Part shown: one piece after another, positions 1 to 33,996 of the stretch | Position numbering within the stretch: the stretch's first letter is position 1 | How the letters are laid out: each line of letters starts with the position of its first letter | Source: an uncultured Candidatus Saccharibacteria bacterium | GTDB taxonomy: Bacteria > Patescibacteriota > Minisyncoccia > Phycocordibacterales > Phycocordibacteraceae | Length of the DNA stretch: 33,996 nucleotides | Direction: 5' to 3' | Assembly (NCBI GenBank): GCA_964359685.1 | Contig: CAYHUW010000001.1 | Coordinates: forward strand, 1-33,996 | Notes under the pieces: model-generated | What the model saw: only the letters and a program-made list of their open reading frames with translations | Database searches by the model: none | What the model was told of the DNA's origin: nothing | Made by a program: the position numbers and the translations under genes

Positions 1-33
1 ACATATTGTATTAAGACATTAAGATTAAACATA

Positions 34-62
34 TTGACACGGAAACTTAACTCTAGTATTCT
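34..62 (+). promoter_or_regulatory. sigma70-like promoter TTGACA-N17-TATTCT
   Basis: TTGACA at 34-39, a 17-nt spacer and TATTCT at 57-62, with AT-rich sequence upstream. The ATG of a 16-codon ORF lies 8 nt after the -10 box. Confidence 0.45.
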
Positions 63-70
63 GCAAGAGC

Positions 71-121
71 ATGAAACACTTAGTTTCAGTCATTGTTCGT
101 CGCCGCGGTCTTATAGTTTGA
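71..121 (+). CDS. candidate leader peptide MKHLVSVIVRRRGLIV (3 consecutive Arg codons)
   Basis: ATG 71 to TGA 119-121. Codons CGT CGC CGC occupy 98-106. The stop codon lies inside a segment complementary to the 5' arm of the downstream terminator. Confidence 0.3.
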   Translation: MKHLVSVIVRRRGLIV

Positions 122-166
122 GGTCGTCTGCGAGCATTGGTTAACTCCTAAAAAACAAATACTTCC

Positions 167-194
167 AAACGGCCTCAAACGAGGCCGTTTTTTG
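167..194 (+). terminator. rho-independent terminator (attenuator candidate)
   Basis: AAACGGCCTC (167-176) pairs with GAGGCCGTTT (181-190) around an AAAC loop, followed by a T-run to 194. Confidence 0.75.
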
Positions 195-223
195 TTACAT
201 GCTCAACATTAAATATAGAAACT

Positions 224-568
224 ATGGAAAAAAAATTAAAGTTCTCTTTCGGAAATGAAAAACCCGCTACCTGCTTTTACTGCGGCAGGGCGGTGTCGCT
301 TGATTCCGCAGAGGCAATAGAGCTTGGTTCGCATTTTGTCGTGGGGCCGTTCCATGAAGATTGCACGCCACTCTACGCCGCCCATCTTCTTGGAAACATG
401 GAAACTCCCGAAGGAGGTCCACTCGCGCACTTCAGAAAGAAATTTGAAGATGCATATGCGCTCTGTCTTTTCTGCGGGGAGCCGGTCTTAAAAGAGAGAG
501 CCAAATCCATAGACGACGGGTACGTACACGTAACGGCAAAATGCCTGAAATATTTCCATATCCGCTAA
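224..568 (+). CDS. hypothetical small protein with two CxxC pairs (putative Zn-binding)
   Basis: 114-aa ORF with CFYCG and CLFCG motifs. It ends 26 nt before the argS ATG, so co-transcription is likely. Confidence 0.55.
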   Translation: MEKKLKFSFGNEKPATCFYCGRAVSLDSAEAIELGSHFVVGPFHEDCTPLYAAHLLGNMETPEGGPLAHFRKKFEDAYALCLFCGEPVLKERAKSIDDGYVHVTAKCLKYFHIR

Positions 569-594
569 TGCGGACTGGTTGTATAGTGTCGTTT

Positions 595-2271
595 ATGGAT
601 GCCCGTCAGAATATAGAAACAGCGCTTAAAGGTGCGCTTTCAAAGCTCGGTATTGAAGCGGAAGTTGTATTGGACCACCCGGCTGATGTATCGCACGGGG
701 ATTACTCCTCAAATGTCGCTCTAGTGGCCGCAAAGAAGGCGGGCAAAAATCCGAAGGCGCTCGCGGAAGAGATTCTTAAACAGCTCGGCTCCATTGAAGG
801 AGTAGAGAGTAGTTCTGTCGCGGGAGCCGGGTTTATAAACTTCACACTCGCGCGCGGCTTTTTCCCCGAAGCGACGAAAGAGATTTTGCAAAAAGGAGAA
901 GCATGGGGGAGAAACGATCACGTGAAGGGGTACAAAGTGATGGTTGAGTACACCGATCCGAACGCATTCAAACCCCTCCATATCGGGCATTTGATGAGTA
1001 ATGCCATAGGAGAATCACTCGCGCGGCTCGTTGAATTTTCAGGCGGGGAAACAAAGAAGGCGAATTATGCGTCGGATATCGGACTCAATGTCGCAAAAGG
1101 TGTGTGGGGCGCAAAGAAAATAAACGCTGACCTAAACGATTTGTCGGCGCTCGGAAAAGCATACGCAACTGCTCATGAGTCCTACGAAACAGACCCGCAG
1201 GTTAAAGAAGAGATAGATACCATCAACAAAGCGTTATATGAAAACTCTGACGCGGAACTTTCAGCAATACGTGGGAAAGGTGTCGCTACCTCCCTGAAGC
1301 ACCTGTATGAAATATGCGATGTCTTGGGTACCCGCTTTGATTTTGAGTTTCTTGAAAGCCAATCGGCGCCTCTCGGTAAAGATATTGTTCTTAAGAACAC
1401 CCCCGGAGTGTTTGAGGTCAGTGATGGAGCGACCGTGTACAAAGGCGAAGCGGATGGGCTCCATACGCGAGTATTTCTTAATTCGCGAGGACTGCCGACG
1501 TATGAAGCGAAAGATATCGGTCTTATCGGTCTGAAACGAACCTCATTTCCTTTTGATGTATCCATTATCGTTACTTCGGTTGAACAGAAGGAATATTTCA
1601 AGGTTGTGAAAGCCGCCGCAGAGAAGCTGTATCCGGAATTGAAAGGCAAGCTCATGCATGTCCCGCACGGATTTCTTACGCTCACGACAGGGAAGATGTC
1701 GTCGCGTAAAGGTAATGTCATAACAGGTGAGTCACTCATACAGGAAATGCGCGAGGCAGCTCTCAAAAAAATGCAGGGTAGAGAATTGGGTGCCGATATG
1801 CAGGGAATAGCCGATGTGGTTGCAGTGGGGGCAATCAAGTACTCAATCCTAAAGCAGTCGACCGGAAAGAATATTATTTTTGATCCCGAAGCTTCACTTT
1901 CGTTTGAAGGGGATTCGGGCCCCTACCTGCAGTATGCGCACGTCCGCGCCCGCGCCGTTTTGCGAAAAGCAGCCGAAGAGGATATACCTCCATATATGGA
2001 GGTATATCCGGAAGAGATTACCGGACTGGAACGGTTGTTATATAGATTTCCTGAAGTCGTATTCCGCTCCGCGAAAGAGAATGAGCCGCACCATGTGACG
2101 ACATACCTCACGGAACTCGCGTCCGCCTTCAACAGCTGGTATGCGGGTGCAAAAATCGTAGACAAAAACGACCCGCATTCGCCGTATAAGGTAGCGCTTA
2201 CGGAAGCATTTGCACACACCATGAAAAACGGTCTGTGGCTTCTCGGCATTCAGGCCCCTGAGAGGATGTGA
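595..2271 (+). CDS. argS: arginine--tRNA ligase
   Basis: The ORF track gives 541..2271. The preferred start is ATG 595 (MDARQNIE...), just after the upstream stop. It has the class I HIGH motif (PLHIGHLMSNAIGE), MSSRKG in the KMSKS position and a C-terminal anticodon-binding region (YLQYAHVRARAVLRKA). Confidence 0.93.
   Translation: MDARQNIETALKGALSKLGIEAEVVLDHPADVSHGDYSSNVALVAAKKAGKNPKALAEEILKQLGSIEGVESSSVAGAGFINFTLARGFFPEATKEILQKGEAWGRNDHVKGYKVMVEYTDPNAFKPLHIGHLMSNAIGESLARLVEFSGGETKKANYASDIGLNVAKGVWGAKKINADLNDLSALGKAYATAHESYETDPQVKEEIDTINKALYENSDAELSAIRGKGVATSLKHLYEICDVLGTRFDFEFLESQSAPLGKDIVLKNTPGVFEVSDGATVYKGEADGLHTRVFLNSRGLPTYEAKDIGLIGLKRTSFPFDVSIIVTSVEQKEYFKVVKAAAEKLYPELKGKLMHVPHGFLTLTTGKMSSRKGNVITGESLIQEMREAALKKMQGRELGADMQGIADVVAVGAIKYSILKQSTGKNIIFDPEASLSFEGDSGPYLQYAHVRARAVLRKAAEEDIPPYMEVYPEEITGLERLLYRFPEVVFRSAKENEPHHVTTYLTELASAFNSWYAGAKIVDKNDPHSPYKVALTEAFAHTMKNGLWLLGIQAPERM
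1981..2008. repeat. 28-nt perfect palindrome inside argS (core TATACCTCCATATATGGAGGTATA)
   Basis: GATATACCTCCATA|TATGGAGGTATATC encodes DIPPYMEVYP in a variable linker. The 24-nt core is identical to 32273-32296. Confidence 0.9.
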
Positions 2272-2539
2272 GAGTTGCAGCCTCCTTCTGTTGCCGAAGT
2301 AACCTGCCTCCCGGTATGCAAGTTGGTACTTGTATATGCAAGAATCAACTATCCGTATTTTGTCCTTGCCCGTAAAGGAACAGGAAGGTGTTTTAGAAAT
2401 GTTAGGGAGAAACGGACACGAGGCGGCTCGTAGAGGCGCCCTGCGTGCCGCTGAAGCGCGGCGGCTTACTGCCTTGGGTCTCCTACAACCCAAACCCGAA
2501 CGACCCTCAAAGAGCGGAAGGGGCATTCTGGATTAACGG

Positions 2540-2567
2540 TTGACAGGTTATTTTGAGTAGGTATATT
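2540..2567 (+). promoter_or_regulatory. sigma70-like promoter TTGACA-N16-TATATT
   Basis: TTGACA at 2540-2545 and TATATT at 2562-2567. An ATG at 2574 lies 6 nt after the -10 box, consistent with a leaderless start. Confidence 0.5.
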
Positions 2568-2573
2568 CAGAGT

Positions 2574-2633
2574 ATGGTTCGTTTTGCAATCACCACGACC
2601 ACCAAGAAGACCGCAGCCAAGCGTCGGGGGTAA
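2574..2633 (+). CDS. micro-ORF MVRFAITTTTKKTAAKRRG (4 consecutive Thr codons)
   Basis: 19 codons plus TAA, lying between a consensus-like promoter and a strong terminator. This could be a leader peptide or a small basic protein. Confidence 0.3.
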   Translation: MVRFAITTTTKKTAAKRRG

Positions 2634-2660
2634 TTGTCGTATATAAAAATCAAAAAAGAC

Positions 2661-2686
2661 AAAAGCCCCCACCAGGGGGCTTTTTT
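2661..2686 (+). terminator. rho-independent terminator (A-run/T-run, possibly bidirectional)
   Basis: AAAAGCCCCC, ACCA loop, GGGGGCTTTTTT. Confidence 0.75.
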
Positions 2687-2707
2687 GAAAATAACATCCA
2701 AAAAATT

Positions 2708-2920
2708 ATGTCATCACAAGATTCCGCAGAACAAAGACGCCTTGCCTGGGTCTACCACACTTCGTTTACGGGGGAACAGGCGGAAATTGAAGCCAACGAC
2801 TGTGTCCAAAGCATCGTCGCGGGGAGAATCATGCTCGCGAAAGCGCAGTTGCAACGACTTCGCGGGGCTGGGGATTCGGTTACCGAGTCCTGGCTCGTTT
2901 TTGTAACCCGTCGAGACTAA
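2708..2920 (+). CDS. hypothetical 70-aa ORF (weak)
   Basis: This is the only plausible ORF in the 2690-3049 unit that lies between two terminators. It has no recognisable motifs, and the region could equally be non-coding RNA. Confidence 0.2.
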   Translation: MSSQDSAEQRRLAWVYHTSFTGEQAEIEANDCVQSIVAGRIMLAKAQLQRLRGAGDSVTESWLVFVTRRD

Positions 2921-3027
2921 AAACAAGTATGTCGAATATCGCACCGCATTGTTTCATCAAGAAGTCCCGCTTCAAGCGAAGGGGGGCGTTTTGAGTGCGT
3001 GTTGATTTAGATCCGACAAACGTACAA

Positions 3028-3049
3028 GCCCCCGAAAGGGGTTTTTTTT
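3028..3049 (+). terminator. rho-independent terminator
   Basis: CCCC GAAA GGGG hairpin followed by a T8 run. Confidence 0.5.
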
Positions 3050-3062
3050 AAATTAAAAAATC

Positions 3063-4106
3063 ATGGAAAGAGAAAATCTTACAAGTATCTTGCAACGCTT
3101 AGTCCAAGAACTTGAGCGACTGCGAAGAATAAGAAGAGAGCGGGCCTCAAATGTCCTTTTGTTCCCGCGAGAGCACAGTAATCGCGCATATGTGAGAGGG
3201 CATGTCCGGGAAGCGCTCCAAAACATGGGGGAGGCGATACATACCTTCGAAGGGGTTGAGCCGGGTCCGTCAATCTTTATCAACGGAGGGATTCACGGGA
3301 ACGAGATTCTGGGTGTTGTTGTTGCGGATATGTTGCGGCGCGAGTTAGAGAGGCTTCAGTCCGATGGTTCCCCATTGTTGCGCGGGACTGTGCACATTGC
3401 GCTCGGGAATCCGGCAGCTGTAGAACAGGGTGAACGCACAACGCCGGGGCGCCCCGACATGAATCGTATCTTCCTCCCTGACGTTCTTTCAGGGGTGCGC
3501 GATGAGGGATACGAAGGCAGTCGTGTCCGGAAACTCGCAGAAGTTGCACGAGCCTCCGATATTGTTATTGATCTTCACTCCACGAATCGACCTTCCCCTG
3601 CGTTTGTCTGTGCTTCTTCGTCCGAACGTCATCGGGAAGTCTATAAATGGTTCCCGCGCGTTGCCGTTGTCACCGACCCGGACCGAATCATTTCAGGCGG
3701 GGGCTCGCTGGATGAATTTGCCGACGACTGCGGCGGGGTCGGCATTTGCTATGAATCCGGGCAAGCGCTCGACTTTGCGAATGTACAGCCGGTAAGGCGT
3801 GCCATCATGCAGATCTTCATTGAACAGGGGATGATAGAAGGTCACCAGGAGCAGCCGTCTTCGGGACCCGAGTTTAGAGTCGTCGGTTCTATTCCGTATG
3901 ACGCAGCGCGGGAGTTCGTATTCGCCGAAGGAAAAGACCGGGGCTTTGCACCGGTTCAGCGCGGCGAGCTTCTGGGGGCACAAGGAGGGGAACAGATCTA
4001 TTCGCCTGTTGACGGCGTTGTACTGTTTCCCAAATTACCCGAACACCAGGCGCTCGCGGGGGTGGTGTGTTATCTCGCCGCTTCCGCTCACGCAGTGGAT
4101 GTGTAA
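3063..4106 (+). CDS. succinylglutamate desuccinylase / aspartoacylase (AstE-AspA, M14-like) family protein
   Basis: 347 aa. Contains NGGIHGNE, DMNRIF and DLHST motifs, which are typical of this zinc hydrolase family. Confidence 0.6.
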   Translation: MERENLTSILQRLVQELERLRRIRRERASNVLLFPREHSNRAYVRGHVREALQNMGEAIHTFEGVEPGPSIFINGGIHGNEILGVVVADMLRRELERLQSDGSPLLRGTVHIALGNPAAVEQGERTTPGRPDMNRIFLPDVLSGVRDEGYEGSRVRKLAEVARASDIVIDLHSTNRPSPAFVCASSSERHREVYKWFPRVAVVTDPDRIISGGGSLDEFADDCGGVGICYESGQALDFANVQPVRRAIMQIFIEQGMIEGHQEQPSSGPEFRVVGSIPYDAAREFVFAEGKDRGFAPVQRGELLGAQGGEQIYSPVDGVVLFPKLPEHQALAGVVCYLAASAHAVDV

Positions 4107-4129
4107 ATTAAAAAACAAAAATAACTTAT

Positions 4130-4441
4130 ATGAACCCAAAATTAGAAAGACTACTCGCTACAATTGAAAGCTTTAGACCGACGATTTATTTTCGCGAAGC
4201 GGCCTTTCAGTCAGATGCCCTTAGAGAGATGGGATATACAGTTGACGGCAGGGGATTCCAAGACCCGATTCCGACAGCAGCCGTGGAAGAACTGACGGAG
4301 ATATGTGGTTTATGCTCCGGCACGGGCGGCGTACGAGCAGGCGGACCGCAGGCCACGTGGGTCGGCGTACGACAGAGTGGAATACCGTGCGACGCGTGCC
4401 ATGGCTTAGGACGTGCGTTGAAGCAGGGACGGGGCTCTTAA
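4130..4441 (+). CDS. small protein with DnaJ-type zinc-finger motifs
   Basis: 103 aa. CGLCSGTGG and CDACHGLG match the CxxCxGxG repeats of the DnaJ cysteine-rich domain. Confidence 0.55.
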   Translation: MNPKLERLLATIESFRPTIYFREAAFQSDALREMGYTVDGRGFQDPIPTAAVEELTEICGLCSGTGGVRAGGPQATWVGVRQSGIPCDACHGLGRALKQGRGS

Positions 4442-4471
4442 ATCAACGAAATGTTAGTATAGGTTACACTC

Positions 4472-7420
4472 ATGGCGGACGGAGAGAAAAGCGATGTAGC
4501 CAAGCGGGCCGAGCCTACGCAGAAATCTGCTACGGCGGTCAGGGAGGAAGCGATACTCGCTTTTTGGAACGAGCGCGGGATTTTTGAAAAAACTCTCGCG
4601 AAGGACGCACCGAAAGGCGAGTACGTTTTCTACGACGGTCCGCCGTTTGCGACCGGCTTGCCGCACTACGGGCACGTCGTCGCTTCCGTTATTAAAGACG
4701 TCATACCGCGCTACTTCACAATGCGCGGGTACCATGTGCCGCGCGTGTGGGGCTGGGACTGCCACGGATTGCCGATAGAGAACATCGTAGAAAAAGAACT
4801 CGGCTTCAAGCATAAGAAAGAAATAAAAGAATTCGGCGTAGCGAAATTCAACGAAGCGTGCCGCGAGCGCGTTTTGACCTACGCCTCCGAGTGGGAGAAG
4901 GTGATTCCGAGAATCGGCCGCTGGGCCGATATGAAAAATGCATACCGCACCATGGACAAAACGTTCATGGAAAGCGTGTGGTGGGTGTTTAAGTCAATCT
5001 ATGACAAAGGACTGGTGTACGAGGATTACCGCTCCATGCACGTCTGCCCGCGATGCGAAACGACGCTCTCCCAGCAGGAAGTTTCCGAAGGGTATAAGGA
5101 TGTAAAAGATATTGCGGTAACGGTTAAATTTAAATTAAAGAATCCGGAGAAAATCGGTCTCTCGGGGGATGTGTATATGCTTGCCTGGACGACGACGCCG
5201 TGGACTCTGCCGGGGAACGTCGCGCTCGCCGTACACTCCGATATCGTCTATTCGGTAGTTAGAATCGGGGAAGAGGTTGTGATACTTGCGAGCGAGAAAC
5301 TCCCGATGCTCGGTGAGCGTGAGAAAAATCTTCTGAAAGAGGTACAAGGTGCGGACCTCGTCGGGCTTGAATATGAACCTCCGTTCCCGTACTACAAAAA
5401 TGATACGACTCTTAAGAATCGTGAAAACGGATGGAAGGTGTACCACGCTGATTTCGTAACGGCGGAGACGGGCACGGGAATTGCGCATGAAGCGCCCGCG
5501 TTTGGTGCGGATGACTGGGAACTTCTGAAAAAAGAAAATCTGCCGTTTGTTCAGCATGTCGCGTACGACGGCACAATGAAACCGGAAGTCACGGCATTCG
5601 CGGGGATGGAGGTGAAACCGCGTTCGGATGACGACAAAATCCGCCTCGGCACGGATATCGCCGTTCTCAAATATCTGCAGGAGAATAATCTGTTTTTCGC
5701 GAAAGAAAACATCACTCACGCGTATCCGCACTGTTGGCGGTGCGACACGCCGCTTTTGAACTACGCAACCTCTTCGTGGTTTGTGAACGTTACAAAAATC
5801 AAAGAGGGGATGCTCAGAAACGCACAATCAATCAACTGGTCGCCCGAACATGTAAAAGAGGGAAGGTGGGGACAGTGGTTGTCGGGCGCGCGCGACTGGT
5901 CTATCTCACGCCAGCGGTTCTGGGCGAGCGTCATTCCTCTGTGGGTGTGCGAGACATGCAAAGCAAAGCGGGTGTTCGGAAGTGCGCTTGAGCTTGAAAA
6001 AGCGAGCGGGAAGAAAGTAGACGATTTGCATAAACACATTGTTGACGAAATCACCGTATCTTGCGAATGCGGCGGCACCATGCGCCGTATTCCTGATGTT
6101 TTAGATACCTGGTTTGACTCGGGCTCCATGCCCTACGGAGAAAAGAACTATCCGTTTGTGAACAAGGAATCGTTTGACCAGACGTTCCCCGCGCAATTTA
6201 TCGCCGAAGGTCAGGACCAGACGCGCGCGTGGTTTTACTATCTCCATGTCTTGGCGAGCGCGCTTTTCAATAAGCCCGCGTTTCAGAACGTCATCGTAAA
6301 CGGCATCGTTCTTGCCGAAGACGGGAAGAAAATGTCCAAGAAACTTCAGAACTACCCCGATCCGATGAAAATCGTAGACACGTACGGCGCGGATGCCCTG
6401 CGGTACTACCTCCTCTCATCCCCGGTGGTACAGTCGGAAAATCTAAGTTTTGCGGAGAGCGGGGTTGATGAGGTGCTGAAGAAAAATATCAACCGTCTGG
6501 ATAACGTCGTCGCTTTTTACAAACTCTACGAAGACGGTACGAAGCGCGGAGCGGAGAGCGGAAATATTCTTGACCGGTGGATTCTCGCGCGCCTGAATGA
6601 ATTTCTTGCCGAAACGACTCACGGATATAACGAATACAAACTTGATAAAGCGGTACGTCCGCTCGCGCTTTTTGTTGACGATTTGTCCGTGTGGTATCTG
6701 AGACGAAGCCGCGATCGTCTGAAGAACGAGGGGGATGATAAAAAAGCCGCGCTTGCGACCTTGCGGCACATTCTCTACACGCTCGCCGCCGCCGTTGCCC
6801 CCGCGATGCCGTTTTTGGCGGATGATATATACCGAAAAGTAAAAGAGAGTGACGACCCCGAAAGCGTGCACTTGTGTAGCTGGCCGTATAAAGAGCCGGC
6901 GTTCTTTGAGCGGGTATTCGGCGGCGGTACAAAAACCGAAGGTCTTATTTCCGATATGGCGGAGGTCAGAAAAGTAGTTTCTCTGGGACTTGAGAAGCGT
7001 TCGGCGGCAAACATAAAAGTAAGACAGCCCCTGTCCGAGGTTCGGATACAGAGCGCCCTACTCAAAAATAAACACGACCTCATAGACCTCATCCGCGATG
7101 AACTCAATGTAAAGCGTGTGGCGGTTGACCCTACAATGGATAATGACATTGAACTCAACACGGAATTGACGGCTGAGTTAAAAGAAGAAGGGATGATACG
7201 TGACGTGCTCCGGTTTGTGCAGGACCTGCGGAAACAGGCGGGCTTCAGTCCGAAGGACCGGGCAATCTTGCGTATTTCCCCGAAAAACAGGATTTTCGTG
7301 GAAACGCACTGGACCGCGCTCGCAAAAACAGCGAATCTCGTGCGTTTTGAAGAAGGGGAGGCGGGCTCTGAACTTGTCGTGGATGGTGTGACATTTACAT
7401 TCAATGTCGAGCGGGCATAA
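4472..7420 (+). CDS. ileS: isoleucine--tRNA ligase
   Basis: 982 aa. Contains PHYGHVV (HIGH), KMSKK (KMSKS), DWSISRQRFWA, and the editing-domain and Zn-cluster regions. Confidence 0.95.
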   Translation: MADGEKSDVAKRAEPTQKSATAVREEAILAFWNERGIFEKTLAKDAPKGEYVFYDGPPFATGLPHYGHVVASVIKDVIPRYFTMRGYHVPRVWGWDCHGLPIENIVEKELGFKHKKEIKEFGVAKFNEACRERVLTYASEWEKVIPRIGRWADMKNAYRTMDKTFMESVWWVFKSIYDKGLVYEDYRSMHVCPRCETTLSQQEVSEGYKDVKDIAVTVKFKLKNPEKIGLSGDVYMLAWTTTPWTLPGNVALAVHSDIVYSVVRIGEEVVILASEKLPMLGEREKNLLKEVQGADLVGLEYEPPFPYYKNDTTLKNRENGWKVYHADFVTAETGTGIAHEAPAFGADDWELLKKENLPFVQHVAYDGTMKPEVTAFAGMEVKPRSDDDKIRLGTDIAVLKYLQENNLFFAKENITHAYPHCWRCDTPLLNYATSSWFVNVTKIKEGMLRNAQSINWSPEHVKEGRWGQWLSGARDWSISRQRFWASVIPLWVCETCKAKRVFGSALELEKASGKKVDDLHKHIVDEITVSCECGGTMRRIPDVLDTWFDSGSMPYGEKNYPFVNKESFDQTFPAQFIAEGQDQTRAWFYYLHVLASALFNKPAFQNVIVNGIVLAEDGKKMSKKLQNYPDPMKIVDTYGADALRYYLLSSPVVQSENLSFAESGVDEVLKKNINRLDNVVAFYKLYEDGTKRGAESGNILDRWILARLNEFLAETTHGYNEYKLDKAVRPLALFVDDLSVWYLRRSRDRLKNEGDDKKAALATLRHILYTLAAAVAPAMPFLADDIYRKVKESDDPESVHLCSWPYKEPAFFERVFGGGTKTEGLISDMAEVRKVVSLGLEKRSAANIKVRQPLSEVRIQSALLKNKHDLIDLIRDELNVKRVAVDPTMDNDIELNTELTAELKEEGMIRDVLRFVQDLRKQAGFSPKDRAILRISPKNRIFVETHWTALAKTANLVRFEEGEAGSELVVDGVTFTFNVERA

Positions 7421-7994
7421 ATTTGTGTTGCGCGGGGTCGTGGTGCGGAGAGCCGCCGCGGGCGACGGGAGTGCACGCGTTCTCTTGTATACCGATGCGG
7501 CGGGTTTGGTATGGGCGCACGTACAGAGCGGAAGAGAAGAGCGCTCCCAACTGCGCGCGCATCTGCAGATAGGCACGCGCGGTCTTTTCTCTCTCGTGAA
7601 AGGCAGAGACGTGTGGCGCGTAACGGGGATTTCGGGGACCACGAATCTCCACTTTGCTTTGGAGGGGCGCACCGACGCGCAAAAAACGCTGCAGCGCGTA
7701 CTCCTGTTTGTCCGTCAGTTCGTCCGGGGTGAGGGCAGTGACCCGTATTTTTTCACGGTGCTATGGGGATTTCTGGACTCGCTTTCCCTCCTCGAAGGAG
7801 ACGCGCTTAAAGATGCCGAACATGCGGTCGTCCTCCGGATGCTCGCGGCTTTGGGGTATGTGGAAGGCGGCGAGAAAGTGTCGCGGTACCTCCACGCGGC
7901 GTACGATTCGGAGACGCTCGCCGATTTTTCAAAAGACAGGAAGGTCATGCTGGCGGTTATCAATGAGGGGATCAGCGCAAGCGGGCTCAACTGA
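7404..7994 (+). CDS. recO: DNA repair protein RecO (short form)
   Basis: 196 aa. The N-terminal pattern is OB-fold-like (LRGVVVRR...LLYTD..GLVWAHVQSGR) and the C-terminal part is helical. It overlaps the ileS stop by 17 nt. The call rests on family resemblance only. Confidence 0.5.
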   Translation: MSSGHKFVLRGVVVRRAAAGDGSARVLLYTDAAGLVWAHVQSGREERSQLRAHLQIGTRGLFSLVKGRDVWRVTGISGTTNLHFALEGRTDAQKTLQRVLLFVRQFVRGEGSDPYFFTVLWGFLDSLSLLEGDALKDAEHAVVLRMLAALGYVEGGEKVSRYLHAAYDSETLADFSKDRKVMLAVINEGISASGLN

Positions 7995-8007
7995 TACGCG
8001 CGGCGGA

Positions 8008-8039
8008 CTGTTATGATATTCCCATATGGGGGATAACAG
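8008..8039. repeat. imperfect palindrome spanning the start codon of the 8026 gene
   Basis: CTGTTAT gatatt CCCATATGGG gg ATAACAG. The ATG at 8026 sits in the CCCATATGGG core. Confidence 0.7.
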
Positions 8040-9864
8040 CGCTTTGGAGCGGCTTTCTAAAAAACTGGACTCCGGCAAGAGCGACGAGACGCTGAAGCGT
8101 TCCGGTTTGTATACTTCATATTCCGGCGCTCCCCAGTCATGGAAGCCGGAACTTGAACCACCCGTTATGAAACGCTCCCCATCTTTTAAACCGACTGAAC
8201 TTTTATTCGGAGGTTCGGTGATTTTCTTTATTCTTGCCGCCGCGGTGTCGGCGCTTCTGTTCTTCGGCGGTAATAACACGGTCTCAACAAAAAATGTGGT
8301 CGTGCAGATCAGCGGTCCGGCGCAAGTCGGGGCGGGGTCCACGCTTTCTCTGCAGGTTGTGGTCACCAATAAAAATGCGGTGCCGATGGAACTGACCGAT
8401 CTCATTGTGGAGTTTCCCGAAGGCACGCGGTCGGACTTTGATATTTCCGTGGAATTGCCTCGTATCCGGGAGTCGCTGGGGACGATTCAGCCGGGAGAGA
8501 GCGTCAACAGAACCGTGCGCGCGGTACTGTTCGGGCTTGCCGGTACCGACGCGTCCATCAAAGCGTCGGCGGAGTACCGCATCCCTTCGTCAAACGCGGT
8601 TTTTGTGTCCGAATCGCTCTACAGCGTGAACCTGAACGAATCCCCCGCATCAATCTCCGTTGAGACTCTTAAAGAAACGGTTTCGGGGCAGGAAATTACG
8701 TTTGCGGTCGTCGTGCGCTCAAACGCGCCCGACGTGCTGTCGGACATGATGCTGATTGCAAATTACCCTCCGGGCTTTAACTTTGTGTCGTCGGTACCCA
8801 AGGCAGCCGCCGGCACAGGGGCGTGGGATCTGGGAGATATAGAACCGGGCGGAACGCGGACGGTAAGTATCAACGGCACGCTTTCGGGCGAAGACGGAGA
8901 AAGCCGCGTGGTGCGTTTTGTCGCCGGGAACAAAAAACAGGGCGAGATAGACCAGATTTCCGCACCGCTTGCGACGTCGGATGTTTCGCTGACGCTGCGC
9001 AAACCGTTTATGTCCGTTGAAATCCTTCTCAAAGGCGAGCACGCCGCAACCCATGCTGTCTTCCGCGGGGAAAAAGTGAACGGCACCGTTCGTTGGATCA
9101 ACAACCTGCCGAACAGAGTTCAGAATGTCTCCATTTCACTGAGGTTAAACGGGCAGGCTGTTGATCTTTTTTCCGTAGAGTCGCAGAACGGATTTTATAA
9201 TTCAAATACTTCATCAATAGTCTGGGATAAATCCAGTAACGGTGAATATGCCGACATAGGGCCGGGCGAGTTCGGCTCGGAGTCGTTTAGTTTCAGCATA
9301 CTTCCGCAGAATAAAGGTGTGTTTAAGAATGCCGAAATAACGCTGACCGCGGGGGTGTCGGCGAATCGGCTGACGGAGACGAATGTGCCCGAGGCGGTCC
9401 AATCGTCGGACACCACGAAAGCCCTGGTGCTCACGAACGTTGTTTTGAACGCTATTGCCGCGCATTCGGGCGGGGCGCTGCCTTTAAAAGCCGGTTTTGA
9501 ATCGCGTTACCTGATTACCTGGAACATTATGAATGCGGGGAACGCCGTAGCGAACGCTTCCGTCTCGGGGGTGCTTCCTCCGTACGTAACGTACGTGGGA
9601 CCCGCGGGAGGAGAGCCTATGTCATACGCCCCGGCAGAAAGAACGGTCACGTGGACCGCGGGGGATATTACCGACGGGCAGTCAAAAACCGTTTCGTTTA
9701 TCGTCAGCATTCTCCCCTCCGTTTCGCAGGTCGGGTCTGAGCCTGATTTGATAACAAATCAGCGTCTGACGGGCATTGACCGTTTCGTCAGAAAAGAGAT
9801 AAACGCGACGGCTCCCACGATACGCACGACCGTTTCATCGGGCGCCGGCACTGTGCTACCGTAG
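8026..9864 (+). CDS. membrane-anchored extracellular repeat protein (DUF11/CARDB-like beta-sandwich repeats), hypothetical
   Basis: 612 aa. It has a cytoplasmic N-terminus, one TM helix (LLFGGSVIFFILAAAVSALLFFG), then a repetitive Ser/Thr/Val/Asn-rich ectodomain. Confidence 0.7.
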   Translation: MGDNSALERLSKKLDSGKSDETLKRSGLYTSYSGAPQSWKPELEPPVMKRSPSFKPTELLFGGSVIFFILAAAVSALLFFGGNNTVSTKNVVVQISGPAQVGAGSTLSLQVVVTNKNAVPMELTDLIVEFPEGTRSDFDISVELPRIRESLGTIQPGESVNRTVRAVLFGLAGTDASIKASAEYRIPSSNAVFVSESLYSVNLNESPASISVETLKETVSGQEITFAVVVRSNAPDVLSDMMLIANYPPGFNFVSSVPKAAAGTGAWDLGDIEPGGTRTVSINGTLSGEDGESRVVRFVAGNKKQGEIDQISAPLATSDVSLTLRKPFMSVEILLKGEHAATHAVFRGEKVNGTVRWINNLPNRVQNVSISLRLNGQAVDLFSVESQNGFYNSNTSSIVWDKSSNGEYADIGPGEFGSESFSFSILPQNKGVFKNAEITLTAGVSANRLTETNVPEAVQSSDTTKALVLTNVVLNAIAAHSGGALPLKAGFESRYLITWNIMNAGNAVANASVSGVLPPYVTYVGPAGGEPMSYAPAERTVTWTAGDITDGQSKTVSFIVSILPSVSQVGSEPDLITNQRLTGIDRFVRKEINATAPTIRTTVSSGAGTVLP

Positions 9865-9870
9865 ATCTTC

Positions 9871-11193
9871 ATGGCAGATACTGAAATGGAAAAAATAGTC
9901 TCTCTTGCGAAGCGCCGCGGGTTTATTTTCCCCGGCTCTGAAATTTACGGAGGACTCGCAGGCACGTGGGACTTCGGTCCGATGGGCGTCGCGCTCAAGA
10001 ACAACATAAAAAATATCTGGTGGAGGATGTTCGTTTCGTCGCGCGACGACATGTACGGCGTTGACGCGGCGATTCTGATGAACCCGAAGGCATGGGAAGC
10101 AAGCGGTCATGTGTCGGGGTTTTCAGATCCGCTGGTTGAATGCGAAAAATGCAAACATCGCTTCAGAGAAGACCAGCTTTCTGACGCGAAAAAGTGCCCC
10201 GACTGCGGCGGCAAACTCGGCGTGGCGCGTCAATTCAACATGATGTTCAAGACGAGCGCAGGCGCGGTTGAGGACGCATCCTCGGTTGTGTATCTTCGTC
10301 CTGAAACCGCGGGAGGCATGTTCGTGAATTTCAAAAACATTATTGACGCATTTCATCCGTCCCTGCCGTTCGGTATGGGGCAGATTGGGAAGGCGTTCAG
10401 GAACGAAATCGCCCCCCGCGATTTCGTATTTCGTTCCCGCGAGTTTGAACAGATGGAGATTGAGTATTTCGTGAAACCGGGCGAGTGGGAAGAATCTTTT
10501 GAATCGTGGAGAGCCGGGATGGAGGAGTTCATCAGGAGTATCGGCGTTGACGCGGCAAAAACCTCCGAGCTTGAAGTTGCGGAGAGTGATCGCGCGCACT
10601 ATTCCAAACGCACGATTGATTTTGAATTTGAGTATCCGTTCGGGAAAAAAGAACTCTGCGGGCTCGCGTATAGAACCGATTTTGACCTCTCCGCCCATGC
10701 GGCGACGAGCACGGTTGACCTGTCGTATTTTGACGAAGAAAAGAAGGAGCGGTTTGTTCCGCATGTTATAGAGCCTTCGTTTGGGCTTGAACGTCTCGTG
10801 CTTGCGGTTCTCACGTCCGCGTACAAAGAGGACGCCATGGGGGGCGAGACGCGCACGTACCTTTCCCTGAAGCCTTCCGTCGCGCCCGTGAAAGCGGCGG
10901 TCTTTCCGCTTCTCAAGAATAAACCCGAATTGGTGGCGAAAGCCCGTGCGGTGTACGACGAGCTGAAAAAAGAAGTACCCGACATTATGTTTGACGACAA
11001 CGGCAACATCGGCAAACGCTATCGCCGGCAGGACGAAATTGGCACGCCGTTTTGTATCACGGTTGATTTTGATACGCTCGGCGAAACACCCGAACACAAA
11101 GACACGGTGACTGTCCGCAATCGCGATACGGGCGAACAGGAACGGCTCTCAATAACGGACGCTATCTATAAGGTACGACAGGCTATCCTCTAA
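9871..11193 (+). CDS. glyQS: glycine--tRNA ligase (alpha2 type)
   Basis: 440 aa. Class II motifs are present (RPETAGGMFVNF, FRNEIAPR, GLERL), along with a C-terminal anticodon-binding domain. Confidence 0.9.
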   Translation: MADTEMEKIVSLAKRRGFIFPGSEIYGGLAGTWDFGPMGVALKNNIKNIWWRMFVSSRDDMYGVDAAILMNPKAWEASGHVSGFSDPLVECEKCKHRFREDQLSDAKKCPDCGGKLGVARQFNMMFKTSAGAVEDASSVVYLRPETAGGMFVNFKNIIDAFHPSLPFGMGQIGKAFRNEIAPRDFVFRSREFEQMEIEYFVKPGEWEESFESWRAGMEEFIRSIGVDAAKTSELEVAESDRAHYSKRTIDFEFEYPFGKKELCGLAYRTDFDLSAHAATSTVDLSYFDEEKKERFVPHVIEPSFGLERLVLAVLTSAYKEDAMGGETRTYLSLKPSVAPVKAAVFPLLKNKPELVAKARAVYDELKKEVPDIMFDDNGNIGKRYRRQDEIGTPFCITVDFDTLGETPEHKDTVTVRNRDTGEQERLSITDAIYKVRQAIL

Positions 11194-11256
11194 GAGCCGG
11201 CCTTCTTGCTGTAGCGTTCGCTCGCTAAACAGTTAAAAAAGCGCTATTCTAAGCCA

Positions 11257-12315
11257 ATGGATAAGGGGCTGTTTTCAATAACCATTACCCCCGGCACGTT
11301 TGTTACCGCGATTGCCATAGGTATCCTGGCGTGGCTTTTGTATTATCTGCGCGACCTGGTGCTGATTGTGCTTGCGGCAATTGTGCTCGCGTCCGCCGTG
11401 GAGCCCGCGGTGCAGTGGTTCATGGAAAAGAAATTCGGACGCGGATGGGCGGTCGGCGCGGTGTACTCGGGTATTTTTGCGGTGTTTTTTGTTGTTACAT
11501 ATCTCTTAGCGCCGCCGTTCATGCAGGAAGCGCGCGGGTTCATCGTCAACCTTCCTCAGTTTGCCAATTCATTTGACGTCAGGAGTTACATTCCCGACAC
11601 GGGGACTGCGGCCGATTCCGTGGTGTCGCAGTCCGCGGTAGCCACACTTCTGATTCAAATGCAGGATTTGATTATCCCGACGGGCGAAGGCGCGTTCGGC
11701 GCTTTGGCGGGGGTACTGGGCGGCGTTTTCTCATTCCTCCTCATCATCATTCTTTCTATTTATTTTGCGGCGCAGGAAACCGGTGTTGATGATTTTATCC
11801 GGCTCGTTGTTCCGGTAGAGCACCAACAGTATGCGGTGGATTTGTGGAAACGTTCGCACCACAAAATCGGGCTCTGGATGCAGGGGCAGCTGATTCTGTC
11901 TCTGATTATCGGCGTTTTGGGATATTTATGGCTCACTATATTCCAGGTACCGTACGCGTTTTTGATAGCGATGTTTGCCGCGATTATTGAAATCGTGCCC
12001 GTGTTCGGCTCCGTCATTTCCGGCATCGTGGCGGTCGTCATTGCCGCCTCCGCGGGCGGCCCGCAGCTCGCGCTCATTATCGCGGGCGGATTTCTGGTCA
12101 TCAACCTCCTTCAGTCAAATCTCATTTATCCGCTGGTGGTGAAGCGCGTCGTCGGCGTCCCGCCGATTATGGTTATTCTCGCGATGATTGCCTGCGGGCA
12201 GATTGCGGGATTTTTGGGCGTTATCTTGTCCGTGCCGATTGCGGCCGCTATTCAGGAGTTTGTTTCCGATATTGAGAAAGCGAAGGCGCGTGAACTGAAG
12301 GCACTGCAAAAGTAA
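11257..12315 (+). CDS. AI-2E family transporter (PerM/UPF0118)
   Basis: 352 aa, polytopic membrane protein with the family-typical IVPVFGSVISG region. The -10-like TATTCT at 11245-11250 lies 6 nt upstream of the ATG. Confidence 0.75.
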   Translation: MDKGLFSITITPGTFVTAIAIGILAWLLYYLRDLVLIVLAAIVLASAVEPAVQWFMEKKFGRGWAVGAVYSGIFAVFFVVTYLLAPPFMQEARGFIVNLPQFANSFDVRSYIPDTGTAADSVVSQSAVATLLIQMQDLIIPTGEGAFGALAGVLGGVFSFLLIIILSIYFAAQETGVDDFIRLVVPVEHQQYAVDLWKRSHHKIGLWMQGQLILSLIIGVLGYLWLTIFQVPYAFLIAMFAAIIEIVPVFGSVISGIVAVVIAASAGGPQLALIIAGGFLVINLLQSNLIYPLVVKRVVGVPPIMVILAMIACGQIAGFLGVILSVPIAAAIQEFVSDIEKAKARELKALQK

Positions 12316-13760
12316 TGGGGAAACCGTTGTACCTCACCACGACCTTGCCGTACGTAAATTCCGACCCGCACATCGGGCACGCGCTTGAATTGGTGCAGGC
12401 GGATACCTATGTGCGTTTTCGGAAATCGCAGGGCAGTGAAGTATTTTTTAATACAGGAACCGATGAGCACGGTCAGAAAATATTTGAAGCCGCACAGAAA
12501 GCGGGGGAGCCGATACAGGAGTACGTTGATCATTACGCGAATGAGTTTAAAAAATTGAACGGAGCGCTCGGCCTCTCGGATGATTTGGTTTTTATCCGAA
12601 CAACAGACAAGCATCACGTAGAGGCTGCGCAAGAAATGTGGAAACGGTGTGACGCGAAAGGAGATATCTATAAAAAAGAGTTTGAGGGACTGTATTGCGT
12701 GGGGTGCGAAAAATATCTGACGCAGAAAGAAATCGTAGACGGCAAGTGCGCGATTCACGGCGTTCCGCCGAAACTTCTGAAAGAGGAGAATTATTTTTTC
12801 AAGCTCTCAAATTACCAGAAAGCACTGGAGGATTACTTGAGCAAAGAGGGGGTAGTGATTCCCGAATGGAGGCGTCAGGAAGCCCTGAATTTCGTCCGCG
12901 AAGGTCTTGAGGATTTCAGCATTTCGCGCGAGAAAAGCCGCCTTGCCTGGGGCGTTCCCGTACCCGGGGACGAGAATCAGGTGATGTACGTGTGGTTTGA
13001 CGCTTTAACAAACTACATCTCAACCCTGGGCTGGCCGGAAGACACGGAAGGAAACTTCAGGAAATTTTGGGAAGAGGGAGAAACGCTTCAGTTTGCGGGC
13101 AAAGACCAGGTGCGCTTTCAGTCAATTATGTGGCAGGCGATGCTGATGTCTGCGGACATAAAAAATACCGACCGCGTGTTTTACCACGGCTTCATAAACT
13201 CCGACGGGCAGAAGATGAGTAAGTCATTAGGGAACGTCATCAGTCCGTACGATTTGGTAAAAAAATACGGCACTGACGCCACGCGCTACTTGCTTCTGCG
13301 CCACGTACACCCGACGGAGGATTCCGACGTCACGTGGGCACGGCTTGATGAGTGGTATACGGCAAACCTGGTAAACGGACTCGGAAACTTGGTTGCGCGA
13401 GTAATGCAGATGGCAACAACAAATCTTTCGAGCCCTGTAGAACTAACCGGAGAAACTACTTCTGATGTTTCAGTTGCGGAACACACTAGACATTTCGAAT
13501 ATGGGCGTGCGATGGATACCATTTGGGAACGTATTGGGCATGACGACGCGCTCATAGCTCTTAAGAAGCCTTTTTTAGGAGTTAAGTCGGACGACGTCGC
13601 TCAGCGCGAGGAGGCAGTAGTAATCATAAAAAAGTTGGTTAGAGAATTACATGCTATTGCAACAGACCTTGAGCCCTTACTCCCGGCGGTTAGCATACGA
13701 ATAAAAGAAGCGGTGCGCTCAAACAAAAAACCGGAGAATCTTTTCCCCCGCTTAGGGTAG
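12315..13760 (+). CDS. metG: methionine--tRNA ligase (short form)
   Basis: 481 aa. Contains PYVNSDPHIGHALE (HIGH), KMSKSLGN and the zinc knuckle CVGCEKY...CAIHG. Its ATG overlaps the upstream TAA (TAATG). Confidence 0.93.
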   Translation: MGKPLYLTTTLPYVNSDPHIGHALELVQADTYVRFRKSQGSEVFFNTGTDEHGQKIFEAAQKAGEPIQEYVDHYANEFKKLNGALGLSDDLVFIRTTDKHHVEAAQEMWKRCDAKGDIYKKEFEGLYCVGCEKYLTQKEIVDGKCAIHGVPPKLLKEENYFFKLSNYQKALEDYLSKEGVVIPEWRRQEALNFVREGLEDFSISREKSRLAWGVPVPGDENQVMYVWFDALTNYISTLGWPEDTEGNFRKFWEEGETLQFAGKDQVRFQSIMWQAMLMSADIKNTDRVFYHGFINSDGQKMSKSLGNVISPYDLVKKYGTDATRYLLLRHVHPTEDSDVTWARLDEWYTANLVNGLGNLVARVMQMATTNLSSPVELTGETTSDVSVAEHTRHFEYGRAMDTIWERIGHDDALIALKKPFLGVKSDDVAQREEAVVIIKKLVRELHAIATDLEPLLPAVSIRIKEAVRSNKKPENLFPRLG

Positions 13761-13772
13761 ACTAAGACAAAT

Positions 13773-14462
13773 ATGAAAACTGCAGGCATTATCGGAGGGT
13801 TGGGACCTGAGACAACGTCAGAGTTTTATCTTGATGTTGTGTTTTCGTGCCAGAAGAAGAACGCTACGGCGCGAGCACCTATTGTTATCTCCAGTGTTCC
13901 CATGCCGTTTCAAATAGAAGCCGACGCCATTGAAAAAAATGAAGGAATCGAGAGAATTGCACCTTTTTTAGTCACGGAAGCAAAACGACTCGAAAAAGCA
14001 GGTGTTGATTTCATCGTCATGCCTTGCAATTCGCTTCACGTCTTTATGAGTGATATCCGCGCATCGGTCGCTATTCCTGTACTCAGTATTGTTGAGGAAA
14101 CACTCACTTTCTTGCAGTCGAATGGTTACAGGCGAATCGGCATTGTATCAACGTCGGCAACTATCAAAAACAAACTGTATGAAGATGCATTCAAAGCGAA
14201 TGGCATTTCCTATGAAAGCCCCGATCCGCTTCAACAAGAACGGATGAACCGGATGATCCATAACCTAGTCCTCGGGCAATTAAACAACAAAGATCGTGAA
14301 GAACTCGTCGGGATTATCAATAGTTTTGAGAACAGGAATGTTGATTGCGTGGCGCTTGCGTGCACGGATTTGCAGTTATTGATTCCCAAACACCCCACAC
14401 TGAAGATTTTTGACACTATGAAAATCTTAGCCGACGCGACGGTTCGGGAGATTTTGTCATGA
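13773..14462 (+). CDS. aspartate/glutamate racemase family protein
   Basis: 229 aa. Contains GIIGGLGPETT, the catalytic Cys contexts MPCNSLH and LACTDL. Confidence 0.8.
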   Translation: MKTAGIIGGLGPETTSEFYLDVVFSCQKKNATARAPIVISSVPMPFQIEADAIEKNEGIERIAPFLVTEAKRLEKAGVDFIVMPCNSLHVFMSDIRASVAIPVLSIVEETLTFLQSNGYRRIGIVSTSATIKNKLYEDAFKANGISYESPDPLQQERMNRMIHNLVLGQLNNKDREELVGIINSFENRNVDCVALACTDLQLLIPKHPTLKIFDTMKILADATVREILS

Positions 14463-15268
14463 CACCTCAGTATTTTGACGTCCATTCGCACGTAACGTTT
14501 AAGGATTACGATCAGGATCTTGAAGAGGTCCTCGCGCGGATGCGCGAGGAGGGAGTGGCAACGATTACCGTCGGCGTAGATAAAAAAACTTCCGAGGAAG
14601 CGGTGCGTTTTGCCGAAGCGAATGAGAACTTTTATGCGATTATCGGTCTTCACCCGACTGATACGACGACAGAAACGTTTGCGGCGTCCGAATGGAAACT
14701 GTTGGCGGAGAATCCGAAAGTCGTCGGAGTAGGGGAGTGCGGACTGGATTTTTTCCGCGCGCAGGGCGACATCATTGAAGAGAAAAAACGTCAGTGGCGC
14801 GAGTTTGAAAAACAGATGGAATTCGCGATTTCAAACGATCTGCCGCTCATGATTCACTGTCGCCCTTCAAAAGGTTCAATGGACGCGTACCTTGAACTGC
14901 TCGTGCGCCTTGAGTCCGAAGCGAAACGGGTAGGAGGGAAACTGCGGGGCAATGTACACTTTTTCGTCGGCGACGTCGGTATCGCGCGACGCTTTTACGA
15001 CATAGGGTTTACCACTTCGTTTACCGGCGTTCTGACCTTTGCCCGCGAATACGACGATGTGGTTCGTTTTGCTCCTCTGGATATGCTGTTAACCGAAACC
15101 GACTCGCCGTTCGTCGCCCCGGTTCCCTTTCGGGGGAAGAGAAACGAGCCGTTATACGTAAAGTACGTCGTCGGGGCTATAGCCAAAATTCGCGGGACGG
15201 AAGAGGAGATAGTGCGAAGGGCGGTTGTGGCGAATGCCGGAAGGGTGTTTCCGGGCCGATTCTCCTAA
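14459..15268 (+). CDS. tatD: TatD family metal-dependent hydrolase/DNase
   Basis: 269 aa. Contains FDVHSHV, GECGLDF, MIHCR and ETDSPF motifs. It has an ATGA overlap with the racemase gene. Confidence 0.85.
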   Translation: MTPQYFDVHSHVTFKDYDQDLEEVLARMREEGVATITVGVDKKTSEEAVRFAEANENFYAIIGLHPTDTTTETFAASEWKLLAENPKVVGVGECGLDFFRAQGDIIEEKKRQWREFEKQMEFAISNDLPLMIHCRPSKGSMDAYLELLVRLESEAKRVGGKLRGNVHFFVGDVGIARRFYDIGFTTSFTGVLTFAREYDDVVRFAPLDMLLTETDSPFVAPVPFRGKRNEPLYVKYVVGAIAKIRGTEEEIVRRAVVANAGRVFPGRFS

Positions 15269-15328
15269 AACGCCAGAAATAGAGCCAGGAATTGCAACAA
15301 AAACCGCCTTGTGGTACGCTCTTCCGAC

Positions 15329-15871
15329 ATGGATACAAAAGTCGTTGATACTGAACTGGAGGAAGTCGGCTCCGTTGATACAGGCGGAGACGAGGAAGCA
15401 GTTTCGTCCGTATACGAAATCGGTTACCACCTGCTTCCGACCCTGTCGGAAGAGGAAGTACCTCAGATTGTTTCTAAACTGATGGATGCCCTGAAGGCTG
15501 AAGGCGCTGTTTTTGTAGGGGAGCGTTTTCCTTCGCAGATTGAGCTCGCCTACCCGATAGCAAAACGCACGAATTCAAAGAAAACGAATTATGACTCCGC
15601 ATACTTCGGCTGGGTGGCGTTTGAGGTTGCGCGCGAGGCGGTTCTCCGCATAAAGCCGCTTTTGGATTCAAATCCGAATATTCTCCGCTACCTCATTGTT
15701 GTTACCGACAGAAACGCGGTTCTGGCGGCGATGAGCGGCGCGGTGTCGGCTCCGACCGGTTCTATTGAAAAACCGAAGCGCGCGGCAGAGGAAGGCGGCG
15801 AGGTGTCCGAAGCGGCACTGGATCAGGCACTTGAAACGATGGCAACTGAAGACGCGAAAGCGACCGACTAA
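15329..15871 (+). CDS. rpsF: 30S ribosomal protein S6 with acidic extensions
   Basis: YEIGYHLLPTLSEEE core, and the conserved rpsF-ssb-rpsR gene order. The start could be ATG 15329 or GTG 15311. Confidence 0.7.
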   Translation: MDTKVVDTELEEVGSVDTGGDEEAVSSVYEIGYHLLPTLSEEEVPQIVSKLMDALKAEGAVFVGERFPSQIELAYPIAKRTNSKKTNYDSAYFGWVAFEVAREAVLRIKPLLDSNPNILRYLIVVTDRNAVLAAMSGAVSAPTGSIEKPKRAAEEGGEVSEAALDQALETMATEDAKATD

Positions 15872-15876
15872 TTACG

Positions 15877-16332
15877 ATGTATCTCAACAAAGTACTCCTC
15901 TACGGCAATCTAACCCGCGACCCCGAGCTTCGCGCGTTGCCGTCCGGTCAGCAGGTGGCTTCTTTTGCTATCGCGACGAACCGTTCCTATAAGAACAAAG
16001 ACGGACAGAAACAGGATTCGGTGGAGTACCACAACGTTGTCGCCTTCGGACGCCAGGCGGAAGTCATCGGGCAGTATCTGAAAAAAGGCCGTCCCGTATA
16101 CATTGAAGGACGCATTCAAACGCGCTCATGGGAGGACAAAACCAGCGGAGAGAAAAAGTACCGCACGGAAATCGTTATTGAAAACTTCCAGTTCGGACCT
16201 TCAGCCATGGGCGGCGCGGGGAGCGCCAACCGTGACGAGAGTTCGGCTCCCGCGCAAGGCAAGGGGAGTGACAAATCGGGGGACATAGAGTATCCTGCCG
16301 AAGAAATAAGCCCCGACGATATTCCGTTTTAG
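15877..16332 (+). CDS. ssb: single-stranded DNA-binding protein
   Basis: 151 aa. It has an OB fold (NKVLLYGNLTRDPELR), a Gly/Ser-rich linker and the acidic tail DDIPF. Confidence 0.9.
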   Translation: MYLNKVLLYGNLTRDPELRALPSGQQVASFAIATNRSYKNKDGQKQDSVEYHNVVAFGRQAEVIGQYLKKGRPVYIEGRIQTRSWEDKTSGEKKYRTEIVIENFQFGPSAMGGAGSANRDESSAPAQGKGSDKSGDIEYPAEEISPDDIPF

Positions 16333-16347
16333 TAAACAAAAAACAGT

Positions 16348-16548
16348 ATGGCAGACAATTCATCATCACCGACCTTGCCCGTATACGTGGACTATAAAAA
16401 CGTCCAGTATCTGAAAGGCTTTTTGAATGCTCACGCCCGCATGGTGGGTGCCCGCAAATCGGACGTGCCCGCGGGTCATCAGAGAAAAATTGAAAACGCG
16501 GTAAAGCGCGCGCGCTTCATGGCGCTTCTCCCGTACATCGCCCGCTAG
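16348..16548 (+). CDS. rpsR: 30S ribosomal protein S18
   Basis: 66 aa. Contains [14 protein letters not shown] and ARFMALLPY, and sits after ssb. Confidence 0.85.
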
Positions 16549-16552
16549 TCGT

Positions 16553-16831
16553 ATGCTTTCAGAGGGTCTTAAAAAGGCACTTCGTTTTGAAGATTTGAAT
16601 CTACGTCTCGCAGCTCTGCAAGGGCGTACGGGGAGACAGCTTACCTCAAAAGAGGTAGACCGATTTATGGTGGTTATGGATGCAGCCTACACAGGCCTCT
16701 CTCTTGATGAGCGGGACGCAGCAAATAGATACGGCAAGCATAAGTGGAGAAGAATGGGAGGGAAGGTAAATGCAGCAGAAGAGCGGGTACTGCCGCACCT
16801 CAAACGTCAGGAACAGGCTAGGCATCAATAA
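16553..16831 (+). CDS. hypothetical protein
   Basis: 92-aa ORF directly after rpsR, followed by a terminator. No recognisable motifs. Confidence 0.45.
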   Translation: MLSEGLKKALRFEDLNLRLAALQGRTGRQLTSKEVDRFMVVMDAAYTGLSLDERDAANRYGKHKWRRMGGKVNAAEERVLPHLKRQEQARHQ

Positions 16832-16856
16832 AAAATCGCCCCAATGGGGCGTTTTA
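16832..16856 (+). terminator. rho-independent terminator
   Basis: CGCCCC, AAT loop, GGGGCG, then TTTT. Confidence 0.7.
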
Positions 16857-16973
16857 GTTCTTAGGACTTCGTTAGTCACGGATATTTTGCTCGTCGTCAC
16901 TCGCAAAATTCCGCCGACCCCGCCTCAGCCGTTTTGCGTGCTCGCAAAACATGCCTCCGGCCGGTTCGTATAG

Positions 16974-16997
16974 TCATAAAAGCGCAGCAGTGTGCTT
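16974..16997 (-). terminator. terminator of efp
   Basis: On the minus strand: AAAGCACA CTGC TGCGCTTT, immediately after the efp stop codon. Confidence 0.5.
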
Positions 16998-17573
16998 TTA
17001 CTGCTTACTCACCCTCTCTACGTATTCACCGGTATCAGTGTTGATGCGGAGGATGTCGCCCTCGTTAATGAACATCGGTACGTTCAGTGTCGCCCCTGTT
17101 TCCAAAGTTACGATTTTTGTGCCGCCCTGTGCGGTGTTCCCTTTGACCGCGGGCGGGGCGTCGGTTACTTTCAAGTCCATTTTTATCGGAAGCTTGATAG
17201 AAATCACTTCGCCCTCGTAGCGCATTGCTTCCACGTCGGAATTTTCCTTTAGGAACTTCGCTCCTTCTCCCAACACCACCTCTTCAAGCTTAAAGCGGTT
17301 TCTGGGGTTTCCTTTCTCGGAGAACCAGTACTCCCCGCGATTGTGGTAGAGGTAGGTGATGTCTTCGTACTCCAGGTCCGCTTCTTTTACCGTCTCGTTC
17401 TGGTGGAATGAATACTCGGTTACTTTCCCTGACTTCAGGTTTCTCAGTTTCGTCTGATTCACGGGCTTTCTCTGTTGCATGCGGAACACATGCGAGGAAA
17501 GAACCTCAAACGGCTGTCCGTCCATGGTAATAACCTTCTTCTGGACTATTTCGTTATAAGAAAGGACTGACAT
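16998..17573 (-). CDS. efp: elongation factor P
   Basis: 191 aa. Contains VFRMQQRKPVNQTKLRNLKSGK and GDILRINTDTGEYVERV. It is one of the few genes here with an SD-like GAGAGG upstream. Confidence 0.92.
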   Translation of the reverse strand: MSVLSYNEIVQKKVITMDGQPFEVLSSHVFRMQQRKPVNQTKLRNLKSGKVTEYSFHQNETVKEADLEYEDITYLYHNRGEYWFSEKGNPRNRFKLEEVVLGEGAKFLKENSDVEAMRYEGEVISIKLPIKMDLKVTDAPPAVKGNTAQGGTKIVTLETGATLNVPMFINEGDILRINTDTGEYVERVSKQ

Positions 17574-17638
17574 AGTGTGAAACCTCTCGGTATGTAACTA
17601 AGTAAGATAAAAAGCGCACTCGCGCTGACCCCAAGTAT

Positions 17639-18262
17639 ATGTCATTCCCTACCATTGCTCAAACCCCGTCTACGCGCTTTAGTATAGGAGTGCAGGACGA
17701 TTTTCGTACTCTTTCCGATGAGGCGCTTTTGGAAGTATCGGTCAAGAAACCGAGTGCTTTTGAGGCGATTGTAGCGCGCTATCAGTCGCAGTTCCTCTCC
17801 CGTGCTCAGGCGGTCTTGCGGGACCGCGACCGAGCCGAGGACGTGGTGCAGGAAACATTTGTCAGGATTTACCGTTTTGCTCCGCGCTTTAACGGTGAGC
17901 AGGGGAACTTCCGTTCCTGGTCACTGACGATTCTCATGAATGTCGCGCGCACACACTATTCAAAAACCGCGCGCGATCGCGGGCATACGGCACCATTGGA
18001 GCCGGAGCACTATGAATCACTCGCGGACAACAGTATCCACGCGAAAGAGGGGAATGAGGCATATGCAAAAGAAGTGATGGAGAAAGCGCTCGCCCGCGCG
18101 CCAAAAGAAACGGCTGACATTTTGAAATTGGCTTTCATAGAAGGACTTCCGCACGCGGAGATTGCCGAAAAGCTCGGCATATCAACGCCGGCGGTCAAAA
18201 CGCGCGTGCATCGCGCAAAGGCGGAACTGCGGACCATTATCAACGAGAACAATATTTTATGA
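17639..18262 (+). CDS. ECF-type RNA polymerase sigma-70 factor
   Basis: 207 aa. Region 2 is present (DRAEDVVQETFVRIYRF), as is the region 4 HTH (LPHAEIAEKLGISTPAVKTRVHRAKAEL). Confidence 0.85.
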   Translation: MSFPTIAQTPSTRFSIGVQDDFRTLSDEALLEVSVKKPSAFEAIVARYQSQFLSRAQAVLRDRDRAEDVVQETFVRIYRFAPRFNGEQGNFRSWSLTILMNVARTHYSKTARDRGHTAPLEPEHYESLADNSIHAKEGNEAYAKEVMEKALARAPKETADILKLAFIEGLPHAEIAEKLGISTPAVKTRVHRAKAELRTIINENNIL

Positions 18263-18387
18263 ATCCCGTTAGAGGGCAAAACATGTTACTGCGGCATTTA
18301 TATCAAAGTAAGCACTACGTAGGTCGGAGTCTCATTATTTCTAACTTTGTACGGACACCGCAGGTGTCCTACCTCTAACGGGATGAA
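18260..18387. mobile_element. 120-bp MITE-like element (TIR TCCCGTTAGAGG) with TGAA target duplication
   Basis: TGAA|TCCCGTTAGAGG (18264-18275) ... CCTCTAACGGGA (18372-18383)|TGAA. The termini match those of the GIY-YIG cassette at 20138-20417. There is an internal hairpin GGACACC-GCA-GGTGTCC. Confidence 0.75.
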
Positions 18388-18700
18388 AACCGACAAGCAG
18401 ATAACTGAAGGAATTATGCGCCGTGTGTACGGAGTGTATTTTATGCGCCGGCTTTCGCATCCTGCTGTGCGTCTCGGGGTGTTTCTTGCGCTACTTCTCT
18501 CGCTCCGCGAATTGGTGTGGGTTTCGCGTGTATTTGAAAATATGTCTCACAAAAACGGTGTCGTTGAATTCGTTCAGTACGGCATCTCTGCATTTGCCGG
18601 TACTGAGTTCATTGTGCAGCTCGTTGTCCTTATGGGTGCGTTCATTTTCGCCTACAGTATCAGAGACCTTTTCGGTCTCAGACAACCGCAATTCGCATAA
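18383..18700 (+). CDS. small membrane protein, candidate anti-sigma partner of the ECF sigma
   Basis: 105 aa starting at ATG 18383 (MKTDKQITEG...), with two predicted TM segments. The position downstream of an ECF sigma gene suggests the role. The ATG is rebuilt from the last A of the element plus the duplicated TG. Confidence 0.55.
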   Translation: MKTDKQITEGIMRRVYGVYFMRRLSHPAVRLGVFLALLLSLRELVWVSRVFENMSHKNGVVEFVQYGISAFAGTEFIVQLVVLMGAFIFAYSIRDLFGLRQPQFA

Positions 18701-18701
18701 C

Positions 18702-18730
18702 AAAAAAGCCCCGCACAAGCGGGGCTTTTT
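18702..18730. terminator. bidirectional rho-independent terminator
   Basis: AAAAAAGCCCCGC, ACAA loop, GCGGGGCTTTTT. It lies between convergent genes, the membrane protein (+) and recA (-). Confidence 0.8.
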
Positions 18731-19762
18731 CTATAGTCCTTCCGCCAGTTTGGCGCGGATCTGTTTCAGAAGGTCGTTCGCGATTGGTTTGTTTTCCCTC
18801 AGGAACGTGCGGGTGGCGTCGTACCCGACCGCGAGTTTTTGTTCTCCCATTTTGTACGTGGAGCCGCTTTTCGCCACGAGGCCGAATTTTTCTCCGAGCG
18901 CAATCAACTCGCCCTCGCGGGAAATGCCCTCGTTGTACATCAGATCAAACTCGGTAGCCTTGAACGGTGCCGCCACCTTGTTTTTTACCACCTTCACCCG
19001 CACGCGTCCGCCCACTACTTCTTCGCCTTTCTTAATCTGCGCGATACGGCGGATATCAAGACGCACGGATGTGTAGAACTTCAGCGCCTTGCCGCCGGGC
19101 GTTGTTTCGGGATTGCCGAACATCACGCCGATTTGCATACGGATTTGGTTGATGAAAATCACCACTGTTTTTGAACGCGCAACGATTGCCGTCATTTTGC
19201 GAAGTGCCTGCGACATCAGCCTGGCCTGGCGTCCGACGTGCTGTGCACCCATGTCGCCTTCAATTTCCGCCTGAGGCGTAAGCGCGGCGACTGAGTCAAT
19301 AACAATCACATCAATCTTTCCTGAGCGAATCAAAGACTCCGCAATGTCCAGGGCCTGTTCTCCCGTGTCCGGCTGCGACACCAGAAGATCATCAATTTTT
19401 ACGCCGAGACGCTTCGCATATTCCGGGTCAAGCGCATGTTCCGCATCTATAAACGCACACACGCCGCCTTTTTTCTGCGCTTCCGCGGTGATGTGGAGGG
19501 AAAGAGTCGTCTTACCCGAAGATTCAGGACCGAAAATTTCTATAATGCGACCGCGGGGGACTCCGCCGATTCCGAGCGCGGCATCAAGTCCGATGGAACC
19601 CGTCGGGATAGCGTCAACGCCCGTTTTCGGGCGCATACCGAGCGTGGTTATCGCTTCGTCACCGAATTTTGTTTTGATTGAGGCGATTGCGTCGTCTATC
19701 GCGGTTTTTTTATCAGAGGAGGGTGCCGGTCGGGGTTCTTTTTCAGTTTTCTTCTTCGCCAT
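18731..19762 (-). CDS. recA: recombinase RecA
   Basis: 343 aa. Contains GPESSGKTT (Walker A), [10 protein letters not shown] and the L1/L2 loop regions. Confidence 0.97.
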
Positions 19763-20138
19763 AATTCGTGGTTGTTGTCGCTTGGGCTATAACAAAGGTA
19801 ATTGTTTTTGTAATGGTTCGGCCGAAACGGTCGCGACCGACTGCCGTGACTGCAGTATACCCTTTAGGGTACGCGCGCATAACTTCAAAACTCCCGTCCT
19901 CGTCAACGGCAACCTCGTCACCGTTTATGGTGAGGTAGGAAACCCGCTCAGTGTCGCCGTATAAAGCCGTTAAGCCGTTTTTCGGAGCGTACGAGAGCGT
20001 CAATGTCGGACCCCTAAGGTACGGGTACGCGGCAAAGAGGGCATACCCGAGAATGAAGAGGACGGCAAACGCCCCACCGGCTATGCTCAGTGTTTTTCTG
20101 CCGTCGCTCTCCCCGCCGATATTTTGGGGGAGTTTCAT
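19743..20138 (-). CDS. single-pass membrane protein, hypothetical
   Basis: 131 aa with a TM helix ([23 protein letters not shown]). The start ATG overlaps the GIY-YIG stop (ATGA), and the 3' end overlaps the recA start by 20 nt. Confidence 0.6.
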
Positions 20139-20421
20139 CCCGTTAGAGATAGGAAACGCTTCAGTCTGGTTTTCAAAAAGCGTTTACCTGGTCCCGATTT
20201 AAGATATAACTCTCTCGACCTTGCATCCTGCTCATTTTTGCACGATTCATAATAGATGAGTTCGTATGGGCCACGTTTTCTAGTCCACGTGCTTTTGTCC
20301 GCTTGGTGTTGAGTGAAGCGTTTCCGTAAATCATTTGTGTACCCGGTGTACCAATAACCACTTTTCATACTTCGAATAATATACACATAGAACCAACGGC
20401 TCGAATCTCTAACGGGATTCA
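20134..20421 (-). mobile_element. TIR-bounded GIY-YIG cassette with TGAA target duplication
   Basis: On the plus strand: TTCA|TCCCGTTAGAGAT (20138-20150) ... ATCTCTAACGGGA (20405-20417)|TTCA. The 13-nt inverted repeats are perfect and the flanking 4-nt repeats are direct. The element body is 280 bp. Confidence 0.75.
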
Positions 20422-20422
20422 T
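20135..20422 (-). CDS. GIY-YIG nuclease family protein (small stand-alone URI-domain type)
   Basis: 95 aa. Contains FYVYIIRS...GYWYTGYTNDLRKRFTQH and ELIYYE...R.RE..LK, which fit the GIY-YIG core. It has ATGA overlaps with both neighbouring genes. Confidence 0.85.
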   Translation of the reverse strand: MNPVRDSSRWFYVYIIRSMKSGYWYTGYTNDLRKRFTQHQADKSTWTRKRGPYELIYYESCKNEQDARSRELYLKSGPGKRFLKTRLKRFLSLTG

Positions 20423-21105
20423 TCCACTCCTTCGGTGTCGGTGCTCTTGCCCGACACCGTCAATACATCCCGCGGACGTGCGCCGTCCGCGGGGCCGATG
20501 ACACCCCGCTGCTCAAGAATGTCCATGAGCCGCGCCGCTCTCGCGTATCCGATTCTGAGTTTTCTCTGGAGGTACGACGTGGATGCTTTCCCCGCCTCCT
20601 CTACCGTCTGTTTTGCTTCTTCAAACAAGTCGTCTTCCGCCTCGTCGTCTTCAAGAGACGCGGAGAATATCGGGTTCGGCGTCTCCGACGTCGTGCCTGA
20701 AAGCGCAATGCCGTCAACCGAGGGTTCGTTGTTTTTCCGTATGTAGTCAACAACCGCCTTTACTTCATTTTCCGAAATATATGCCGTCTGAATACGGTGC
20801 GGTTTCGGCATGTCCGCCGACTGGTAGAGCATGTCGCCTGCGCCCAGAAGTTTTTCCGCTCCTGCGGCGTCCAAAATGGTGCGTGAGTCAAATTGAGAAG
20901 CGACCTGAAGCGCGATCCTCGCAGGCACGTTCGCTTTAATGAGGCCCGTAATAACATTCACCGACGGGCGTTGGGTGGAAAGGACGAGATGAATGCCGAC
21001 CGCGCGTGACATCTGCGCAAGCCGCACGACCGCCGCCTCCAGTTCCCTCGGATACGTCTGCATGATATCCGCAAGCTCGTCTATAACGATTACGATGTAG
21101 GGCAT
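20419..21105 (-). CDS. ftsK: DNA translocase FtsK/SpoIIIE, C-terminal fragment (Walker B, gamma wHTH)
   Basis: Contains YIVIVIDELADIM, LVLSTQRPSV and the C-terminal gamma domain STSYLQRKLRIGYARAARLMD. The frame stays open upstream to 21189. Confidence 0.85.
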   Translation of the reverse strand: MPYIVIVIDELADIMQTYPRELEAAVVRLAQMSRAVGIHLVLSTQRPSVNVITGLIKANVPARIALQVASQFDSRTILDAAGAEKLLGAGDMLYQSADMPKPHRIQTAYISENEVKAVVDYIRKNNEPSVDGIALSGTTSETPNPIFSASLEDDEAEDDLFEEAKQTVEEAGKASTSYLQRKLRIGYARAARLMDILEQRGVIGPADGARPRDVLTVSGKSTDTEGVE

Positions 21106-21189
21106 CTGGTCCGGCGCGTCGCCGTCTCCTTCTTTCCATTTCGCGACAACGTTCTCGTGGTACGAATGAATGTCGCGGACCGAGTGTCC

Positions 21190-22596
21190 CTACAAGAGGT
21201 TATAGCGTCGCTCCATCTCTTTAGCCGCCCACTTCAGAGAAATAATAGCCTTCTTCGGGTCGGTAATGACCGGCGTCAGAAGGTGGGGGATGGGGTTGTA
21301 GAGGGTCAGTTCAACCCGTTTCGGGTCAATCATAATAAACCGGAGTGATGCGGGGCCGTTTCTGTAGAGAAGCGATGTGATAAGCGCGTGAATCGCAACC
21401 GATTTCCCCGAGCCGGTAGCGCCCGCGACCAAAAGGTGCGGCATTTTTCCGATATTGGCGAAGTGCGAATTGCCCGCAATGTCGCGGCCTAATGCCACGG
21501 TAAGGGGTTTCTGATCCGTCTGGAATTTTGTGTCGCTTATGAGTGAACCGATTCCGACCGTTGCCTTCTGCGTGTTCGGCACCTCAATCCCCACCAGCGA
21601 TTTTCCGGGGATCGGAGCCTCTATGCGGACAGGCGCGGCGGCAAGCGCCAACTCCAGGTTATTTTGAAGTGCAAGAATTTTCTGAAGGCGCACTCCCTCC
21701 GCGGGCTTCAGTGCGTACCGCGTGACGGTGGGGCCGATAGATACTTCATCCATCTCAACATTGATGCCGAAATTCTGGAGGGTGCGTTTTATCAGGTTCG
21801 CGCTCGCTTTAATGTCGCCGGTGTCGGGTTTTCCGCGGTCGCCCTTCAGGAGGGAAGTCGGCGGCGGATTGTAGGCGCGGTCAACGGGTCTGAATGCTAT
21901 TGCGGAGACCTCCACCTGCGGAATCGGTTCGGGTTTCTTTTCTTTTTTCTGTCGCGAAATTTCGCGGGCGGGCGTTTCCGCGTTGTCTTCGTCTTCCCCG
22001 GCGGTTTCTTCATAGGTATCTTCGTACGCGCCCGTAACGGTGAGTTCTTCTTCCGGTACCGCGGCGTCTTTTCGTTTCAAGAATTCGGGGAAGGCGAGCG
22101 AGGGGAATTTCAAAGGCGTATCAAGCGCCAAAAGCGCACCCACAACCGCGAGTCCCGAGAGGATGATGAATGAAAATACGTAATCAAAAGGGTACAGGAA
22201 GAGCGAGGCGATGAGTTTACCCGCAAGCCCGCCCTGATTTCCTGCAAGCGAGAGAACCGAAATCCCGGACAAAAAGAGCAGAGCGGCTCCGATGACGCGC
22301 GTACCGCCCCAGCCCGTCTCCGGGTTCTGTCTGAAAAAGCCGATAGCGAGCGCAACGAAGACCAGCGGAATTAAAAAATATCCGAGCCCGAAAAGTCCTG
22401 AAGAGCCGAGGGATGTGTAGACCCATTCGCCGAGCCTGCCGCCGATGCCCATCGGAGCCAAAAGAAAGAGAACGGCGACAATAATTGAGAGGACGCCGTA
22501 AATGCTTTTTGCGGTTTCCTGTTTTACGTCGAGCGAGGGGGCTTTGAGGAGAGGTTGGTTCTTTTCCTTGTGCTTCCGTTTCGTGTTTTTCGCCAT
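21190..22596 (-). CDS. ftsK: DNA translocase FtsK/SpoIIIE, N-terminal fragment (TM region, linker, Walker A), ends at an in-frame TAG
   Basis: The likely start is ATG 22596 (MAKNTKRK...). It has four or more TM helices, VAGATGSGKS (Walker A) and KWAAKEMERRYNLL followed by TAG at 21190-21192. Confidence 0.85.
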   Translation of the reverse strand: MAKNTKRKHKEKNQPLLKAPSLDVKQETAKSIYGVLSIIVAVLFLLAPMGIGGRLGEWVYTSLGSSGLFGLGYFLIPLVFVALAIGFFRQNPETGWGGTRVIGAALLFLSGISVLSLAGNQGGLAGKLIASLFLYPFDYVFSFIILSGLAVVGALLALDTPLKFPSLAFPEFLKRKDAAVPEEELTVTGAYEDTYEETAGEDEDNAETPAREISRQKKEKKPEPIPQVEVSAIAFRPVDRAYNPPPTSLLKGDRGKPDTGDIKASANLIKRTLQNFGINVEMDEVSIGPTVTRYALKPAEGVRLQKILALQNNLELALAAAPVRIEAPIPGKSLVGIEVPNTQKATVGIGSLISDTKFQTDQKPLTVALGRDIAGNSHFANIGKMPHLLVAGATGSGKSVAIHALITSLLYRNGPASLRFIMIDPKRVELTLYNPIPHLLTPVITDPKKAIISLKWAAKEMERRYNLL

Positions 22597-22640
22597 AGGT
22601 ATTGTCGTTTTGTATGCGGATTTTATCATGGCAAGCGAGG

Positions 22641-22786
22641 AGCAACATGAAAGGGTGCTTTCATGTTGTCCGAGTGACGCCATGAGAAGCCTACTTACCA
22701 CGGTGAGTGAGGAGCGACGCGAAAGATTTTCTTTCATGTCGTCCGAACGACGCCGTGAAAAGCACCGCTAAGCACGACAGTCGGTG
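22641..22786. repeat. tandem ~73-nt duplication, each unit a hairpin plus a conserved tail
   Basis: CTTTCATGTTGTCCGAGTGACGCCATGAGAAGC (22658-22690) versus CTTTCATGTCGTCCGAACGACGCCGTGAAAAGC (22731-22763). Each is preceded by its complement, CATGAAAG or GCGAAAG. Confidence 0.7.
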
Positions 22787-22844
22787 AATTTTGTATCTGC
22801 GGCATTACGTGGCTCGGTTTTAAGACAGCCCAAGATGCGCCCTA

Positions 22845-22882
22845 CTTCTTCAAGGTTGAACCTTGAAGAAGTAATGAGTTTT
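22845..22882 (+). terminator. strong hairpin with T-run (terminator-like)
   Basis: CTTCTTCAAGG, TTGAA loop, CCTTGAAGAAG gives an 11-bp perfect stem. A TTTTT run follows 6 nt downstream. Confidence 0.45.
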
Positions 22883-23017
22883 TGTGGGGGCATCAAGGGT
22901 ATTGAATGTCGTATTGGGGAAACGTAACGACACAAAAAGGCACTTGCCCGCAAGGTGTCCATAAGCGTACGATATGCCCGATAGGAAGAATTTTAATGTC
23001 TGAAAAAGTCTTAGAAT

Positions 23018-23788
23018 ATGTCTGATAATAATCAAAAAGACAACATAAAGGACGTAAACGGGAAGCAATCCCTCAGGGCTTCTTTACCTCAGAGCGTACA
23101 GAACCTTATATCGGGAGACTATCGGACATATATAGTGAAAAAGTCAGAACGACTTGCTTCGGCGTTGTATGTCGTAACCGGGTTTATGCAGCAGGAAGAG
23201 CCGATGCGCAAAAAGTTACGGACAGGTGCTCTGGACATTATCGGTCTTTCCGCCCGGCCTTTGGGAATGAGCGTAGAGGGAGTTGAAAAGTTCAAAGCTC
23301 TCTGCGTTGAGATGGGAATGCTTTTGACTACCGCTCGCGGCGCGGGTCTCTTGTCCCAGATGAACGCCGGGCTCTTGTCTGAAGAGTACGCCCTTTTGGG
23401 TGCTTTTGTGTCTGAGAATTCACAGACACTCCGCGAAGGTAAAGTCTTAGCGTTTGAGACATTGCCTGCCCCGGTTGCAGGCCCGACGGAAAGTATTTCT
23501 GATAAAAGACATAAAAAAGTTTATTCTGCAAAGGAAAGAGAATCTAAAAGACAAAGAATAAATGTCCAAAACGGAGGTCAGTCAGAGAGAAGAAGAACTA
23601 TTCTTAATCTTATAGACTCTAAAGAAAAGATATCCATAAAGGACGCTGTCTCTATGATTCCCGGTGTCAGTGAGAAGACAATACAAAGGGAACTTCTGGC
23701 GCTTGTAAAAGAGGGGGCTGTGCTGAAAGAAGGGGAACGCAGGTGGAGTACCTATAAGAGAGTCCCCAACGTGGGTGTTTCTGCTTAA
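23018..23788 (+). CDS. hypothetical protein with C-terminal DeoR-like winged-HTH
   Basis: 256 aa. The C-terminus RRRTILNLIDSKEKISIKDAVSMIPGVSEKTIQRELLALVKEGAVLKEG resembles a wHTH domain. Confidence 0.7.
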   Translation: MSDNNQKDNIKDVNGKQSLRASLPQSVQNLISGDYRTYIVKKSERLASALYVVTGFMQQEEPMRKKLRTGALDIIGLSARPLGMSVEGVEKFKALCVEMGMLLTTARGAGLLSQMNAGLLSEEYALLGAFVSENSQTLREGKVLAFETLPAPVAGPTESISDKRHKKVYSAKERESKRQRINVQNGGQSERRRTILNLIDSKEKISIKDAVSMIPGVSEKTIQRELLALVKEGAVLKEGERRWSTYKRVPNVGVSA

Positions 23789-24042
23789 TAAGGTCTCAGA
23801 GGGCTTTTTGTACCCCCTAGTTACGCCATATTTTGTGTCTTGCCAGGTTAGTAGACTTTTGGCGACGTGCCTGCTCATAGTATGAATATACGCCATGTAT
23901 TGAGCCATATTTTTCTTTATGAAACTGTGGACACGAGGTACGCACATGAGCTTCGCCAAAAGCTCACTACCTGGCTTGCTGTTATAGGGGTTTTCGGCTA
24001 GTATGCCCCCTGTGGACTGGTAACCCTATCTGGCACAACAAC

Positions 24043-24066
24043 GGCCTCATATACGGGGCTTTTTTG
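24043..24066 (+). terminator. weak terminator-like hairpin with T6
   Basis: GCCTC, ATATAC loop, GGGGC, then TTTTTT. Confidence 0.35.
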
Positions 24067-24270
24067 TGTCATTTGTCCACAATACAGGCTACCCACCTTA
24101 TCGTAAGGTAAGGATAAGGCACGTATAATGGGGGGATTCCCGTACGCATGTTTCGGTTGCGCGTTTGTTGTGCCGCGTAACCGCTACCGCCCGAGTGAAC
24201 CTTGTCAATTTAATACCCTGAAATTCCCGTTGTGATACCGTCACGCGCGTGACGTTAATTTGCGCATTCC

Positions 24271-24338
24271 GTGGCTCGCTTCGCGACCACACTCGGATTT
24301 ACTAAACACGGAGTACCGTGAAGTAAATCTCAGCGCCG
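24271..24338 (+). ncRNA. structured RNA element, copy A (candidate 5' leader or sRNA)
   Basis: GTGGCTCG..GACCACACT..GATTTAC-TAAA-CACGG-AGTA-CCGTG-AA-GTAAATC-TCAGCGCCG. About 80% identical to 31290-31355, with compensatory changes in the stem. Confidence 0.6.
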
Positions 24339-24627
24339 AAAGAAAGCTCATACCACCTCGTCTGTACTCTGCACGTATCATTACCGTGCCATTAGCTTCG
24401 GTCTAACAACCGGAGTGATGGAATCGTTTTTCTTCCGTTCATTCAGGAATCAAAAAGAGATTCTAAAGAATGAACCACAAAAAGAAGAAAAACATTTTGT
24501 TGTGCTCTTTATCAGGTATGCGATGCCGATTTCGGAATTACCGAAGGCGGCATACATCGGTTTTCGTTCCCTCTATTTATAAGTGATCGGGAACGGAAAT
24601 CATTCAATTAGAAAATTACAAAACGAT

Positions 24628-27600
24628 ATGTCTATCGCACAGAAATCCATGGCGTTCATCGCTGTGCTTGCGGTAACGGTCGCTATTGTCTTCAGCTTTG
24701 TTGCAACTATCAATGTTGCTCAGGCTGCGGCTTTGACCCAGGGTCAAATCTCGTCAATAGTCTCGTTGCTTCAATCATTCGGCGCTGACGCTACGACCAT
24801 CGCAAACGTCCAGGCTTCCCTGAACGGTATGCCGACTTCGGGCTCAGGCTCAACGTCAGGTGGTTCAATGTCAGGTTCATGCACCTTTACGAGAGACCTT
24901 ACTCTCGGCTCTAAAGGTGATGATGTAACCTGTCTTCAGAACGCTTTGATTGCAAACGGCTATGGAATCGCAGCAGGCGCAACCGGGTACTTCGGTGCTC
25001 AGACGCAGGCAGCGGTTATGAAGTGGCAAGCAGCAGCAGGTGTAGCACCGGCAGCAGGCTACTTCGGTCCTAAGTCTCGCGCAGCATTTGCGTCAGTCTC
25101 AGGCGGCACAAGCACAGGCGGAACAACGACTGTTCCTGCAGGCACTGGCCTTACGGTCATGGCAGGCAGCCAGCCGATGAACGCTCTTGCTCCGCAGAAC
25201 GCTACTCGCGTTCCGTTCACTCGCATCGTATTGACTGCGGGTAACGACGGCGACGTAGTGGTGAATTCAATTCAGGTTCAGCGCACAGGCCTCGGCACGG
25301 ATGCGGCATTCGCAGGGGTAATCCTCGTGGATGAAGCAACCGGTATGCAGGTTGGTGTTGCAAAGACCTTCAATTCAAATCACCAGACGGCAGTCGGGCA
25401 GACGATGACTATTCCTCGCGGAACTTCCAAGACCTTCTTGGTCGCGGGTAACATGCAGTCATCACTCTCGTCGTACGCGGGTGAAGCTCCGTCACTCTCC
25501 GTTGTGGGTGTGAACACGACCGCGACCGTCTCGGGAACTCTCCCGATTGTCGGCGCGACTCATGTCATCAACTCAACGTTGAACGTTGGTACGCTTTCTC
25601 TTACTGTTTCGCAGGCGTTTACTTCAAACGCACCCGCCAACAAGGAGATTGGTACAACAGGTTACAAGACCACAGGGCTTAACCTTACAGCTGGATCGGC
25701 TGAAGATATCCGCTTGAAGTCCATTATCTTCAACCAGACAGGATCTGTTTCAGGTTCTGATCTCGCGAATGTAGCTATTGTTGTCGGCGGCACTTCCTAT
25801 CCTGCGGTTCTTTCCGCAGACGGTAAGTACTACTCGGCAACCTTCGGTTCAGGCGTTGTGATTGCAAAAGGCAATCAGGTTGAGGTCTACGTCCAGTACG
25901 ATATCGTTGGCTCAAACTCAACGAACCGCACCGTTATCTTTGACGTAGATAAGACGACTGACATTTACGGAACCGGCGAAACCTATGGTTACGGTGTTTC
26001 ACCGACAACTGCAGGCGGTTCTTCAGTCCCGACTACCCGCACCAGCCAGAACACGGTAGAGACTACGGGTACTCCGTACATCTACGCGGCTCAGGTCACT
26101 GTGACCGGCGCTTCAGTGACTTCAATTGCGAAAGCAAACGAAGTTGCAGCCCAGAACATTGCAATCAACGTTCCGAACCAGCCTTTGGGCGGTTACGTTG
26201 TTGACATGAAGGGAGAGAGCATCACGGTTCAGACACAGGTGTTCACTGTTGCTTCAACGACCGGTTCAGGTACCGGCCTCTTGACTAACGTTACGTTGGT
26301 TGACGAGAATGGCACCGTAGTAGCCGGTCCTGTTGACGCAACCTACACGAGCTCGCTCGTGCAGACCGTTACCTTCACTGATACGGTTACCTACAAGACC
26401 GGTCGCCATGTCTTTACCCTCCGCGGTAAGGTCGCTTCAACGATCGGAAACGGCGGTACGTATATCGTAAGTACAACCCCTTCAGGTTGGACAAACGTAC
26501 GCGGTGAAACGACCGGCAACACGATCTCGCTTTCTGCAAATGGTGCGTTCTCAATGAACACCATGACCATCAAGGCGGGTTCTATGGTTGTCAACCTCTC
26601 AACATCGCCTGCATCGCAGACGATTGTCCCGGGAGGCCAGGGTGTTCTCTTCACGAACGTTCAGTTTGACGCAACACAGTCAGGTGAGGACATTCGCTTC
26701 TCAACCGCAGCTCTCTCGCTTACATTTGCAAGCGGTGCAGCGGTGACGGATCTTACGTCCTGCCAGTTGTTCGACGGAACTACTGGTCTTAACACGGGCT
26801 CAAACAGCTTGAATCCTTCAGGTGCATCAGGCGCAACGCAGACCTTCACTTTGGACAATCCGGTGACGGCTACGAAGGGCTCGGTGAAAACCTTGGGCCT
26901 CAAGTGTAATGTATCGGGTTCTGCCGCTAACACGGGAACCTTCACATGGGCACCGGTTACCGGTCCTACGTTCTCTGGCGCAACTTCAGGTACGACCATC
27001 ACTGCTACCTATCCGACTGCTCCGACTATCACCGTTACTATCGGTGTAGGTTCAGTCGCGGTGTCAACTGATGCTGCATCGCCTTCGTACATGCTCGCGG
27101 CTGCTGGCTCCGTCGGCGTCACGAACGGTGTGTACAAGTTCCGTGCAACGAACGAAAACATCAACCTGACGAGAGTTGGTTTGGTGCTTTCTAACACTGC
27201 TTCTTCGTCAGCAGGTGACGTCCTCAAGGCGACCATCTATGCAGACGGAGTAGAGAAGGGAGTTGCTTACTTTATCGGTTCATCGGTAAATGCAACTTCA
27301 ACCTTGGCTATTCCTATCGTTCTTACGAAGGACGTAGACAAGGCGATTACGATCAAGCTTGATTACGCTGATGTCGGCTCAAGCCAGGCAGTCACGTTCT
27401 CAGGTCACTTGGTCGCGGTTAACGTAGACGTAGGGGGCACGAACACGCAGGGTACGGGAGCATCTTCCGGCGCTACGTTCAACGCAACCGGCTCTACGGC
27501 AGTTTCAGGTGCTCGCGTCATGAAGTCATACCCGACGTTGGCGCTTGATACTTTGTCTTCAACAGGTATTGCCGATGGTCGCTTGATGCGATTCAAGGTA

Positions 27601-28128
27601 ACTGCTGATGCAAAGGGTCCGGTCGGTATCGCTCAGTTTGCGCTTAACCTCGCAACTTCAACTGCTTCAGTTACCAACGTCACTATCTACGGCTTCACGG
27701 ATGCGGGCTACTCAAATCCGGTGTCAGGCGTAGCAACTGACGGTAACCTCCAGCAGACGAACGATTGTACGGCTGGTTGTACCTCAAACCCGAACTTGAC
27801 GATTGGCGTAGCTAACTCGTCAGGCGCAACGGCGCTCCAGGTTCCGGCAGGTTCAACGCTCTACTTCGAGGCTCGCGGTTCAGTGTCAGGTGTCACCACA
27901 GGTGCATCTGTCACGACCAAGCTCCTCGGTAGCTCGTCGTTCCCCTCGACTTCAGCAGGTGTAGCGGTTAACCCGCTTCTCACTGTTGCAGGTGTTGCCG
28001 ATGGAAACGCCTTCATCTGGTCTCCGAACTCGACCACGACTGTTACACAGACGGGTCAGGATTGGACGAACGGATTCGGCCTCAATGGTCTTCCTTCAGG
28101 CGGTCTGATTCAGACCCGCTCGAACTAA
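24628..28128 (+). CDS. secreted or anchored cell-surface (S-layer-like) protein with a PG_binding_1 domain and Ig-like repeats
   Basis: 1166 aa from ATG 24628 (MSIAQKSMAFIAVLAVTVAIVF... signal/anchor). It has the PG-binding motif LTLGSKGDDVTCLQNALIANGY...GYFGAQTQAAVMKWQ and a long Thr/Ser/Gly/Val/Ala-rich beta-repeat region. Codon bias is strong. Confidence 0.85.
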   Translation: MSIAQKSMAFIAVLAVTVAIVFSFVATINVAQAAALTQGQISSIVSLLQSFGADATTIANVQASLNGMPTSGSGSTSGGSMSGSCTFTRDLTLGSKGDDVTCLQNALIANGYGIAAGATGYFGAQTQAAVMKWQAAAGVAPAAGYFGPKSRAAFASVSGGTSTGGTTTVPAGTGLTVMAGSQPMNALAPQNATRVPFTRIVLTAGNDGDVVVNSIQVQRTGLGTDAAFAGVILVDEATGMQVGVAKTFNSNHQTAVGQTMTIPRGTSKTFLVAGNMQSSLSSYAGEAPSLSVVGVNTTATVSGTLPIVGATHVINSTLNVGTLSLTVSQAFTSNAPANKEIGTTGYKTTGLNLTAGSAEDIRLKSIIFNQTGSVSGSDLANVAIVVGGTSYPAVLSADGKYYSATFGSGVVIAKGNQVEVYVQYDIVGSNSTNRTVIFDVDKTTDIYGTGETYGYGVSPTTAGGSSVPTTRTSQNTVETTGTPYIYAAQVTVTGASVTSIAKANEVAAQNIAINVPNQPLGGYVVDMKGESITVQTQVFTVASTTGSGTGLLTNVTLVDENGTVVAGPVDATYTSSLVQTVTFTDTVTYKTGRHVFTLRGKVASTIGNGGTYIVSTTPSGWTNVRGETTGNTISLSANGAFSMNTMTIKAGSMVVNLSTSPASQTIVPGGQGVLFTNVQFDATQSGEDIRFSTAALSLTFASGAAVTDLTSCQLFDGTTGLNTGSNSLNPSGASGATQTFTLDNPVTATKGSVKTLGLKCNVSGSAANTGTFTWAPVTGPTFSGATSGTTITATYPTAPTITVTIGVGSVAVSTDAASPSYMLAAAGSVGVTNGVYKFRATNENINLTRVGLVLSNTASSSAGDVLKATIYADGVEKGVAYFIGSSVNATSTLAIPIVLTKDVDKAITIKLDYADVGSSQAVTFSGHLVAVNVDVGGTNTQGTGASSGATFNATGSTAVSGARVMKSYPTLALDTLSSTGIADGRLMRFKVTADAKGPVGIAQFALNLATSTASVTNVTIYGFTDAGYSNPVSGVATDGNLQQTNDCTAGCTSNPNLTIGVANSSGATALQVPAGSTLYFEARGSVSGVTTGASVTTKLLGSSSFPSTSAGVAVNPLLTVAGVADGNAFIWSPNSTTTVTQTGQDWTNGFGLNGLPSGGLIQTRSN

Positions 28129-28164
28129 TCTCCAGGCGCAAGCCTAGAATTAGCGAAGAACAGC

Positions 28165-28195
28165 AAAACCCCCGCACGAAAGTGCGGGGGTTTTG
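28165..28195 (+). terminator. rho-independent terminator
   Basis: AAAACCCCCGCAC, GAAA loop, GTGCGGGGGTTTT. Confidence 0.85.
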
Positions 28196-28246
28196 TATTT
28201 TTCGGGTATTTTGCCTTTAATGCGTTACTTGATTACAATAACGTAT

Positions 28247-29014
28247 ATGCAGAAAAAAATTATTCTCGGTGTGGCGGTGCTTCTCGGTGTCGTGGCTATA
28301 GCGTACGGTATTTCAACCATCAATAGTACGAAGCCATCGGTGGGGCAAGAAATACCGGTTGTCGCCACATCAACGCCGAACTACACCATTGAACTTTTGG
28401 ATGATTTTGATATACGCGAAATCATGCCAAATCTTGATCGCGGACTTACGTTTACGGAAAGCGTGCCCGAAGTTGCGCGCGTACCCATGCAGAAAAATTA
28501 TGATGCCGCAGTAGCGCGGCTCAAGACGGATCCGATGCGTGCGGACGATTGGTTTAATCTGGGTATCTATTACCACGCGGCGAACGATTTCAAAGGAGCT
28601 GAAGAGGTGTGGCTCTTTCTAATAAAAGTCATTCCGAATAGTGCGGTGCCACTGGACAATCTCGGTAAGATGTACAAGTTTGATTTGAAAGATTTCCCGA
28701 AGTCGGAAGGTTATTTTAAGAAGTCTATTGCACTCAATCCGGATTCAACGACGCCTTATTTTGAACTGTTTGAGTTGTACAGGTATCTTTACAAAACAAA
28801 CACAACAGCGGCGGTTGATATCGTTACTCAGGCCGCGGGAAAGTTCCCGCAAAATCCCGACCCGCATATGGTTCTCGGTTCCTACTATCGGGATATAAAA
28901 AATTATGCCGGTGCACGTGCGGAGTTTACGAAAGCACTTGATATCGCACGTGAATTAAAAAACGTCCAGCTGATTGATGCGATAGGGGATGAGATTGCGA
29001 ACCTTCCGCAGTAG
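28247..29014 (+). CDS. TPR-repeat protein with N-terminal signal/anchor
   Basis: 255 aa from ATG 28247 (MQKKIILGVAVLLGVVAIAYG). It has TPR-like repeats (WFNLGIYYHAANDFKGAEEVW, LGSYYRDIKNYAGARAEFTKAL). The track start at 28193 lies inside the upstream terminator. Confidence 0.8.
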   Translation: MQKKIILGVAVLLGVVAIAYGISTINSTKPSVGQEIPVVATSTPNYTIELLDDFDIREIMPNLDRGLTFTESVPEVARVPMQKNYDAAVARLKTDPMRADDWFNLGIYYHAANDFKGAEEVWLFLIKVIPNSAVPLDNLGKMYKFDLKDFPKSEGYFKKSIALNPDSTTPYFELFELYRYLYKTNTTAAVDIVTQAAGKFPQNPDPHMVLGSYYRDIKNYAGARAEFTKALDIARELKNVQLIDAIGDEIANLPQ

Positions 29015-29015
29015 T

Positions 29016-29117
29016 CATGAATAAATTCTTCACACCTGATTTTTTCAAATTCCTTCTCGGTTTTTCCGTCATCATCGTCCTTTCGTTCCTCGTTCTTACC
29101 TTCGCCCACCAGTCGTA
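29016..29117 (+). CDS. candidate 33-aa hydrophobic micro-protein
   Basis: MNKFFTPDFFKFLLGFSVIIVLSFLVLTFAHQS. It has one TM-like helix, starts 2 nt after the TPR gene stop, and is followed by a 12-bp hairpin at 29122-29148. It is too short to appear in the ORF track. Confidence 0.3.
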
Positions 29118-29149
29118 ACCCAAATGTGCCATACTTAGTATGGCACATT

Positions 29150-29300
29150 GCTATTTGGACTTTCGTTTGGTACTCTAGCGGGAGCACGACTGGAGACAGT
29201 AGGTCCCGAAAGGGGTAATGAGCGAAAGCCGCCTGCCGAAGTCGAAAAAGGTTTAAGGTCGAATCCTTTACCCAGCCCGTGCTCACACGGGTTTTCTTTT
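29150..29300 (+). promoter_or_regulatory. rplJ leader region ending in an intrinsic terminator (attenuator candidate)
   Basis: About 150 nt of GC-rich structured sequence upstream of rplJ. Its terminator is CCCGTG CTCA CACGGG TTTTCTTTT (29276-29300), about 25 nt before the ATG. Confidence 0.5.
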
Positions 29301-29323
29301 TATATAAGAAGACCCACACAACT

Positions 29324-29821
29324 ATGGCAATTACAAAAGCAAAGAAAGTTACCCTACTTGCGGGTATTACCGAGGCCCTGGCAAAGACCGTTTCGGGCGT
29401 GTTTGTCAGTTTCTCGGGTATTACGGTCGCGGAAGTGAACCAGCTTCGCGCCGCGCTTAAGACCGAGGGTGTGAAATACACCGTCGTTAAAAAGACGCTT
29501 CTCAAAAAAGCACTGACCGAGAAGGGCGTTTCAGGCGATATGCCCGAACTGCCCGGTGAAATCGCTTTCGTCTACCTCAAAGAAGGAGACGACATTACCG
29601 CGCCCGCGCGCGGCATTCACGGTTTCGTAAAGAAACTTGCGGGCAAAATCGCTCTCGTCGGAGGACTCCTTGAAGGCAAGTACCTCTCGGAAGGGGAGGC
29701 AAGAGGTATCGCGACGATTCCGCCGATCCCGGTATTGCGCGGTATGTTTGCAAACGTCATCAACTCATCGATTCAGCGTTTCGCTATCGGTTTAAACGAG
29801 GTGGCAAAGACAAAATCTTAG
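29324..29821 (+). CDS. rplJ: 50S ribosomal protein L10
   Basis: 165 aa from ATG 29324 (MAITKAKKV...), with the conserved rplJ-rplL order. The track start at 29279 lies inside the terminator. Confidence 0.9.
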   Translation: MAITKAKKVTLLAGITEALAKTVSGVFVSFSGITVAEVNQLRAALKTEGVKYTVVKKTLLKKALTEKGVSGDMPELPGEIAFVYLKEGDDITAPARGIHGFVKKLAGKIALVGGLLEGKYLSEGEARGIATIPPIPVLRGMFANVINSSIQRFAIGLNEVAKTKS

Positions 29822-29857
29822 TAATTATTAAGAGCGAAGCGATTTAGAATTACTTAG

Positions 29858-29899
29858 ACCCCGCCCTCTGCAGAAGCCAAGAAGCTTAGAGGGCGGGGT
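29858..29899 (+). repeat. 12-bp GC-rich hairpin between rplJ and rplL
   Basis: ACCCCGCCCTCT ... AGAGGGCGGGGT around an 18-nt structured loop, with no T-run. Confidence 0.7.
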
Positions 29900-29942
29900 G
29901 GAAGATTAATTAAACTCGCGGACTCATTAAATTAATCTAATC

Positions 29943-30305
29943 ATGACATCAGAACAAATCATTGAAGCAGTAGAGAAAATGACCGTGCTTGAACTCAATG
30001 CACTCGTCAAGGCGATTGAAGAGAAGTGGGGCGTTTCGGCTACTGCGGTAGCTGCGGCAGGTCCCGCGGCAGCAGCGGATGCGGGCGAAGAGAAATCAAC
30101 CTTCACCGTGAAGTTGGTTTCGGGTGGTGATGCGAAAATCGGCGTCATCAAAGTCGTCAAAGAAGCTCTCGCGTTGGGTCTGAAAGAAGCAAAAGATTTG
30201 GTAGATGCGGCTCCGTCAGTCCTCAAGGAAGGAGTGAAGAAGGAAGACGCAAACAAGCTCAAGGAAGCTATAGAAGCAGCAGGAGGAAAAGTGGAACTCG
30301 CCTAA
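29943..30305 (+). CDS. rplL: 50S ribosomal protein L7/L12
   Basis: 120 aa. Contains [15 protein letters not shown], an Ala-rich hinge and the C-terminal domain [24 protein letters not shown]. Confidence 0.95.
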
Positions 30306-30317
30306 CTGTCTCTCTGA

Positions 30318-30346
30318 AACACCCCGCGTTACGGCGGGGTGTTTTT
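30318..30346 (+). terminator. rho-independent terminator of rplJL
   Basis: CACCCCGC, GTTACG loop, GCGGGGTG, then TTTTT. Confidence 0.8.
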
Positions 30347-30351
30347 GTTTG

Positions 30352-30380
30352 CTTGACTACGCACAAAACAGGCAGATAAT
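30352..30380 (+). promoter_or_regulatory. promoter TTGACT-N17-GATAAT
   Basis: TTGACT at 30352-30357 and GATAAT at 30375-30380. The ATG at 30388 lies 7 nt after the -10 box, consistent with a leaderless start. Confidence 0.45.
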
Positions 30381-30387
30381 GCGGGGC

Positions 30388-30573
30388 ATGGCAAACGAAT
30401 CAAAAGAATCGAGTGTTTCCGAACTGCGGGAACAGGGCGTCGCGTTGGCGCGCTCAGGAAGAATTAAGACTCCGAAAGCAGATGCGCTCCTGGATTTCCA
30501 GGTTTGGAACGGATGGGTCAACGAGCGCCGTGCTCAAATCCGCGCCGCAGAGGAAGGGGAGAAATCGGAATAA
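30388..30573 (+). CDS. hypothetical small protein
   Basis: 61 aa (MANESKESSVSELREQG...), flanked by its own promoter and terminator. An alternative ATG exists at 30379. Confidence 0.5.
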   Translation: MANESKESSVSELREQGVALARSGRIKTPKADALLDFQVWNGWVNERRAQIRAAEEGEKSE

Positions 30574-30582
30574 TCGCTCCAC

Positions 30583-30612
30583 AAAAAGCCCTGAAACGGG
30601 GCTTTTTGTTTT
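30583..30612 (+). terminator. rho-independent terminator
   Basis: AGCCCT, GAAAC loop, GGGGCT, then TTTTGTTTTTT. Confidence 0.75.
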
Positions 30613-30639
30613 TTAGAAAAGACGCGTACAATACATGTA

Positions 30640-31206
30640 ATGTTCAAAGAACTGTCGCGCCTCTTCCAGAATCCCGCCCGCATCAAAGTTCTGAAATTTT
30701 TCACTCTCCAGCCAAATCTTAAAACTTCAGCAAAAGACGTCGCGCAGACCATCGGCGGAAGCGTCGCAAAAACCGAGATTGAAATCCGCGCGCTCGCCCG
30801 TGCGGGAGTGTTGACGGGCAAGCGCCAGGGGAAGAAAACAATGTATTCACTGTCGCCGACGTTTCCGCACGCCGAAGCAGTCCGCGGTTTTTTGGACGAA
30901 ATCACACAGCCGAATGATAAGTCGCTCTCGGATGCTTTCCGCGGCGTTCCCGGCGTCACGCTGTTGGTCGCAACAGGAGCTCTGGTTCGTGAGCGTCGCG
31001 GCACCATTGACCTTCTTGTGGTCACACGCCGCCCGAAGGATGCCCGTATTGAACGGGCGGTACGGCAGGTTGAAACAAAGGCCTCTTTGCCGATTCGCTA
31101 CGCTGTTTTTGATACCCGGGAGTACGAAGAGAGGAGAGTCGCGAGAGACAGGCTACTCAGGGACGTCTTTGAATTTACCCACGCAGTCATTGTAGGCAGA
31201 GGTTGA
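30640..31206 (+). CDS. ArsR-like winged-HTH protein with an uncharacterised C-terminal domain
   Basis: 188 aa. The N-terminus LFQNPARIKVLKFFTLQPNLKTSAKDVAQTIG...VLTGKRQGKKTMYSL resembles a wHTH. TACAAT at 30627-30632 lies 7 nt before the ATG. Confidence 0.65.
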   Translation: MFKELSRLFQNPARIKVLKFFTLQPNLKTSAKDVAQTIGGSVAKTEIEIRALARAGVLTGKRQGKKTMYSLSPTFPHAEAVRGFLDEITQPNDKSLSDAFRGVPGVTLLVATGALVRERRGTIDLLVVTRRPKDARIERAVRQVETKASLPIRYAVFDTREYEERRVARDRLLRDVFEFTHAVIVGRG

Positions 31207-31289
31207 GCCGTTTTTCGGAATATCCTTCTTCCCGGGGCTATTCACAGCGCTCGGCGCAAACCCCCTATATGGTGCTACCATTTTGGTAG

Positions 31290-31355
31290 GTGGCTCGATT
31301 ACGACCACACTTGGATTTTCTAAAACGGAGTACCGTTAAGAAAATCTCGGCGGCG
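31290..31355 (+). ncRNA. structured RNA element, copy B (candidate 5' leader or sRNA)
   Basis: GTGGCTCG..GACCACACT..GATTTTC-TAAA-ACGG-AGTA-CCGT-TAA-GAAAATC-TCGGCGGCG. It is a paralog of 24271-24338 and lies 78 nt upstream of the 31433 ATG. Confidence 0.6.
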
Positions 31356-31432
31356 GTGTTCTCCCTAGGGGAAGAAAACTAGGCAGGACAGCCCATAAAT
31401 CTTTATTTAATTATTGGATAATTTATACCTAC

Positions 31433-32119
31433 ATGCTTATTCAAACATGGGCTGATGTATTGACTGCCTCGTTCCAGAACCTCTGGCTTGGCATCGTTGC
31501 ATTTGTCCCGAACATTATTGTTGCGGTCATCATTTTTGTCCTCGGCTGGCTCGTCGGAGCGGCTTTGGGCAGAATTATCGCGCAGGTCATCAAGGCTATT
31601 AAGCTTGATATGGCGCTTAAAAATACCGGTCTCAATGATGCGGTAGAGCGCGCGGGCTTCACGCTTGATTCAGGCGCATTTTTAGGAATGCTCGTTCAGT
31701 GGTTCTTCATCATTGTCTTTTTGATGGCGTCTTTGGAAGTCTTGGGATTGACCCAGGTTAATCTCTTCCTCCAGAACGTTGTCCTCGCATACCTCCCGCA
31801 GGTTATCGTCGCCGCATTGATTCTTCTTGTCGGCGCGGTCGTGGCACAGGTTGCAAAAGATATCGTGGGCGGTGCTGCAAAAGCGGCAGGCGTTCATGGG
31901 GCAGGATTCGCAGGTTCAATCGCTATGTGGGCAGTTTGGATTTTCACCCTCATTGCCGCATTGGATCAGCTTCAGGTCGCACAGGCTTTCATTCAGACTC
32001 TCTACACGGGTGTGATTATCGCCGTCTCTTTGGCGGTCGGTCTCGCATTCGGTTTGGGCGGTCAGGAAGCCGCTGCTCGCGCAATAGAGAAAATGCGCTC
32101 GCAGATGGGCGACAAATAA
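31433..32119 (+). CDS. membrane protein with conserved-TM-helix repeats (mechanosensitive-channel-associated type)
   Basis: 228 aa. Repeated amphipathic/TM units are present (PNIIVAVIIFVLGWLVGAALGRIIAQVIK; LPQVIVAALILLVGAVVAQVAKDIVGG). Codon usage resembles that of the surface protein and rplL. Confidence 0.75.
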   Translation: MLIQTWADVLTASFQNLWLGIVAFVPNIIVAVIIFVLGWLVGAALGRIIAQVIKAIKLDMALKNTGLNDAVERAGFTLDSGAFLGMLVQWFFIIVFLMASLEVLGLTQVNLFLQNVVLAYLPQVIVAALILLVGAVVAQVAKDIVGGAAKAAGVHGAGFAGSIAMWAVWIFTLIAALDQLQVAQAFIQTLYTGVIIAVSLAVGLAFGLGGQEAAARAIEKMRSQMGDK

Positions 32120-32120
32120 T

Positions 32121-32153
32121 TTAGGCTCTAGGTTGCTAGGCGTTAGGCTCTAG
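32121..32153. repeat. 11-nt direct repeat TTAGGCTCTAG x2
   Basis: Copies at 32121-32131 and 32143-32153, spaced 22 nt apart, immediately after the 31433 gene stop. Confidence 0.6.
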
Positions 32154-32159
32154 CAAAAC

Positions 32160-32191
32160 AAAAAACGCCTCGGGCAACCGGGGCGTTTTTT
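32160..32191 (+). terminator. rho-independent terminator
   Basis: AAAAAACGCCTCGG, GCAA loop, CCGGGGCGTTTTTT. Confidence 0.85.
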
Positions 32192-32200
32192 GTTCCCTAG

Positions 32201-32226
32201 AAAAATTACCATATATGGTAATTTTT
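32201..32226. repeat. 26-nt perfect palindrome AAAAATTACCATA|TATGGTAATTTTT
   Basis: Perfect dyad sharing the CCATATATGG core with the palindromes at 1981-2008 and 32266-32303. Confidence 0.9.
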
Positions 32227-32265
32227 TGACTGGCTTCATATACGGGAAACTGATTTTCGCAGTTG

Positions 32266-32303
32266 CCACACCTATACCTCCATATATGGAGGTATAGGTG
32301 TGG
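32266..32303. repeat. 38-nt perfect palindrome CCACACCTATACCTCCATA|TATGGAGGTATAGGTGTGG
   Basis: Perfect dyad followed by GTGTTTTTGTTTTT, so it is terminator-like on the plus strand. Its 24-nt core is identical to argS 1983-2006. Confidence 0.9.
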
Positions 32304-32350
32304 GTGTTTTTGTTTTTGACAACTAAAAAACAGAGGAGTACGGTATAGAT

Positions 32351-32605
32351 ATGAGTAGCAAACACGCGCTCCCTATGCCGCACCGTGAAGGCCCTGTGCA
32401 CACTATCGCGCGGCAAACACAAAAATGGAGGATGCGTGATTTTCGTGCATACATGCATCTGACTCTCCAGGGAATTCGTGCAATTGAAAAAGCTTCGGCC
32501 GGGAAGCCGGCAAGTCCCGGGCTTAGGCAGGCGCGTTCCGAACTTCAGATACACGCTACGGAAATGGGGAAGCGTCGCGCTGACACGCACAGAACGGGAG
32601 CCTAA
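32351..32605 (+). CDS. hypothetical basic protein (weak)
   Basis: 84-aa ORF with AGGAG 12 nt upstream, which is unusual in this window. A 146-aa antisense ORF also covers the region, so coding status is uncertain. Confidence 0.3.
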   Translation: MSSKHALPMPHREGPVHTIARQTQKWRMRDFRAYMHLTLQGIRAIEKASAGKPASPGLRQARSELQIHATEMGKRRADTHRTGA

Positions 32606-32610
32606 TTTGT

Positions 32611-32973
32611 ATGCTTGAAAAAACTGCAGGAAAATTCCCGCCTTCTATCGCCGGTCTTCGGTCGGCGGAACTTGCCGTAATCTGGTATCGGATGCGTGAA
32701 ATCTTTAATGGTGCGCCCTATCCTACAGGTAGTCCGGAGCATATTGAACTTTCCGGATTGCGAAGAAAATCAGGCGCGCTTCTTTCCCTGGTTCCCAAGC
32801 GACATTGGCACCGGACGACACGACTTACTGAAGAGCAAATAAGTAGGATGAGTCATCGGGAAGATGATGGGCCGTCACTTTCTTTGAATCGTCGTTTTAA
32901 TACCGGAGCAAAAAATCCGTATATTGTCGGCCCCAAAGGGAAACTACCGGGTCCGCGTCCGGGAGAGGAATAG
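32611..32973 (+). CDS. hypothetical protein (weak)
   Basis: 120-aa ORF starting 5 nt after the previous stop. No recognisable motifs. Confidence 0.3.
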   Translation: MLEKTAGKFPPSIAGLRSAELAVIWYRMREIFNGAPYPTGSPEHIELSGLRRKSGALLSLVPKRHWHRTTRLTEEQISRMSHREDDGPSLSLNRRFNTGAKNPYIVGPKGKLPGPRPGEE

Positions 32974-33086
32974 GGGAAAAACTGGGTACAAAGTATCCTT
33001 CAAGGCGGCTGTTTTTCTGAAAAAACCTTTATTTAAGCCGTTTCTGTTTTTAGGCTCAAAAAGGGCTGAAAAGAGCCGTCCTTTTC

Positions 33087-33115
33087 TTGACAGGGGGCCT
33101 CAGAAGGTATATTCT
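33087..33115 (+). promoter_or_regulatory. promoter TTGACA-N17-TATTCT (or N15-TATATT)
   Basis: TTGACA at 33087-33092 and GGTATATTCT at 33106-33115, close to the box at 2560-2568. Confidence 0.5.
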
Positions 33116-33189
33116 ACTGAATAGGTTTATGAGTACTAATTTCAAAGGCACCAAGCGGCAATAGCGGGCAAGCTTCATGCTTTCCGTTG

Positions 33190-33214
33190 TCGGCCGCGAG
33201 AAGCGGCCTTTTTT
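33190..33214 (+). terminator. rho-independent terminator about 95 nt upstream of the 23S rRNA
   Basis: GGCCGC, GAGAA loop, GCGGCC, then TTTTTT. Confidence 0.7.
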
Positions 33215-33308
33215 AGTCCTCGTGAATCAGTTCGTTGACAATTTAAGACATCATATAGAGAACATCGAGCATAATTCAGAGACATTCGTTAAGAATGTAA
33301 CGTTATGT

Positions 33309-33996
33309 GGTTTTCAAGCTTCCTCGCGGAAGTTTGAAGGGTGTATGGTGGATGCCTTGACTTTAAAAGGCGATGAAGGACGCAGCACGTCTGCGAAAAG
33401 TTTCGGGGAGCTGACGAGCAAGCTTCGATCCGAAAATATCCGAATGGGGAAACCCCTCGTACTTCGTACGAGATCTGTGGAGTGTTCTGCAGATGCGCAC
33501 CTCGGGAAGTGAAACATCTCAGTACCGAGAGGAAAAGAAACCAACAGTACATCTCGGTCTCTGCACAAATTTATTTTGTACAGGGACCGGGATTCGGGAA
33601 TTTCCCTAGTAGCGGCGAGCGAAAAGTAATCAGCCCAAACCGTATCAGCAAGGGTGCGGGGTTGTAAGGCGATGGCGTTCCATTTTATGGAAGAGAAGTT
33701 ATCAAAGATATTGGTAGAAGAATCTGCTGGGAAGCAGAACTCTAAAGGGTAATAGTCCCGTATTCGAAATCAATATCTCTTCTTTGCCGTCGATCTTGAG
33801 TAATCCGAGACACGAATAGCTTGGATGAATCCGCCGGAACTAACCGGCAAGGCTAAATATCTTTAAAGATCGATAGTGAACCAGTACCGTGAGGGAAAGG
33901 TGAAAAGCAGCCCGGAAGGGCGGTGAAATAGATCTGAAACCATATGTTTACAAGGAGTCGAAGCGGTCGCAAGACCTCGCCGGCGGGCCTATTGAA
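33309..33996 (+). rRNA. rrl: 23S ribosomal RNA, 5' domain I (partial, continues beyond the window)
   Basis: Conserved blocks are present in the correct order: GGTGGATGCCTTG, GCGATGAAGGACG, CCGAATGGGGAAACCC, GGGAAGTGAAACATCTCAGTACC, CCTAGTAGCGGCGAGCGAA, GATAGTGAACCAGTACCGTGAGGGAAAGGTGAAAAG and GTGAAATAGATCTGAAACC. Confidence 0.92.

Follow-up and report, generated by a model that had tools for sequence, protein, structure and literature searches.

A 120-bp insertion on a start codon in a Candidatus Saccharibacteria genome: a probable MITE-like member of a CPR-wide family with a GIY-YIG nuclease cassette

Within the window (the whole stretch of DNA analysed, 33,996 nt or 34 kb), the gene for an ECF-type sigma factor and that of a small downstream partner are separated by a 120-bp element with inverted ends, referred to hereafter as the mini. 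Its features (TIR, terminal inverted repeat; TSD, target duplication) are as follows.

17639..18262, plus strand: ECF-type sigma-70 family factor, 207 aa (Pfam Sigma70_r2 7.7e-15, r4_2 1.3e-13, Sigma70_ECF 3.1e-5)
18259..18263, plus strand: host start codon plus 2 nt, ATGAA, of which TGAA (18260-18263) is the left TSD copy
18259..18378, plus strand: relay ORF, 39 codons (MNPVRGQNM...VSYL), opening at the captured host ATG and closed by a TAA that precedes the rebuilt ATG by 4 nt
18264..18383, plus strand: mini element proper (TCCC...GGGA), 120 bp, matching the mini profile at E=3.9e-14
18264..18275, plus strand: left TIR, TCCCGTTAGAGG, exact reverse complement of 18372-18383
18353..18369, plus strand: subterminal hairpin GGACACC-GCA-GGTGTCC, preceded by a conserved ACGG and 2 nt from the right TIR
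18372..18383, plus strand: right TIR, CCTCTAACGGGA, holding the relay-ORF TAA (18376-18378); its final A restores the host ATG
18384..18387, plus strand: right TSD copy, TGAA, which with A18383 gives the rebuilt start codon 18383-18385
18383..18700, plus strand: the mini's target host gene, 105 aa, MKTDKQ..., with two TM/hydrophobic segments (ORF list)

The TIRs are perfect over 12 bp and lie 96 nt apart; the 12-mer is found at four ends only in the whole window, which contains a single mini. The sigma stop codon (TGA, 18260-18262) overlaps the captured ATG (18259-18261) and, since the final base of the element is an A, an ATG is restored at the right end, from which the host ORF runs on. The initial annotation of this DNA had described the repeats and their spacing, the duplicated target (ATGAA on the left, TGAA on the right), the hairpin, a short ORF ending within the right TIR and the regeneration of the downstream ATG (A18383 + TG, opening MKTDKQ...), all of which we find at these positions. 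Its proposal that the 105-aa protein is an anti-sigma factor is unsupported, there being no Pfam or NCBIfam match to that protein; the 39-codon ORF likewise matches no family in either collection. At 18700-18760 an Rfam scan returned terminator-like matches only.

A syntenic relative (L123), in which the sigma factor is 82% identical, allowed us to inspect the locus with both element sites of the window empty. Its sigma junction reads AATATTTTATGAAAAC / AATATTTTATGAAAACAG / TTTTATGAAAAC: the sigma TGA overlaps the partner ATG, and the ortholog of the 105-aa gene starts at the uninterrupted ATGA overlap (filled and empty junctions were read directly, MAFFT pairwise alignments being messy through divergence). 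This is the uninterrupted junction that the initial annotation had predicted, and its claim that the mini splits a sigma/partner ATGA overlap is substantiated by the overlap remaining intact in L123. The identical mini insertion is present in three independent assemblies from one groundwater site. The 120-bp stretch is hence confirmed as a real insertion rather than a chance repeat. One could object that, in 34 kb, finding one 12-bp inverted repeat within 150 nt would not be wildly improbable, and that we are looking at such a repeat or at an ordinary intrinsic terminator between two genes; but the ends recur, four times in the window and at no fewer than 120 loci elsewhere (see below), there is no T-tract after the stem, and a promoter/terminator scan of the mini called neither an outward promoter nor a terminator. 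The recurrence of the ends and the empty site in L123 together refute this objection, whose probability we regard as negligible.

The second element of the window lies at the ftsK junction, on the opposite strand.

19743..20138, minus strand: 131-aa membrane protein (MKLPQN...), host gene targeted by the full-length element (ORF list)
20134..20137, minus strand: right TSD copy, TGAA (from sequence)
20135..20422, minus strand: GIY-YIG nuclease ORF, 95 aa, MNPVRD...RFLSLTG (Pfam PF01541, 1.4e-16)
20138..20417, minus strand: full-length element, 280 bp, with 13-bp TIRs TCCCGTTAGAGAT / ATCTCTAACGGGA enclosing GIY-YIG coding sequence only
20152..20166, minus strand: 3' half of a long-range stem, GACTGAAGCGTTTCC, in the RLKRF codons; abuts the right TIR and is homologous to the 3' half of the mini hairpin
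20311..20325, minus strand: 5' half of the long-range stem, GGAAACGCTTCACTC, in the LRKRFTQ codons; pairs with 20152-20166 (inverted repeat 93% complementary)
20418..20421, minus strand: left TSD copy, TGAA (from sequence)

The mini and this GIY-YIG cassette are bounded by common ends, ATGAATCCCGTTAGAG ... CTCTAACGGGATGAAA. That these ends also bound the 95-codon ORF (20135-20422, minus strand) had been stated earlier, as had the use of the same target at the ftsK junction; both statements stand, with TGAA on either side of the cassette and the site empty in L123, where a TAA stop lies 10 nt upstream of ATGAAG and the ortholog of the 131-aa gene (127 aa, MKPLTQ...) starts at that uninterrupted ATGAAG. 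The nuclease ORF begins at the captured host start codon (ATG, 20422-20420) and terminates in a TGA (20137-20135) that overlaps the rebuilt host ATG (20138-20136); the TIRs lie inside the ORF and code its first and last residues. PF01541 is the only domain (residues 11-76 of the 95-aa protein), in agreement with an AF2 model that comprises a single GIY-YIG fold (pLDDT 87) with the TIR-encoded residues 1-6 predicted to be disordered. The nearest folds are UPF0213 and Slx1 (Foldseek) and the nearest sequence relative is UPF0213 (1zg2, E=3.7e-9); tblastn of plasmids gave YazA-like matches only, and exact-protein look-ups returned no record for the GIY-YIG protein of the window or for the 131-aa membrane protein.

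More than 2271 homologs of the GIY-YIG protein were found, in which the N-terminal MNPVRD and C-terminal RFLSLTG are kept. Two further elements (L130 and L133) are again 280 bp long and have identical ends; in each, TGAA is duplicated and the overlap with the host gene is ATGA. The long-range stem covaries in both and is present in the centroid ssDNA fold. Comparison of three diverged full-length elements localizes conservation to the extremities: the first 18 nt are identical at 18/18 positions and the last 27 nt at 25-26/27, as opposed to 63-70% identity in the middle, where synonymous sites are saturated. The coding sequence has a pN of about 0.2 against a pS of 0.6-0.8, so selection acts on the GIY-YIG protein as well. 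Every full-length variant examined was found in one genomic context across many samples, and no recent jumping was seen among these variants.

The census of the ends that the initial annotation had suggested was carried out over 596 Gb, as a scan for two exact 11-mers at a spacing of 80-110 nt; the exact match and the spacing window make all resulting counts lower bounds that are biased toward minis, and since the search pattern requires the outer 11 nt of the TIR, these are the same in all ~130 copies. Elements of 100-132 bp with the same TIRs are present at 120 or more further loci, nearly all in CPR/Patescibacteria MAGs, whereas we estimate that about 2 such 11-mer pairs would be expected by chance. 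The family TIR extends to 13 bp, positions 12-13 covarying between the two ends; the minis average 118 bp and their hairpins have loops of 3-4 nt (~130 copies). Minis number 140+ at the sampled loci against 1 full copy, in a sampling that favors minis. Other genomes contain 2-3 mini copies within 8 kb, some of them near-identical, and minis at different sites of one genome can have interiors that are 98% (L036) or 91% (L101) identical against a background of 52%; in tandem arrays, TGAA separates successive copies. The near-identical copies, duplications, empty sites and tandem self-insertions are, as read from sequence, signatures of ongoing mobility. Neither the mini nor the full-length pattern matched any of 2.9 M viral contigs searched for phage carriage, and a literature search found no description of this element; the family is very widespread in CPR and apparently undescribed.

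The mini at the sigma/partner junction is small and lacks a transposase gene, has TIRs, a target duplication and an empty orthologous site, and shares its ends with a coding element, these being among the features by which MITEs are recognized. Our main reading, to which we assign a probability of about 70%, makes the 120-bp stretch a non-autonomous element of MITE-like type, in a family found across CPR whose autonomous form would be the 280-bp cassette of 95 GIY-YIG codons with 13-bp TIRs.

The relationship between the two forms is visible in their architecture. A mini profile is collinear with the first ~110 nt and last ~38 nt of full elements (matches that include the TIRs), although an interior-only nucleotide profile scores weakly (5.8 bits) against full-length interiors. 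The earlier view that the interior is unrelated to the GIY-YIG gene is therefore only roughly right, given these collinear matches and a common stem. Protein homology of the mini translations to a GIY-YIG profile was uninformative, the TIR-encoded MNPVR alone contributing. A perfect 7-bp hairpin stem is found in 63/130 minis (~7 expected); 72 distinct stem sequences were counted, with 20-23 compensatory cells per pair in RNAalifold; full elements form the same stem adjoining the right TIR, either locally or over ~145 nt. Mismatches within the hairpin (G-T 20, A-C 15) give no strand, RNA or DNA signal.

The initial annotation had further taken the mini for a derivative of the neighboring cassette, which does not hold: at TIR position 12 the mini has G-C and the GIY-YIG copy of the window A-T, placing them in different subtypes. 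The mini is accordingly a family-level relative of that copy, and its mobilization in trans by the same copy is uncertain. The G-C subtype accounts for 23/130 minis; as MNPVRG, it is absent from the best 120 of the >2271 full-length homologs, whose N-termini read MNPVRD. This distribution bears upon a decidedly unlikely alternative, in which a full element at the sigma/partner junction lost its central ~160 bp in place and the copy never moved as a mini. Such decay would account for the collinear profile matches to both ends of full elements (~110 nt at the 5' side, ~38 nt at the 3' side), for a site of the type used by full-length copies, and for a relay ORF that is in frame with the N-terminal part of the nuclease; it sits poorly with the uniform architecture and size of ~130 copies, with minis far outnumbering full copies (in a sampling that was, however, biased toward minis), with near-identical minis at different sites and with the lack of the G-C subtype among the best 120 full-length homologs.

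We next consider where elements of the family are inserted. The target logo is informative at A-T-G-R-A only, with insertion directly after the fifth base of the host gene and duplication of TGRA (perfect in 88/130 copies: TGAA 53, TGGA 16, TGAG 8). In 117/131 copies the terminal A restores an ATG, and from the restored ATG an ORF of 60 or more codons runs in 108/131 (82%), compared with 27% for random ATGs; base usage at position -5 of the target (A79/G6/T3/C0) resembles that of start codons. A model of tolerance only would place about 8% of copies at start codons, leaving an observed excess of approximately tenfold. Orientation is strict, in that the relation of the hairpin-bearing end to the host-gene side is concordant in 92 copies and discordant in 3. 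The host genes are unrelated to one another and have only ATGRA in common. The (A)TGAA(A) target described earlier is correct for both loci of the window, but the ATGA overlap does not generalize: it is found at only 15/131 copies, which identifies the target as the start codon and not the stop/start overlap. A guide of the IS608 type was considered and rejected, since 82 tests for covariation of internal positions with the duplicated dinucleotide revealed none (best p 0.03).

The closest described system is Ssn (Chenal et al. 2025, Nat Commun, PMC11893778; cd10448, GIY-YIG_unchar_3), which we compared by its description and by its SRM motif. Both comprise a single-domain GIY-YIG protein of ~94-95 aa without a DNA-binding domain, the gene for which is bracketed by inverted hairpin-forming repeats that also occur gene-less, oriented and near genes. 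The Ssn authors note an IS-like architecture; they ascribe to the system a host function in transformation control, do not describe it as a transposase, report cleavage that is confined to ssDNA, site-specific and next to the hairpin, and make no mention of CPR (PMC11893778). The CPR repeats differ in being true 13-bp TIRs within the ORF, accompanied by 4-bp duplications and seated on rebuilt start codons, neither of which is reported for Ssn (PMC11893778). The SRM consensus (HGTCWY N0-2 YYVSBRH N0-5 WNVSBRG N0-2 RNCYNB) matched 0/130 minis on either strand and neither element of the window, and the detectable relatives of the CPR protein are UPF0213/YazA-like and not demonstrably Ssn.

It is conceivable from this precedent, if in our judgment rather unlikely, that the CPR elements form a domesticated hairpin-repeat system: the GIY-YIG protein would be a host ssDNA nuclease of the Ssn kind and the 120-bp units its recognition sites (cf. 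NTS/dRS3-NIME or REP/BIME), kept at gene starts to serve the cell, for instance in the control of recombination or uptake around genes or in expression. Ssn offers the NTS-ssnA-NTS arrangement, repeats that number in the hundreds close to genes, and an influence on transformation (PMC11893778); in the CPR family the ends are extremely conserved across very divergent lineages, fixation at a single locus is seen for each full-length variant over many samples and for the mini in the three assemblies of one site, and the strong excess at start codons would be hard to obtain by neutral transposition. Against domestication stand the four signatures of ongoing mobility listed above, together with the unrelatedness of the host genes and the absence of the SRM motif. 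Domestication and mobility are not mutually exclusive.

The placement on start codons has consequences for translation. The original ATG now reads into the element, where full-length copies have the nuclease ORF and many minis a short ORF; the stop of the captured frame is either a TGA that overlaps the rebuilt ATG or a TAA that precedes it by 4 nt. Relay ORFs are open in 27/87 minis, where shuffles predict 6.3 (maximum 14 in 500), and their peptides are not conserved; as the remaining 60/87 minis have internal stops, the relay is not obligatory. The host gene would be translated by termination-reinitiation, in the present case from sigma to the 39-codon ORF to the 105-aa protein, such that coupling at the sigma/partner junction is probably relayed and not broken, with the 39-codon relay between the sigma gene and its co-translated partner potentially altering their stoichiometry.

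An insert that is always within transcripts, at start codons and in fixed orientation, and that has both a covarying hairpin and a stable fold (MFE -44 kcal/mol, z = -4.6, for the mini as RNA), might alternatively be an RNA-level device: a folded 120-nt translational regulator, or a segment that is spliced or bypassed, with the DNA features being secondary. We find this most improbable. Neither at the gathering threshold nor at E<=10 did Rfam 15 give a match to 18260-18387 or to 20135-20422. The insert lacks a conserved core of the ribozyme kind, mismatches of the G-U and A-C types occur equally often, and the 4-bp duplications and empty sites are signatures of DNA integration. The enrichment of open relay ORFs argues that ribosomes read through the element and do not skip it, and RNA is not acted upon by GIY-YIG nucleases of the Ssn type (PMC11893778).

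Under the reading of the mini as a mobile, MITE-like element, the GIY-YIG protein (acting in trans for minis) would recognize folded ssDNA ends formed by the TIR stem and subterminal hairpin and would cut at the base of the stem, with the joining step left to host functions; an excision junction would read AATATTTTATGAAAACCGAC. Cutting of ssDNA is proposed here by the example of Ssn on hairpin repeats and of Slx1-type structure-specific nucleases; the chemistry of transposition, like the targeting of start codons, is inferred. To our knowledge, GIY-YIG nucleases hydrolyse DNA and are not known for strand transfer.

Known families of small elements each share a part of this design. Like MITEs (Correia elements, IS630/Tc1-type), the minis are small and, in some other genomes, multicopy, with TIRs and a TSD, no transposase gene and the ends of a coding element, and lie inside transcription units; unlike MITEs, their putative parent is only 280 bp long and encodes a GIY-YIG protein instead of a DDE, HUH, serine or tyrosine transposase, insertion is specific for start codon and orientation, and the interior contains a selected hairpin. 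IS200/IS605 elements move as ssDNA by 'peel and paste', with an HUH Y1 transposase, and have neither TIRs nor target duplication. With these and with REP/BIME-RAYT the CPR elements have in common selected subterminal hairpins, a strict orientation relative to a short target, very small size and hairpin derivatives near genes; they depart from IS200/IS605 in their TIRs and 4-bp duplication, in having a GIY-YIG and no HUH protein, and in showing no guide-like target covariation. NIMEs resemble the minis as ~100-bp units with short inverted repeats (ATTCCC...GGGAAT, against ATCCCG...CGGGAT here) in tandem arrays beside genes, and we know of no NIME that duplicates its target or sits on a start codon; they are intergenic 50-150-bp RS units bounded by dRS3 repeats (described in part in the introduction of PMC11893778).

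The cassette also recalls the free-standing GIY-YIG homing genes of phages (Seg, I-TevI relatives), in which a nuclease gene is wedged between host genes, often overlapping their start or stop codons; it is distinguished from them by its TIRs, TSDs and miniature derivatives, by a single domain of 95 aa, and by unrelated host genes that share ATGRA only. Homing enzymes carry an extra DNA-binding domain, have a specific target of considerable length, and reach their one cognate site through recombination repair. The relatives closest to the 95-aa protein in sequence and fold are UPF0213 (B. halodurans BH0048, B. subtilis YazA, E. coli YhbQ) and Slx1. Slx1 is a structure-specific nuclease of branched DNA with extra domains and a required partner protein; UPF0213 genes are, as far as we know, single-copy host genes without TIRs.

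A bolder form of the main reading can be stated tentatively, at what we would call somewhat less than even odds. The 280-bp cassette would be fully autonomous and by far the smallest known transposon, and its 95-aa GIY-YIG protein a new class of transposase acting on folded ssDNA ends; with no start codon, RBS or promoter of its own, the cassette would insert specifically at start codons, borrow host initiation and return ribosomes via the ATGA overlap, with minis as its parasites throughout CPR. If true, gene and element are coextensive, the TIRs coding the first and last residues of the protein, and a host start codon is taken over and rebuilt such that insertion may be nearly harmless. A mobile element with a GIY-YIG nuclease as its sole encoded protein would be a design not described so far (we know of no GIY-YIG fold among prokaryotic transposase families), and the family would be common throughout a very large, little-understood portion of the bacterial tree. 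Its start-codon specificity raises the testable question of how a DNA element finds translation starts. Biotechnological interest in small nucleases that are sequence-specific and structure-dependent has been argued for Ssn (PMC11893778). For annotation of CPR genomes, the elements would lead gene callers to misplaced start codons or to spurious genes of 95 aa or 40 aa at hundreds of loci.

The insertion between the sigma-factor gene and the gene for a 105-aa protein (18264–18383, 120 bp, hereafter the mini) is real, and its interpretation as a GIY-YIG-related insertion is essentially right. The locus reads ...AACAATATTTT-ATGAA, followed by a left terminal inverted repeat (TIR) TCCCGTTAGAGG (18264–18275), 96 intervening nucleotides and a right TIR CCTCTAACGGGA (18372–18383) that is the exact reverse complement of the left 12-mer, and then TGAA-AACCGAC. 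The features concerned are as follows:

17639–18262, sigma-factor ORF (Pfam Sigma70_r2 and r4_2, ECF)
18259–18378, 39-codon ORF internal to the mini, with its TAA stop within the right TIR
18353–18369, mini hairpin GGACACC-GCA-GGTGTCC
18383–18385, rebuilt ATG (terminal base of the mini plus TG)
20135–20422, minus strand, 95-codon GIY-YIG ORF bounded by the same ends as the mini

The sigma stop TGA (18260–18262) overlaps the ATG at 18259–18261, and the rebuilt ATG starts a 105-codon ORF with two hydrophobic segments, for which Pfam and NCBIfam gave no match. The full-length GIY-YIG element shows, on the minus strand, the junctions ATGAA then TCCCGTTAGAGAT...ATCTCTAACGGGA then TGAAA; its ORF is flanked by the 3′ part of ftsK and by the gene for a 131-aa membrane protein. 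What the initial annotation had stated about the sequence (TIRs, overlap, rebuilt ATG, hairpin, second locus) was correct throughout. The mini folds with −44 kcal/mol as RNA (z = −4.6) and −22 kcal/mol as ssDNA (z = −3.6). A TIR 12-mer match with two mismatches at 29172–29183 (TCCCGCTAGAGT) lacks both a nearby partner and a profile match, and probably reflects chance. At 33325–33996 a bacterial 23S rRNA gene (Rfam LSU_rRNA_bacteria, 432 bits) is present with its 5′ part and continues past the window end.

An uninterrupted sigma/partner junction had been predicted for related genomes, and a protein-guided scan of metagenome contigs recovered it in a syntenic relative, L123 (JACCDV010488867.1; gene order EF-P, sigma (82% identical), 105-aa protein, RecA, membrane protein, FtsK), where the sigma stop overlaps the partner start as AACAATATTTTATGAAAACAG. 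L123 also lacks the GIY-YIG cassette; its FtsK stop TAA is followed 10 nt on by the membrane-protein start ATGAAG, so that the target at the GIY-YIG site was the downstream start codon and not a stop/start overlap. The identical mini occurs in three assemblies of one groundwater well (the window, L001/L139 and L140), indicating that it is fixed in that population. The window ftsK (minus-strand ORFs 21190–22737 and 20419–21105) is split by one in-frame TAG (21190–21192, ...RRYNLL*GHSVRDIH...), the corresponding codon being GAG (Glu) in the intact gene of L123; since TAG serves as an ordinary stop in 12 of 42 long window ORFs, this one results from a nonsense mutation or a sequencing error, or marks a site of read-through.

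The census of TIR pairs that the initial annotation had proposed was run with exact patterns and a single spacing range, TCCCGTTAGAG-N80-110-CTCTAACGGGA, on one genome per species, and returned at least 120 further loci with the same ends against an estimated ~2 chance matches; the loci come from MAGs and so give no whole-genome copy counts. Among the matches listed, hosts are almost all Patescibacteria/CPR MAGs (Paceibacterota, Saccharibacteria, Yanofsky-, Kaiser-, Wolfe-, Nomura- and Harrisonbacteria, and others), and the viral contigs searched held no match to the element patterns. A few matches (L022:4658–4764, L033:1170–1281 and L026:3715–3832) lie in MAGs labeled Elusimicrobia, WOR-3 and Gammaproteobacteria: L022 and L033, with GC-rich interiors and no ATG/TG flanks, may be chance, and L026 is a typical mini whose presence there, on an 8-kb contig, may stem from misbinning or transfer. 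At 90% clustering, homologs of the GIY-YIG protein number more than 2271, most of 94–95 aa, and the best 120 of them begin MNPVRD in 75 cases and end FLSLTG in 107; a profile search returned 3180 clusters (50% identity) at E ≤ 1e-10. Two full-length relatives read as DNA (L130 and L133) each span 280 bp, TCCC to GGGA; both have ATGAA at the left junction, TGAA at the right one and an ATGA overlap with the next host gene. Some representatives are 200–655 aa long (P0129, P0130, P0132, P0169), with the nuclease domain at the N-terminal end or close to it, and may be host-gene read-through fusions (from duplications lacking TGA) or gene-calling artefacts.

Integration occurs at ATGRA, with duplication of TGRA and rebuilding of the ATG. 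Among the matches listed, the flanking 4 nt are identical on both sides in 88/130 minis (TGAA 53, TGGA 16, TGAG 8), and reconstructed empty sites carry information at five positions only, A-T-G-R-A. The base preceding TG (A79/G6/T3/C0 among the matches listed) is distributed as expected for start codons and not as a recognition base would be; with GTG in the left flank, the right junction is still ATG, hence the element supplies the A and 4 bp are duplicated. For the 131 copies among the matches listed, the right end makes ATG in 117; the ORF that this ATG opens reaches 60 codons or more in 108 (82%, vs 27% for random ATGs of the same loci) and 100 or more in 97, and among the exceptions are several inner members of tandem arrays. 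Only 15 of these 131 have an ATGA overlap, in 51 a gap of 1–30 nt separates the site from the upstream gene, and 39 lack a same-strand upstream ORF nearby. The chief amendment to the original reading, which otherwise essentially stands, is that start codons in general, and not the ATGA overlap, are the target. Insertion at any TGRA with survival only outside genes or at starts, modeled with crude gene calls, predicts ~8% of insertions at starts, and with ATGRA as the recognized site the share is estimated at roughly 20%; the start-codon excess is real, the gene calls behind the counts being likewise crude. Orientation is fixed, with the hairpin-bearing end on the host-gene side in 92 copies vs 3 among the matches listed; the symmetric outer TIRs mean that the ATG would be rebuilt either way round. 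No internal mini position was found to covary with the duplicated bases, giving no sign of an IS608-type guide.

The ~130 oriented minis among the matches listed, on which the architecture statistics rest, are 100–132 bp long (mean 118). Their TIR spans 13 bp family-wide, the outer 11 nt being set by the search pattern; positions 12 (A-T 94 vs G-C 23) and 13 (T-A 65 vs C-G 56) covary, and position 14 is unpaired. Directly inside the right TIR lie a T-R-Y linker and then a stem with conserved ACGG ahead of it and, in about half of copies, a loop of 3–4 nt. A perfect 7-bp hairpin is present in 63/130 minis among the matches listed vs ~7 in chimeric controls, with 72 distinct stem sequences, and RNAalifold on 51 minis found 20–23 double changes per pair. 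G-T and A-C mismatches are equally common, and therefore do not single out a folding molecule or strand. A second class of minis has a 3′ half-stem, CGCGACC, that pairs just inside the left TIR to give a longer terminal stem. The same 3′ half-stem adjoins the right TIR in full-length elements (CGTTTCC, KRF codons) and can pair locally or ~145 nt upstream with GGAAACG... (LRKR codons), the long-range stem covarying across the window, L130 and L133. Since the mini profile is collinear with full-length elements over their initial ~110 nt and final ~38 nt, minis look like full elements minus ~160 nt between the half-stems. Outside the ends and the ACGG stem, similarity is weak; the interior had been described as without similarity to the GIY-YIG gene, which roughly holds for sequence and fails for architecture.

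Both the nuclease and the termini are under selection. In the GIY-YIG core of the window, L130 and L133 elements, pN ~0.2 against pS 0.6–0.8 (saturated) indicates purifying selection on the protein, and identity of the first 18 nt (18/18) and near-identity of the last 27 nt (25–26/27), vs 63–70% in the middle, indicate that the termini are constrained as DNA. AlphaFold predicts a plain GIY-YIG fold (pLDDT 87) with disordered TIR-encoded residues 1–6, nearest to the solved structures of UPF0213 BH0048 and the structure-specific nuclease Slx1. Judged by sequence, minis move as minis: L036 holds two, 90 nt apart, with 98% identical interiors and differing flanks, and L101 two of 91% identity, over a background of 52% (95th percentile 60%). 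An ATGAA rebuilt by an earlier element can receive a new insertion, yielding TGAA-separated arrays (L034, L006). L034:5472–5711 has two tandem minis, and L006:5898–6279 three tandem elements, TGAA between each, ahead of one host gene; the different TIR of the middle member (~6023–6155, TCCCGTAGTAG...CACTACGGGA) shows that sister families with other ends exist. The full-length variants P0040 (204 index blocks) and P0006 (43) each occur in one genomic context only.

With moderate confidence, we propose that the GIY-YIG protein would recognize the TIR stem and adjacent hairpin in single-stranded DNA and cut at the stem base on both sides of the element, that minis would be served in trans, and that host enzymes would do the joining. 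This proposal draws on the covarying ends, the lack of a DNA-binding domain, the Slx1/UPF0213 folds and the precedent of Ssn, single-domain GIY-YIG nucleases shown by experiment to bind oriented hairpin repeats (NTS/SRM) exclusively in ssDNA and to cleave next to them (PMC11893778).

Ssn with its repeats is the closest described system: it resembles the CPR element in the size and domains of its protein, in the hairpin repeats that enclose the gene, and in the repeats without the gene that are scattered close to genes; an IS-like origin of Ssn is explicit speculation by its authors (PMC11893778). In the CPR element, by contrast, the repeats are TIRs inside the ORF with target duplications, start codons are captured and rebuilt, the 120-bp derivatives are built to a defined plan, and CPR bacteria are the hosts; 0/130 minis match the SRM motif as published. 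The 120-bp element has the defining structure of a MITE. With TIRs and a duplication and without an HUH protein, the CPR element falls outside IS200/IS605, and it is not a homing endonuclease gene as defined. No Rfam family matches it, and the literature, searched by sequence string and by topic, yielded no account of it, one Hainich paper merely naming a GIY-YIG domain protein among transferred genes. We rate the element as akin to hairpin-repeat-associated single-domain GIY-YIG systems and to MITEs, and there is a fair chance that the family is a new class of transposon.

Because the element proper begins TCCC, the ATG of the GIY-YIG ORF is a captured host start codon; residue 2 follows the duplication (MN, MS, MT, MG or MR), and the ORF end GGA-TGA overlaps the rebuilt ATG. 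The MD N-terminus that a TGGA duplication, lacking TGA, would produce occurs in 0/120 best of the more than 2271 homologs, despite TGGA in 16/88 minis, which suggests that the ATGA overlap matters for full-length copies. In minis with a left ATG, the ATG-to-ATG distance lies in the TIR-TAA frame in 43/87 (other frames 23 and 21), and an uninterrupted ORF from the captured ATG to the TIR TAA or ATGA overlap is present in 27/87 vs 6.3 in interior-shuffled minis (maximum 14 in 500). The encoded peptides have nothing in common except TIR-encoded ends. We infer that translation from the captured ATG, ending at the rebuilt one, aids host-gene expression by reinitiation; internal stops in 60/87 minis make such a relay not obligatory. 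At the window locus the chain is intact: the sigma TGA overlaps the start codon of the 39-codon ORF, and 4 nt separate the TAA of that ORF from the 105-aa-protein ATG. The concern that the insertion alters sigma/partner coupling was thus reasonable, yet this chain looks built to preserve it.

The region upstream of captured start codons, which bears on translation of host genes and elements, is merely A/T-rich, with Shine-Dalgarno-like GGAG/GAGG/AGGA/AAGG at −16 to −4 in only 6/131 targeted starts (L002–L121, 20 nt upstream). The left TIR end AGAGG/AGAGA is itself Shine-Dalgarno-like (window 18270–18286; L130:2511–2530; L133:2511–2530), and 6–11 nt past it lies an in-frame ATG, which is codon 9 in the mini ORF and Met10 in many GIY-YIG homologs (the annotated start in 16/120 best homologs), so a second start may lie within the element itself; the window GIY-YIG copy has Trp at this position and no alternative start.

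Follow-up and report, generated by a model that had tools for sequence, protein, structure and literature searches.

A probable family of very small transposable elements carrying a GIY-YIG nuclease gene at start codons in Patescibacteria

Introduction

Why should a small nuclease gene in an uncultured bacterium lie exactly between two perfect inverted repeats and share a duplicated four-base sequence with the genes on either side? The question is raised by the stretch of DNA analysed here, 33,996 nucleotides in length and referred to as the window. An original prediction described a 95-aa GIY-YIG gene in it as a cassette between ftsK and a membrane-protein gene, and pointed to a second element with the same termini. 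Are the two loci related, or are the repeats a coincidence? Does the architecture occur elsewhere? Which protein might move such an element? We place at about 0.75 the probability that both loci are copies of one very small DNA transposable element family, widespread in CPR/Patescibacteria.

The two elements in the window

The features of the first element, with terminal inverted repeat and target-site duplication abbreviated to TIR and TSD, are as follows.

20138..20417, minus strand: element 1, a full-length 280-nt GIY-YIG element, autonomous-type copy, with perfect 13-nt TIRs and TGAA duplication
20405..20417, minus strand: left (5') TIR, TCCCGTTAGAGAT on the gene strand, coding N2-D6 (NPVRD)
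20138..20150, minus strand: right (3') TIR, ATCTCTAACGGGA on the gene strand, coding the last residues SLTG
20418..20421, minus strand: upstream TSD copy, TGAA, giving the TG of the nuclease ATG and containing the ftsK stop TGA
20134..20137, minus strand: downstream TSD copy, TGAA, giving the TGA at which the nuclease ends and the TG in the new start codon of ORF 19743-20138
20135..20422, minus strand: GIY-YIG nuclease ORF, 95 aa, UPF0213/COG2827, Slx1-like branch
20311..20325, minus strand: 5' arm of a long-range subterminal stem, ACGGAAACGCTTCAC region on the gene strand, coding the invariant LRKRF
20152..20166, minus strand: 3' arm of the same stem, adjoining the right TIR, coding LKRFL
19743..20138, minus strand: target gene, a 131-aa membrane-protein-like ORF with its start codon rebuilt by the insertion

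On the minus strand the locus reads GTGGA-ATGAA, then TCCCGTTAGAGAT...ATCTCTAACGGGA, then TGAA-ACTCC. The predicted 13-nt TIRs are present and perfect, and TGAA stands at both ends; an inverted-repeat tool reports 14 nt because the flanking A and T also pair. The nuclease ORF spans the element and, as had been proposed, takes its ATG and its TGA from the duplicated target. The ATG overlaps the ftsK stop and the TGA overlaps the ATG of ORF 19743-20138, the A of which is the last base of the right TIR (20138). The ORF is interlocked with the cis elements, since both TIRs and both arms of the stem are coding. This stem is of 15 nt with 93% complementarity, pairs in an RNA fold, and has its 5' arm at nt 92 from the left end, like other copies. 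The ftsK reading frame carries an in-frame TAG at 21190-21192 that is unrelated to element 1.

The second element comprises the following features.

18264..18383, plus strand: element 2, 120 nt, non-coding, MITE-like, with termini common to element 1
18264..18275, plus strand: left TIR, TCCCGTTAGAGG
18372..18383, plus strand: right TIR, CCTCTAACGGGA, ending in the A (18383) that opens the reconstituted ATG of ORF 18383-18700
18260..18263, plus strand: upstream TSD copy, TGAA, holding the sigma-factor gene stop TGA (18260-18262)
18384..18387, plus strand: downstream TSD copy, TGAA
18353..18369, plus strand: 3' subterminal hairpin, GGACAC-CGC-AGGTGTCC, 3 nt before the right TIR
18383..18700, plus strand: target gene, 105 aa, downstream of the ECF sigma factor

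Element 2 lies between the ECF sigma-factor gene and ORF 18383-18700, and the plus strand reads ATTTTATGAA, then TCCCGTTAGAGG...CCTCTAACGGGA, then TGAAAACCGAC. The shared termini and the TGAA duplication uphold it as a second member of the family, with the amendment that its TIR is of 12 nt and not 13. It is short and non-coding, carries TIRs and a TSD, shares its ends with a gene-bearing form and belongs to a size class (100-140 nt) with 87 other elements, the attributes by which a MITE is recognized.

Within the window TCCCGTTAGAG occurs exactly four times, on each occasion at an end of element 1 or 2. A generic scan of the 34 kb for perfect TIRs of at least 10 nt, spaced by 40-450 nt and flanked by a 4-nt direct repeat, matched these two loci only. 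Rfam covariance models matched neither element, whether at the gathering threshold or at E<=1. The two loci are not a coincidence; their architecture recurs in 161 further unique elements, described below.

Empty sites in relatives

If the elements are insertions then related genomes may hold the uninterrupted junctions. The predicted empty junctions are GGAGTGGAATGAAACTCCCC and AATATTTTATGAAAACCGAC, and a circle or tandem junction would be CTCTAACGGGATGAATCCCGTTAGAG. A syntenic relative (L135) indeed reads AATATTTTATGAAAAGCGAAC at the position for which AATATTTTATGAAAACCGAC is predicted in the window, so this junction is the predicted empty site of element 2; the ortholog of ORF 18383-18700 overlaps the sigma-factor gene there by ATGA, with no insert. 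Both inserts are absent from L135 and from L133 and L134. The 131-aa protein of ORF 19743-20138 has no exact match on record and homologs were used instead. In L133-L135 its orthologs come directly after ftsK with no GIY-YIG gene between, and the orthologous junctions of the relatives lack the repeats. Two near-identical contigs, L131 and L132, derive from the same population with both sites filled and are uninformative in this respect. The population from which the window comes is that of Hainich groundwater H51 (ENA ERZ1292623 and ERZ1292627).

Distribution and target site

The search for further copies in public genomes and metagenomes brought the number of unique elements with these termini to 163. 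A scan of genomes gave 51 TIR pairs, all in Patescibacteria/CPR MAGs and with several copies in single MAGs. Metagenomes supplied 110 more unique elements, and because the search pattern used there did not include the flanking base, the TSD statistics from that set are unbiased. Matches to the 14-mer in non-CPR genomes were unpaired, single chance matches. In viral contigs the 120 matches also included no pair, which is chance-like and gives no sign of phage carriage. The 277-280-nt architecture of element 1 is seen in L001, L005, L014, L098, L160, L219, L231, L245 and others, and in unrelated gene contexts at the P0040 and P0006 loci.

A perfect 4-nt TSD flanks 102 of the 163 elements, in 12 different sequences (TGAA 63, TGGA 21, TGCG 4, and others). 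That the flanking 4-mers differ from one insertion to another identifies them as a true target-site duplication. The duplication is of 5 nt in five elements and 3 nt in 16, a range looser than in many transposase families, and 40 of the 163 show no perfect 3-5-nt duplication; both observations count against the transposon reading. Taken with the empty sites, the number of elements and the variable TSDs nevertheless support the proposal that these are mobile cassettes bounded by TIRs and TSDs.

The target was originally thought to be the ATGA stop/start overlap. This needs revision, as such overlaps are a minority: in the first set, an upstream ORF of at least 100 codons ended in the duplicated TGA in only 4 of 54 elements, and some other copies follow a gap or lie upstream of a divergent gene. 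The target is instead the start codon, with the consensus A/TGRA (the slash marks the point of insertion), for which the logo gives A 95, T 100, G 93, R 94 and A 93 of 102 sites. An ATG spans the right junction in 142 of the 163 elements. The last TIR base and the duplicated TG form this rebuilt ATG, and for 130 elements it is the start of a gene of 50 codons or more. For comparison, of the 153 ATGRA sites in the window only 10 mark the beginning of an ORF of 100 codons or more. Surviving copies are almost always on a gene start codon and mostly point in the same direction as the gene. The nine in reverse orientation (of 163) are without exception short copies. This bias counts against our preferred explanation, since either orientation would rebuild the ATG equally well. 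At some sites the insertion appears to convert a GTG or TTG start to ATG. L017 holds a tandem pile-up of elements and L014 a solo TIR.

Short copies outnumber gene-bearing copies by about 3 to 1. The ends, the stem and its position (nt 85-95, counted from the left end) are common to the two forms. The stem is in register in 114 of 147 elements against 3.9 expected and covaries across elements, with 16 distinct arm sequences. Compared with the nuclease consensus, the interiors of short copies give scores no higher than those of shuffled sequences. They have no residual coding similarity to the nuclease gene, which leaves the idea that they are recent deletion derivatives unsupported and counts against our preferred explanation.

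The nuclease

The 95-aa protein matches Pfam PF01541 over residues 11-76 (E=1.4e-16, 61 bits against a cut-off of 22.6). Seven residues, Tyr14, Tyr25, Gly27, Arg33, Arg35, His39 and Glu71, are invariant in 23 homologs, and by analogy with I-TevI and UvrC we take these to have putative catalytic roles. The TIR-encoded ends are conserved also, MNPVRD at the N-terminus among homologs and FLSLTG invariant in the same 23. The nearest relatives by sequence and by fold are UPF0213 proteins, and like members of UPF0213/COG2827 the protein is a single domain of some 90-100 aa. Sequence matches in the PDB are 1zg2 (E=4e-11) and 1ywl (E=8e-5). The AlphaFold model has a pLDDT of 86 with residues 1-6 disordered; a Foldseek search with it places 1zg2 (BH0048) at the top and Slx1 next.

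The ORF is intact in 36 of 37 full-length copies. A dN/dS of 0.16-0.18 (about 0.17), at a dS of about 1.5, indicates that it is under purifying selection, judged from sequence comparison. The layout described for the window, an ORF running from TIR to TIR, is correct for that copy but is not universal. Many copies of 276-280 nt have an internal Met at about codon 10, and a 278-nt subfamily has its own Met and a TAA stop inside the right TIR; the nuclease ranges from 84 to 95 aa across the full-length family. Gene callers extend nuclease ORFs through the TIR-encoded residues, which produces fusion proteins in the annotation. In divergent homologs (49-56% identity) the TIRs have changed identically at both ends, to TACCGTTAGAGTT in L386 and TCCCGATAGTGTT in L387, each at an ATGAA start codon. 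As in element 1, no copy encodes a transposase: at 240 loci no ORF other than the nuclease was found between the TIRs. Larger composite elements, or a transposase between distant TIRs, were not found within 4-6 kb. There are more than 2000 close homologs of the nuclease, and 663 clusters at 50% identity score E<=1e-10.

Mechanism and alternative explanations

The proposed element has two forms. The full-length form, of about 277-280 bp, consists of two perfect 13-bp TIRs, a stem abutting the right TIR and one GIY-YIG gene. The short form, of about 120 bp, keeps the TIRs and the stem in position without the gene and so resembles a MITE. Insertion at A/TGRA duplicates 4 bp, or 3-5 bp in some copies. 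The final base of the right TIR is A and the first two of the duplication are TG, which together furnish the host gene with a fresh ATG. The window copy of the gene-bearing form belongs to the 277/280-nt subfamily, in which the ATG present before insertion becomes the nuclease start and the duplicated TGA a stop overlapping the rebuilt ATG. By this reuse the nuclease borrows the expression signals of the host gene and passes ribosomes on by ATGA coupling. Each insertion also regenerates its target, and hence a single start codon can accumulate several elements in tandem. At an ATGRA site within a gene, an insertion adds 284 or 124 bases and so causes a frameshift; selection would eliminate such copies, and their loss would explain the concentration at start codons.

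Which enzyme is responsible? We lean towards the GIY-YIG nuclease itself. Acting as a multimer, the protein would recognize the TIRs and the hairpin, cut both the element ends and the target with a stagger, and mobilize the short copies in trans; joining might be carried out by the same enzyme or by host repair. Several points count against this assignment. The protein is a catalytic domain with a basic C-terminal helix only and we know of no GIY-YIG enzyme that catalyses strand transfer. Characterized GIY-YIG nucleases leave 1-2-nt 3' overhangs and not 4-nt staggers. Elements of the MITE kind usually depend on an enzyme encoded at another locus. The E. coli yhbQ gene lacks flanking TIRs, from which it follows that the protein family as a whole is not mobile; having no enclosing TIRs, it was also rejected as a hidden copy of the element. 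Two variants of the mechanism were discarded. A sticky-end, cut-and-ligate model would account for the orientation bias but predicts mismatched flanks at non-TGAA sites, which is at odds with the many perfect TGGA/TGGA pairs (21). If an Slx1-like enzyme resolved a cruciform, the expected products on theoretical grounds would be hairpin-capped breaks, and the element would not be excised.

The chief alternative is that an unlinked CPR transposase moves the TIR elements in trans and that the GIY-YIG gene is cargo. As cargo the nuclease might be selfish and promote the element's retention, or might hitch-hike as a useful DNA-damage enzyme of the YhbQ kind. TIRs with 3-5-bp TSDs are typical of DDE-type insertion sequences, and the excess of short over gene-bearing copies, the bare nuclease domain and the annotation of the E. 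coli homolog as a stationary chromosomal DNA-damage nuclease would all fit a passenger. Yet none of about 175 TIR-bounded elements carries another gene or a transposase, and in the window the ORFs of at least 140 aa are housekeeping genes only, with neither transposase nor integrase among them. Cargo would not be expected to have its coding sequence interlocked with the TIRs and stem, to remain intact and constrained in nearly all full-length copies or, as divergent nucleases do, to be paired with matching divergent TIRs. We regard this explanation as unlikely, though deserving of attention.

The other two possibilities concern the mode of spread. GIY-YIG nucleases include classical homing endonucleases, the protein has weak matches to a group I intron endonuclease model and a phage homing endonuclease family, and insertion at A/TGRA is sequence specific; a nuclease that cuts empty ATGAA junctions, into which recombination-dependent repair copies the cassette in the manner of free-standing GIY-YIG homing endonuclease genes, might come to mind. 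We consider this very improbable. The targets are dozens of unrelated genes with no shared flanks, which leaves no template for homology-directed copying, and duplications that vary by site yet match at both ends of each copy are not a product of homing. The nearest folds are Slx1 and UPF0213, not I-TevI, and the DNA-binding domain of I-TevI and the Seg proteins is absent from a protein of 95 aa as opposed to about 250 aa. A homing framework must accordingly give way: with insertion sites that share no homology and duplications that vary, the behaviour is that of transposition. A tyrosine or serine recombinase acting on an integron-like cassette, with TGAA a 4-nt core and not a duplication, is scarcely credible. 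The junction CTCTAAC-GGGA-TGAA-TCCC-GTTAGAG does resemble the inverse-core and core boxes of attC (RYYYAAC / GTTRRRY), some flanks differ by one base (TGAG/TGAA, TGGA/TGAA) as mismatched cores would, and a relative in Verrucomicrobia lies inside a tyrosine-recombinase gene amid small cassette-like ORFs. Against this, 39 of the 102 perfect 4-nt flank pairs are not TGAA and match at both ends, a pattern that a fixed core would not give, and the window has no evident attC-sized site (about 55-140 nt). The Verrucomicrobia gene is interrupted by the element and does not serve it; the integron-cassette idea had also been suggested by a cluster member named 'integron integrase', and was rejected on the same grounds, the CPR flanks being variable.

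Comparison with known systems

A transposable element of the TIR type remains the preferred reading, and the family has much in common with TIR insertion sequences and MITEs (IS3, IS5, IS1380 and IS630-type; Correia, RUP and Nezha). The similarities extend to TIRs, 3-5-bp TSDs that depend on the site, several copies per genome, presence or absence between relatives, and gene-bearing and short non-coding forms with common ends. The differences are in the sole gene, a GIY-YIG nuclease and not a transposase of the DDE, DEDD, HUH, serine, tyrosine or Cas1 type, and in the precise insertion at start codons with the ATG rebuilt. To our knowledge the smallest insertion sequences measure about 700 bp, more than twice the length of the gene-bearing form (about 280 bp).

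The protein shares its fold and catalytic motifs with UPF0213/COG2827 (E. coli YhbQ, B. halodurans BH0048, PDB code 1zg2, and E. faecalis EF2693, PDB code 1ywl) and with Slx1; identity to YhbQ is 37% over 49 residues. In contrast to these homologs, the CPR proteins have TIR-encoded N- and C-terminal residues and reside in mobile cassettes, whereas yhbQ of E. coli K-12 is a single chromosomal gene. In common with the GIY-YIG homing endonucleases (I-TevI, I-BmoI, T4 Seg and Mob) there is a GIY-YIG domain on selfish DNA that settles between genes or inside them and does little harm to the host. Unlike them, there is no separate DNA-binding domain, intron or homology-dependent copying, and TIRs and TSDs are present. 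The protein is of one domain where the classical enzymes have about 200-270 aa and scores 17.6 bits against TIGR01453, for which the cut-off is 56. The target is a 5-nt motif at many genes as opposed to one long cognate site that is not duplicated.

Small size, conserved subterminal hairpins, a 4-5-nt motif and non-autonomous derivatives recall IS200/IS605 and the PATE/REP-like derivatives, but IS200/IS605 elements have no TIRs or TSD and use the HUH TnpA, while here the TIRs are perfect, variable flanks are duplicated and there is no HUH gene. Rickettsia palindromic elements are likewise small palindromic repeats that survive since their placement leaves host genes functional. Those lie in frame inside genes and no mobilizing enzyme is known for them; the present elements occupy the start codon and include a master form that carries a gene. 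GIY-YIG ORFs also occur in non-intron insertions of rRNA genes in the same host group, the CPR, for which inverted or direct repeats are not mentioned (PMC11270868).

Implications

The searchable full-text literature yielded no description of these elements, the TIR sequence itself included, so that a very small element family in ultra-small (CPR) bacteria has apparently gone undescribed. We judge the chances to be even that an Slx1-like nuclease of 84-95 aa is the transposase, which would represent a new catalytic class, the smallest autonomous DNA transposon known (about 280 bp) and a host-forgiving mode of insertion. If the nuclease does move the element, the new class of transposase would be minimal, a protein of one domain and some 90 residues that acts on 13-bp ends and one hairpin, and the system could be reconstituted and dissected. 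It might also be adapted as a small tool for sequence-specific insertion.

The very common small 'GIY-YIG nuclease family protein' annotations in Patescibacteria are explained by this family, whichever enzyme moves it. The strategy for limiting harm to the host is new, with a start codon occupied and regenerated and ribosomes handed on through the ATGA overlap. In organisms beyond the reach of culture, the family also offers a means to follow recent genome dynamics.

The two elements of the window

On the minus strand the DNA between ftsK and the following gene reads GTGGA-ATGAA/TCCCGTTAGAGAT...ATCTCTAACGGGA/TGAA-ACTCC, the slashes marking the ends of element 1. The features concerned are as follows.

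20138-20150 and 20405-20417 (plus-strand coordinates): terminal inverted repeats (TIRs) of element 1, perfect over 13 nt
20135-20422, minus strand: nuclease ORF, 95 residues, from the upstream to the downstream TGAA copy
20311-20325 and 20152-20166: stem arms of element 1, encoding the invariant LRKRF and LKRFL
18264-18383, plus strand: element 2, with TIRs of 12 nt and TGAA at either end
33325-33996: first part of a 23S rRNA gene, truncated at the window end

TGAA is present on either side of element 1 and the ORF, which runs from TIR to TIR, encodes a GIY-YIG domain protein (Pfam E = 1.4e-16). Element 2 lies between an ECF sigma-factor gene, the TGA stop of which falls within the upstream TGAA, and ORF 18383-18700. 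The original prediction of a TIR- and TGAA-flanked GIY-YIG cassette at 20134-20421, and of a second element with a TGAA duplication at 18260-18387, is correct. The 11-mer TCCCGTTAGAG is confined, window-wide, to the four ends of these elements and a motif-free scan of the window (perfect TIR of at least 10 nt with a 4-nt direct repeat) returned only these two loci. The TIR and TGAA features are thus not due to chance. Neither element has a match in Rfam.

The remainder of the window carries housekeeping genes (four aminoacyl-tRNA synthetases, recO, ssb, rpsF, rpsR, efp, recA, ftsK and rplJ). An in-frame TAG at 21190-21192 divides ftsK (minus strand) into ORFs 21190-22737 and 20419-21105 (...RRYNLL*GHSVRDI...). 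The codon is GAG in contig L132 from the same population and Glu in relatives, so the TAG is explained by a G-to-T change or by an error in sequencing or assembly rather than by recoding. Weak, sub-threshold Rfam leader and sRNA matches on both strands at 18640-18840, between the convergent ORF 18383-18700 and recA, most likely reflect a bidirectional terminator hairpin.

Copies elsewhere

There are over 2000 close homologs of the nuclease, each of 94-95 residues, labelled by their sources as Parcubacteria or Patescibacteria proteins. Two in unrelated gene contexts, one following a Ham1-like gene and the other upstream of ruvX, display identical DNA junctions, ATGAA/TCCCGTTAGAGAT...ATCTCTAACGGGA/TGAA, ahead of a gene start. 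One genome per species was scanned with the 14-mer ATCCCGTTAGAGAT, which gave at least 51 TIR pairs; all, among the matches listed, are in MAGs of CPR bacteria (from Parcubacteria groups, Saccharibacteria and other lineages), and single MAGs contain several copies. Unpaired 14-mer matches in non-CPR phyla are isolated chance occurrences. The metagenome scan used CCTATCTCTAACGGGA, a sequence with no flanking base, and contributed 110 additional unique elements; a scan of viral sequences found no TIR pairs. The further copies that had been anticipated exist, with 163 unique elements in the combined set.

Elements fall into size classes of <100 nt, about 100-140 nt (the commonest), about 186-199 nt and 274-280 nt. 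The third class (e.g. L192 1956-2142 and 4110-4295, L145, L164 and L237) retains the ends and the hairpin arm position with a longer loop; it may be a non-coding subfamily of its own or a gene-bearing form in decay. No gene other than the nuclease was found between TIR pairs, no trace of nuclease similarity remains inside short copies, and no partner TIR was found within 4-6 kb of unpaired ends. Elements also accumulate. At L017 5898-6279 three lie in tandem on one start codon with TGAA between each; the TIRs of the middle one (approximately 6023-6154) are of a variant type, TCCCGTAGT...ACTACGGGA, and a single genome thus contains several TIR variants. At L014 4715-4733 a solo right TIR (CCTCTAACGGGA plus TGAA) forms the final codons of the upstream gene, immediately before a full-length element, and looks like the remnant of an older insertion absorbed by the host ORF.

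Perfect flanking repeats are of 4 nt in 102 of the 163 elements, 5 nt in five and 3 nt in 16. The 4-nt repeats comprise TGAA (63), TGGA (21), TGCG (4), TTCA (3), TGGG, TAAA and TGAG (2 each) and five singletons. The repeat varies among insertions yet agrees at both ends of each, and is therefore a true target-site duplication rather than element sequence. The predicted empty sites were found in relatives. The contig L135 has the gene order of the window (ftsK, small ORF, recA, anti-sigma-like ORF, sigma, efp) and its sigma junction is AATATTTTATGAAAAGCGAAC, where removal of element 2 and one TGAA from the window predicts AATATTTTATGAAAACCGAC. In L135, and likewise in L133 and L134, an ortholog of the 131-residue gene directly follows ftsK.

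The start codon as target

Does the element seek a stop/start overlap, as originally proposed? The duplicated TGA serves as stop of the upstream gene, the proposed ATGA overlap, in only four of the first 54 elements, and two of these are the window copies. The target is the start codon instead. Empty sites rebuilt from the 102 perfect duplications give the consensus A(-1) 95, T 100, G 93, R 94 (A 69, G 25) and A 93, with little information outside ATGRA. With each element oriented by its 3' signature, an ATG composed of the last TIR base and the TG of the duplication spans the right junction in 142 of 163, and begins an ORF of at least 50 codons in 130. A further nine, all short, occupy a start codon in reverse orientation, and 24 elements lie on a start codon in neither orientation. 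The window supplies a baseline: of its 153 ATGRA sites, only 10 are the start of an ORF with 100 codons or more.

We infer that the insertion machinery would recognise some 5 nt (ATGRA), that insertions within genes, adding 124 or 284 nt, would be purged, and that those at start codons would be nearly neutral since the ATG is rebuilt. At a few sites G or T precedes the duplication (L035 G/TGGA, L180 T/TGGA, L183 G/TGAA) and the rebuilt downstream codon is ATG, so that a GTG or TTG start seems to have been exchanged for ATG. Asymmetric target recognition, or selection at the mRNA level, may account for the strong orientation bias (130 to 9).

Short copies have in common the TIRs and a hairpin near the right TIR (consensus ACGGAAA-loop-TTTCC-TAT-TIR). 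The 5' arm of the hairpin lies at 85-95 nt counted from the left end, and 3 nt separate its 3' arm from the right TIR. The stem covaries, with 16 arm variants including GGAAA/TTTCC, GGAAG/CTTCC, GGTCG/CGACC, GGACA/TGTCC, GCAAA/TTTGC and GGTCA/TGACC, and an in-register complementary arm occurs in 114 of 147 elements against 3.9 expected from permuted arms. Full-length copies carry both arms at the same positions, about 164 nt apart, with a stem of up to 15 bp. In single-strand folds of both window elements the TIR stem closes and the hairpin stacks beside it (z = -3.05 and -3.39). In mRNA the TIR stem may loop the element out and so leave the original ribosome-binding site to serve the rebuilt ATG; phage T4 gene 38, in which a hairpin bridges the Shine-Dalgarno sequence and the start codon, provides a precedent. 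In the RNA fold of 20115-20445 (minus strand), GGAGU before the captured ATG pairs with ACUCC after the rebuilt downstream ATG, lengthening the TIR stem. This GGAGU is likely a ribosome-binding site and the pairing may be a coincidence of that site.

The nuclease

The C-terminal FLSLTG is invariant among homologs and the N-terminal MNPVRD almost so. MNPVRD and SLTG are translated TIRs, hence the TIRs are conserved across the family. Residues 7-9 are unconstrained and many sequences have Met at position 10. The window copy has Trp there and so depends on the captured ATG.

The ORF is intact in 36 of 37 full-length copies, in two layouts. In elements of 276-280 nt the duplication provides the stop (TGA; TAA in L257), and translation starts either from an internal Met near codon 10 or from the ATG captured from the host, which is read in frame through the left TIR. 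Elements of 278 nt (L149, L203, L221, L041, L095, L097 and others) have their own Met (nt 18), a TAA stop in the right TIR and the C-terminus ...RLGASYL; they also occupy targets giving no stop codon (TGGA, TGCA, CTAA). Pairwise dN/dS is 0.16-0.18 at dS of about 1.5, likewise in the part of the gene with no known cis element. Long 'fusion' proteins (P0144, P0147, P0152) open with the GIY-YIG domain and continue past ...FLSL(T/P).. into the downstream gene or a further TIR (ARPVRG). They arise where a stop is lost or elements lie in tandem, and are a source of mis-annotation.

Sequence comparison places the protein in the UPF0213/COG2827 group (PDB 1zg2, E = 4e-11; also 1ywl). The predicted fold (pLDDT 86), in which the TIR-encoded residues 1-6 are disordered, is nearest to BH0048, then to the structure-specific nuclease Slx1. 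Clustered at 50% identity, the family numbers 663 clusters at E ≤ 1e-10 and 6617 at E ≤ 1e-3.

Three divergent homologs (49-56% identity) also occupy a start codon (ATGAA or ATGAG), share the downstream ATGA overlap and have TIRs altered at both ends: TACCGTTAGAGTT at each in L386, TCCCGATAGTGTT at each in L387, TCCCGTTAAAAC and TCTCGTTAAGAC in L388. Nuclease and TIRs change together. A more distant Verrucomicrobia homolog (P0266, loci L136-L144) is an 87-residue GIY-YIG protein ending ...YLTG with related termini, CCCCGTGAGATA and TATCTCACCGGG. Its gene splits a tyrosine-recombinase gene (named 'integron integrase') after ...LLGHS, with no clear flanking duplication, and adjoins 23S_rRNA_IVP (four-helix-bundle) genes, the arrangement of which varies; gene calling there yields fusion proteins of 394-400 residues. 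No TIRs were found at E. coli yhbQ, a stationary relative.

What moves the elements?

The elements constitute a mobile TIR family whose 3-5-bp duplications depend on the site and whose target is the start codon; a gene-bearing form exists alongside non-coding forms, which are abundant. The homing framing of the original prediction gives way to transposition, given site-dependent duplications at many insertion sites. In behaviour the elements resemble insertion sequences with MITE derivatives but encode no transposase of a known class. Membership tests rejected homing endonuclease genes, IS200/IS605 elements, integron cassettes and introns as their identity.

The GIY-YIG nuclease may itself be the mobilising enzyme, to which we assign a probability of about 0.55. 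It is the only cargo, is intact and under selection, co-diverges with the TIRs and is of a structure-specific type beside a conserved hairpin; furthermore no transposase or integrase was found in the window. Against this, no GIY-YIG enzyme is known to join DNA. A further doubt is that an unlinked transposase, encoded outside the window, might move the elements, although the nuclease is the likelier candidate.

No description of such elements was found in the full-text literature, subscription-only papers and ISfinder lying outside that search. The nearest report concerns CPR rRNA genes with insertions that are not introns but carry GIY-YIG ORFs, judged unlike homing (PMC11270868); repeats are not mentioned there. 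The sole gene of the family described here is a conserved GIY-YIG nuclease, the putative catalyst, interlocked with the cis elements.

Follow-up and report, generated by a model that had tools for sequence, protein, structure and literature searches.

CPR genomes are tiny and hold few classical transposons. Elsewhere, several kinds of small structured repeat have been described. REP/BIME and IS200/IS605-derived elements form strand-specific hairpins with bulges or mismatches, cause no target duplication and are excised precisely. Where the genes around are co-directional, the structured strand of REP/BIME and IS200/IS605-type elements tends to be oriented as they are, as Ton-Hoang et al. are said to have found in 2010. 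ERIC/IRU sequences are imperfect palindromes of ~127 bp located in transcribed regions, and their pairing is maintained at the RNA level; we know of no report of ERICs in ribozymes. In the put RNA of HK022, the two stems are separated by a single unpaired nucleotide. Double-hairpin elements (DHEs) and GC clusters are dispersed over intergenic regions and introns and also occur in the variable parts of rRNA genes. Mitochondrial DHEs are two-hairpin units held to be mobile from differences in presence and absence, with no known transposase (PMC5910586, citing Paquin et al. 2000). RPEs and QMITEs are small structured repeats that occur in intergenic regions, in structural RNA genes and, in frame, in protein-coding genes (PMC5896051). 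The put RNA (putL, putR) is about 70 nt long, has two stem-loops, and acts from the nascent transcript on RNA polymerase in cis (PMC9378689).

Here we analyze a window of 33,996 nt, the whole stretch of DNA under study, from an uncultured Candidatus Saccharibacteria bacterium. It contains two copies, A and B, of an element that is short, dispersed and composed of two hairpins, as are the DHEs and GC clusters in the mitochondria of fungi and protists. A and B are members of an uncatalogued cassette family which, as far as we searched, is confined to Patescibacteria/CPR. We found no prior description of this element in CPR in the literature.

Results

Copy A lies at positions 24271-24335 and copy B at 31290-31352, both on the + strand. 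The preliminary description had placed two related stretches here, and a MAFFT alignment agreed with it, giving ~80% identity over ~66 nt between unrelated flanks. In a covariance-model search, A matched with 73.1 bits and B with 82.7 bits. Each copy is a precise insertion relative to collected loci (given as L numbers) from related genomes: L038, L039 and L042 for A, and L038-L042 and L029 for B. The ends of both copies were taken from the covariance model, and the empty-site alignments leave an ambiguity of 1-4 nt. In copy A, a first hairpin, P1 (24271-24290, with a bulged C at 24275), is joined through a linker A (24291) to a second hairpin, P2 (24292-24333), and the unit ends in a tail CG (24334-24335). 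Copy B has the same parts: P1 at 31290-31308, linker A at 31309, P2 at 31310-31350 and tail CG at 31351-31352. From its foot upward, P2 of copy A has the pairs CU/AG, a C.C mismatch, a 9-bp helix GGAUUUACU/AGUAAAUCU, an AAA/A internal loop and the apical hairpin CACGG-AGUA-CCGUG. In copy B, the corresponding parts are CU/GG, a U.C mismatch, GGAUUUUCU/AGAAAAUCU, an AA/A internal loop and AACGG-AGUA-CCGUU.

The compensatory change first proposed for the outer stem is genuine (GGAUUUACU/AGUAAAUCU against GGAUUUUCU/AGAAAAUCU), as is the replacement of U-A in A by U.G in B below that stem. The apical stem has, at its base, another genuine compensatory change, C-G in A and A-U in B. The long hairpin that had been recognized as common to the two copies is P2. 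A second conserved hairpin had been overlooked: P1 in the 5′ part reads GUGG-C-UCG...CGA-CCAC and is connected to P2 by one unpaired A. Both copies fold into two adjacent hairpins, A at -27.3 kcal/mol (z -4.9) and B at -22.7 kcal/mol (z -4.2), and in neither case was any of 200 shuffled sequences as stable.

Within the window, the element is restricted to these two places. The 16-mer GACCACACTYGGATTT occurs at 24285 and 31303 only, even when 3 mismatches are allowed, and ACGGAGTACCGT is found exactly at 24308 and 31325 only. An unfiltered search of the window with the family model returned exactly two matches, A (E 1e-15) and B (E 7e-18). The reverse strand of the window scored 10-14 bits with this model. 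The proposal of a conserved structured element is supported, with folding on the + (sense) strand alone. A weak repeat match at 16314, considered as a third copy, lies within a coding sequence and is due to chance; the model finds A and B alone.

We then considered the genes that surround the two copies. The host leader that carries copy A extends over 24124..24627 (+), as delimited by alignment with relatives, with a probable start at a conserved TATAAT box (24124-29). It leads to the ATG at 24628 and is conserved with or without the element. This ATG, 292 nt past copy A, opens a large gene (24628..28128, +) for a protein of ~1166 aa with a PG_binding_1 domain. Copy B is followed, 80 nt downstream, by the ATG of a gene for a 228-aa membrane protein with an MS_channel_1st_1 transmembrane helix (31433..32119, +). 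A and B likely lie within the 5′ leaders of the downstream genes and would be transcribed as part of them. The 5′ end of a 23S rRNA gene, detected with Rfam, occupies 33325..33996 (+) and is context only. In relatives, the element is found mainly in group I introns of the 23S gene, close to its 3′ end, which here falls beyond the window. The window contains neither tRNA nor tmRNA genes. The flanks of A and B share no extended similarity with other loci except true orthologs. We considered A and B as peripheral domains of group I introns and rejected this, both being flanked by ordinary intergenic sequence; Intron_gpI gave no signal at A even at E values up to 10, and none in the window at the gathering threshold.

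The element had been described as matching no known RNA family, and none of the Rfam 15 families matches it. At the gathering threshold, Rfam 15 reports only the 23S rRNA in the window. When 24100-24650 was searched by E-value, the top overlapping match was IsrM, whose 9.8 bits compare with a cut-off of 376. Scanning a metagenome collection with an exact pattern gave six loci. The genomes were first scanned for an exact 23-nt sequence covering the apical hairpin as well, with no matches; with the apical hairpin left free, the pattern recovered 30 stretches from GTDB representative genomes. All are from Patescibacteria except one match in Bacillus (L030), which is due to chance, and one in a MAG labelled Rickettsiales. 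The carriers include Paceibacteria, Kaiserbacteria, Parcubacteria and Saccharibacteria. Among viral contigs, IMG/VR gave one chance match (L037), and GenBank phages and plasmids gave none. We aligned 36 copies, built a covariance model, R1, and searched the collected loci with it. This search returned 45 copies (44 distinct), nearly all from Patescibacteria/CPR, with scores of 29-94 bits, while the opposite strand scored 10-20 bits.

Building a covariance model had been suggested as a check on the preliminary description, and its outcome was favorable: homologs exist, and covariation among the 44 distinct copies is strong. Standard pairing is found in 96.5% of cells in these copies. Changes on both sides occur at 17 of the 25 pairs. 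Both values are approached by none of 500 shuffles and by no slid control. The unit is 63-69 nt long. P1 has 9-10 bp, with a closing G1-C pair in 43 of the 44 distinct copies and a bulged C after the fourth pair. Near-invariant in P1 are G1-C, the G-C that precedes the bulged C, this C itself, and the U-A and G-C that follow; positions 2, 3 and 7 covary freely. P2 begins with two pairs, a Y.C mismatch and a near-invariant G.U, and continues with a 9-bp helix (GGAUUUUCU/AGAAAAUCU) and an AA/A internal loop. Its apical stem of 5 bp covaries freely and has a 4-nt loop; the 3′ tail of the unit is CG. The only unpaired parts are thus one linker A, one bulged C, the Y.C mismatch and the AA/A loop. 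The P2 internal loop, UCUAAA/UAAGA, resembles what we take to be the 11-nt GAAA tetraloop receptor (CCUAAG/UAUGG), a resemblance of value as a lead only; the P1 loop has no consistent GNRA. The conserved strands showed no complementarity to the rRNA of the collected loci. We found no orphan halves of elements split by an ORF, such as a homing endonuclease gene inside P1/P2.

How far this conservation can be trusted differs between the hairpins. P1 was absent from every search pattern, and its near-invariance owes nothing to the selection of copies. The near-invariance of the P2 foot and 9-bp helix is partly imposed by the relaxed scan pattern, and exact-pattern discovery of most copies biases the apparent conservation of P2. 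Variants of the 9-bp helix do exist: a compensated change of U-A to A-U in copy A, and other bases with the helix kept in the decayed copy of L040.

At the foot of P2, G.U is present in 42 of the 44 distinct copies; at the next pair down, 34 copies have U.G and 10 have U-A. These G.U/U.G positions make the fold strand-specific. This bears on the idea that the element is a palindromic operator or recombination site, recognized at the level of DNA by a dimeric protein. The P2 foot is indeed a highly conserved inverted repeat (GGATTTTCT...AGAAAATC), as such a site would be. However, the covarying, self-complementary spacer and the second covarying hairpin would be superfluous in an operator, and the G.T positions confine the fold to one strand. 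We consider a DNA operator extremely improbable.

About half of the copies are located in peripheral loops (P2.1, P5, P6 and P8) of 23S group I introns. In L003 and L006, the element lies inside the 23S rRNA gene. Around the element of L003, Rfam aligns a complete group I intron (45 bits, E 1e-10), and the element lies in the P8 loop of this intron. The L003/L006 intron is situated just upstream of GCGUGAGACAGGUUGGUC, near a known 2593-type site; position 2593 is among the sites listed for CPR 23S insertions that encode LAGLIDADG_1 (PMC11270868). Many copies are in P6, bounded by ACCGAGGGAAG and CCCGUAGAGACU. Others are in P5 (L011, L009b and L031), in P8 (L003, L006 and L032b), in a P2.1-like hairpin (L036a) or in a different intron type (L022), and the introns of L009, L032 and L036 hold two copies each. 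Except for L003 and L038, these positions were read off conserved flanking motifs rather than model alignment, and some Intron_gpI scores are below the Rfam gathering cut-off. The module occupies P6 of one 23S intron in L038 and P8 of that same intron in L003/L006. Since it is found at differing positions, in more than one intron and outside introns as well, the module is not a fixed part of one intron subgroup. In the intron loops, the closing stem of the host and the unit together form a tight three-way junction.

Other copies are linked to rRNA or tRNA genes without being intronic. One is in the 23S-5S spacer (L010), one ends at the base directly before a tRNA (L015), and those in L004, L018 and L027 adjoin tRNAs. 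The intron copy itself varies among close relatives: in the syntenic set described below, which was assembled without pattern selection, L038 and L029 have it, and L046, L047 and L048 lack it.

These locations raise the possibility that the element is a modular RNA domain that benefits the host, serving as a portable platform to which an RNA-binding protein conserved in CPR, or a ribonuclease, would bind, or as an exonuclease-resistant cap, and controlling processing or stability. Such a domain would have been taken up on repeated occasions by precursors of stable RNAs (23S introns, the 23S-5S spacer and tRNA leaders) and by the mRNAs of highly expressed genes. Several observations point this way. 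Near-invariant positions of P1, the junction and the tail lie outside the search pattern. The rRNA-linked copies number more than 20 and are all in sense orientation. The neighbors of copies are rRNA, tRNA, rpoB, csp and r-protein operons. The element has a mean identity of 85%, against 42-48% for the surrounding intron; this figure, however, is inflated because copies were chosen by an exact 23-nt pattern. Moreover, the four different intron positions make one fixed intramolecular contact impossible. Taking these points with those from the intergenic copies and the empty sites below, we regard a host-beneficial domain as unlikely, though as the main alternative.

Outside rRNA loci, the copies are found in a variety of contexts. 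In L016, a copy lies 51 nt 5′ of rpoB; in L024, the cold-shock gene csp is flanked by two inverted copies; and in L034, a copy precedes a gene for an SNF2 helicase. Ribosomal protein operons are also among the neighbors. The copy in L017/L023 comes straight after the ftsW stop codon, between convergent genes, and in L004, a copy is 3′ of a TPM-domain gene whose stop codon is within P1. Another copy, in L033, lies between ruvB and an HD-domain gene. The copies of L005, L008 and L035 are antisense to both of their Pfam-verified neighbors. Homology among the large genes that follow the copies A, L016 and L034 was considered and rejected, the Pfam assignments being unrelated (PG_binding_1, rpoB and SNF2 helicase). 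Within the genome slices of 1-20 kb that were collected, we saw a few copies per genome, and the copy number is apparently low.

Some copies are multiplied or incomplete. Tandem head-to-tail arrays are present in L018, L020 and L021. The array of L021 (contig VGJQ01000027.1) consists of at least three head-to-tail 69-nt units in frame within a gene for a DnaQ-like exonuclease. It stops exactly at the S-A-H-D-A-E-G-D ExoIII motif of the exonuclease, and homologs of 236 aa do without the segment. Half copies occur as well: L011 has a P1-only copy in P6, and in L046, a hairpin made up of P2 alone adjoins the start codon of rplJ. Decayed copies are intergenic (L040, L018b and L024b), and intron copies found without the pattern (L009b and L038) are intact.

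This survey goes against a dedicated link with envelope genes, which the preliminary description had drawn from the two copies in the window. The neighbors are heterogeneous, and the copies are mostly in 23S introns, otherwise in the spacer, beside tRNAs, near unrelated genes, antisense or in coding sequence. It also bears on the host-beneficial domain. Intact intron copies, set against the decay of some intergenic ones, would agree with such a domain, while copies antisense to both neighbors and an array inside a coding sequence would not.

The same contexts allow two further proposals to be weighed. The first is that the element works like put, as a processive antiterminator that makes polymerase resistant to termination on rRNA and other long operons. 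The architecture is similar, with ~70 nt and two stem-loops (PMC9378689), and several copies are in rRNA operons or 5′ of long or highly expressed genes, among them rpoB and the 1166-aa gene. A put element would have to stand in sense orientation between a promoter and terminators. This position rule fails, however, for the many copies that are near the 23S 3′ end, 3′ between convergent genes or antisense, and close relatives dispense with the element. We think put-like activity very improbable. The second proposal, made in the preliminary description, is a family of small-RNA genes transcribed independently. A stable conserved fold and intergenic copies would suit it, as would the antisense copies, which cannot belong to the mRNAs of their neighbors. 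But what is inserted is a fold of 63-69 nt alone; the flanks are unrelated, leaving no promoter or terminator that travels with it. We found no promoter-like site adjoining A or B, and half of the copies are within introns. Genes for small RNAs are therefore a highly improbable explanation.

To compare the window with close relatives, we used the MscS-like protein encoded downstream of B, homologs of which are 72-99% identical. The contigs of these homologs brought in approximately nine further genomes in which, together with L029, the gene order of the window is conserved. The common order is FtsK, a 255-aa gene, the PG_binding_1 protein, a TPR protein, L10, L12, a 188-aa gene, the MscS-like gene and 23S. 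GCA_019752595.1, with 98% protein identity, is one of these syntenic relatives.

At site B, R1 found no copy in any of the approximately nine syntenic relatives. At site A, it gave a single match among L038-L049, the decayed, AT-rich copy of L040 (29 bits). Alignment of site B shows what is missing. The window reads ...CCATTTTGGTAG, followed by the 63-nt block (GTGGCTCG...CTCGGCG) and then GCGGTGTTCTCCCTAGGGG, whereas L038 passes directly from ...CCATTTTCAGTAA to GGCGGGTTCCTCCCTAGGGG. An empty site B like that of L038 is also present in L039-L042 and L029. A contig from Hainich H51 groundwater (L001), in contrast, is identical to the window at site B. At site A, the window has ...TTAATTTGCGCATTCC, the block GTGG...CAGCG and then CGAAAGAAAG (this 3′ flank is also given as CCGAAAGAAAG), whereas L039 runs from ...TTAATTTGCGTATCAC straight into TGAAAGAAAG. 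The boundaries are clean, with at most 1-4 nt of ambiguous overlap at the junctions. Given that the leader is conserved with or without the element, A and B are discrete insertions of ~63-66 nt into sequence that functions in their absence. Seamless deletion in the relatives could equally account for the empty sites.

The empty sites decide the fate of another claim, that the element is a leader, riboswitch or stabilizer for envelope genes. A gene-specific cis-regulatory leader, be it a riboswitch, a thermosensor or a protein operator, would fit the sense orientation of A and B and their place upstream of genes, within likely 5′ leaders. However, the relatives keep the leaders and the genes with site B empty and with only the decayed L040 copy at site A, and orthologous leaders of approximately nine relatives thus lack the element. 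The downstream genes vary, and many copies are 3′, antisense, intronic or in coding sequence. In addition, a junction of one unpaired nucleotide offers no obvious pocket for a ligand. We judge such a leader to be scarcely credible. That both window sites are empty in the closest relatives also weighs against the host-beneficial domain.

Discussion

In the view that we favor, and consider rather probable, the element is a mobile cassette, small and non-autonomous, rather than a regulator of particular genes. This view rests on the gain or loss of the element as a block, the many unrelated contexts, the tandem arrays, and the decayed and half copies. An enzyme acting in trans would recognize the P1 bulge, the P2 foot and the junction, and might act on a folded single strand in the "peel-and-paste" manner of HUH/Y1 enzymes. 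Such a single-strand mechanism for this element is a tentative suggestion, which we hold to be unlikely on present evidence. The stable, self-contained fold would let an insertion be tolerated in ribozyme loops, leaders and even coding sequence. The group I introns of 23S, which are themselves mobile, may be a reservoir and may carry the cassette from one lineage to another. It would be a recent passenger in the 5′ leaders at sites A and B, and any effect that it has there on mRNA stability or translation is putative and secondary.

No transposase or other mobilizing gene was identified in the collected loci, and neither a conserved target sequence nor a clear target duplication was found. A Y1_Tnp gene in L021 was examined as a mobilizer and rejected: it is flanked by its own, different palindromes, and the other loci have no homolog of it. 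Some of the evidence can be read in another way. The near-invariance of P1, the intact intron copies and the decayed intergenic ones would also fit an RNA module selected in introns, and a function at the RNA level would likewise predict the sense orientation of all rRNA copies. A mobile cassette with a protein-binding surface would reconcile mobility with a functional domain. A further reading is that the element goes beyond selfish DNA and is a universal RNA handle of CPR, a portable domain read by a conserved protein or RNP, that marks transcripts (introns, rRNA spacers, tRNA leaders and mRNAs) for shared processing, protection or quality control. In the same reading, it could instead spread by a mechanism not described for bacterial elements, for example by entering, as a folded single strand, loops in genes with high transcription, carried by mobile rRNA introns. 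We consider this reading rather improbable.

The family described here, an RNA/DNA element whose covariation is unusually clean, is missing from Rfam 15. Many insertions in CPR rRNA genes are only partly classified (PMC11270868), and a covariance model of the element would improve the annotation of these genes. The family also carries a caution: a structure that is conserved, covaries and lies 5′ of genes need not regulate them and can instead be a mobile passenger. A 65-nt cassette in ribozyme loops, leaders and a coding sequence points to an unrecognized route of mobility or to an unrecognized RNA-binding factor. A fold that is tolerated at four positions of catalytic introns may also be useful in RNA engineering, as an insulated structural tag.

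The described systems resemble the element in part, the nearest being the mitochondrial DHEs and the palindromic elements of Rickettsia and Coxiella. With IS200/IS605-type elements (PATE), it shares strand-specific hairpins, the absence of duplication and seamless empty sites, and with HUH/Y1 elements, a structured strand that has the same sense as the rRNA genes. Among the non-rRNA loci, 8 had a positive and 8 a negative local GC skew on the strand of the element, over stretches of 1-8 kb that are too short for a lagging-strand test. An IS200/IS605-type element would insert 3′ of a conserved target of 4-5 nt and have similar hairpins at its two ends. However, the 5′ flanks differ (ATTCC, GGTAG, CCGTC, AGTCG and others) and P1 is unlike P2; the collected loci contain no TnpA that would support this reading. 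REP/RAYT systems differ in having short palindromes in high copy number, a Y1 gene flanked by them and a conserved 5′ tetranucleotide. We found neither such a gene nor such a tetranucleotide, and a fixed GTAG is absent from the unit, in which positions 2-3 covary.

As in MITEs, presence and absence alternate at orthologous sites, and multiple copies are dispersed. However, the unit starts with G-YR-GCUCG and ends in ...UCUCRGCG, and these ends are not inverted copies of one another. It is not a MITE because it lacks terminal inverted repeats and target duplication. The in-frame insertions of RPEs (Rickettsia) and QMITEs (Coxiella) recall the array of L021. Those repeats measure 100-300 bp, and QMITEs have terminal inverted and direct repeats; the CPR unit, at 63-69 nt, has neither. 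With HK022 put, the element has the outline alone in common, and the contexts of most copies do not fit. Group I introns are known to carry peripheral add-ons (P5abc, P6, P8 and P9), and about half of the copies are comparable extensions of the P2.1, P5, P6 or P8 loops. Like the ERIC/IRU of enterobacteria, which belong to another phylum, the element is conserved in sequence across species while its locations differ. The DHEs belong to another domain of life and are unrelated in sequence. In contrast to them, the CPR element has an apparently low copy number, a fixed architecture, near-invariant positions and covariation that extends across the superphylum.

Leaders and upstream regions of the window genes

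Site A lies in the leader of the PG_binding_1 gene. This leader (24124-24627) spans about 500 nt, which is long given the compact genome. It has a conserved TATAAT box at its start and is highly conserved among relatives, whether or not they carry the element; the leader itself is a candidate structured 5′ UTR. The intergenic region 5′ of site B (31200-31290), which precedes the MscS-like gene, contains blocks, TATTCACA and GGGTGYTACCATTTT, that are conserved in all relatives. This region may be the promoter. If so, the transcript would begin at or close to copy B.

In the rplJ leader (about 29180-29320), GCACGACUGGAGACAG...CCUGCCGAAGUCG precedes a terminator-like hairpin, CCCGUGCUCACACGGGUUUUCUUUU, and this arrangement is kept in most relatives. 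Upstream of rplJ in three of the relatives (L038, L043, and L046), AGAUUUUCUAA...UAAGAAAAUCU hairpins stand in place of the terminator part. These hairpins resemble P2, the second hairpin of the element, and one of them directly abuts the ATG.

Other features of the window

An in-frame TAG occurs in ftsK at 21190-21192 (minus strand), where relatives have GAG (Glu). Around this stop, the window reads ...ERRYNLL*GHSVRDIHSYHENVV, versus ...ERRYTLLEGHQVRDIHSYHENVV in the relative L040. Because of the TAG, ftsK reads as two ORFs, 21190-22737 and 20419-21105. The stop could mark a pseudogene, a sequencing error, or a site of read-through.

The perfect 24-nt palindrome TATACCTCCATATATGGAGGTATA occurs twice in the window, at 1983-2006 and 32273-32296, a spacing of 30 kb. 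This palindrome may serve as a protein-binding site or represent a further small repeat. The 23S rRNA gene starts at 33325 (33325-33996), and there is no 16S gene or tRNA upstream of it within the window; the rRNA genes are therefore unlinked. Gene order around the 23S rRNA gene is conserved across the clade.

Element copies in other CPR loci

At locus L024, a cold-shock protein gene (85 amino acids) is located between two element copies in inverted orientation (4448-5001). The copy 5′ of the gene matches the covariance model at 78 bits and the 3′ copy at 55 bits. The two copies and the gene between them could form a composite cassette, or the arrangement could be coincidental. At L031 (about 7600-7640, minus strand), a LAGLIDADG-type ORF (...YIAGFLDGDGSLML) is found in the P6 region of a group I intron whose P5 contains the element.

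In L021, at least three tandem 69-nt units (7849-8000, minus strand) contain no stop codon in the reading frame of a DnaQ-like exonuclease. The array immediately precedes the ExoIII motif of this protein, and homologs are without the array segment. About 375 nt from the array is a Y1_Tnp gene (6690-7540, minus strand) that encodes a 234-amino-acid, IS200-like/RAYT-like protein. This gene has its own palindromes, TGTGCAAGCCAGGCCTGCACA, on either side. The Y1_Tnp gene and its palindromes are a REP-like system, separate from the element.
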